Shown here: positions 1 through 21,228 of the stretch, one piece after another
Layout: every line of letters begins with the position of its first letter
Position numbering within the stretch: the stretch's first letter is position 1
Assembly: GCA_964358875.1 (NCBI GenBank)
Contig: CAYHRR010000008.1
Location: forward strand, 1-21,228
Direction of reading: 5' to 3'
Length of the DNA stretch: 21,228 nucleotides
From: an uncultured Planctomycetaceae bacterium
GTDB taxonomy: Bacteria; Planctomycetota; UBA1135; GCA-002686595
Made by a program: the position numbers and the translations under genes
The notes under the pieces: model-generated
The model's database searches: none
Seen by the model: the letters and a program-made list of their open reading frames with translations, nothing else
What the model was told of the DNA's origin: nothing

Positions 1-3000
1 CCGAGTTTGCCGCGAGCGACGTGAACATCGAACTGCGTTTTGCGGGCGGCGCGCGTGCGGCGCTCGACGGTGGGACGATTCAGGGCGAGAGCAACGGTGA
101 CGGAACGCGGATCGCGCTCGTCGCCGAGCACGTGTCGTTGCCGCGTGAGTGGCCGACCAGCGCACATGAAATCGCCGGACGCGCCGAGTTGCGCTACGCG
201 AACGGTGTCGTCGAGGTGAACGCGCTCGACGTCACGGGCGACGTCGCCGTCGGTTTCTCGAACGGTCGCGTCGACCTCACCAAGCTCGCGTCGGGCGAGT
301 TGAACTTCGCTACCGATCTCACGGCCTTCGGAGGCCGCGCGCAGGTTCGAGGCAGCATCGCGCGCGGGTCGTTCGAAGCGAGCTACGTGACCGACGACGT
401 CGAACTCGAAGCGTTGCTCGCTTTCGCCGCGCCCGCACTGCACGAAGCGCCGCAAGGTCGCGCGACGATCGCCGGCGAAGTGCTCGTGGTCGACGGCCGC
501 CCGGCGGTGAGCGCGCGCGGCGTCGTCGTCGACGCGTGCGTGCTCGGTCGCGACATCGACCGTCTCGAAGCCGATGCCGCGTGGCGTCCGGGCTTGGTCG
601 AGATCGCCGTGTTGGAAGCGCGCCGCGAGGAAAATCGCGTCGTCGCGCGCTCGGTCAGCGTTCCGCTCGGACGCGCGACGTGGCTCGACACGCTGCGGGC
701 CTCGCGCGGCGACGTCGAGGTCGAGTTGTACGACTTGCCGACCTTGTTCGATCTGCCGCGAGAGCGCGTGCCGCTGCACCGCCTGCAATTGAGCGGCACG
801 TTGACCGACGACGGCATCGCGCTTTCGGGCGGGCGCTTGGCGACGCGCAACGGGCAATTCGCGCTGCAGACCGGGCGCATCACCTGGAGCGCGCTCGACG
901 AGCCGCTGCTCGCGAGTTCGCGCTTCGAAGCGGATCTGACGGCGGGCTTCGACGACCTGTCCGATCTCGGCCCGATCCTCGGCACTGCGCGTTGGTCGGG
1001 CTCCTTGCGCGGCTTCTTGCACGTGACGGGCACGCTCGGCAAGCCCGTCGGCACGCTCGATCTCGCCGGACGCGATCTCGTCGTCGCAGGCTTCGAAGTC
1101 GGCGAACTCACGGCGCTCGCGCGCGTCGACGGCACGCGCTTGGTGGTGCAGACCGTCGAAGCGAGCGGTGCTCTCGGCGAGCTGAAGCTCACCGGGGAAT
1201 ACGACTTGGTGGAGCAACGGGTCGAGCACGCGCGCTGGACCGCCGGCACGCAACGGCTCGCCCTATGGCTGCCCCGTTTCGTGCGCAGCGGCGCGCTTGA
1301 AATCAACGCTGAGATCAGCGGACCGCTCAGCGCACCAAGCGGCACGTTCGAGGCCGGCGCGAGCGAGCTCACGTTCGTCGAAGGCCCGCCGCTGACCGAA
1401 CTGCGCGTCGTCGGTGCGCACGAAGGCAGCCAACTGCGGGTCGAGCGTTTCTCGGCGAAGGTCGCCGGGGTCGCGATCGAGGCGCGCGGTGCGGTGCAAC
1501 ACACGCGTTGGGCGCTGCCGCTTTCGATCGAAATCGCAGCGGCCGAGATCGCGCGCGACCACATCGCGCTGTCGCTCGCGCAACCCGCCTTCGTCACCGT
1601 CACTGCGGAAGGAATCGCAGCGCCCGATGTCGAGCTCGACGGAACCGCCGGGCGCTTGCGAGCGTTCTTGCGCACGAGCGGCTCCGACGTGTTCGCGCGC
1701 TTCCAAAGCGACGAGCTCGCGCCGATGACCGTGCTAGCGCCATGGTTGCCCGCCGGTTTCGACGTGCAGCGCATTGCAGGCACGGCGGAGGTGTCGCGCA
1801 GCTCCGGTGCGTGGAGTGCAAGCGCCGACGTGCAGCTCAGCGCCGTGCACATCGCGCCCGAGTGGCCCGCGTTCGACGCGACGCTGCGCGCCGATGTCGG
1901 CGACGGACGCGCACACATCGAAGCGCTCGAAGTGAGCACGAAACGCGGGACGCTGCTGACCGTGAGCGGCGTCGTGCCCTTCGAATTCGCGGAGCCTCTG
2001 CGCCGGCCGCGCGGTGTGTTCGAGACGCGCGCGACGCTGACGATCGCCGACGCCGACGAGGTGCCGTGGCAGGCCCTCGGCCTCGACGGAACGTGCGCGG
2101 GCGCGTTGAGTGCGACGGCCGAGGTCGGCGGTGTGTGGCCCGAGCTCCATGGCACGCTCGCGCTGCAAGGCGAGAACCTGAGCGTGATCCCCGACGATCG
2201 ACGCTCGACCTTGGCGATCGACGCGCCGCCGTCGGGCGCGCTCGACGCACGCCTGGTGCTCGACGACGGTTTGCGGATCGAGCGCTGCGCGTTGCGCGCC
2301 GGCGACGATCTCGACCTCGAACTCGCGGGCACTTGCCTCGATGCGGCGGACACGCGCGCGCTGCTCGACGGCCGGTCGAATGCGTGGCGCGAGTTCACGC
2401 TCGCGCTCACCGGTCGTTGGAGTGCGAGCGACGTCGGTTTCCTCGCCGCGTTCGTGCCCGCGGTGCGCCGCGTTTCCGGCGCATCGGACGGCGAATTCGC
2501 GTTGAACGGGACTTGGGGCGCGCCGCGCGGCAGCGGATCGGTGCGGCTCCATCGCGGCGAACTGCGCCTGCAACAGGGCTTGCCGCCGTTCCAGGAACTC
2601 GAAGGCAGCGCGCGTTTCGACGGCACGCGCTTGAGCATCGAGCGTGCCACCGGCGAACTCGGCGCGGGTCCGTTCGAAGTGCGCGGTGCGATCGATTTCG
2701 CCGAGCGCGAGCCGCGTTTCGATTTGGCCTTGTCGGGCAGCGAGTTGTTGCTCGTGCAACAACGGGACTTCCGCGTTCGCGCCGACGCGGAGCTGACTCT
2801 GCGCGGTCCGCTCTCCGCGTTGGAACTCAGCGGATCGCTCGACACGCGCGAAAGCCGCTGGACGCGCAACGTCGATTGGTTCGTGCCGCGCGGGCGACGC
2901 GGCGCGCGCGCAGGAAGCTCGAGCACGCTGTTCTCCATCGTCGAAGGTCCGCTCGCAACGCTGCGTTTCGACATCGCCGTGCGCGCTGCGGAAGCGCTGC

Positions 3001-3623
3001 GCATCGACACCAACATCGCGCGCGGCGCCTTGCGACCGGACCTGCGTTTGCGCGGAACCGGAGCGGCGCCGCAACTGTCCGGCGCCTTGTTCGTCGATCC
3101 GACGCGCGTGTACTTGCCGGCGAGCACGCTCGAGCTGCGCGGCGGTTCGTTGACCATCGACCGACGCCATCCGCTCGATCCCGGGCTCGATCTCGCCTTG
3201 ACCACGCGTGTGCGCGGCTACGAAGTGCAAGCGCGCGTCGGCGGCACATATGAGGAGCCCGAGCTCGAGCTCTCCTCGACGCCGCCGCTGCCGGCCGAAG
3301 ATCTGTTGTTGCTGTTGCTAGCGGGGCGCGCGCCGGGCACTTCGCTGACCGGCGACAGCGGAGCGCAGGCTGCGGAAACCGTCATCGTCTACCTGGGCAA
3401 GGACCTCGTGACGCGCTGGTTCGGCGGCGATTCGTCGTTGCTCGAGCGCTTCGAGTGGCAGGTCGGCGCGGACGTCACCCAGGCCGGCGGCTCGACCGAG
3501 CAAGTGCAGATTCGCTTGTCGGGCGAGAACAACGGCACCGGTCGCGCGCTGTACCTGCGCGGCGAGAAGGACGTGTACGAGCGCATCAACTACGGCGTGC
3601 GTTTCGTGCTGAGGTTGCGATGA
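1..3623 (+). CDS. TamB-like translocation and assembly module protein (DUF490/AsmA-like); 5' end probably lies outside the window
   Basis: The frame stays open from base 3 to the stop at 3621-3623, and the first GTG is at 21. The 1200-aa product is long, repetitive and beta-rich (recurring G-x-L / LSG / ARV motifs). It ends with ...LYLRGEKDVYERINYGVRFVLRLR, which is typical of the TamB DUF490 C-terminus. It is immediately followed by, and overlaps ATGA with, an Omp85 gene. Confidence 0.75.
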   Translation, partial: EFAASDVNIELRFAGGARAALDGGTIQGESNGDGTRIALVAEHVSLPREWPTSAHEIAGRAELRYANGVVEVNALDVTGDVAVGFSNGRVDLTKLASGELNFATDLTAFGGRAQVRGSIARGSFEASYVTDDVELEALLAFAAPALHEAPQGRATIAGEVLVVDGRPAVSARGVVVDACVLGRDIDRLEADAAWRPGLVEIAVLEARREENRVVARSVSVPLGRATWLDTLRASRGDVEVELYDLPTLFDLPRERVPLHRLQLSGTLTDDGIALSGGRLATRNGQFALQTGRITWSALDEPLLASSRFEADLTAGFDDLSDLGPILGTARWSGSLRGFLHVTGTLGKPVGTLDLAGRDLVVAGFEVGELTALARVDGTRLVVQTVEASGALGELKLTGEYDLVEQRVEHARWTAGTQRLALWLPRFVRSGALEINAEISGPLSAPSGTFEAGASELTFVEGPPLTELRVVGAHEGSQLRVERFSAKVAGVAIEARGAVQHTRWALPLSIEIAAAEIARDHIALSLAQPAFVTVTAEGIAAPDVELDGTAGRLRAFLRTSGSDVFARFQSDELAPMTVLAPWLPAGFDVQRIAGTAEVSRSSGAWSASADVQLSAVHIAPEWPAFDATLRADVGDGRAHIEALEVSTKRGTLLTVSGVVPFEFAEPLRRPRGVFETRATLTIADADEVPWQALGLDGTCAGALSATAEVGGVWPELHGTLALQGENLSVIPDDRRSTLAIDAPPSGALDARLVLDDGLRIERCALRAGDDLDLELAGTCLDAADTRALLDGRSNAWREFTLALTGRWSASDVGFLAAFVPAVRRVSGASDGEFALNGTWGAPRGSGSVRLHRGELRLQQGLPPFQELEGSARFDGTRLSIERATGELGAGPFEVRGAIDFAEREPRFDLALSGSELLLVQQRDFRVRADAELTLRGPLSALELSGSLDTRESRWTRNVDWFVPRGRRGARAGSSSTLFSIVEGPLATLRFDIAVRAAEALRIDTNIARGALRPDLRLRGTGAAPQLSGALFVDPTRVYLPASTLELRGGSLTIDRRHPLDPGLDLALTTRVRGYEVQARVGGTYEEPELELSSTPPLPAEDLLLLLLAGRAPGTSLTGDSGAQAAETVIVYLGKDLVTRWFGGDSSLLERFEWQVGADVTQAGGSTEQVQIRLSGENNGTGRALYLRGEKDVYERINYGVRFVLRLR

Positions 3624-5638
3624 AGCGTGCGCTGTCGGTTCTGCTCGCACTCGCCGCCTGCCGCGCGAATCCGCCGGCTCAATCCGGCGCGCAGGGCCCG
3701 CGTCGCGAGCTCGAATTCCTCGGCGCGAGTCGCTTCCCGCTGCACGAACTCGAGGCTGCGGTCGACACCGACCTCGGCGAAGTCGCCGACCGCAAGTCGC
3801 CGAAGTCCGCCGTCGACGACGCGGCCTACGCGTTGGTCGAGTTCTATCGCGCACGCGGCTTTCCCGACTGCACGGTCGAGTACGAGCTCGTCGAAGTGAC
3901 GCCCGCGCACCTGCGCGCGCGCTTCACGATCGTCGAGGGCGTGCAAACGCTGCTGGCCGGAATCGAGCTCGTCGGCAACGCGCGCTTCGATCGCGCGGAG
4001 TTGCTCGCCGCAGCCGGTTTCTCCGACGAGCCGCGCCCGTACGTCGAAAGCGAGCTCGCGCATGTCGCCGATGCGCTTGCCGCGCACTACTTGTCGAAGG
4101 GCTACCTCGACGTGCGCGTCACGGAGCCGCAGGTCGAACTCGACGACTCGCACGAGCACGCGCGCGCGACGATTCGTGTCGAGGAAGGCGCGTGCTACCG
4201 CCTCGCGGCGGCGCCGCGTGTCGAAGGCGGAGTGCCGGCGATCGATGCCGCTGTCGACACGAGTGACCGCATCGGCAAAGCGCTCGCGCCGCGCACGCTC
4301 GTCGACCTGCGCGGTCGCGTCGAGGAGCTCTATCAACAACGCGGCTATCCGGAGGTCACCGTCGACGCGTTGCCGCCGACGCTCGATGAGAAGGGCGGCG
4401 CGCAGTTGACGTTCCGTGTCGTGCCCGGCGAACGCGTCGTGATTTCCGAGCTGAACGTCGTCGGCAACGCCAAGACGCGCACGGCGGCCGTGCTCGCGCA
4501 CGTGAAGTTGGCGAAGGGCGACGTCTACGACGTGCGCGCCGTGCGCGAGAGTTTCCGCGAGCTGTACCGCACCGGGTTGTTCTCGCGCGTGCGCCTCGAC
4601 GTCGACACGGCCGGCGGCTCGCTCCGACCGCTGCGCATCGAGGTCGAGGAGGCGCCGTCGACGGAGTTGTTCGTCGAGCCCGGCCTCGGCTCCTACGAAG
4701 GCCCGCGTTTTCTCGTCGGCTGGCGCGAGCACAATTTGCTGGGCACCGCGCGTTCGCTGCAACTCGAAGGCCTGATGGCGCAGCGCACGCAGCGCGCGAT
4801 CGTCGGCGTCAGCGATCCGCGTCTGTTCGATTCCGAGTTCCTGGCCAGCCTGTCGGTGTTCGGCGAGGTGCGCGACGAGCCTTCGTTCGACAGCGACGAA
4901 CGCGGCGCGGCCTTGGCGTTTTCGCGCGAGTTCACGCCGCGTTTGCGCGTCACGGGCGAGTACCGCTTTCGCCGCTCGGAGATCAGCAACGTGGACATCA
5001 CCGATCCGCTCGCCGTCGCGGAGCTCAACGACGTCGACTTGTCCTCGCTCGGCGTCAGCGCGTCGTGGGATTCGCGCGACAGCGTGTTCGTGCCCAGCCG
5101 CGGCATGTTGCTCAAGGCCTCCTTCGAGTACGCCGACTCGGCGCTCGGCTCGGAACTCGAATTCGTGCGCGGCAAGGGCACGCTCGCGCGCTTCGTCGAG
5201 CTCGCCGACGGACGCGTGTTCGCCATGTCGTGGCGCGCGGGCGCGATCACACCGTTCGATTCCACGTCGACGATTCCGGTGCAGGAGCGTTTCTTCAACG
5301 GCGGCGAGAACACGGTGCGTTCGTTCGGTGAGGACGAGCTCGGGCCGCGCGACTCGAACGGCAACGCGCTCGGCGGTCAGTCCTTCCACGTGCTCAGCGC
5401 GGAAATGCGTCAACGCTTGAGCGGTGCGCTCGAAGGCGCGTTGTTCGTCGACGCCGGCAACTTGGAGCCAGATGCGAGCGACTTGCTCGCGTTCGAGCAC
5501 TTCCGCTACGCGCTCGGGGTCGGTGTGCGCTACGTGCTGCCGATCGGGCCCGTGCGCCTGGACTTCGGCTGGAATCCCGACCAGCACAGCGGCGAGAGCG
5601 CCTACGCGGCACATTTTTCCGTCGGCATGAGCTTCTAG
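3620..5638 (+). CDS. Omp85-family outer membrane protein (TamA/BamA-like) with POTRA repeats and a C-terminal beta-barrel
   Basis: The start ATG at 3620 overlaps the TamB stop (ATGA), with a GAGGT Shine-Dalgarno 5-6 nt upstream. The N-terminus MKRALSVLLALAACRANP is a signal or lipobox-like peptide. Repeated POTRA-like segments (e.g. VVISELNVVGNAKTR..., GIELVGNARFD) are present. The C-terminus ...HFSVGMSF ends in an aromatic residue, the classical Omp85 beta-signal. The ORF-track start at 3455 is an upstream in-frame extension. Confidence 0.85.
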   Translation: MKRALSVLLALAACRANPPAQSGAQGPRRELEFLGASRFPLHELEAAVDTDLGEVADRKSPKSAVDDAAYALVEFYRARGFPDCTVEYELVEVTPAHLRARFTIVEGVQTLLAGIELVGNARFDRAELLAAAGFSDEPRPYVESELAHVADALAAHYLSKGYLDVRVTEPQVELDDSHEHARATIRVEEGACYRLAAAPRVEGGVPAIDAAVDTSDRIGKALAPRTLVDLRGRVEELYQQRGYPEVTVDALPPTLDEKGGAQLTFRVVPGERVVISELNVVGNAKTRTAAVLAHVKLAKGDVYDVRAVRESFRELYRTGLFSRVRLDVDTAGGSLRPLRIEVEEAPSTELFVEPGLGSYEGPRFLVGWREHNLLGTARSLQLEGLMAQRTQRAIVGVSDPRLFDSEFLASLSVFGEVRDEPSFDSDERGAALAFSREFTPRLRVTGEYRFRRSEISNVDITDPLAVAELNDVDLSSLGVSASWDSRDSVFVPSRGMLLKASFEYADSALGSELEFVRGKGTLARFVELADGRVFAMSWRAGAITPFDSTSTIPVQERFFNGGENTVRSFGEDELGPRDSNGNALGGQSFHVLSAEMRQRLSGALEGALFVDAGNLEPDASDLLAFEHFRYALGVGVRYVLPIGPVRLDFGWNPDQHSGESAYAAHFSVGMSF

Positions 5639-5640
5639 CA

Positions 5641-5808
5641 GCCCGTTGAAACAGCCCCTACTACGACAGAGCGTGGAGCGGCGATCCTGCGTCGCGCTAG
5701 GAAAGTGGTGCTCAGCGGCCAGGAAGGCCGCCTCTGCTCCGCTTTCCGTCGCGCTCCTTGTCTCGCCGCACCACGCTCTGTCTCGCGACGGGGCTTCTTC
5801 AACGGACT
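5641..5808. repeat. Long imperfect inverted repeat (~38-bp outer arms around a ~90-bp core that has nested inner palindromes) just downstream of the Omp85 stop
   Basis: The left arm is agcccgttgaaacagcccctactacgacagagcgtgg (5641-5678). The reverse complement of the right arm (5771-5808) is agtccgttgaagaagccccgtcgcgagacagagcgtgg. This includes a perfect 12-bp core gacagagcgtgg / ccacgctctgtc. The inner part contains ggaaagtgg...ccgctttcc and gcggcc-aggaa-ggccgc hairpins. Confidence 0.5.
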
Positions 5809-5872
5809 GCTAGCGCGGACGCGGCGCGCACGGCGTCGCGCGCTCGATCAAGTGCGCCGCTGCGGGCCGTCG

Positions 5873-6496
5873 ATGCGCGCAGGCATGCGCTCGCACCCCG
5901 GCACCGGTTGGTTCGTCGCGCTCGTCGTCACCACGTTGCTCGTCGTCGGTTGGCCGCGCGTCGACCACGAGACGCGCGCGGCGCGGCAGAGCGAATGGTG
6001 GCCACCAGCGGCGGGCGGCGTCGACAACGAGACACGCGCTGCGCGCCAGAGCGAATGGTGGCAGCCCGAGTCTGGCGGCTTCGCGTTGCGCGTGCCGAAC
6101 GGTTGGAAGGTGGTCGCGTCGGGCGACCAATCGATGTTGATACGTGAGTGCGGCGGCGTGTTCGCCGGCAAGGTCGGCGCGGTCAGCAGGCCTGATGCTT
6201 CGCGCGTGCGTGACTGCAGCGGTGTCGAGGCGATCGTCGATGCGCTGAGCCGCGGCGGTTCCTACCACCCGCTACGCAGCCAACGACTCGTGTTCGGCGG
6301 TTGCCCAGTCCTGCGCGTGGATTGGGAAAGCAGATCCCTAGGGCCGAGCCACCCGCAGCGCGGCATCGATCTGTTCTGCGACCGCGGTGCGGCGCGTTTG
6401 TCGATGCAGTTCGCGGCCGATGTCGCCGAGTGGCCGCACGTCGAGCGCGAGTTCGAGGCGATGATCCAAGGCTTGGCGATCGAACCGGTGGATTGA
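5873..6496 (+). CDS. Hypothetical membrane-anchored or secreted protein with an internal 20-aa tandem repeat
   Basis: The in-frame ATG at 5873 gives MRAGMRSHPGTGWFVALVVTTLLVVGWP, a TM or signal anchor. The track ORF starts earlier at 5705. The repeats VDHETRAARQSEWWPPAAGG and VDNETRAARQSEWWQPESGG are followed by a globular region (ALRVPNGWKVV...). GC3 is high in this frame. Confidence 0.45.
   Translation: MRAGMRSHPGTGWFVALVVTTLLVVGWPRVDHETRAARQSEWWPPAAGGVDNETRAARQSEWWQPESGGFALRVPNGWKVVASGDQSMLIRECGGVFAGKVGAVSRPDASRVRDCSGVEAIVDALSRGGSYHPLRSQRLVFGGCPVLRVDWESRSLGPSHPQRGIDLFCDRGAARLSMQFAADVAEWPHVEREFEAMIQGLAIEPVD
5961..6062 (+). repeat. Two 42-bp direct repeats (38/42 identical) with a 60-bp period inside the CDS
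   Basis: The copies are tcgaccacgagacgcgcgcggcgcggcagagcgaatggtggc (5961-6002) and tcgacaacgagacacgcgctgcgcgccagagcgaatggtggc (6021-6062). Confidence 0.8.
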
Positions 6497-6518
6497 GACA
6501 CGCGTTGGCGCCCGTGTA

Positions 6519-7163
6519 CTACTTCGTCGAGCTGAGCCAGTACACGCCGACGCCGATCGCTAGCGCGGAAGTCGCGCCGCACAACTTGCGCTGGAACGGC
6601 ACGCGTGAGGAATCGGCGCGTTGCGCGACCCAACCGACGCCCGACGCGAAGGCCGCCATCGCCGCGATCGTGCCGAGCGCGAAACCACCGAGATAGACGA
6701 GCGCAGCGACGCGCGTCGATTGCGCGACGGCCGGCAGCACGCCGAGCAAGTGCGACGAACCTGCGAGGCCGTGCAGCGTCCCCACGGCGAAGGCCGCGTG
6801 CGCGTGCGCCGCAGGTCGCGCTTCGACGCCCGTTCCCATCAAGCGATAGAAACCCCACGCGCCCAGGCCGATCAGCACCAGACCGACGAGTCGCTCGCTC
6901 GCGCTCGACAAGGCGTCGATGGGCAGCACATCGCGCAGGAACAAGGCCGCGAGCGCGACGAGCAGCACTCCGCCCGAATGCCCCAGGCCCCAACGCAATC
7001 CGATGCGCCACGCGCGCGCGCCGCCGATGTTCGCCTGCGGCGTGAAGATGTTCGCCTTCGGCGTGATGCTCGCCAGCGGCGCGATCGCCGCAAGGTGGTC
7101 GGGGCCCGACAACACATGCAACGCGCCGAGCGCTGTGCCGAGGAAGAAGGGCGTCGAGTCCAT
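6519..7163 (-). CDS. HupE/UreJ-family putative Ni/Co transporter (6-TM permease)
   Basis: The N-terminal motif GALHVLSGPDHLAAIAPL matches the HupE/UreJ signature HPxxGxDHLLAM. A second His-rich motif HGLAGSSHLLG sits in the C-terminal half. The 214-aa product is very hydrophobic with about 6 predicted helices. Confidence 0.55.
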   Translation of the reverse strand: MDSTPFFLGTALGALHVLSGPDHLAAIAPLASITPKANIFTPQANIGGARAWRIGLRWGLGHSGGVLLVALAALFLRDVLPIDALSSASERLVGLVLIGLGAWGFYRLMGTGVEARPAAHAHAAFAVGTLHGLAGSSHLLGVLPAVAQSTRVAALVYLGGFALGTIAAMAAFASGVGWVAQRADSSRVPFQRKLCGATSALAIGVGVYWLSSTK

Positions 7164-7200
7164 CGAGTGCGTCGAAGGGTAGCGCGCTCAGGCGCATACC

Positions 7201-7256
7201 ACAGTGATCGCTCGCGTCGACGCACGCGATCGAGCCGGTGGTGTCGCGCGAGTGCA
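7201..7256 (-). repeat. Duplicated remnant of the fabI 3' end (copy A), 46/52 identical to 7984-8035
   Basis: Copy A gtgatcgctcgcgtcgacgcacgcgatcgagccggtggtgtcgcgcgagtgc (7205-7256) matches copy B gtgatagcccgcgtcgacgtacacgatcgagccggtgatgccgcgcgagtgc (7984-8035). On the minus strand it would encode ...TGSIACVDASDHCGM, compared with the FabI C-terminus ...TGSIVYVDAGYHVMGV. Confidence 0.75.
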
Positions 7257-7312
7257 TGGTCGGGCACTGCGGCGCGACGGCGCACCGGCGGCAGGTTGAG
7301 GTCAGGTCCGGC

Positions 7313-7717
7313 TCACGACTCGCGACCGATCGGCAGTCGCCGAATTCGATGCCGCGCGTCCTCTACCGTGACGATCCAACCGGGCCCGGGCTCGTCGACG
7401 CAGTCCGCCAGCACCGCGTCGAGATGTCGAATCACCGACGTAGCCGTCGCATCGCTGATCCGCAACGAAACCACGCGCACATCGGCGCGGCGCGACAACG
7501 CAGTGATCTCGGAGAAGTCGAGGTCGAACGTCACGATCGTTCGATCCTCAGCGATGCCCTTGGCGAAGATCTCGCGGTCCGGCAGTCGCGACAGACCTTG
7601 CTCGCGCAGATGAACCGCATCGTGACCCTGTTCACGCATCCAAACGGCCACGCGTACGTCGACGCCCATGTCGAGGAGAAAGGGCACGGATCGATCAAGA
7701 AGCGCGCACGCGCTCAC
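7313..7717 (-). CDS. DUF5615-family PIN-like putative toxin nuclease
   Basis: The sequence VPFLLDMGVDVRVAVWMREQGHDAVHLREQGL...TIVTFDLDF matches the DUF5615 pattern (xFLLDENL...RxxGHDAxHV...ILVTxDKDF). It overlaps the 3' end of the upstream DUF433 gene. The true start may instead be the GTG at 7687 (VPFLLD). Confidence 0.8.
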   Translation of the reverse strand: MSACALLDRSVPFLLDMGVDVRVAVWMREQGHDAVHLREQGLSRLPDREIFAKGIAEDRTIVTFDLDFSEITALSRRADVRVVSLRISDATATSVIRHLDAVLADCVDEPGPGWIVTVEDARHRIRRLPIGRES

Positions 7718-7913
7718 GCGTCAGCCAAGCGGCGTACTCGAGCGCTTCCTGAATGTCCGCGCGTTCCAAGTCGGGGTAGCTCGCCAGGATCTCGTCGAAG
7801 CTCGCGGCGTGTGCGATCTGGCTCACGATCACCGACACGGGGATGCGCATGCCGCGGATGCAGGCACGGCCGCCCATGATCTCGCTGTCGAAGGTGATGC
7901 GTTCGAAGTTCAT
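7695..7913 (-). CDS. DUF433-family putative antitoxin
   Basis: The 72-aa product MNFERITFDSEIMGGRACIRGMRIPVSVIVSQIAHAASFDEILASYPDLERADIQEALEYAA is a near-textbook DUF433 sequence (ITxDPxxxxGKPCIRGTRIxV...ILxxYPxLxxEDIxAALxYA). Confidence 0.85.
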   Translation of the reverse strand: MNFERITFDSEIMGGRACIRGMRIPVSVIVSQIAHAASFDEILASYPDLERADIQEALEYAAWLTRERVRAS

Positions 7914-7968
7914 CGCGTAGCTCGAGCGGCCGTGAGGATACCCGACGAACGAAAATCAGGGCGCGCGG

Positions 7969-8745
7969 CTAAACGCCCATCACGTGATAGCCCGCGTCGA
8001 CGTACACGATCGAGCCGGTGATGCCGCGCGAGTGCGGGCCGCACAGGAACAAGCAGGTGTCGCCGACTTCCTCGGCCGTGACGTTGCGGCGCAGCGGCGC
8101 GGTCTCGGCGATGTGGTCGAGCATCGCGTTGAAGCCCGAAACACCGGCCGCCGACAGCGTGCGGATCGGCCCGGCGCTGATCGCATTGACGCGTATGCCG
8201 CGCGGTCCGAGGTCGGCGGCGAGGTAGCGCACGCTCGCTTCGAGCGCGGCCTTGGCGATGCCCATGATGTTGTAGTTCTTGATCACGCGCTCACCGCCGA
8301 GGTAGGTCAGCGTGACGATCGAGCCTTCGCGGCCTTCCATCAGCGGCAGCGCCTTGCGCGTGATCTCGGTCAGCGAGTAGGCGGACACCTCGTGGGCAAG
8401 CATGTAGCCCGCCTTCGAGGTGTGGAAGAAGTCGCCCTCGAGCTCCTCGCGCTTGGCGAAGGCGACGGCGTGGATCACCGAGTCGAGCCCGCCCAACTCG
8501 CGCTTGATCGATTCCATCACCGCGTCCGTCTCGTCGGGCTTGGTGACGTCGCAGGGCAGCACGATCGCGCCGGGCAATTCGGCCGCGAGTTCGCGCACGC
8601 TCCTTTCGAGGCGCTCGTTGGCGTAGGTCACCGCCAGGCGCATGCCGCTGTCGGCCAGCGAGCGCGCGCAGGCCCAAGCGATCGAACGCTTGTTGGCGAC
8701 GCCGAAGATCACGCCGGTTTTGCCGTCGAGCGAGTAGGTCAATTC
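7969..8745 (-). CDS. fabI: Enoyl-[acyl-carrier-protein] reductase (NADH), FabI
   Basis: The motifs LDGKTGVIFGVANKRSIAW (Rossmann), the Y...K catalytic region (SAYSLTEITRKALPLM...YLGGERVIKNYNIMGIAKAALEAS) and the C-terminus GSIVYVDAGYHVMGV are all present. A TTG start at 8745 is preceded by a perfect AAGGAGG Shine-Dalgarno (8754-8760). The 327-aa track ORF is an N-terminal over-extension. Confidence 0.9.
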   Translation of the reverse strand, partial: ELTYSLDGKTGVIFGVANKRSIAWACARSLADSGMRLAVTYANERLERSVRELAAELPGAIVLPCDVTKPDETDAVMESIKRELGGLDSVIHAVAFAKREELEGDFFHTSKAGYMLAHEVSAYSLTEITRKALPLMEGREGSIVTLTYLGGERVIKNYNIMGIAKAALEASVRYLAADLGPRGIRVNAISAGPIRTLSAAGVSGFNAMLDHIAETAPLRRNVTAEEVGDTCLFLCGPHSRGITGSIVYVDAGYHVMGV

Positions 8746-8753
8746 ACGAGCCT

Positions 8754-8760
8754 CCTTGCC
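8754..8760 (-). promoter_or_regulatory. Ribosome-binding site (AAGGAGG) for fabI
   Basis: On the minus strand the sequence reads aaggagg-ctcgtgaa-TTG, giving 8-nt spacing to the TTG start. Confidence 0.5.
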
Positions 8761-8979
8761 GCTGGCGCTGTTCGAGCGCGCGGGCCGGGGATGGTAGCGC
8801 TGCGCGTTGCGTGCACCAATGCAGCGTTGCGCGCGCTGGATCGTGCGCGTCGACGTCCGTATCCTGCGCCGCGCGTTCGGCGACTTACGAATTCGTGAGC
8901 GCGCTCCGCGTAGACGCGCCACTTCCCGATTCCGCGCGTCGCGCTGCTGCACTGCGCCGCCACCCCACGGGAGAACTCG

Positions 8980-9531
8980 ATGCCCTTACCGATGCAGGCC
9001 ATCTACCTCGGCTCCGCGATCGTCGGCGGAGGCTTGCTGCTGTTGCAGATGGCGATGTCGTTGCTGGGCGGCGAGCACGACGCCGGCGGCGACCACGAAT
9101 TGCACGCCGGCGATCTCGAGCACGAGTCGGGCGGCATGGGCTTCAGCTTCCGCGCCGTCGTCGCGTTCCTGACCTTCTTCGGCATCGGCGGCATGGCCTC
9201 GCTCAGCGCCGGATTGTCGACCACGGCGACGCTCGCCATCGCGGTCGGCTGCGGATCGCTCGCGTTTTGGCTGATCGGACTGGCGCTGCGCTCGTTCAAC
9301 AAGCTGCGCGCCTCGGGCAACGTTGAGATCGGCAACGCCGTCGGAGCGGAGGCGAAGGTCTATCTGACCGTCCCCGCCGGCGGCAGCGGCGAAGGCTCGG
9401 TCACGCTGACCATCCAAGGCCGCATCCAACAATTCAAGGCGCTGACCAAGGGCCGTGAACTCAAGACCGGCGCGCTGTGTCGCGTGGTCGCCGTCCGTTC
9501 GAGTGACACGCTCGAAATCGAGAGCGTCTGA
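8980..9531 (+). CDS. NfeD-like (YqiJ/YuaF-type) membrane protein with a C-terminal OB-fold, partner of flotillin
   Basis: A GGGAGA Shine-Dalgarno lies 6 nt upstream of the ATG. The N-terminal half is two hydrophobic helices (IYLGSAIVGGGLLLL; FRAVVAFLTFFGIGGMASL). The C-terminal segment GAEAKVYLTVPAGGSGEGSVTLTIQGRIQQFKALTKGRELKTGALCRVVAVRSSDTLEIE is a typical NfeD beta-barrel. A flotillin gene follows 17 nt downstream. Confidence 0.75.
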   Translation: MPLPMQAIYLGSAIVGGGLLLLQMAMSLLGGEHDAGGDHELHAGDLEHESGGMGFSFRAVVAFLTFFGIGGMASLSAGLSTTATLAIAVGCGSLAFWLIGLALRSFNKLRASGNVEIGNAVGAEAKVYLTVPAGGSGEGSVTLTIQGRIQQFKALTKGRELKTGALCRVVAVRSSDTLEIESV

Positions 9532-9548
9532 TTTCCCCAGGAGCATCC

Positions 9549-11360
9549 ATGCCGTTCGCACTGTTCTCCGCCGCGTTCCAACAGGACTTCATTAAGGACA
9601 ACATCTGGGTTGTCGTCGGCGCGATCGCCGTCCTGTTCTTCGGAGCGAGCTTGTTGCTGATGTTCGTGGCGCGCTACCGGCGCTGTCCGTCGAACAAGAT
9701 CCTGGTGATCTACGGCCGCGTCAGCAAAGGCGAGGCGGCGCGCTGCCTGCACGGCGGCGGCACCTTCGTGATGCCGTTGATCCAGGCCTACGACTACCTC
9801 GATCTCGAGCCGATCCAAATCGAAGTGCCGCTCAAGGGTGCGCTCTCGTCGGAGAACATCCGCGTCAACGTGCCGAGCTACTTCACGGTCGCGATCGGCA
9901 CCGCGCAGGGCGTGATGCAAAACGCCGCGATCCGTTTGCTCGGGCTGACGACCGAAGCGATCAAGAGCCAAGCGCTCGACATCATCTTCGGCCAGCTGCG
10001 CCAGGTGATCGCCTCGATGCCGATCGACGCGATCAACAAGAACCGCGACGAGTTCCTCAAGAACATCCAGATCTCGCTCGAGCCGGAGCTCGAGAAGATC
10101 GGGCTGGTGCTGATCAACGTCAACATCACCGACATCACCGACGAGTCGGGCTACATCGAAGCGCTCGGTCGCAAGGCGGCCAGCGAGGCGATTCGTCAGG
10201 CCGAAATCGACGTCGCCGAACAAACCAAGAAGGGCGCGATCGGCGTCGCTGCGGCCCAGCGCGACCAAGAAATCGAAGTGGCGCAGGCGACCAAGTTGCG
10301 CGAGATCGGCACCAAGGACGCCGAGCGCGAAATGGCGGTCAAGGTCGCCGAGCTCGGGCGCGCGCGTTCGGTCGGCGAGCAAAAGGCCGGCTTCGAACGC
10401 GAGGCACAGGTCAAGGACGCCGAGCAACAGATGCGCGTGCAGATCGCCAAGGCCAACGCGATGGCGGTCGCCGGCGAGAAGGACGCGCAGCGCGAAATGG
10501 CCGTGCGCGTCGCCGAGTTGGCCAAGGCCCAGGCGATCGGCGAGCAGACCGCGGCCTTCGAGCGCGAATCGCAGGTCAAGGAAGCCGAACGCCAGATGCG
10601 CATCCAGGTCGCCAACGCCAACGCCGAGGCGGTGTCGGGCGAGAACCTGTCGAAGGCGCTGATCGCCGCTTCCGAGGCCGGTCTCAAGGTCAAGCAGGCC
10701 GAGAGCTTCGCGCTCGGCGAGACCAAGCAGCGCCAAGCCCAGGCCGAAGTGTTCGCGGCGCAATACACGGCGGAGGCGGTGGCCGCGGAAGCGAACGGCA
10801 AGAAGATCGAGGCCGAGCAGCGCGCACAGCTCGAGGCGCCCGCGCGCGCGCAGAAGGCGCGCATCGTCGTCGAAGCGGAGGCCGAGGCCGAGAAGCTCAA
10901 GATCGAAGCGGCCGGCCGCGCGGCCGCGACCGTGCTGCAAGCCGAAGGCGATGCCAAGGCGACCTACGCGCGCCTCGAGGCGCAAGCGCGCGGCGAGTTC
11001 GAGATCCTCGCGCGGAAGGCGGAAGGTCTGCGCAAGCTCGTCGACGGCTGCGGCGGCGCCGACAAGGCCTTCCAGTTGATGATGCTCGAGCACCTCGACC
11101 ACTTGGCCGACAGCTCCGCCAAGGCCATCGCGAACATCAAGTTCGACAAGGTCACCGTGTGGGATCCGGGCACCGGCAAGGGCGGCGCGAGCGGTTTCCT
11201 GGCGAGCCTCGGGCAGTCCGTTCCGCCGCTGATGAACGTGATGCGTTCGATCGGCGGAGTCGATTTGCCCGAGTACCTCGGCAAGCTCGCGCCCGGCGCG
11301 ACCACCGATGCAGCCCCGACGGCCGCCACGGCAGCGCCGAAGGCCGACGCCAAGAAGTAG
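9549..11360 (+). CDS. Flotillin-like SPFH/band-7 protein (YqiK/FloT type)
   Basis: An N-terminal TM helix (IWVVVGAIAVLFFGASLLLMFV) is followed by an SPFH domain (ILVIYGRVSKG...FVMPLIQAYDYLDLEPIQIEVPLKGALSSENIRVNVPSYFTVAIGT). Long EA-rich coiled-coil repeats follow, including an internal ~165-bp tandem duplication (10326-10490 and 10491-10655). An AGGAG Shine-Dalgarno is present. Confidence 0.85.
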   Translation: MPFALFSAAFQQDFIKDNIWVVVGAIAVLFFGASLLLMFVARYRRCPSNKILVIYGRVSKGEAARCLHGGGTFVMPLIQAYDYLDLEPIQIEVPLKGALSSENIRVNVPSYFTVAIGTAQGVMQNAAIRLLGLTTEAIKSQALDIIFGQLRQVIASMPIDAINKNRDEFLKNIQISLEPELEKIGLVLINVNITDITDESGYIEALGRKAASEAIRQAEIDVAEQTKKGAIGVAAAQRDQEIEVAQATKLREIGTKDAEREMAVKVAELGRARSVGEQKAGFEREAQVKDAEQQMRVQIAKANAMAVAGEKDAQREMAVRVAELAKAQAIGEQTAAFERESQVKEAERQMRIQVANANAEAVSGENLSKALIAASEAGLKVKQAESFALGETKQRQAQAEVFAAQYTAEAVAAEANGKKIEAEQRAQLEAPARAQKARIVVEAEAEAEKLKIEAAGRAAATVLQAEGDAKATYARLEAQARGEFEILARKAEGLRKLVDGCGGADKAFQLMMLEHLDHLADSSAKAIANIKFDKVTVWDPGTGKGGASGFLASLGQSVPPLMNVMRSIGGVDLPEYLGKLAPGATTDAAPTAATAAPKADAKK

Positions 11361-11421
11361 CCCCAGGGAAAACGCGCGCACGCTCCGATCTTCGAAGCGG
11401 GGAACGCGCGGCGTATGAGGC

Positions 11422-11468
11422 GCGGGCGGAGGTCGTGACCGACGGCCTCCGCCCGCACTGTTTTCTCA
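11422..11468 (+). terminator. Rho-independent terminator of the NfeD-flotillin operon
   Basis: A 15-bp GC-rich stem gcgggcggaggtcgt / acggcctccgcccgc (one G-U pair) has loop gaccg and is followed by actGTTTTCTC. The T-tract is itself part of a gttttc-tcag-gaaaac mini-palindrome. Confidence 0.7.
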
Positions 11469-11654
11469 GGAAAACGAGCCGAAACCTGCGCTTTCGCGAG
11501 TGTCCATGGCGGCCGTAGCGCCGGACGGAGCGACACGGCATCCGGGAATCTGCGTGCCCGTTTTTTTCGAGCCCACCTAGATTCTGGCCTCGATCGCGCA
11601 GCGACAGCCCGTTTCAGCGGGCGGCGCGCGAAGGTCCGGCGAGGGAGGTGTGGG

Positions 11655-12449
11655 TTGGCCTCAATGCACAAACGAGACGGCGGCGAACGTCGGCTGAGCA
11701 GCGCGGTGGTGAACGCTGCGGTTTCGGAATCCGCGGCCGTTCAATCGAAAGAGCCGGCGTCGACGCAAGCGTCCGATGTGCATGCACCGTCACCTGCGTG
11801 TGCGCTCGACCGAGCGGGCCTTCTCGCGACCGACTCCGAGGCGGCGGACCGCGCTCCCTGCCTGCCGACGGCACCGCTGCATCCGGGGCGCAGCAGTGCG
11901 CCGAACGCGCCACCACGCGCGTGGCGTTCGATCCTCGCCGCAGCGAGCCCGCGTGAAGTGCTGGCGCGCTTGGTCGGCGGCGATCCGCTCGAGTTGCGAG
12001 CGCTGTGCGCGCGCGTGACCGACGAGCGGCGTTACCTGATCGACGTCGACCGCGTGTTCCTACGCGCGGCCGCGCGCACCGCTCGCTTCGCCTTGCGCTA
12101 CCACGGCCAGCCCGAGCTCGATGAGTGGCTCACGGAGAACATCGACGCCGCGTTGCTCGACATCGTCGCCGATGATTCCGAGGTCGGCGACGCACCGCGC
12201 GATCCCTCGGCGCTCGACGATTTCGCGCGCCCGCTCGGTCTCGACCCCAATCGCGTGCATTTGGCGTGCGCGGCCTTCAATCGACTTCCGAGCGCCGAAC
12301 GCAGCGCCTACTGGGTGCTGATGATTCGCCTGCGTTCGCTGGATGAGGCCGTCGTCGAACTCGGTGGGAGCGCGACCGAGATCGCGCGCAGCGCGCGGCG
12401 CGCCCTGGACACACTGGTCGCCGTCCTCGAGGGCAAGGAGAGCGCGTGA
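11655..12449 (+). CDS. Hypothetical regulator with a C-terminal sigma-70 region-4-like HTH; a divergent ECF-type sigma factor or HTH regulator
   Basis: The C-terminus RLPSAERSAYWVLMIRLRSLDEAVVELGGSATEIARSARRALDTL aligns with ECF sigma region 4 (LPERQREVFLLRYYEGLSYEEIAEILGISVGTVKSRLHRARKKL). The upstream segment VFLRAAARTARFALRYHGQPELDEWLTENI is weakly region-2-like. The N-terminal ~90 aa are low-complexity, so the true start is uncertain and could lie downstream. The stop overlaps the next gene's start. Confidence 0.5.
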   Translation: MASMHKRDGGERRLSSAVVNAAVSESAAVQSKEPASTQASDVHAPSPACALDRAGLLATDSEAADRAPCLPTAPLHPGRSSAPNAPPRAWRSILAAASPREVLARLVGGDPLELRALCARVTDERRYLIDVDRVFLRAAARTARFALRYHGQPELDEWLTENIDAALLDIVADDSEVGDAPRDPSALDDFARPLGLDPNRVHLACAAFNRLPSAERSAYWVLMIRLRSLDEAVVELGGSATEIARSARRALDTLVAVLEGKESA

Positions 12450-13174
12450 TGGGACCCTTCATGCAAGTTGGTGGACTGGGACTCGCGCAGACCGTGTCCA
12501 CGCTCCTCGAACATGCCGGTCCGCTGCACCTCGACGGACAGCCGCTGCGCGCGGCGATCGCATTGCGCTTCGACGGCTTGTGCATCGGCGCGCTCGATCG
12601 GCGTCTCGCCTGTGCGGAGCGTGAGTTGGCGCGGCTGCACGGTTTCGAAACGGCGCGCTTGCTGCGCGAGGCTGCTGCGCTGTGGAACGCATCGAGCTAC
12701 GCGAGCGGAGCGAGCGACGCGAATCGACCGAGCTACGCAAGCGGAGCGAGCGATGCGAATCGACCGAGCTACGCAAGCGGAGCGAGCGATGCGAATCGAT
12801 CGAGCTACGCGAGCGGAGCGCTGCGGCTCGCGACGCTGCGCATGGCCTTGCGCGAGGAACTGCGTTGCCAAGTCGCGGACGGCGTGCGCGCGACACCGCG
12901 CTTGCAGTCGATGATCGCGCGTTGCGCGAGTCTCGAGCCCGCCTCGTGGGACGCTGCGGAGCTGGCTCTCGCAGCGCTCGCGTTGCGCAACGACAGCGCC
13001 GCGCGCACGCGCCTCGGCGAGGTCCTGCTCGCCTGCGCGGGCCGGTCTGCACCCATGGACACCAACACTGAAGCGGAAGCGCCTACGCGGGCCGCCGCGA
13101 TGCTGCGCGCACTCGCGCCCTACCGCTGCTGCGCGTCGGTCGATTCGCGCAGAGTTCGAGTTGCCAACCGCTGA
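12446..13174 (+). CDS. Hypothetical alpha-helical protein with an in-frame SYASGASDANRP tandem repeat
   Basis: GTG-ATG sits at 12446/12449 and overlaps the upstream stop (translational coupling). The product is 242 aa. The 36-bp repeats translate in this frame to SYASGASDANRP x3.5, and the stop lies 16 nt before the ATG of the next gene. Confidence 0.5.
   Translation: MMGPFMQVGGLGLAQTVSTLLEHAGPLHLDGQPLRAAIALRFDGLCIGALDRRLACAERELARLHGFETARLLREAAALWNASSYASGASDANRPSYASGASDANRPSYASGASDANRSSYASGALRLATLRMALREELRCQVADGVRATPRLQSMIARCASLEPASWDAAELALAALALRNDSAARTRLGEVLLACAGRSAPMDTNTEAEAPTRAAAMLRALAPYRCCASVDSRRVRVANR
12695..12820 (+). repeat. Perfect-period 36-bp tandem repeat, 3.5 copies, inside the CDS
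   Basis: The copies are agctacgcgagcggagcgagcgacgcgaatcgaccg (12695-12730), agctacgcaagcggagcgagcgatgcgaatcgaccg (12731-12766), agctacgcaagcggagcgagcgatgcgaatcgatcg (12767-12802) and a partial agctacgcgagcggagcg (12803-12820). Copies differ by 1-2 nt. Confidence 0.9.
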
Positions 13175-15908
13175 CGAAAGCGAGTTCCCCATGCATCCGT
13201 GCGACAACCTCGAATTGCTGTTGCCCAACGTCGCGCCGACGCGCCTCGAGCGCGCGCGCAAGTTGACCACGATGTTGCGGCTGTTGACCGACGACGCACG
13301 GCGCGCGCCGGCGTCGAGCGTGCGCGCCAACCTTGATCGCGCTCGCGGCGAACTCGAGTTGCACACGCGCACGCGTCTGCGCGAAGGCGTGGTCGATCTG
13401 CTGCGCCGGCACCTGCTCGCCGACGTCGGCGTCGACAGCTTCGCGTGGTACGGCGAGCTGCAATCGACAGCGTCTTGCGCGTGGAGCGTGATCGAGGAAT
13501 ACCGCGACGAGCTCACCTGGCTGCCGCATGTGCCGGAGCCGAATGAAACTGCGGCCGCGGTCGCAGAACGCTTGCTCGCGACTTTGGAGCGTCTGGGTGT
13601 GACGCCGCGAGAGGTGGATTTGTGGCGTGCCCGTGTGCTGCGAGCGAACTCCGGTCCGGAGTGCGGGGAAGCTGCCTTTCGAGAGTTGCTCGATGCCGCG
13701 CTTCGAGCGGCGCGCGCACCGGATGCCCGTGTGTTGTGCGGCGCGGTCGAGTGCCTGCTCGATCGCGGAGCCGTGCGCGCGGCGCGGCACCTGCTCGACG
13801 AACACGCCGCGTGGTCCTCGAACAACGAACGTGTCGCGCGCTTGCGCAGTTGGACGGTGTTGTTGCAAGAGGATGAGAACGGCGCGCGCAGCGCCGTCGT
13901 AGGTCATGGGGCGTGGCGCGGACGGATTCCGCAGTCGCTCGTCGAGTTGCGCGGACGGCGCAGCGCCTGGCTGCCGCTCCTGGCCGGCGTTGCTCCGCAG
14001 CCGGCGCTCGCCTGCGCCGGCACGTCCGAGCGCAGCGTGTCGCGCAAGGCGGTCGGCGCACTCGTGCTGGCCGTGTTTGCGCTGCGCGAAGTGGGGCGCC
14101 ACGAATACCTGGACGGCGACATCGCTCCTGGACTGCGTGAGCGCATGCCCGATTGGTTGCGCGGTCTCGATGGCGCATGCAGTGAGCCTTCGTCGCCCGA
14201 GCATTGCGCCGTCGTCGAGGCGCGCGTCGCGATCGTGCATCGCAGCGCGCCCGGCGAGCTGCGCAGCGCCGTGAGCGCCGCGCATGTCCAAGCCCTTGCC
14301 GTCGTGCCCATCGTCGACGACGCCGGCGAAGTCGCCGGTTGGCTGCGTTTGGAGTGGGATCACCATCTGGTGCCGTCCGTGCGCGCGCTCGAACGCTTGG
14401 CCTTCGCGTGGCGCGAGCGCGTCCTTGCGCAGCGCGCGAACGATCAGGCCTCGTCGGCATCCCACGCGCCGCATTCGGGGTCGTCCGACATCGAGTGGGC
14501 GACGCCTGCGGTCGAAGGCGCCTGCGCCGAGGTGTTGCGCGCGCTTGTTTCCGAAGTCGGCATGAAGACGGCGCAACGACGTTGGTGGGGCTTCGAGGTC
14601 AGCGGGACGACGTGCCGCCTCGCTGCAGAGGGCGGAAGCGCGCTCGGTGAGGGCGAGCTCGGCGGTTCCCGTGCGCTGCGGCGCGCCTTGCGCAGCGGCA
14701 GCGTCGTGCAGTTCGACGAGCCGGACTGCGAACTGTCGATCCGCAGGGACGCGGCCTCGGGCGTGGTGCTGCCGCTGCTCGTGCGCGGAGAGCTGTGCGG
14801 ACTGCTCGCGGTCGAATCCGCGCGGCGCAAGGACTTTCCCGCAGCCCTGACGGCGCGTTGGACCGAGCGCGTGCGTTGGAATGCGCTCGATCTGCGCGTG
14901 GCGCGTTTTCGCGAGTGGCACAGCCTCGTGTTCGACCACGACGTGCACTTCGCGTCGCACACGGCGCAGAGTGCGACGTGGGTCGAACAGGTGCTTGCTG
15001 CTGCAGCTTCCGATTCCGCGTGCACGTTGATCGGACCCAGCGGCAGCGGCAAGCACGTCGTCGCGCGCTGGCTGCACTTCGAGCGTGGCGCTGCGCCGCG
15101 TTTCGAGAGCTTCACGTGCGGCGACGACGAGCGCGCGTTGTGGGGGGCAGGCGCGGACGATGAACCGATGCTCAGGCGTGCACTCGGCGGCACGCTCGTG
15201 TTGGAGGACATCGAGCGCCTTTCCGTTGCCGGTCAAACGCGGCTGTTGTCGGCCTTGGAACGCCAAGCCGCGCAGCCGGCGCGCTCGGTGCGTTGGGTCG
15301 TCACTTCGAAGCTGGCCCTCGAGCGCTCGATCGCTGCCGGCACCCTGCGCGAGGATCTGGGCCGCCGTCTCGAGCGTCTGCAAATCCGAGTGCCGGCGCT
15401 CGACGAGCGCCGGCCCGAGCTCCTGCGCATCGTCGCGTTGCTCACGCGGCGCTTCGCGCGCGAGGAGGGCGTGCCGCCGCCGCGTTTCGACGACGAAGCG
15501 CTCGCCATGTTGTGGCGCCAACCGTGGCGCGCCAACCTGCGCGAGCTCGAGAACCTCGTCTTCAAGCTCGTGCTGTTCCACGCGGGACAAGACGTGCAGG
15601 TCGAGCACGTCGAAGCACTCGCGCGCCGGCACGGACTCGAGCTGCTTCCGCGCGTGTCGTCCCGCTCTCCGGACGCGGAATTGGTACGCGCTGCGCTGGC
15701 GTCCACTGCGAACTTGCGCGGCACGATCAACAAGACGCGCGCCGCGCTCTACCTCGGCTGGGATCCCGACACGCTCGTGTCGCGCATGACCGAACTCGGG
15801 CTGGCGGTGGGCCGCGTCGACCTTGCCGGTTTGACGACGACCCAGAGGTCAACCAGCGAGTTGCCGTCGGCACCGAAGGACGCTGCTTCGAGCGACGATG
15901 TGCGCTGA
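13161..15908 (+). CDS. Large multidomain regulator: N-terminal helical region, GAF-like regions, a sigma-54-activator-type AAA+ domain with degenerate motifs, and a C-terminal Fis-type HTH
   Basis: The AAA+ core LIGPSGSGKHVVARWLHFER...GGTLVLEDIERLSVAGQTRLLSALE parallels NtrC GESGTGKE...GGTLFLDEIGEL...Q.KLLRVL. The GAFTGA loop is absent (replaced by ERALWGAGADDEP), and the Walker B reads LEDIE instead of LDEI. A C-terminal Fis-type HTH is present (LRGTINKTRAALYLGWDPDTLVSRMTELGL). GAF-like stretches are visible (e.g. VVPIVDDAGEVAGWLRLEWD; VVLPLLVRGELCGLLAVESA). TTG at 13161 is one possible start; ATG at 13191 is the alternative. Confidence 0.75.
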   Translation: MPTADESEFPMHPCDNLELLLPNVAPTRLERARKLTTMLRLLTDDARRAPASSVRANLDRARGELELHTRTRLREGVVDLLRRHLLADVGVDSFAWYGELQSTASCAWSVIEEYRDELTWLPHVPEPNETAAAVAERLLATLERLGVTPREVDLWRARVLRANSGPECGEAAFRELLDAALRAARAPDARVLCGAVECLLDRGAVRAARHLLDEHAAWSSNNERVARLRSWTVLLQEDENGARSAVVGHGAWRGRIPQSLVELRGRRSAWLPLLAGVAPQPALACAGTSERSVSRKAVGALVLAVFALREVGRHEYLDGDIAPGLRERMPDWLRGLDGACSEPSSPEHCAVVEARVAIVHRSAPGELRSAVSAAHVQALAVVPIVDDAGEVAGWLRLEWDHHLVPSVRALERLAFAWRERVLAQRANDQASSASHAPHSGSSDIEWATPAVEGACAEVLRALVSEVGMKTAQRRWWGFEVSGTTCRLAAEGGSALGEGELGGSRALRRALRSGSVVQFDEPDCELSIRRDAASGVVLPLLVRGELCGLLAVESARRKDFPAALTARWTERVRWNALDLRVARFREWHSLVFDHDVHFASHTAQSATWVEQVLAAAASDSACTLIGPSGSGKHVVARWLHFERGAAPRFESFTCGDDERALWGAGADDEPMLRRALGGTLVLEDIERLSVAGQTRLLSALERQAAQPARSVRWVVTSKLALERSIAAGTLREDLGRRLERLQIRVPALDERRPELLRIVALLTRRFAREEGVPPPRFDDEALAMLWRQPWRANLRELENLVFKLVLFHAGQDVQVEHVEALARRHGLELLPRVSSRSPDAELVRAALASTANLRGTINKTRAALYLGWDPDTLVSRMTELGLAVGRVDLAGLTTTQRSTSELPSAPKDAASSDDVR

Positions 15909-15913
15909 CGGTG

Positions 15914-15936
15914 CCGACCGCAAAGGTCGGTTCTCG
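15914..15936 (+). terminator. Weak hairpin just after the regulator stop
   Basis: The hairpin ccgacc-gcaaa-ggtcgg is followed by ttctcg. The stem is short and the U-tract poor. Confidence 0.3.
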
Positions 15937-15990
15937 AACGGCCCAGGTCGAGCGCAGATCTGAACTGCGTTCTGATTCGGCATACCGGCG

Positions 15991-16025
15991 GAACAAAAGA
16001 GAGGCCCGATCGGGGTGATCGGGCC
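15991..16025 (-). terminator. Terminator-like hairpin with a T-tract on the minus strand
   Basis: A 9-bp stem ggcccgatc / gatcgggcc has loop ggggt (16003-16025). On the minus strand it is followed by TCTCTTTTGTT. No annotated minus-strand gene lies upstream of it, so it may terminate an unannotated RNA. Confidence 0.4.
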
Positions 16026-16094
16026 CCTCCCTTTGACTTCCCAGGGGGGAAGGTCCGGCTCGCTCGTATGGCCCCCCCGGGCATGCGCTCGAGC

Positions 16095-16125
16095 CGCGAG
16101 GTCTTGCGACCTCGCGCGTGTTTTT
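16095..16125 (+). terminator. Intrinsic-terminator-like hairpin plus T5 on the plus strand, inside a 660-bp non-coding region
   Basis: A 9-bp stem cgcgaggtc / gacctcgcg has loop ttgc and is followed by cgtgTTTTTac. Confidence 0.5.
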
Positions 16126-16569
16126 ACGGCATCTGGCGCGTTGCACGTTAGGAAATCATCCAAAACGTTTCAGACGCGAAACGTCACACGGGTGCCGTCC
16201 GGCGCCTGTGGCTTGGTCGCTTCACGAGGTAGGAGCAGCGTCGGTGTTCGCGCTCCGCGCGCTGCCTTCAATCTGCGCGGCGCCACCGGGATCGCGGCGC
16301 GTTGGCTGTACCGAATCGTCGGCGTTGGCCACCGAAGCTCGCGCCGGCCGGCGTGCGCGAGCACGAGCTCGGGCGAGGCCGCGTCGCGTGTCCAGTCTCC
16401 GAGCGCGCTCGAGGAGCTCGACCTACGCAGCGCTCCGAACCGTCCTCAGTGACGCACGCCGCGGCACCGGTGAATCCTCACGCGCGCGCGGTCGCTACGA
16501 GCGCGCCGCGCGAGCTGCGCGTGGTGCCGCAGCCTCGACCTTGGTACCTGACACGCACCAACGCGTGCC

Positions 16570-17643
16570 ATGAGGGTCTCCGACTTCGATTTCGAACTTC
16601 CCGAGCGAGCCATTGCTCAGGTCCCCGCAACGCCGCGCGATGCGGCGCGCTTGCTGGTGCACGACATCGAGCGCGATGCGACGGAGCACGCGCACGTTTC
16701 GGGTCTCGCCGACAGGCTGCGCAGCGGCGACCTGTTGGTCGTCAACGACACGCGCGTCCGACGCGCACGCTTGATCGGCAAGCGCGCGAGCGGCGGTGCG
16801 GTGGAGTTTTTGCTGCTCGAGCAACGCGAGGCAGGTCTGTGGCGCGTGCTCGCGCGTCCCGCGGCAAAGCTCCGCATCGACGAGCGCATCGAACTCGAAT
16901 CCGGGCACTTGGCGGCGCGCATGCATGCGCGCATCGGCGCGAGCCCTGAGTGGTGGATCGAGTTGATCGATCCCGCTGCGGGCACCGATGCGCTCGACGT
17001 ACTGATCGAGCGCTACGGACGCGCGCCGTTGCCGCCCTACATACGCCGAGAGCGCGGCGCCGATCCGCTGCGCGACGACGATCGCGAGTCCTACCAAACG
17101 GTGTTCGCGCGCGAACTCGGCGCCGTCGCCGCGCCGACGGCAGGACTGCACTTCACGCCGGAGTTGCTCGCGCGACTGGCTGCGCGCGGAATCGAGCGGG
17201 CGTCCGTGACCCTGCATGTCGGCGAAGGCACGTTCAAGCCGGTCGCCGTGGAGGACACGCGCGACCACGCGATGCACTCCGAGCGCTACACGTTGCCGCT
17301 CGCGACCGTGGACGCGATTGCACGCTGCCGCGCGCGCCACGGACGTGTCGTCGCCGTGGGCACGACCTCGGTGCGCGTGCTCGAAAGCTGCGCGGACGCG
17401 AGCGGCGTCGTGCACGCAGGGGCCGGCGAAACGCGCTTGTTTCTCGAGCCCGGCGCGCCGTTCCGCGTCGTCGACGTGCTGATGACGAACTTCCACTTGC
17501 CGCGCAGCACGCTGCTGATGTTGGTCAGCGCCTTCGCGGGCCGCGAACGCGTGTTGCGCCTCTACGGCGAGGCCCTGGCCCAGGGCTACCGCTTCTACAG
17601 CTACGGCGACGCGCTGCTCTTGAGCGGCCGCGCGCGCGACTAA
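16570..17643 (+). CDS. queA: S-adenosylmethionine:tRNA ribosyltransferase-isomerase QueA
   Basis: The N-terminus MRVSDFDFELPERAIAQVPATPRDAARLLV is the canonical QueA start (LSDFDFxLPxELIAQxP...RDxSRLLV). The motifs GRAPLPPYIRRE, AAPTAGLHFT, VGTTSVRVLES and LMTNFHLPRSTLLMLVSAF are all present. Confidence 0.9.
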   Translation: MRVSDFDFELPERAIAQVPATPRDAARLLVHDIERDATEHAHVSGLADRLRSGDLLVVNDTRVRRARLIGKRASGGAVEFLLLEQREAGLWRVLARPAAKLRIDERIELESGHLAARMHARIGASPEWWIELIDPAAGTDALDVLIERYGRAPLPPYIRRERGADPLRDDDRESYQTVFARELGAVAAPTAGLHFTPELLARLAARGIERASVTLHVGEGTFKPVAVEDTRDHAMHSERYTLPLATVDAIARCRARHGRVVAVGTTSVRVLESCADASGVVHAGAGETRLFLEPGAPFRVVDVLMTNFHLPRSTLLMLVSAFAGRERVLRLYGEALAQGYRFYSYGDALLLSGRARD

Positions 17644-18347
17644 CGCGCCAACAGGTCGCGCATCAGCCGCGCCGCGCCCGCCGGATCCGTGGACTCGAGG
17701 ATGGCCGACGAAACGGCGGCGCGCCCGAGCTCCGCGAGTTCCTCGACTTCCAACACACCGATCCCGCCGATCGGGAACACGGGCAGCGCCGTGACCTGTT
17801 GAGCGATCCAAGCGGCGTCGGCGCCGAGACCCTTGGTGTAGCCCTTGGTCGACGTCGCGCGGATCGGACCGAATCCCAGGTAGTCGATCGGCGCGTCGAA
17901 CGCCGCCGCGACCTGGGCGTTCGAATGCGTCGACAAACCGATCAGCGCGTCGGCACCCAGGACTTCGCGCGCAACGTGCGGCGGCGTGTCGTTCTGGCCG
18001 ACATGCACGCCGGCCAGCCCGCGCTCGAGCAAACACTTCGCCACGTCGACGCGATCGTTCGCCAGCACCAGCGGACGCGCCTCGCCGAGCTGGGCCGCGA
18101 GGTCGAGCACGCGCACGCTCCAATCGAACGAGGCGCGCGCGCTGGTCGTCGCGAGCGCGCGTGAGTCGGAGCGCTGCGGATCGAGATCGCGATCCGCCGG
18201 CTTCGGACGCACTTGCACGAGGTCAACCCAGGGCAAGGCCGCTTCGAGCGCGGCCAAGGGGTCGCGCGTCGTGATGCGTTCCGGCGTGAAGATCAAGTAC
18301 AGGCGCGCCGCGGCGAGGCGACGGCGCAGTTCGGCGGACGAAAACAC
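17640..18347 (-). CDS. thiE: Thiamine-phosphate synthase ThiE
   Basis: The N-terminus is LYLIFTPE. Further motifs are DLVQVRPK, LVLANDRVDVAKCLLERGLAGVHVGQND, IGLSTHS, YLGFGPIRATSTKG and LPVFPIGGIG. The start is a GTG at 18347, and there is a 4-nt tail-to-tail overlap with queA. Confidence 0.85.
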   Translation of the reverse strand: MFSSAELRRRLAAARLYLIFTPERITTRDPLAALEAALPWVDLVQVRPKPADRDLDPQRSDSRALATTSARASFDWSVRVLDLAAQLGEARPLVLANDRVDVAKCLLERGLAGVHVGQNDTPPHVAREVLGADALIGLSTHSNAQVAAAFDAPIDYLGFGPIRATSTKGYTKGLGADAAWIAQQVTALPVFPIGGIGVLEVEELAELGRAAVSSAILESTDPAGAARLMRDLLAR

Positions 18348-18551
18348 GGGCTCACGCTAGCGCGCGCGGCGTGCGTGCGCAGCGCGGTATTCGAACTGCG
18401 GACGAGGCGACGACGCATTGCGCACAGCGCGCGCGGACGGCATCGACCTGAGGCCGCGCCGCGAAGGGCGAACGTTCAGCGCTGAATCGGCGCCGCACTC
18501 GAACGCGCGCGCTGCGCCGCTAGCCTCCGCGAGCCCTTAGACTCTGCCGCG

Positions 18552-20207
18552 ATGATCTCGTTCGTGACGATCGCAGCACTCCTTCAAGCTCAAGCTCCGA
18601 GCGCGCCTCGCACGGTGTTCGTCGACGACCTCGGTGCGCTCGACGGCGTGATGACGACCTGCGGGACGCGCGCGAAGAACTACATCATCGAAGTCAACGG
18701 CGGCGGGCTCGCGCTGGCGGACTTCGACGCGGACCAGGACCTCGACCTCGTCGTCGTCGACGGCTCGACGTTGGAGCGCGTGGCGCGCCAGGAGCCCGGT
18801 TTCCCGCCGCGCTTGTTCCTCAACGACGGCCGCGGGCATTTCGCCCTCGCCGGCGACACGTGGAGCATGGGTGCGTCGCGTTGGGGCATGGGCTGTGCTG
18901 TCGGCGATGCCGACGGCGACGGCCGGCTCGACCTCGTCATCAGCGGTTGGGGCCCCGCGCAGTTGTTCTTGAACCAGGGCGGCAAGGGCTTCGTCGACCA
19001 CACGCGCGAGGCCGGCTTCGAGGGCTCGCGCTGGGGCACGAGCGCGGCGTTCCTTGACTACGACCGCGACGGTCGGCTCGATCTCGCGGTCGTCAACTAC
19101 TTGGCCTTCGATCCGGCGACGATTGCGCCGCCAGGCGGCGGCTGCGCGTGGAAGGGCTTCCCGGTGATGTGCGGTCCCGAGGGACTCGTGCCGGTGCACG
19201 ATCAGCTCTACCGCGGCAAGGGCGACGGAACGTTCGTCAACGCAACGCTCAGCGCGCACTTCAAGCCGGAGGAAGCGGCCTTCGGGCTCGGCTGCACGAC
19301 GCTCGACTACGACAAGGACGGCGACACGGACCTGTACGTGTCGAACGATTCCACGCCCAACTTCCTGTGGGAGAACCAAGGCGACGGCACGTTCAAGGAA
19401 GTCGGGCTGTTGCGCGGCGTGAGCCACGACATGAACGGCAAGGAGCAGGCCGGGATGGGCATCGCGGTCGGCGACGTCAACGGCGACGGACGCGAGGATC
19501 TGCTCGTCACGAATTTCTCGGGAGAGAACAACGCGCTGTACCTCTCGAAGGGCGCGACCGGTTTCGTCGAGCGCTCAGGGCAGGCAGGCCTCGGCGGCCC
19601 GAGCATTCCTGATCTCGGCTGGGGCACGGCCTTGATCGACGTCGACCTCGACGGCGATCTCGACAACTTCGCCTTCAACGGCCACGTCTATCCGCAGGCC
19701 GACCAACCGGGCACCGATACGAGCTACGCGCAGACTTCGCGCCTGTACCGCAACGACGGTCAAGGGAAGTTCACTGCGGAGCCTTTGTTCGACGGTCCCA
19801 ACCGCACGATGCGAGCGTCGGTCTTCGGCGACATCGACGGCGACGGCGATCTCGATCTCGTCGCGCTCGAGCTCGATGGGCCTGTGCACGTGTTGCGCAA
19901 CGTGACGCGCAGCGCGGAGAACAGCGCAGGTCCGCACTGGCTGCGCGTCGCGTTGCGTGCGAAGCACGGCAATCGTTTTGCGCTCGGCGGAACGGTCGCG
20001 GCGCGCTGGAGCGGCGGATCGCGCAGCACGGAAATCCGCACCAGCGGCGGTTTTCAGGCGAGCGTAGCTCCCGAGGTGCACTTCGGGCTCGGTGCGGCGA
20101 CGCAGGTCGAGCGGCTCAATCTGCGTTGGCCTTCGGGCAAGCAACTCGTGCTCGACAACGTCGCCGTCGATCGCGTGCTCATCGTCGACGAACCGGAGGA
20201 CAAGTGA
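18552..20207 (+). CDS. CRTAC1-family secreted protein: seven FG-GAP/VCBS repeats (beta-propeller) plus a C-terminal ASPIC/UnbV domain
   Basis: A signal-like N-terminus (MISFVTIAALLQAQAPSAP) is followed by seven Ca-binding-like loops (DFDADQDLDL, GDADGDGRLDL, DYDRDGRLDL, DYDKDGDTDL, GDVNGDGREDL, DVDLDGDLD, GDIDGDGDLDL). The C-terminal segment HWLRVALRAKHGNRFALGGTV...EVHFGLGAATQVERLNLRWPSGKQ is typical of ASPIC/UnbV. Confidence 0.8.
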   Translation: MISFVTIAALLQAQAPSAPRTVFVDDLGALDGVMTTCGTRAKNYIIEVNGGGLALADFDADQDLDLVVVDGSTLERVARQEPGFPPRLFLNDGRGHFALAGDTWSMGASRWGMGCAVGDADGDGRLDLVISGWGPAQLFLNQGGKGFVDHTREAGFEGSRWGTSAAFLDYDRDGRLDLAVVNYLAFDPATIAPPGGGCAWKGFPVMCGPEGLVPVHDQLYRGKGDGTFVNATLSAHFKPEEAAFGLGCTTLDYDKDGDTDLYVSNDSTPNFLWENQGDGTFKEVGLLRGVSHDMNGKEQAGMGIAVGDVNGDGREDLLVTNFSGENNALYLSKGATGFVERSGQAGLGGPSIPDLGWGTALIDVDLDGDLDNFAFNGHVYPQADQPGTDTSYAQTSRLYRNDGQGKFTAEPLFDGPNRTMRASVFGDIDGDGDLDLVALELDGPVHVLRNVTRSAENSAGPHWLRVALRAKHGNRFALGGTVAARWSGGSRSTEIRTSGGFQASVAPEVHFGLGAATQVERLNLRWPSGKQLVLDNVAVDRVLIVDEPEDK

Positions 20208-21228
20208 TCGCGCTCGCGTGGGCACTCGTGTGCTTGCAGGCACCGCATTCGCCGAGCGGCATGCCGGCGCAGAGCGCGGTCGAGCGCGCACTCGCGCGCG
20301 ATCCGTCGACACTCGCGCGCGCCGAGGTCGGTCGTTGGCAAGCGTGGCGACCCGATGAGCCCGTGCCCGCGCCGATTCGCGACACGTTCACAGCGGCGGC
20401 GCGCGCCTATCAGGATGCCGACTATGGGGCCGCGCTCGAGCAGCTGTACGCAACGCTCGAGCGCGAGCCGGAGTTTCCCGCAGCGCTGTACCAGCTGGGC
20501 TCGACCTACTTTCGTTTGCGGCGCTACGGCGATTGCGCGCGCGCGCTGGAGCGCTTCGTCAGCGTCGTGCCGCGCGAAGTCGGCGCGACGCAGGCGCTCG
20601 CGCACAGCTACTACACGCTCGGTGAGTACGAGCACGCCGAAGCGCACTACCGCAAGGTGCTCGCGGCGTCGCCCAAAAGCGTCGAGGCGTGGCGTGGGCT
20701 CGGCATCGTGCTGTTCAAGCGTGGAGCGAGCAGCGCCGCACTCGAGTGTTTGGACAAGTCGTTGTCGCTACGTCCGCAACACGCCGATGCGCTGGTTTGG
20801 CGCGCGCAAGTCTTGGTCGCGCTCGAGCGGCCCATCGAGGCGCTCGACGCGGCGCAACGTGGCCGCGACCTCGCGCCCTTCGAACCGCGCGCTTGGTTCG
20901 TGCTCGCGCAGATCCTCGACGACAGCGGTCGCAGCGAGGACGCCGCCGCAGCGCGCACGCGTTTCGCCGAGTTGAATCGCATCGAGCAGGACATTCGCTC
21001 GCAAGAAGGCCTGTTGCTCCACGATCCGCAGGCCATCGCCTCGTTGCTGAAGCTCGTGCAATTGCAGCGCGCCGCGCGCAATCACGACGAAGCGCGCGCC
21101 GCACTCGCGCGAGTTCTGCGCGTGGCGCCGGACGATCTCGCAGCGCGCGTGCTCGCCCTGGAAACTGCAGCCGATTTCGCCGACACCGTCGCGGCGGCTG
21201 CAGCGGTCGAAGTGCTCGAACAGAAGTT
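20204..21228 (+). CDS. TPR-repeat protein, 3'-truncated by the window end. It is absent from the ORF track because it has no stop in the window
   Basis: A GTG at 20204 overlaps the upstream TGA (GTGA). The frame stays open to the window end with high GC3. The start VIALAWALVCLQA is signal or lipobox-like. Repeated TPR-like units are present (YQDADYGAALEQLYATLEREPEFPAALYQLGSTYFRLRRYGDCARALERF; AHSYYTLGEYEHAEAHYRKVLAASPKSVEAWRGLGIVLFK...). Confidence 0.6.
   Translation, partial: MIALAWALVCLQAPHSPSGMPAQSAVERALARDPSTLARAEVGRWQAWRPDEPVPAPIRDTFTAAARAYQDADYGAALEQLYATLEREPEFPAALYQLGSTYFRLRRYGDCARALERFVSVVPREVGATQALAHSYYTLGEYEHAEAHYRKVLAASPKSVEAWRGLGIVLFKRGASSAALECLDKSLSLRPQHADALVWRAQVLVALERPIEALDAAQRGRDLAPFEPRAWFVLAQILDDSGRSEDAAAARTRFAELNRIEQDIRSQEGLLLHDPQAIASLLKLVQLQRAARNHDEARAALARVLRVAPDDLAARVLALETAADFADTVAAAAAVEVLEQK

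Follow-up and report, generated by a model that had tools for sequence, protein, structure and literature searches.

Restriction-modification gene complexes reportedly insert with long target duplication, a process that Nobusato and colleagues are said to have described in 2000 (Gene 259:99).

Such systems enter a target with a long duplication of variable length and without mobility genes (Furuta, Abe and Kobayashi 2010, PMC2853133; reviewed in PMC3874152). The duplications measure 46 to about 420 bp, and some of the repeats overlap gene 3′ ends, as at HI0105 and HI1589 of H. influenzae (PMC2853133). The authors suggested that the mechanism relies on double-strand breakage by the restriction enzyme (PMC2853133). 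They recognized an event when the whole module lay in an insert of less than 20 kb, the duplication was longer than 30 bp, a related genome without the insert carried a single target alignable with both repeats and both flanks, no mobile genes were linked, and the repeat was not a tRNA-type att site (PMC2853133).

Here we analyze a window of 21,228 nucleotides, a contig that probably comes from an uncultured planctomycete of groundwater, in which a predicted toxin-antitoxin cassette lies between the enoyl-ACP reductase gene fabI and a gene for a HupE-like membrane protein. The 702-nt insert contains both cassette genes, the core of the duplication is 52 nt long, the relatives L010 and L011-L013 have empty sites (an interspecific comparison), there are no mobile-element genes, and the repeat is protein-coding. 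By this comparison, insertion with long target duplication is the closest known process. As in the restriction-modification cases, an addictive module without a linked mobility gene sits in the chromosome, flanked by a duplication of resident sequence, and its target is single-copy in a related genome. Unlike them, the locus carries a predicted type II toxin-antitoxin pair, whose PIN-like toxin is presumed to be an RNase and to which breakage by a restriction enzyme would not obviously apply; the empty sites are found in other species, and the insertion is an old one, with 12% decay in one copy. In our literature search, a toxin-antitoxin pair and long target duplication were never linked, and the reviews cite the process for restriction-modification systems, the group for which this type of footprint has mainly been described so far. 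How chromosomal toxin-antitoxin pairs that are unlinked to mobile elements travel between genomes is poorly explained. The fabI locus offers a clean case: an empty site in relatives, a short insert, an 80-nt resident duplication whose two copies met opposite fates, and no recombinase.

A cassette between fabI and its original neighbor

A preliminary description of this DNA had noted that about 52 bp encoding the FabI C-terminus recur downstream at 46/52 identity. Our repeat search confirmed this and shifted the placement by a single base: 7204-7255 matches 7984-8035 over 52 nt (88%, 46/52; spacing 780) and is the longest repeat within 6400-9000. Because BLAST self-comparison of a 3.6-kb region returned it with E = 1.8e-10, a chance or low-complexity match is ruled out, as the description had expected. 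If a 1-nt insertion in the downstream copy (T at 7203) is allowed for, the homology also covers the last five codons, the stop, and 11-12 further bases, giving a full duplicated segment of about 78-80 nt (7176-7255 and 7958-8035). The stops fall at equivalent positions, TGA at 7188-7190 in the downstream copy (hereafter the relic) and TAG at 7969-7971 in fabI. The relic had been said to have lost its stop context; this is true only in part, as a frameshifted TGA stands where the stop used to be.

The 5′ boundary of the duplication is sharp, at 7255/8035, and its 3′ edge coincides with the stem foot of a terminator-like hairpin over the fabI stop. We treat this hairpin as a lead only, because its fold stability does not exceed that of shuffled sequences; no fold at the junctions is more stable than its shuffles. 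An apparent extension of the duplication to the start codons of the HupE-like and DUF433 genes is weak, its score being attained by 11 of 500 shuffles, and we take it as chance.

Table 1. Features of the fabI locus (positions in the window)
Feature	Position	Strand	Details
fabI (enoyl-ACP reductase)	7969..8742	-	intact, 257 aa; TTG start, AAGGAGG ahead of start
Functional upstream copy of the duplicated target	7958..8035	-	last 22 fabI codons, stop and 11 nt; core 7984-8035
Terminator-like hairpin	7949..7978	-	GGGCG-TTTAGCCG-CGCGCCC, then TGATTTTCGT; spans fabI stop; consensus scan
Inserted DNA	7256..7957	-	702 nt: 44-nt leader, DUF433 gene, DUF5615 gene, 57-nt trailer; missing from relatives
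DUF433 / COG2442 predicted antitoxin gene	7695..7913	-	72 aa; Pfam PF04255 8.3e-24, full length
DUF5615 / COG4634 PIN-like (Mut7-C group) predicted toxin gene	7313..7687	-	~124 aa; Pfam PF18480 4.6e-20
Decaying fabI 3′-end relic	7176..7255	-	six core substitutions; 1-nt insertion 7203; ex-stop TGA 7188-7190
Native fabI-to-HupE-like spacer	7164..7187	-	24 nt; kept 3′ of relic
HupE/UreJ-like membrane protein gene	6519..7163	-	original downstream neighbor of fabI; orthologues adjoin fabI in L010, L011-L013

The product of fabI matches Pfam adh_short_C2 (3.8e-88), and its top 12 NCBIfam matches are all FabI equivalogs, each under its trusted cut-off. In relatives, FabI is 92-82% identical to that of the window. 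The original order is retained in L010 (a 650-kb contig) and in L011-L013 (GCA_011525785.1 and two runs), where the HupE-like orthologue lies directly 3′ of fabI; the two genes are 26 nt apart in L010 and 11 nt apart in L011. Since fabI and the HupE-like gene adjoin in these genomes, empty sites exist, and the preliminary description of a toxin-antitoxin cassette inserted at the fabI 3′ end and bracketed by a duplicated terminus holds, as does its count of a single DUF433/DUF5615 module between the copies. Window positions 7090-7255 are colinear with the L010 fabI tail, spacer, and HupE-like start. These genomes belong to other species, with FabI 82-83% identical, so the comparison is interspecific; the HupE-like gene itself is 65-70% identical to their orthologues at the DNA level. 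Those orthologous proteins have weak HupE_UreJ_2 / DsbD_2 matches, and the window protein has zero matches in Pfam or NCBIfam.

Closer relatives, with FabI at 86-92%, are uninformative because the junction has been lost or rearranged, the HupE-like gene having disappeared or another gene intervening. Look-ups with the exact HupE-like protein, aimed at a same-species empty site, gave occupied sites only. The relic-bearing arrangement was recovered in independent assemblies of Hainich groundwater samples, and in a 98%-identical strain from a separate run the cassette likewise sits after fabI. Because these agree, an assembly artifact is ruled out.

There is little evidence for the suggestion that fabI serves as an integration hotspot. 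The junction downstream of the gene is variable, with an unrelated 133-aa gene in one relative and no HupE-like gene in others, and among the relatives examined we saw no other toxin-antitoxin or defense insertions after fabI.

Local origin and decay of the duplicated tail

The 12% divergence between the copies had been read in the preliminary description as either an old event or a foreign fabI tail brought in by the cassette. At the six core sites where the copies differ, relatives match the intact copy (7984-8035) in every case (6/6), identifying it as the holder of the ancestral state. Apart from six changes, the relic core is the same as the intact copy; none of the six occurs in the 10 other fabI alleles compared, and all are non-synonymous (0/6 synonymous). 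The third-position states GCG and TAT/GAT are common to both copies and specific to this species among those alleles, the GCG state being polymorphic (strain L002 carries GCC); gene conversion between the copies could imitate such sharing. Identities over the core follow the same pattern. The intact copy scores 49/52 to 46/52 against the fabI tails of relatives, and the relic scores 46/52 against the window's own fabI, then 45, 43, and 40 with growing distance; against the single target in L010/L011-L013, the values are 46/52 for the intact copy and 40/52 for the relic.

Therefore, it was the resident tail that was duplicated and one copy that decayed; the insertion, the duplication, and its local origin and polarity are shown. 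For the 52-nt core we reject a foreign fabI tail, given the ancestral intact copy and the lineage-specific states in both copies. Because the intact copy is ancestral and the relic changes are private, the 12% divergence reflects decay of an old duplicate, and the first of the two earlier readings stands. The event predates the split of two strains 2% apart. Since the duplicated segment includes the stop codon, the upstream copy completes fabI and remains under purifying selection. An essential gene can thus tolerate insertion within its coding end if the duplication carries the stop codon. In metagenome-assembled genomes, old insertions can be recognized and dated by brief pseudo-tails of the kind seen at 7176-7255.

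The dating also bears on whether the cassette and both repeats were ancestral to the clade, the "empty sites" of relatives being secondary deletions between the repeats. Repeat-mediated deletion would leave one tail and look the same as a site that was never occupied. However, independent losses would be required in several lineages (L010, L011, L065, and others), and we found no fabI relic in L065. The relic has diverged by K of about 0.125 on one lineage, below expectation if the event preceded the separation of lineages that are 0.27-0.55 apart at fourfold sites, and the functional allele that it most resembles is fabI of the window itself. The lower GC3 of the cassette and its nearest homologues in unrelated contexts and phyla also speak against such antiquity, which we regard as hardly credible.

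The predicted toxin-antitoxin pair

The PIN-COG2442 family of toxin-antitoxin systems was predicted by Makarova et al. 2009 (PMC2701414; see also PMC5499597), and COG4634 belongs to the Mut7-C group of PIN-like domains (PMC5499597). VapBC10 of Synechocystis is a validated PIN-COG2442 pair, in which the toxin arrests growth and the antitoxin neutralizes it by forming a complex (PMC3834315). Judged by its domains, the window pair is a PIN-COG2442 (VapBC-like) type II toxin-antitoxin system. As in that family, a DUF433 gene precedes a PIN-like gene, with products of comparable size (Table 1) and an 8-nt gap or short overlap between the genes; the Pfam matches are full-length, and the conserved acidic and histidine residues are present. 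The likeness to VapBC10 is drawn at the PIN-COG2442 level, and function is predicted solely from family membership.

The toxin protein has a weaker second match to Mut7-C in the Pfam profile search. Its gene probably starts at the GTG at 7687; gene callers choose the ATG at 7669, and the longest open reading frame runs from 7717. In an alignment of 12 sequences (the window protein and 11 homologues), it keeps all 18 invariant and all 14 nearly invariant columns. The DUF433 protein occurs as an identical copy on 4 contigs, and the two genes are conserved as a unit in 45 of 49 related loci. Both are intact. No NCBIfam model matches either protein, and PADLOC found no match to a defense system.

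The insert has a GC content of 64%, compared with 67-70% in its neighbors, and a GC3 of 0.75 in the PIN-like gene, compared with 0.82-0.92. The nearest cassettes (69-75% PIN identity) occupy unrelated contexts, and GTDB homologues at 35-59% are spread across many phyla. From the lower GC and GC3 and the placement of these homologues in unrelated contexts and phyla, we infer that the cassette is foreign and was acquired horizontally. In our donor search, the closest cassettes, L029 (69%) and L070 (75% PIN identity), were not beside fabI; both are too diverged to define donor ends.

By analogy with VapBC10, the antitoxin would bind and neutralize the nuclease and regulate the operon. Addictive behavior of this kind would explain why the cassette is intact while the relic has decayed. 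The cassette is probably transcribed together with fabI or just after it, because its leader is only 44 nt long and a consensus scan of 6400-9000 detected no sigma-70-like promoter.

Routes of insertion and recurrence at other loci

We consider it likely that a horizontally acquired 0.7-kb toxin-antitoxin cassette inserted after fabI and that about 80 bp of the resident DNA were duplicated in the process, the downstream copy decaying ever since. It would have landed between fabI and the HupE-like gene, originally about 24 nt apart; the segment now present twice in direct orientation comprises the final 22 codons of fabI, its stop codon, and 11-12 nt. The downstream copy would then have become a functionless pseudo-tail, acquiring six substitutions that alter amino acids, a frameshift, and a cluster of changes in its final codons. 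The duplication was presumably made during the insertion event itself, and two routes are candidates: a widely staggered break that was repaired or filled in, or a template switch during replication, with synthesis resuming about 80 nt farther upstream, close to the hairpin over the fabI stop. Less likely would be an integrase whose att site mimicked the tail.

One feature does not follow from neutral decay alone. The copies have not diverged evenly: they differ at 6/52 positions in the core and at roughly 10 of 29 columns over the last codons, stop, and trailer, a pattern that would suit recombination with a donor whose tail differed slightly. In a Campbell-type insertion-duplication, a circular cassette that had excised imprecisely in a conspecific or a sister lineage, taking a piece of the fabI tail along, would enter by a single RecA-dependent crossover within a stretch of about 50 identical nucleotides. 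On the 3′ side of the crossover, the upstream tail would then stem from the donor, and the relic would represent the resident tail. This would yield an identical topology and account both for the excess divergence of the last 29 or so columns and for duplication lengths that vary from locus to locus (18 to about 280 nt among related loci). At L016, moreover, two histidine-kinase tails flank a toxin-antitoxin island and differ mostly at synonymous positions; they look like two functional alleles, that is, like a supplied tail. Yet at least two steps would be needed, an illegitimate insertion beside fabI followed by excision and re-entry, and none of the other lineages sampled carries the cassette beside fabI. 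Within the diverged 3′ portion, it is the intact copy that looks ancestral and the relic that looks degenerate and frameshifted, and a stretch of only 50-80 nt would not favor efficient homologous recombination. For fabI, we think this route unlikely.

Direct repeats made from a gene 3′ end are also the classical att footprint, and the preliminary description had accordingly offered site-specific recombination as a cause. The locus resembles integrase islands and prophages at the 3′ ends of tRNA, tmRNA, and protein genes in its tail repeats, intact gene, displaced far tail, and empty sites, and its sharp 5′ boundary would suit a tyrosine or serine recombinase that acted in trans or was encoded on a larger island since reduced to the addictive cassette, with an attP mimicking the fabI 3′ end. 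In the L017/L045 subfamily, units that are 90% identical but lie in unrelated surroundings carry a common 12-18-nt core (AAGCCGACTTRT) at each end, which looks site-specific as well. The fabI insert, however, is minimal: it is 0.7 kb long, its tail is the resident allele, and a domain search of the 21-kb contig found no integrase, transposase, or other recombinase. The contig also encodes TamB, Omp85, NfeD-like, flotillin, sigma-54 activator, QueA, and FG-GAP proteins. Only 44 + 57 nt of non-coding sequence separate the repeats from the genes, so that a precise loss of the remainder would be needed here and also at L031 and L050. The two tails share lineage-specific synonymous states and differ by relic decay rather than by synonymous alleles, and related cassettes hit unlike targets (fabI, 5S rRNA, methyltransferase, and exonuclease genes). 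The family is nearly absent from mobile vectors, with 2 weak matches among 72,556 plasmids and zero among IMG/VR viral contigs. Site-specific integration is thus very improbable, and an integrase-mediated gene-3′-end island is disfavored by the lack of a recombinase, the presence of just two small genes between the repeats, and the 0/6 synonymous differences.

An insertion sequence, transposon, or miniature inverted-repeat element does not fit, as the insert ends carry no inverted repeats and the duplication is about 80 nt rather than a fixed 2-15 bp. An integron cassette would end in an imperfect palindrome, attC, near an integron integrase and attI; the contig has no integrase, and in a general fold comparison the 57-nt trailer folds no better than its shuffles (z = 0.3). 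A lone toxin-antitoxin pair just 3′ of a host gene with long repeats in the same orientation has been described in Microcystis aeruginosa, where two identical 152-bp direct repeats accompany a ParE/ParD-like module 3′ of the orthocaspase MaOC1 (PMC7935541). As that report presents the locus, however, the repeats begin 14 bp past the stop, duplicate no part of the gene tail, and contain inverted repeats, and the pair belongs to another toxin-antitoxin family.

Similar architecture surrounds homologous cassettes in other phyla, at host targets unlike fabI. Bracketing direct repeats scoring at least 40 occur at 5 of 38 usable cassette loci, whereas mock positions placed within these loci gave 2 of 394. 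The bracket is a duplicated methyltransferase tail at L050, with two stop codons in the relic; the 5S rRNA 3′ end and terminator at L031, a recent event with 51 identical nt; and an exonuclease tail at L030/L033. This recurrence with different targets connects insertion with long target duplication to classical toxin-antitoxin systems and argues against a need for restriction-enzyme cleavage of DNA in that process. Speculatively, and with low confidence, DUF433-DUF5615 cassettes, perhaps lone type II pairs generally, could be self-sufficient mobile units that enter chromosomes by insertion with long target duplication and need no plasmids, phages, integrases, or restriction-type breaks; insertions would survive mainly where the duplication spans a gene 3′ end or terminator. 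Addiction modules in general would then travel by the route proposed for restriction-modification systems, either through a host pathway or with the PIN-like nuclease and the DUF433 protein, which binds DNA, as participants. Two observations are leads only for this idea: units of one subfamily, 80-90% identical and with unrelated flanks, share a 3′ end and have variable 5′ ends, and the duplications differ in length.

The L017/L045 repeat core had been suspected of being an RNA gene, the 3′ end of RNase P, but it has no Rfam match; the only Rfam matches among the loci scanned are the 5S and 23S rRNA genes at L031.

Position and contents of the cassette

Two genes with DUF433 and DUF5615 domains separate fabI from a HupE-like membrane-protein gene, and all of these, together with a decaying downstream duplicate of the fabI 3' end (the relic), lie on the minus strand. 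Pfam confirms both domain assignments of the preliminary description (see table). The best NCBIfam matches of FabI are all FabI equivalogs, and its nearest named proteins come from Planctomycetota metagenome-assembled genomes. The pairing of DUF433 (COG2442) with a PIN-like protein constitutes a class of predicted type II toxin-antitoxin systems (PMC2701414), and COG4634, a potential toxin, belongs to the Mut7-C group among the PIN-like domains (PMC5499597). Validation by toxicity, rescue and complex formation exists for one PIN-COG2442 pair, VapBC10 of Synechocystis (PMC3834315). The family is already known and the locus is ordinary in gene content. In the PIN-like protein, all columns that are invariant across a 12-member alignment are retained. 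Cassette GC is 64% versus 67-70% in neighbouring genes, and the PIN gene has a GC3 of 0.75, compared with 0.82-0.92. PADLOC returned no match.

Features of the fabI locus and of related loci
Feature	Position	Strand	Details
fabI	8742-7969	minus	257 aa; TTG start behind AAGGAGG; Pfam adh_short_C2 3.8e-88
fabI-to-DUF433 spacer		minus	55 nt
DUF433 gene	7913-7695	minus	72 aa; Pfam DUF433 8.3e-24
DUF5615 PIN-like gene	7687-7313	minus	~124 aa; Pfam DUF5615 4.6e-20, weak Mut7-C match
DUF5615-to-relic spacer		minus	57 nt
Relic-to-HupE-like spacer		minus	24 nt
HupE-like gene	7163-6519	minus	214 aa
Duplicated segment, functional copy	7958-8035	minus	
Duplicated segment, relic	7176-7255	minus	
Lineage-only DNA	7256-7957		702 nt
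Variable junction, L065	3457-4096		
Variable junction, L005	3823-4377		
Subfamily unit, L017	4609-5424		
Subfamily unit, L045	3604-4415		
Subfamily units, L051	3719-4426; 6928-7275		
Subfamily unit, L048	2601-3243		
Subfamily units, L026	4963-5380; 6565-7119		

We retrieved the gene neighbourhoods of FabI homologues that are 92-82% identical. In L010 (FabI 83%, 650-kb contig), an orthologous membrane-protein gene with a weak HupE_UreJ_2 match starts 26 nt past fabI; in L011-L013 (FabI 82%; GCA_011525785.1 and two runs), the gap is 11 nt and the orthologue has a weak DsbD_2 match. The HupE-like gene is 65-70% identical in DNA to these orthologues, and synteny extends over both flanks (NfeD-like and flotillin genes; Omp85 and TamB genes). 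Window 7090-7255, which holds the relic, spacer and gene start, is colinear with L010 6708-6871, which holds the fabI tail, spacer and gene start. Because fabI directly precedes the HupE-like gene in these relatives, the cassette is an insertion into that junction, as had been proposed.

The closer FabI relatives (86-92%) are uninformative on the empty site. The HupE-like gene is lost in L005-L007 (92%), L063 and L064 (89%) and L008 (87%), and in L065 (86%) fabI and the HupE-like gene are separated by an unrelated gene of 133 aa in the opposite orientation, with no fabI relic at that junction. Although the junction varies, none of the retrieved relatives showed another toxin-antitoxin or defence insertion at it, which gives little support to the earlier suggestion of an integration hotspot. 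Since a domain search of the 21,228-nt contig, which the window covers whole, found no integrase or transposase, the site-specific recombination first read from the flanking repeats also gains no support; site-specific integration, or an island since decayed, is improbable.

Some smaller features lie nearby. An 18/21-nt tandem repeat in the HupE-like gene (7026-7085, 2-3 copies) adds ~13 residues (ITPKANIFTPQANIGG) that the L010 and L065 orthologues lack. A 60-nt tandem duplication (5958-6083, 2.1 copies, 83%; VDHETRAARQSEWWPPAAGG / VDNETRAARQSEWWQPESGG) in ORF 5705/5882-6496 is missing from the 184-aa L005 orthologue. The start-codon regions of the HupE-like (7160-7175) and DUF433 (7900-7925) genes are weakly alike (TCGACGC-ACTCGATGGACTCGA versus TCGA-GCTACGCGATGAACTTCGA), probably by chance, as 11 of 500 shuffles reached the same score.

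The duplicated end of fabI

The fabI-terminus repeat is real. A repeat search matched 7204-7255 to 7984-8035 at 46 of 52 positions with a spacing of 780, and a BLAST self-comparison of the 3.6-kb region gave E = 1.8e-10. We aligned the relic to the fabI ends of the window and its relatives. Beyond this 52-nt core, an additional base (T at 7203) stands in the relic, which without it reads CAC GTG GTA TGC GCC TGA (H V V C A stop); fabI ends CAC GTG ATG GGC GTT TAG (H V M G V stop). The ends are then equal in length, with stop codons at equivalent positions, and ~11-12 further bases align beyond them (GCGCGC..CCCT). Homology through the stop and these bases sets the limits of the duplicated segment (see table). 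About 10 of the last ~29 aligned columns do not match, making this part far more diverged than the core, with change almost wholly on the relic side. On the 3' side of the relic, the spacer and the HupE-like start follow in the order seen after fabI in relatives. Three separate ENA assemblies from Hainich groundwater well H43 contain identical or near-identical pieces of the window, and another sequencing run contains a 98%-identical strain; the cassette is present in all of them and the relic in every contig that extends far enough.

To decide which tail is native, we compared the core with 10 other fabI alleles. The functional copy, which still ends fabI, matches relatives at 52, 51, 49, 46, 45 and 41 of 52 positions as distance grows. 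The relic scores 6 lower against every allele except that of L065 (5 lower), and it comes closest to the fabI of the window itself. It is therefore the resident tail with six private substitutions, each of which alters an amino acid at a conserved position (G->D, I->T, V->A, Y->C, G->S, Y->D). Third-position states unique to this species occur in both copies (GCG; T in TAT/GAT), the GCG state being polymorphic (GCC in strain L002), and synonymous differences between the two cores number zero. Functional alleles should differ mainly synonymously, so a foreign fabI tail, one of two readings first offered for the 12% divergence, is ruled out for the core. The other, an old event, holds up: judged from these alleles, the divergence is decay. 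At K ~0.125, counted on one lineage, it falls between the fourfold-site divergence to cassette-bearing L002 (0.069) and to other lineages (0.27-0.55), placing the event before the L002 split but after the origin of the clade.

Duplicated host sequence at related cassettes

Across 49 related loci, the DUF433-DUF5615 pair nearly always forms a compact unit of 0.6 kb. We aligned 400 nt upstream of each cassette with 400 nt downstream, allowing gaps. Of 38 usable loci, 5 have flanking repeats that score at least 40; when the test position was displaced along these loci as a mock control, 2 of 394 did. With 1.5-kb flanks and no gaps allowed, the counts were 6 of 28 versus 7 of 226. Clear cases are L050, L031, L030/L033, L038 and L016. 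The duplication at L050 takes in ~112 nt at the 3' end of a SAM-methyltransferase gene; the upstream copy is intact, whereas the downstream one is broken by two in-frame stop codons and lacks a codon, with its old stop still visible. The ~92-nt duplication at L031 (3603-3694 / 4390-4482), with a run of 51 identical bases, comprises the final 46 nt of a gene identified by Rfam as 5S rRNA, together with its terminator hairpin. Elsewhere the duplicated DNA is the tail of a convergent 3'-5' exonuclease gene (L030/L033, 119-166 nt) or non-coding (L038, about 125-140 nt). These alignments suggest that the footprint recurs around related cassettes at unrelated targets.

At L016, 185 nt of a histidine-kinase tail are repeated at 82% identity with mostly synonymous differences, and the second tail keeps its coupling to a response-regulator gene, overlapping its start. 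At this locus the tail does resemble one that was supplied or is paralogous. In the window, a tail would be supplied by a circle that bore a fabI-tail fragment and entered through a Campbell-type single crossover; the fabI tail there is the resident allele, and we consider this route unlikely.

Two of these loci have further peculiarities. Three toxin-antitoxin-like gene pairs lie between the histidine-kinase C-termini of L016 (181-3062), which also enclose a perfect repeat of 33 nt (1036-1068 / 2719-2751). The L031 copies differ in two small, wholly different patches (TACT versus GGAAA in the 5S part, CTTTC versus TCCAAA in the hairpin loop), a pattern not expected from scattered point decay.

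Mode of insertion and other homologues

Kobayashi and colleagues reported that restriction-modification gene complexes without mobility genes undergo "insertion with long target duplication". The duplications are long and variable, the target is single in a related genome, and some repeats overlap gene 3' ends (PMC2853133). By every operational criterion set for those insertions, the one in the window belongs with them. A later review ascribes this mode to restriction-modification systems and says of toxin-antitoxin systems only that horizontal transfer spreads them (PMC3874152). A single comparable case for a toxin-antitoxin pair is a Microcystis ParE/ParD module that lies just after a host gene between 152-bp direct repeats (PMC7935541). 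The restriction-modification mode was suggested to depend on double-strand breakage by the restriction enzyme (PMC2853133), which a PIN-like toxin-antitoxin pair, unlike a restriction enzyme, would not obviously supply.

We favour a one-step origin of the duplication, either by repair at a widely staggered break or by a replication template switch resuming ~80 nt upstream. Four observations point this way: among sampled relatives the cassette is unique to this lineage, the fabI tail is the resident allele, the footprint is alike at unrelated targets, and the 3' duplication edge sits at the base of a terminator-like hairpin, as in L031. A cassette ancestral to the clade and then lost repeatedly is very improbable. 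The hairpin spans the fabI stop; fold statistics alone give it no support. Selection accounts for the position at a gene 3' end: after an insertion with a long duplication, a gene stays intact only when the duplicated piece includes its end. The window locus offers a well-resolved example bearing on the movement of lone toxin-antitoxin cassettes.

Cassette homologues in GTDB genomes are 35-59% identical and phylogenetically scattered (hosts include Burkholderiales, Acidobacteriota, Latescibacterota, Hydrogenedentota, Cyanobacteriota, Anaerolineae and Nitrospirae). A search of 72,556 plasmids gave only 2 weak matches, and IMG/VR none. L029, among the nearest cassettes (PIN 69%, DUF433 85%), lies 26 nt downstream of an ECF sigma-factor gene. 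In L070 (144-4161), the cassette closest to that of the window (PIN 75%) lies 49 nt upstream of a gene for a 1223-aa protein whose P-loop (GASGSGKS) marks it as possibly a STAND-type NTPase; the contig begins with Nextera adapter sequence. In L027, ~3.6 kb of inserted DNA apparently splits the PIN-like gene (5001-5147 and 8729-8950), and an additional DUF433 copy lies at 3193-3404.

The ~0.8-kb units of the L017/L045/L051/L048/L026 subfamily are 80-90% identical in unrelated flanks, with two units within 10 kb in L051 and in L026. They share a right end ~43 nt past the stop, ending in CCACRAGCCGRCTTGT, a core without an Rfam family match. Their left ends differ (-156, -134, -47, -27), and L017 and L045 have the CCACRAGCCGRCTTGT core there also. 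This subfamily may move differently from other cassettes.

Follow-up and report, generated by a model that had tools for sequence, protein, structure and literature searches.

Within the window, that is, the whole 21,228-nt stretch of DNA analysed here, ORF calls place three genes on the same strand, each overlapping or abutting the next (Table 1). They encode a divergent sigma-like protein (gene 1), a variable helical/TPR-like protein (gene 2) and a regulator derived from bacterial enhancer-binding proteins (bEBPs; gene 3). This layout agrees in its details with a preliminary description of the locus: the TGA stop of gene 1 and the ATG of gene 2 share one base, and a 16-nt gap separates the gene 2 stop from the gene 3 ATG. 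The flotillin terminator that had been placed ahead of the operon is also present, as a hairpin with a T-run (fold -59.1 kcal/mol, z = -4.1) beyond the flotillin gene, whose 3' end is at 11360. This hairpin delimits the operon on the upstream side, as a second one after gene 3 does on the downstream side.

Table 1. Features of the operon and its upstream region in the window
Feature	Position (nt)	Strand	Details
Distal element CCG-N6-GAAG(C/T)GGGGAA(T/C) (CCG-N6-GAAGTGGGGAAT)	11385..11406	+	window reads CCGATCTTCGAAGCGGGGAACG; CCG-N6-GAAGTGGGGAAT at 11385-11404
Terminator-like hairpin and T-run, downstream of flotillin gene	11422..11465	+	15-bp stem, 12 GC pairs
-10-like promoter element CTAGATT	11577..11583	+	window variant of conserved CTAGACTG (TANNNT type)
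Gene 1, divergent ECF-type sigma-like protein, 264 aa	11655..12449	+	start uncertain: TTG 11655 or ATG 11664
Gene 1, conserved core, 176 aa	11919..12446	+	
Gene 1/gene 2 junction, GTGATG	12446..12451	+	
Gene 2, soluble helical protein, TPR-like C-terminal part, 241-242 aa	12446/12449..13174	+	ORF call from 12449
Gene 2, tandem repeat, 36 nt x 3.6, SYASGASDANRP units	12693..12820	+	within variable linker
Gene 3, bEBP-derived regulator, 905 aa	13191..15908 (ORF from 13161)	+	ATG 13191; database protein P0001
Gene 3 aa 1-270, N-terminal helices and TPR-like helical-repeat domain	13191..14000	+	
Gene 3 aa 280-410, GAF-like segment	14028..14420	+	near-invariant G-W-x3-E-x2-HH-x2-P motif
Gene 3 aa 450-575, GAF domain	14538..14915	+	Pfam GAF 25.3 bits, just above cut-off of 22.4
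Gene 3 aa 591-812, bEBP-type AAA+ and lid	14961..15626	+	Sigma54_activat, AAA_lid_14
Gene 3 aa 615-622, Walker A GPSGSGKH	15033..15056	+	
Gene 3, degenerate Walker B LVLEDIE	15195..15215	+	VLEDIE at aa 670-675; DE to ED
Gene 3 aa 834-871, Fis-type HTH	15690..15803	+	atypical near-invariant recognition helix NKTRAALYLGWDPDTLVSRM
Terminator-like hairpin and T-run	16095..16125	+	~190 nt past gene 3 stop

Conservation of the operon and its upstream elements

We found gene 1 directly upstream of gene 3 in all 74 Planctomycetota loci with at least 900 nt of upstream DNA, and this adjacency holds down to gene 3 identities of 31-35%. Identical gene order with stop/start overlaps was seen in six of the six Planctomycetota MAG contigs examined. 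The neighbours vary, through an nfeD-flotillin insertion and changing downstream genes, and the gene 1-gene 3 pair remains. Because synteny spans the whole fabI ... queA region of the chromosome in these MAGs, some of the co-occurrence is due to common descent. Gene 2 is missing from nine related loci; the expected co-occurrence of the trio is therefore borne out in full for genes 1 and 3 only. The three genes form a regulatory operon that is specific to a lineage of uncultured Planctomycetota and is probably autoregulated.

Regular-expression and PWM scans located the distal element upstream of gene 1 in ~60 of ~66 related loci, without exception on the + strand. It occurs once in the window, and its pattern was found nowhere else on either strand of 1.05 Mb (the half pattern is expected ~1.5 times by chance). 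In most relatives it sits in the intergenic region common to fabI and gene 1; where nfeD-flotillin is inserted, it accompanies gene 1, not fabI, and in the window the upstream hairpin separates it from the promoter-like element. It is not a dyad, and its geometry is unlike that of a standard -35/-10 pair or dyad operator. The -10-like element is similarly tied to the operon, with 16 of the 17 occurrences of CTAGACTG in 1.05 Mb lying upstream of gene 1, and relatives show a weak CGG(A/T)(A/T)TC 12-13 nt upstream of it. The spacing between the distal and -10-like elements is 126-189 nt, mostly 152-157 nt, and 179 nt in the window. None of this matches the sigma-54 promoter GG-N10-GC. The fabI gene has a -10-like element of its own, CTAGGAT, similar to that of the operon.

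The products of genes 1 and 2

The N-terminal ~88 aa of the gene 1 product are variable and of low complexity, and the conserved core comprises ten helices arranged as a sigma-2-like part, a short linker and a sigma-4-like part. The region-4 HTH recognised in the preliminary description gained support from Sigma70_r4_2 matches in 19 of 62 family members (E <= 1; best 1.8e-5), and the AF2 model of the core (pLDDT 92.8, pTM 0.85) adds a sigma-2-like domain. Gene 1 has the sigma-4 of ECF (group IV) sigma factors (region 4.1-4.2 HTH), with a strongly basic, conserved recognition helix (A-T-E-I-A-R-R-A-R-R-A-L), and their minimal architecture without sigma-3 and region 1.1.

Sigma70_r2 is matched by none of the 62 family members, the window protein has no match in Pfam and NCBIfam (its sigma-4 signal is sub-threshold only), and the family profile found nothing among PDB sequences. 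The hhalign comparison with RpoE is weak (E 0.014, probability 3%) and collinear from region 2.2 to region 4.2. Going by the predicted structure, gene 1 probably has the two-domain ECF (group IV) fold, in a form so divergent that the Pfam sigma-2 model misses it. Its family comprises 971 representatives at 50% clustering. Gene 1 would be a dedicated sigma factor or, at minimum, a sigma-4-type DNA reader.

Gene 2 is fast-evolving, with conserved motifs ELxRVHxxExARLL, W..EL...DG and WP.A..LA.AA. Its earlier designation as a repeat protein did not hold up, since the 36-nt array is not conserved across orthologues: P0105, a homologue with 80% identity, has a different number of copies, and other orthologues have no repeat. 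The repeat is a strain-level array, and gene 2 itself is a variable, dispensable insert between genes 1 and 3. The window protein matched nothing in Pfam/NCBIfam and so has no recognisable anti-sigma domain (zf-HC2/RsrA-type, RskA, NepR or CnrY-type); its 59 orthologues gave weak TPR-family matches only, and it has no TM segment. The sole anti-sigma-like trait of gene 2 is its start/stop overlap just downstream of a sigma-like gene.

The bEBP-derived product of gene 3

Gene 3 combines, in this order, TPR-like, GAF-like, GAF, bEBP AAA+ and atypical Fis-type HTH domains. The bEBP architecture assigned to it earlier is confirmed by matches above curated cut-offs to Sigma54_activat (53.3 bits; cut-off 20.2), AAA_lid_14 (42.7 bits; cut-off 27) and GAF. 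Across the family, the AAA+/lid models match 29-30 of 30 members and GAF models 22 of 30; HTH_8 stays under its cut-off in the window protein (15.9 bits; cut-off 22) and is matched by 25 of 30 relatives (E <= 0.1, best 5.1e-5). The long N-terminal region, thought at first to belong to no obvious family, resolves into a TPR-like domain followed by the GAF-like segment. The latter matches the second GAF weakly over the usual C-terminal strands in a profile-profile comparison (E = 0.087), and Pfam did not confirm its GAF identity. Some homologues carry the NCBI name 'sigma 54-interacting transcriptional regulator'.

The first helix of the HTH, NKTRAA, is canonical, and the recognition helix reads WDPDTLVARM in place of the usual (S/P)R.TL.RKL. 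With two invariant aspartates and the canonical arginine lost, this helix makes it uncertain whether gene 3 binds DNA. The unusual HTH is strictly conserved in the family, as are the TPR-like N-domain, the GAF region and the lid motif WRQPWxGN.

No GAFTGA-like motif (G[AS]F[TS]G[AG]) occurs in any of the 74 non-redundant family members, which extends to the whole family what had been noticed in the window protein, where ERALWGAGADDE stands in the place expected for ESELFGHEKGAFTGA. The segment from Walker A to Walker B spans 35-57 aa, compared with the 62 of canonical EBPs; the loop-1 region varies and has 5-27 fewer residues. Both Walker motifs had been called non-canonical; this is right for Walker B, and the Walker A of the window protein is close to canonical, with an unbroken P-loop (GxxxxGK) that equals the FlrC sequence GPSGSGKE but for the last residue. 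Among the 74 members, the Walker A lysine position holds K in 60 and R in 13, and the next position has E in just 5 members and S/T in 15. At the catalytic Walker B Glu position we counted D in 36, G in 18, E in 7, H in 4 and R in 4. The arginine-finger/sensor II residues R720, R726 and R784 are present in the window protein and are not invariant across the family (44, 54 and 59 of ~73 members).

Judged from these alignments, gene 3 descends from bEBPs and has lost the sigma-54-contacting GAFTGA loop, and the Walker B and arginine-finger positions of the family are apparently under relaxed constraint. Since the Walker A lysine is retained in 60 of 73, nucleotide binding may persist. The absence of GAFTGA together with the relaxed positions supports the earlier reading of gene 3 as a sigma-54-independent / ATPase-impaired pseudo-EBP.

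Possible mechanisms and relation to known systems

Among the main families of signal-transduction proteins in bacteria are the ECF sigma factors and the bEBPs. To our knowledge, they have so far been seen to meet in cascades only, for example where HrpRS activates hrpL through sigma-54. That a strictly conserved operon joins a sigma-like protein to an EBP relative with a degenerate ATPase and no GAFTGA suggests that the two are direct partners, an idea for which the upstream elements offer concrete DNA probes. On balance, and with moderate confidence, we lean towards an autoregulated module in which an ECF-like sigma factor is teamed with a sigma-54-independent pseudo-EBP. Its parts are well supported; how they would work together we infer as follows. 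Gene 3 would be the signal-sensing partner of gene 1, sensing a ligand via its GAF region and working without sigma-54 and without ATP-driven remodelling. Its TPR surface would hold or deliver gene 1, and/or gene 3 would bind DNA at the distal GGGGAAT element, placed much like an enhancer ~150 nt ahead of the promoter, and gene 2 would tune the gene 1-gene 3 contact as a soluble anti-sigma-like adaptor. Only tentatively do we propose the fullest form of this idea, in which the bEBP scaffold has been re-used as a catalytically dead, GAF ligand-gated AAA+ platform that sequesters or delivers the sigma via TPR and pseudo-HTH surfaces to the enhancer-like site ~150 bp upstream of the promoter. If this is true, ECF sigmas would have a new class of regulator, and bEBPs a fate not known before.

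Gene 1 may instead be a sigma-derived HTH protein or sigma mimic (cf. PhyR) and not a working sigma, forming a heteromeric transcription factor or partner switch with genes 3 and 2, with the promoters read by a housekeeping sigma or an ECF encoded elsewhere. PhyR-NepR-EcfG partner switching is an established precedent, and the lack of any Sigma70_r2 signal in the gene 1 family would fit, as would the resemblance of CTAGACTG to the fabI element, both of which may be housekeeping-type TANNNT. We nevertheless regard this possibility as rather unlikely: gene 1 has no receiver or other switch domain, a pure mimic would not need the basic, conserved recognition helix of sigma-4, and no second, canonical ECF gene lies consistently nearby in the six MAG contigs.

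It is improbable, in our view, that gene 3 is a lone sigma-54-independent bEBP-like DNA-binding regulator (cf. TyrR, VpsR, NtrX) acting at the distal element on the operon and perhaps the divergent fabI, with genes 1 and 2 as cargo or targets and not physical partners. The 74/74 adjacency and the stop/start coupling persist across divergence where other neighbours change, and the distal element stays with gene 1 once fabI is separated. Moreover, this element is not a dyad and the gene 3 recognition helix is atypical, although GAFTGA-less bEBPs are known to act alone at sigma-70 promoters, the ~150-nt distance to the promoter-like element is that of a bEBP upstream activating sequence, and the fabI/gene 1 intergenic region holds the distal element in most relatives. 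We find it hardly credible that gene 3 activates sigma-54 in the conventional way through an unusual contact loop, with gene 1 unrelated to its action: the Sigma54_activat score and the NCBI name would fit, but the GAFTGA-like motif is absent throughout, loop 1 is shortened and variable, no more than 7 members keep the catalytic Glu, the Walker A Lys and arginine-finger positions vary within the family, and the upstream elements do not fit GG-N10-GC.

The direct partnership of genes 1 and 3, if confirmed, would give ECF sigmas a type of regulator new to their repertoire, show an AAA+ remodelling machine decaying into a scaffold or sensor, and bring to light a sigma family overlooked by current HMM-based ECF censuses, since it counts ~970 representative clusters and yields no Pfam sigma-2 match. 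The preliminary description had held such a sigma-like/EBP-like pairing to be undescribed, and we likewise found no description of it as an operon in the literature searched; the main text of the ECF re-classification and the review searched make no mention of an EBP-derived neighbour of an ECF sigma.

As in ECF (group IV) sigma factors (EcfG-NepR-PhyR, ECF42), gene 1 is predicted to have a sigma-2 plus sigma-4 fold without sigma-3. The translationally coupled gene just downstream recalls ECF sigmas with cognate anti-sigma factors, and a GGAAT-like motif precedes this operon as it does autoregulated ECF promoters. ECF42 sigma factors require their TPR extension for activity; a TPR module is implicated in sigma control there, and the TPR-like modules of the operon would act in trans. 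In contrast to ECF sigma factors, the window gene 1 gives no Pfam sigma-2 signal and a sub-threshold sigma-4 signal, and the partner is an EBP-derived TPR-GAF-AAA+-HTH protein instead of a class I-III anti-sigma domain, kinase or C-terminal extension.

GAFTGA-less bEBPs (Rhodobacter capsulatus NtrC, Caulobacter NtrC, NtrX, VpsR, TyrR) work on promoters of the sigma-70 type, and some of them do so without hydrolysing ATP. Gene 3 resembles them in a bEBP AAA+ core that has lost loop 1, in one or more sensory domains at the N-terminus and, in atypical form, in the Fis-type HTH at the C-terminus; NtrX, one of its best solved matches, aligns gap-free across the missing loop. It differs from them in the degenerate ATPase catalytic residues throughout its family, in a sensory part of TPR and tandem GAF-like domains instead of a receiver, in an acidic recognition helix (GWDPDTL) and in its invariable pairing with its own sigma-like protein. 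The best PDB sequence match of the AAA+ domain, FlrC of Vibrio cholerae (E 2e-20), has in common with gene 3 the GPSGSGK Walker A variant, REDL..RL, WPGN.REL and the lid; unlike gene 3, it is a sigma-54 activator with GAFTGA, a DE Walker B and a receiver domain. Finally, HrpR/HrpS and HrpL of Pseudomonas syringae also join EBP-type proteins and an ECF sigma in one pathway, but HrpR/HrpS are not co-transcribed with hrpL and keep both GAFTGA and ATPase activity.

Operon structure and conservation of the gene pair

The ORF coordinates, the junctions and the hairpins on both sides (see table) show that the coordinates and operon-like layout of the preliminary description are correct. Within GTGATG, the stop codon of gene 1 overlaps the ATG of gene 2 by one base, and a gap of 16 nt separates gene 2 from the gene 3 ATG. 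The gene 3 product has 905 aa and is identical to the database protein P0001. The contig has a GC content of 69%, and an Rfam search of the whole window returned no family.

Coordinates of the operon, its flanking signals and the domains and motifs of gene 3
Feature	Window position	Residues	Strand	Details
nfeD-like and flotillin genes	8980-11360
Distal element	11385-11406		+	conserved 21 nt, CCG-N6-GAAGTGGGGAAT; also in the related loci L001-L085, upstream of gene 1
Strong hairpin with T-run	11422-11456			downstream of flotillin gene
-10-like element	11577-11583			CTAGATT
Gene 1 (sigma-like protein)	11655-12449		+
Gene 2 (helical protein)	12446/12449-13174		+
Tandem array in gene 2	12693-12820			36 nt x 3.6, SYASGASDANRP units; variable linker
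Gene 3 (bEBP-derived regulator)	13191-15908		+
G-W-x3-E-x2-HH-x2-P motif	14337-14375	383-395		first GAF-like segment
GAF (best stretch)		487-549		Pfam, 25.3 bits
Sigma54_activat		591-732		Pfam, 53.3 bits
Sigma54_activ_2		598-737		Pfam, 56.8 bits
AAA_lid_14		739-812		Pfam, 42.7 bits
HTH_8		834-868		Pfam, 15.9 bits, sub-threshold
Most conserved stretch of gene 3 (HTH)	15729-15788	847-866		NKTRAALYLGWDPDTLV(S/A)RM
Gene 3-queA interval	15909-16569			660 nt
Terminator-like hairpin with T-run	16095-16116			downstream of gene 3

The operon is flanked by housekeeping genes, with TamB, an Omp85-family protein, a FabI-like reductase (minus strand) and flotillin upstream, and QueA, ThiE and an FG-GAP protein downstream. 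Gene 1 and fabI are adjacent and divergent in most genomes, and in most relatives the two have one common intergenic region; nfeD-flotillin lies between them in a minority of genomes, the window included, where these genes represent an insertion relative to L004, L005, L007, L015 and other related loci. The interval between gene 3 and queA contains the second hairpin and no Pfam-recognisable gene. The genes found there differ among genomes, and relatives carry MptA_B-family, Exo_endo_phos or unknown proteins in this slot.

Homologues of genes 1 and 3 came from Planctomycetota metagenome-assembled genomes only, and the three-gene order with its stop/start overlaps was present in 6/6 long contigs examined. 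A scan with one genome per species gave 111 gene 3 relatives; 78 loci were fetched, and HMM searches covered these together with seven obtained earlier. All 74 loci with at least 900 nt of upstream DNA have a same-strand gene 1 immediately upstream of gene 3, an adjacency kept down to 31-35% gene 3 identity. In about 62 loci the slot between the two genes is occupied by an ORF of 121-440 aa, usually starting 4 nt ahead of the gene 1 stop; in nine it is empty (gap ≤111 nt). Co-occurrence of the trio, proposed as a check in the preliminary description, was thus found for genes 1 and 3 but not throughout for gene 2. Considering the 74/74 adjacency, the empty slots and the changing neighbours, we conclude that the invariant unit is gene 1 plus gene 3, with gene 2 facultative.

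The sigma-like protein and its facultative companion

Gene 1 had been taken for a sigma-like protein. This stands for its family, in which 19 of the 62 members match Sigma70_r4_2 at E ≤ 1 (best 1.8e-5), but the window protein itself has no match in Pfam or NCBIfam. None of the 62 matches Sigma70_r2, and the family profile retrieved nothing from PDB sequences even at E ≤ 10. Conservation lies in the C-terminal ~176 aa, preceded by ~88 N-terminal residues that vary and are of low complexity; the start codon is uncertain, and with either candidate start the product has no exact match in the protein collection. Among the matches listed for gene 1 are isolated sigma-2 domains (SigC, 7.7; sigma-E region 2, 7.5; RpoS region 2, 6.8) and whole ECFs in complexes (AlgU-MucA, SigH, EcfG-NepR). 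An hhalign comparison of its profile with E. coli RpoE gave a probability of 3% and serves as a register check only; the alignment is weak but collinear, beginning in the FRG..WL segment and ending in LP..R..F......G.S..EIA. On the sequence evidence, the sigma-domain matches and this register check, the two-domain fold of ECF sigma factors appears to be present in gene 1, its sigma function and binding of RNA polymerase being putative: it resembles an ECF sigma factor by structural features and not by sequence ones. The family comprises 971 representatives (50% clustering, E ≤ 1e-3) and has probably been overlooked by HMM-based ECF censuses, because its sigma-2 domain has no Pfam match.

Gene 2 matched nothing in Pfam or NCBIfam, and a word-based search found only three close homologues. 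Syntenic gene 2 ORFs have in common the helices ELxRVHxxExARLL and W..EL...DG and a WP.A..LA.AA hairpin; the helical extension after these differs in length and has weak TPR matches in some members. We detected no TM segment and no anti-sigma domain in the protein, whose sole anti-sigma-like trait is its position directly after the sigma-like gene. Described earlier as a repeat protein, it has a tandem array that sits in a variable linker; the 80%-identical homologue P0105 differs there, and other orthologues lack the array. Depending on the genome, this linker gathers inserts of various low-complexity or tandem-repeat types; the orthologue in L013 (L013:4662-5981) carries an unrelated low-complexity insert in the same place, with long DAA(R/G)-type repeats. 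The gene 2-less loci (L035, L044, L051, L059, L062, L073, L074, L075 and L083), where gene 1 abuts gene 3, form a divergent subclade whose gene 3 is ~31-39% identical to that of the window.

A degenerate bEBP-type regulator

The Pfam matches of gene 3 bear out its reading as a bEBP-type protein with GAF and AAA+ domains and a probable Fis-type HTH, and the architecture is the same across the family. Its best solved relatives are FlrC, with which it shares the GPSGSGK variant of Walker A, and NtrX, which likewise lacks GAFTGA.

To count motifs, 74 non-redundant family members were aligned with three canonical EBPs. As previously noted for the window protein, GAFTGA is missing: no such motif occurs in any of the 74, and the segment from Walker A to Walker B spans 35-57 residues, as against 62 in canonical EBPs. 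The claim that the Walker motifs are non-canonical applies to Walker B, where the aspartate position is E in 29, D in 22 and another residue in 22, and the catalytic glutamate position is D in 36, G in 18 and E in only 7. It applies less to Walker A, which in the window has the GPSGSGK variant of FlrC and keeps its lysine in 60 members (R in 13), although the canonical E follows this residue in only five. Arginine-finger and sensor II arginines occur in many members without being invariant, whereas the lid motif WRQPWxGN and the HTH motif NKTRAALYLGWDPDTLVARM hardly vary. The degenerate ATPase positions, set against the near-invariant lid and HTH, indicate that selection keeps the fold, lid and HTH of gene 3, and not ATP hydrolysis or sigma-54 contact.

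No stretch of the protein is more conserved than one in the HTH, a domain of atypical form: helix one resembles that of Fis, and the recognition helix starts with a proline flanked by two invariant aspartates, the canonical arginine being replaced, which is unusual for a DNA-reading helix. Residues 280-410 may form a second, Pfam-invisible GAF-like domain, weakly indicated by an internal duplication test between the two GAF-like segments (E = 0.087 only). The nearly invariant G-W-x3-E-x2-HH-x2-P motif within these residues, the first of the two segments, could be a metal- or ligand-binding site; a Zn/Fe-binding GAF domain has been described in PexR (PMC12754779). PADLOC gave only generic RtcR-type AAA-HTH matches for gene 3, and hence no sign of a defence system.

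Upstream elements, mechanism and relation to known systems

Upstream of gene 1 we found the motif CCG-N6-GAA(G)TGGGGAAT. In 1.05 Mb searched on both strands, every match to a strict regex lay on the + strand upstream of gene 1, one per locus and 110-545 nt from the conserved gene 1 core, the chance expectation for the half pattern being ~1.5 matches. With a scoring matrix (PWM), ~60 of the ~66 loci with enough upstream DNA outscored the maximum of 300 background segments; 47 of those ~60 sites trained the matrix, only the remainder forming an independent test. In the window the motif occupies 11385-11404 and occurs only there, and the element stays with gene 1 where nfeD-flotillin parts it from fabI. 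A variant, CCGTG..CATTGCGGGGA, occurs in the gene 2-less loci L073, L074 and L083. Three readings of the motif were rejected: a sigma-54 promoter (GG-N10-GC), because of a mismatch at the downstream positions; a standard -35/-10 pair, because the conserved blocks are too close (11 nt from CCG to GGGGAAT); and a conserved hairpin in which N6 would pair with GGGG, because N6 is near-uninformative and shows no covariation. The first k-mer matches upstream of gene 1 (CGCTTGTT and others) proved to be fabI coding sequence.

A second element, CTAGACTG, matches the TANNNT pattern of -10 elements and lies 126-189 nt, most often 152-157 nt, downstream of the distal one, a position taken by 16 of the 17 occurrences of this 8-mer. 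A weak CGG(A/T)(A/T)TC precedes it by 12-13 nt, giving a GGAAT-N15-GAC arrangement close to ECF promoter geometry. The fabI gene of relatives is preceded by a separate CTAGGATCC on the other strand, a version absent from this window, which points to a cTAGnnT -10 consensus typical of the lineage. Since the flotillin terminator lies between the two elements in the window, the distal element is more readily understood as an upstream site acting at the DNA level than as a promoter. The ~150-nt spacing recalls bEBP upstream activating sequences, and the reader of the distal element may be the sigma-4 domain of gene 1 or the HTH of gene 3.

The data show what the parts are, that the sigma-54 loop and catalytic conservation have been lost, that genes 1 and 3 are obligately adjacent and that the cis elements are specific to the operon. 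We lean, with some reserve, towards a partnership in which gene 1 would be a dedicated sigma factor or a sigma-4-type DNA reader and gene 3 its GAF-gated partner, needing neither sigma-54 nor ATP-driven remodelling, while gene 2 would modulate their contact; in ECF42 sigma factors, a TPR extension is required for activity. It is possible, if rather unlikely, that gene 1 is a sigma mimic or HTH subunit and not a sigma factor: PhyR uses a sigma-like domain as a mimic. We consider it doubtful that gene 3, with gene 1 as its constant neighbour, acts alone. Conventional sigma-54 activation is highly improbable. Gene 3 lacks two defining traits of sigma-54 activators (GAFTGA and the Walker B DE) and should not be placed in that class, even though NCBI gives some homologues this name.

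The preliminary description held that such a pairing had not been described, and full-text literature searches for a sigma/EBP-like operon pairing gave nothing but HrpRS-hrpL-type cascades. In the main text of the ECF re-classification and in a review of non-canonical ECF mechanisms, no Sigma54/EBP-type neighbours are mentioned, and ECF257 is the one group for which AAA ATPases are named. Both the parts and the way they are linked are solid and unusual, though the lineage is uncultured and the mechanism putative. What would be new, though not categorically so, is the type of partner that the ECF-like sigma factor has here and the fate of the bEBP scaffold. Known GAFTGA-less bEBPs act at sigma-70 promoters, some needing ATP binding only (R. 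capsulatus and Caulobacter NtrC, NtrX, VpsR), and gene 3 is best grouped with these few EBP derivatives that work independently of sigma-54, being more degenerate than they are.
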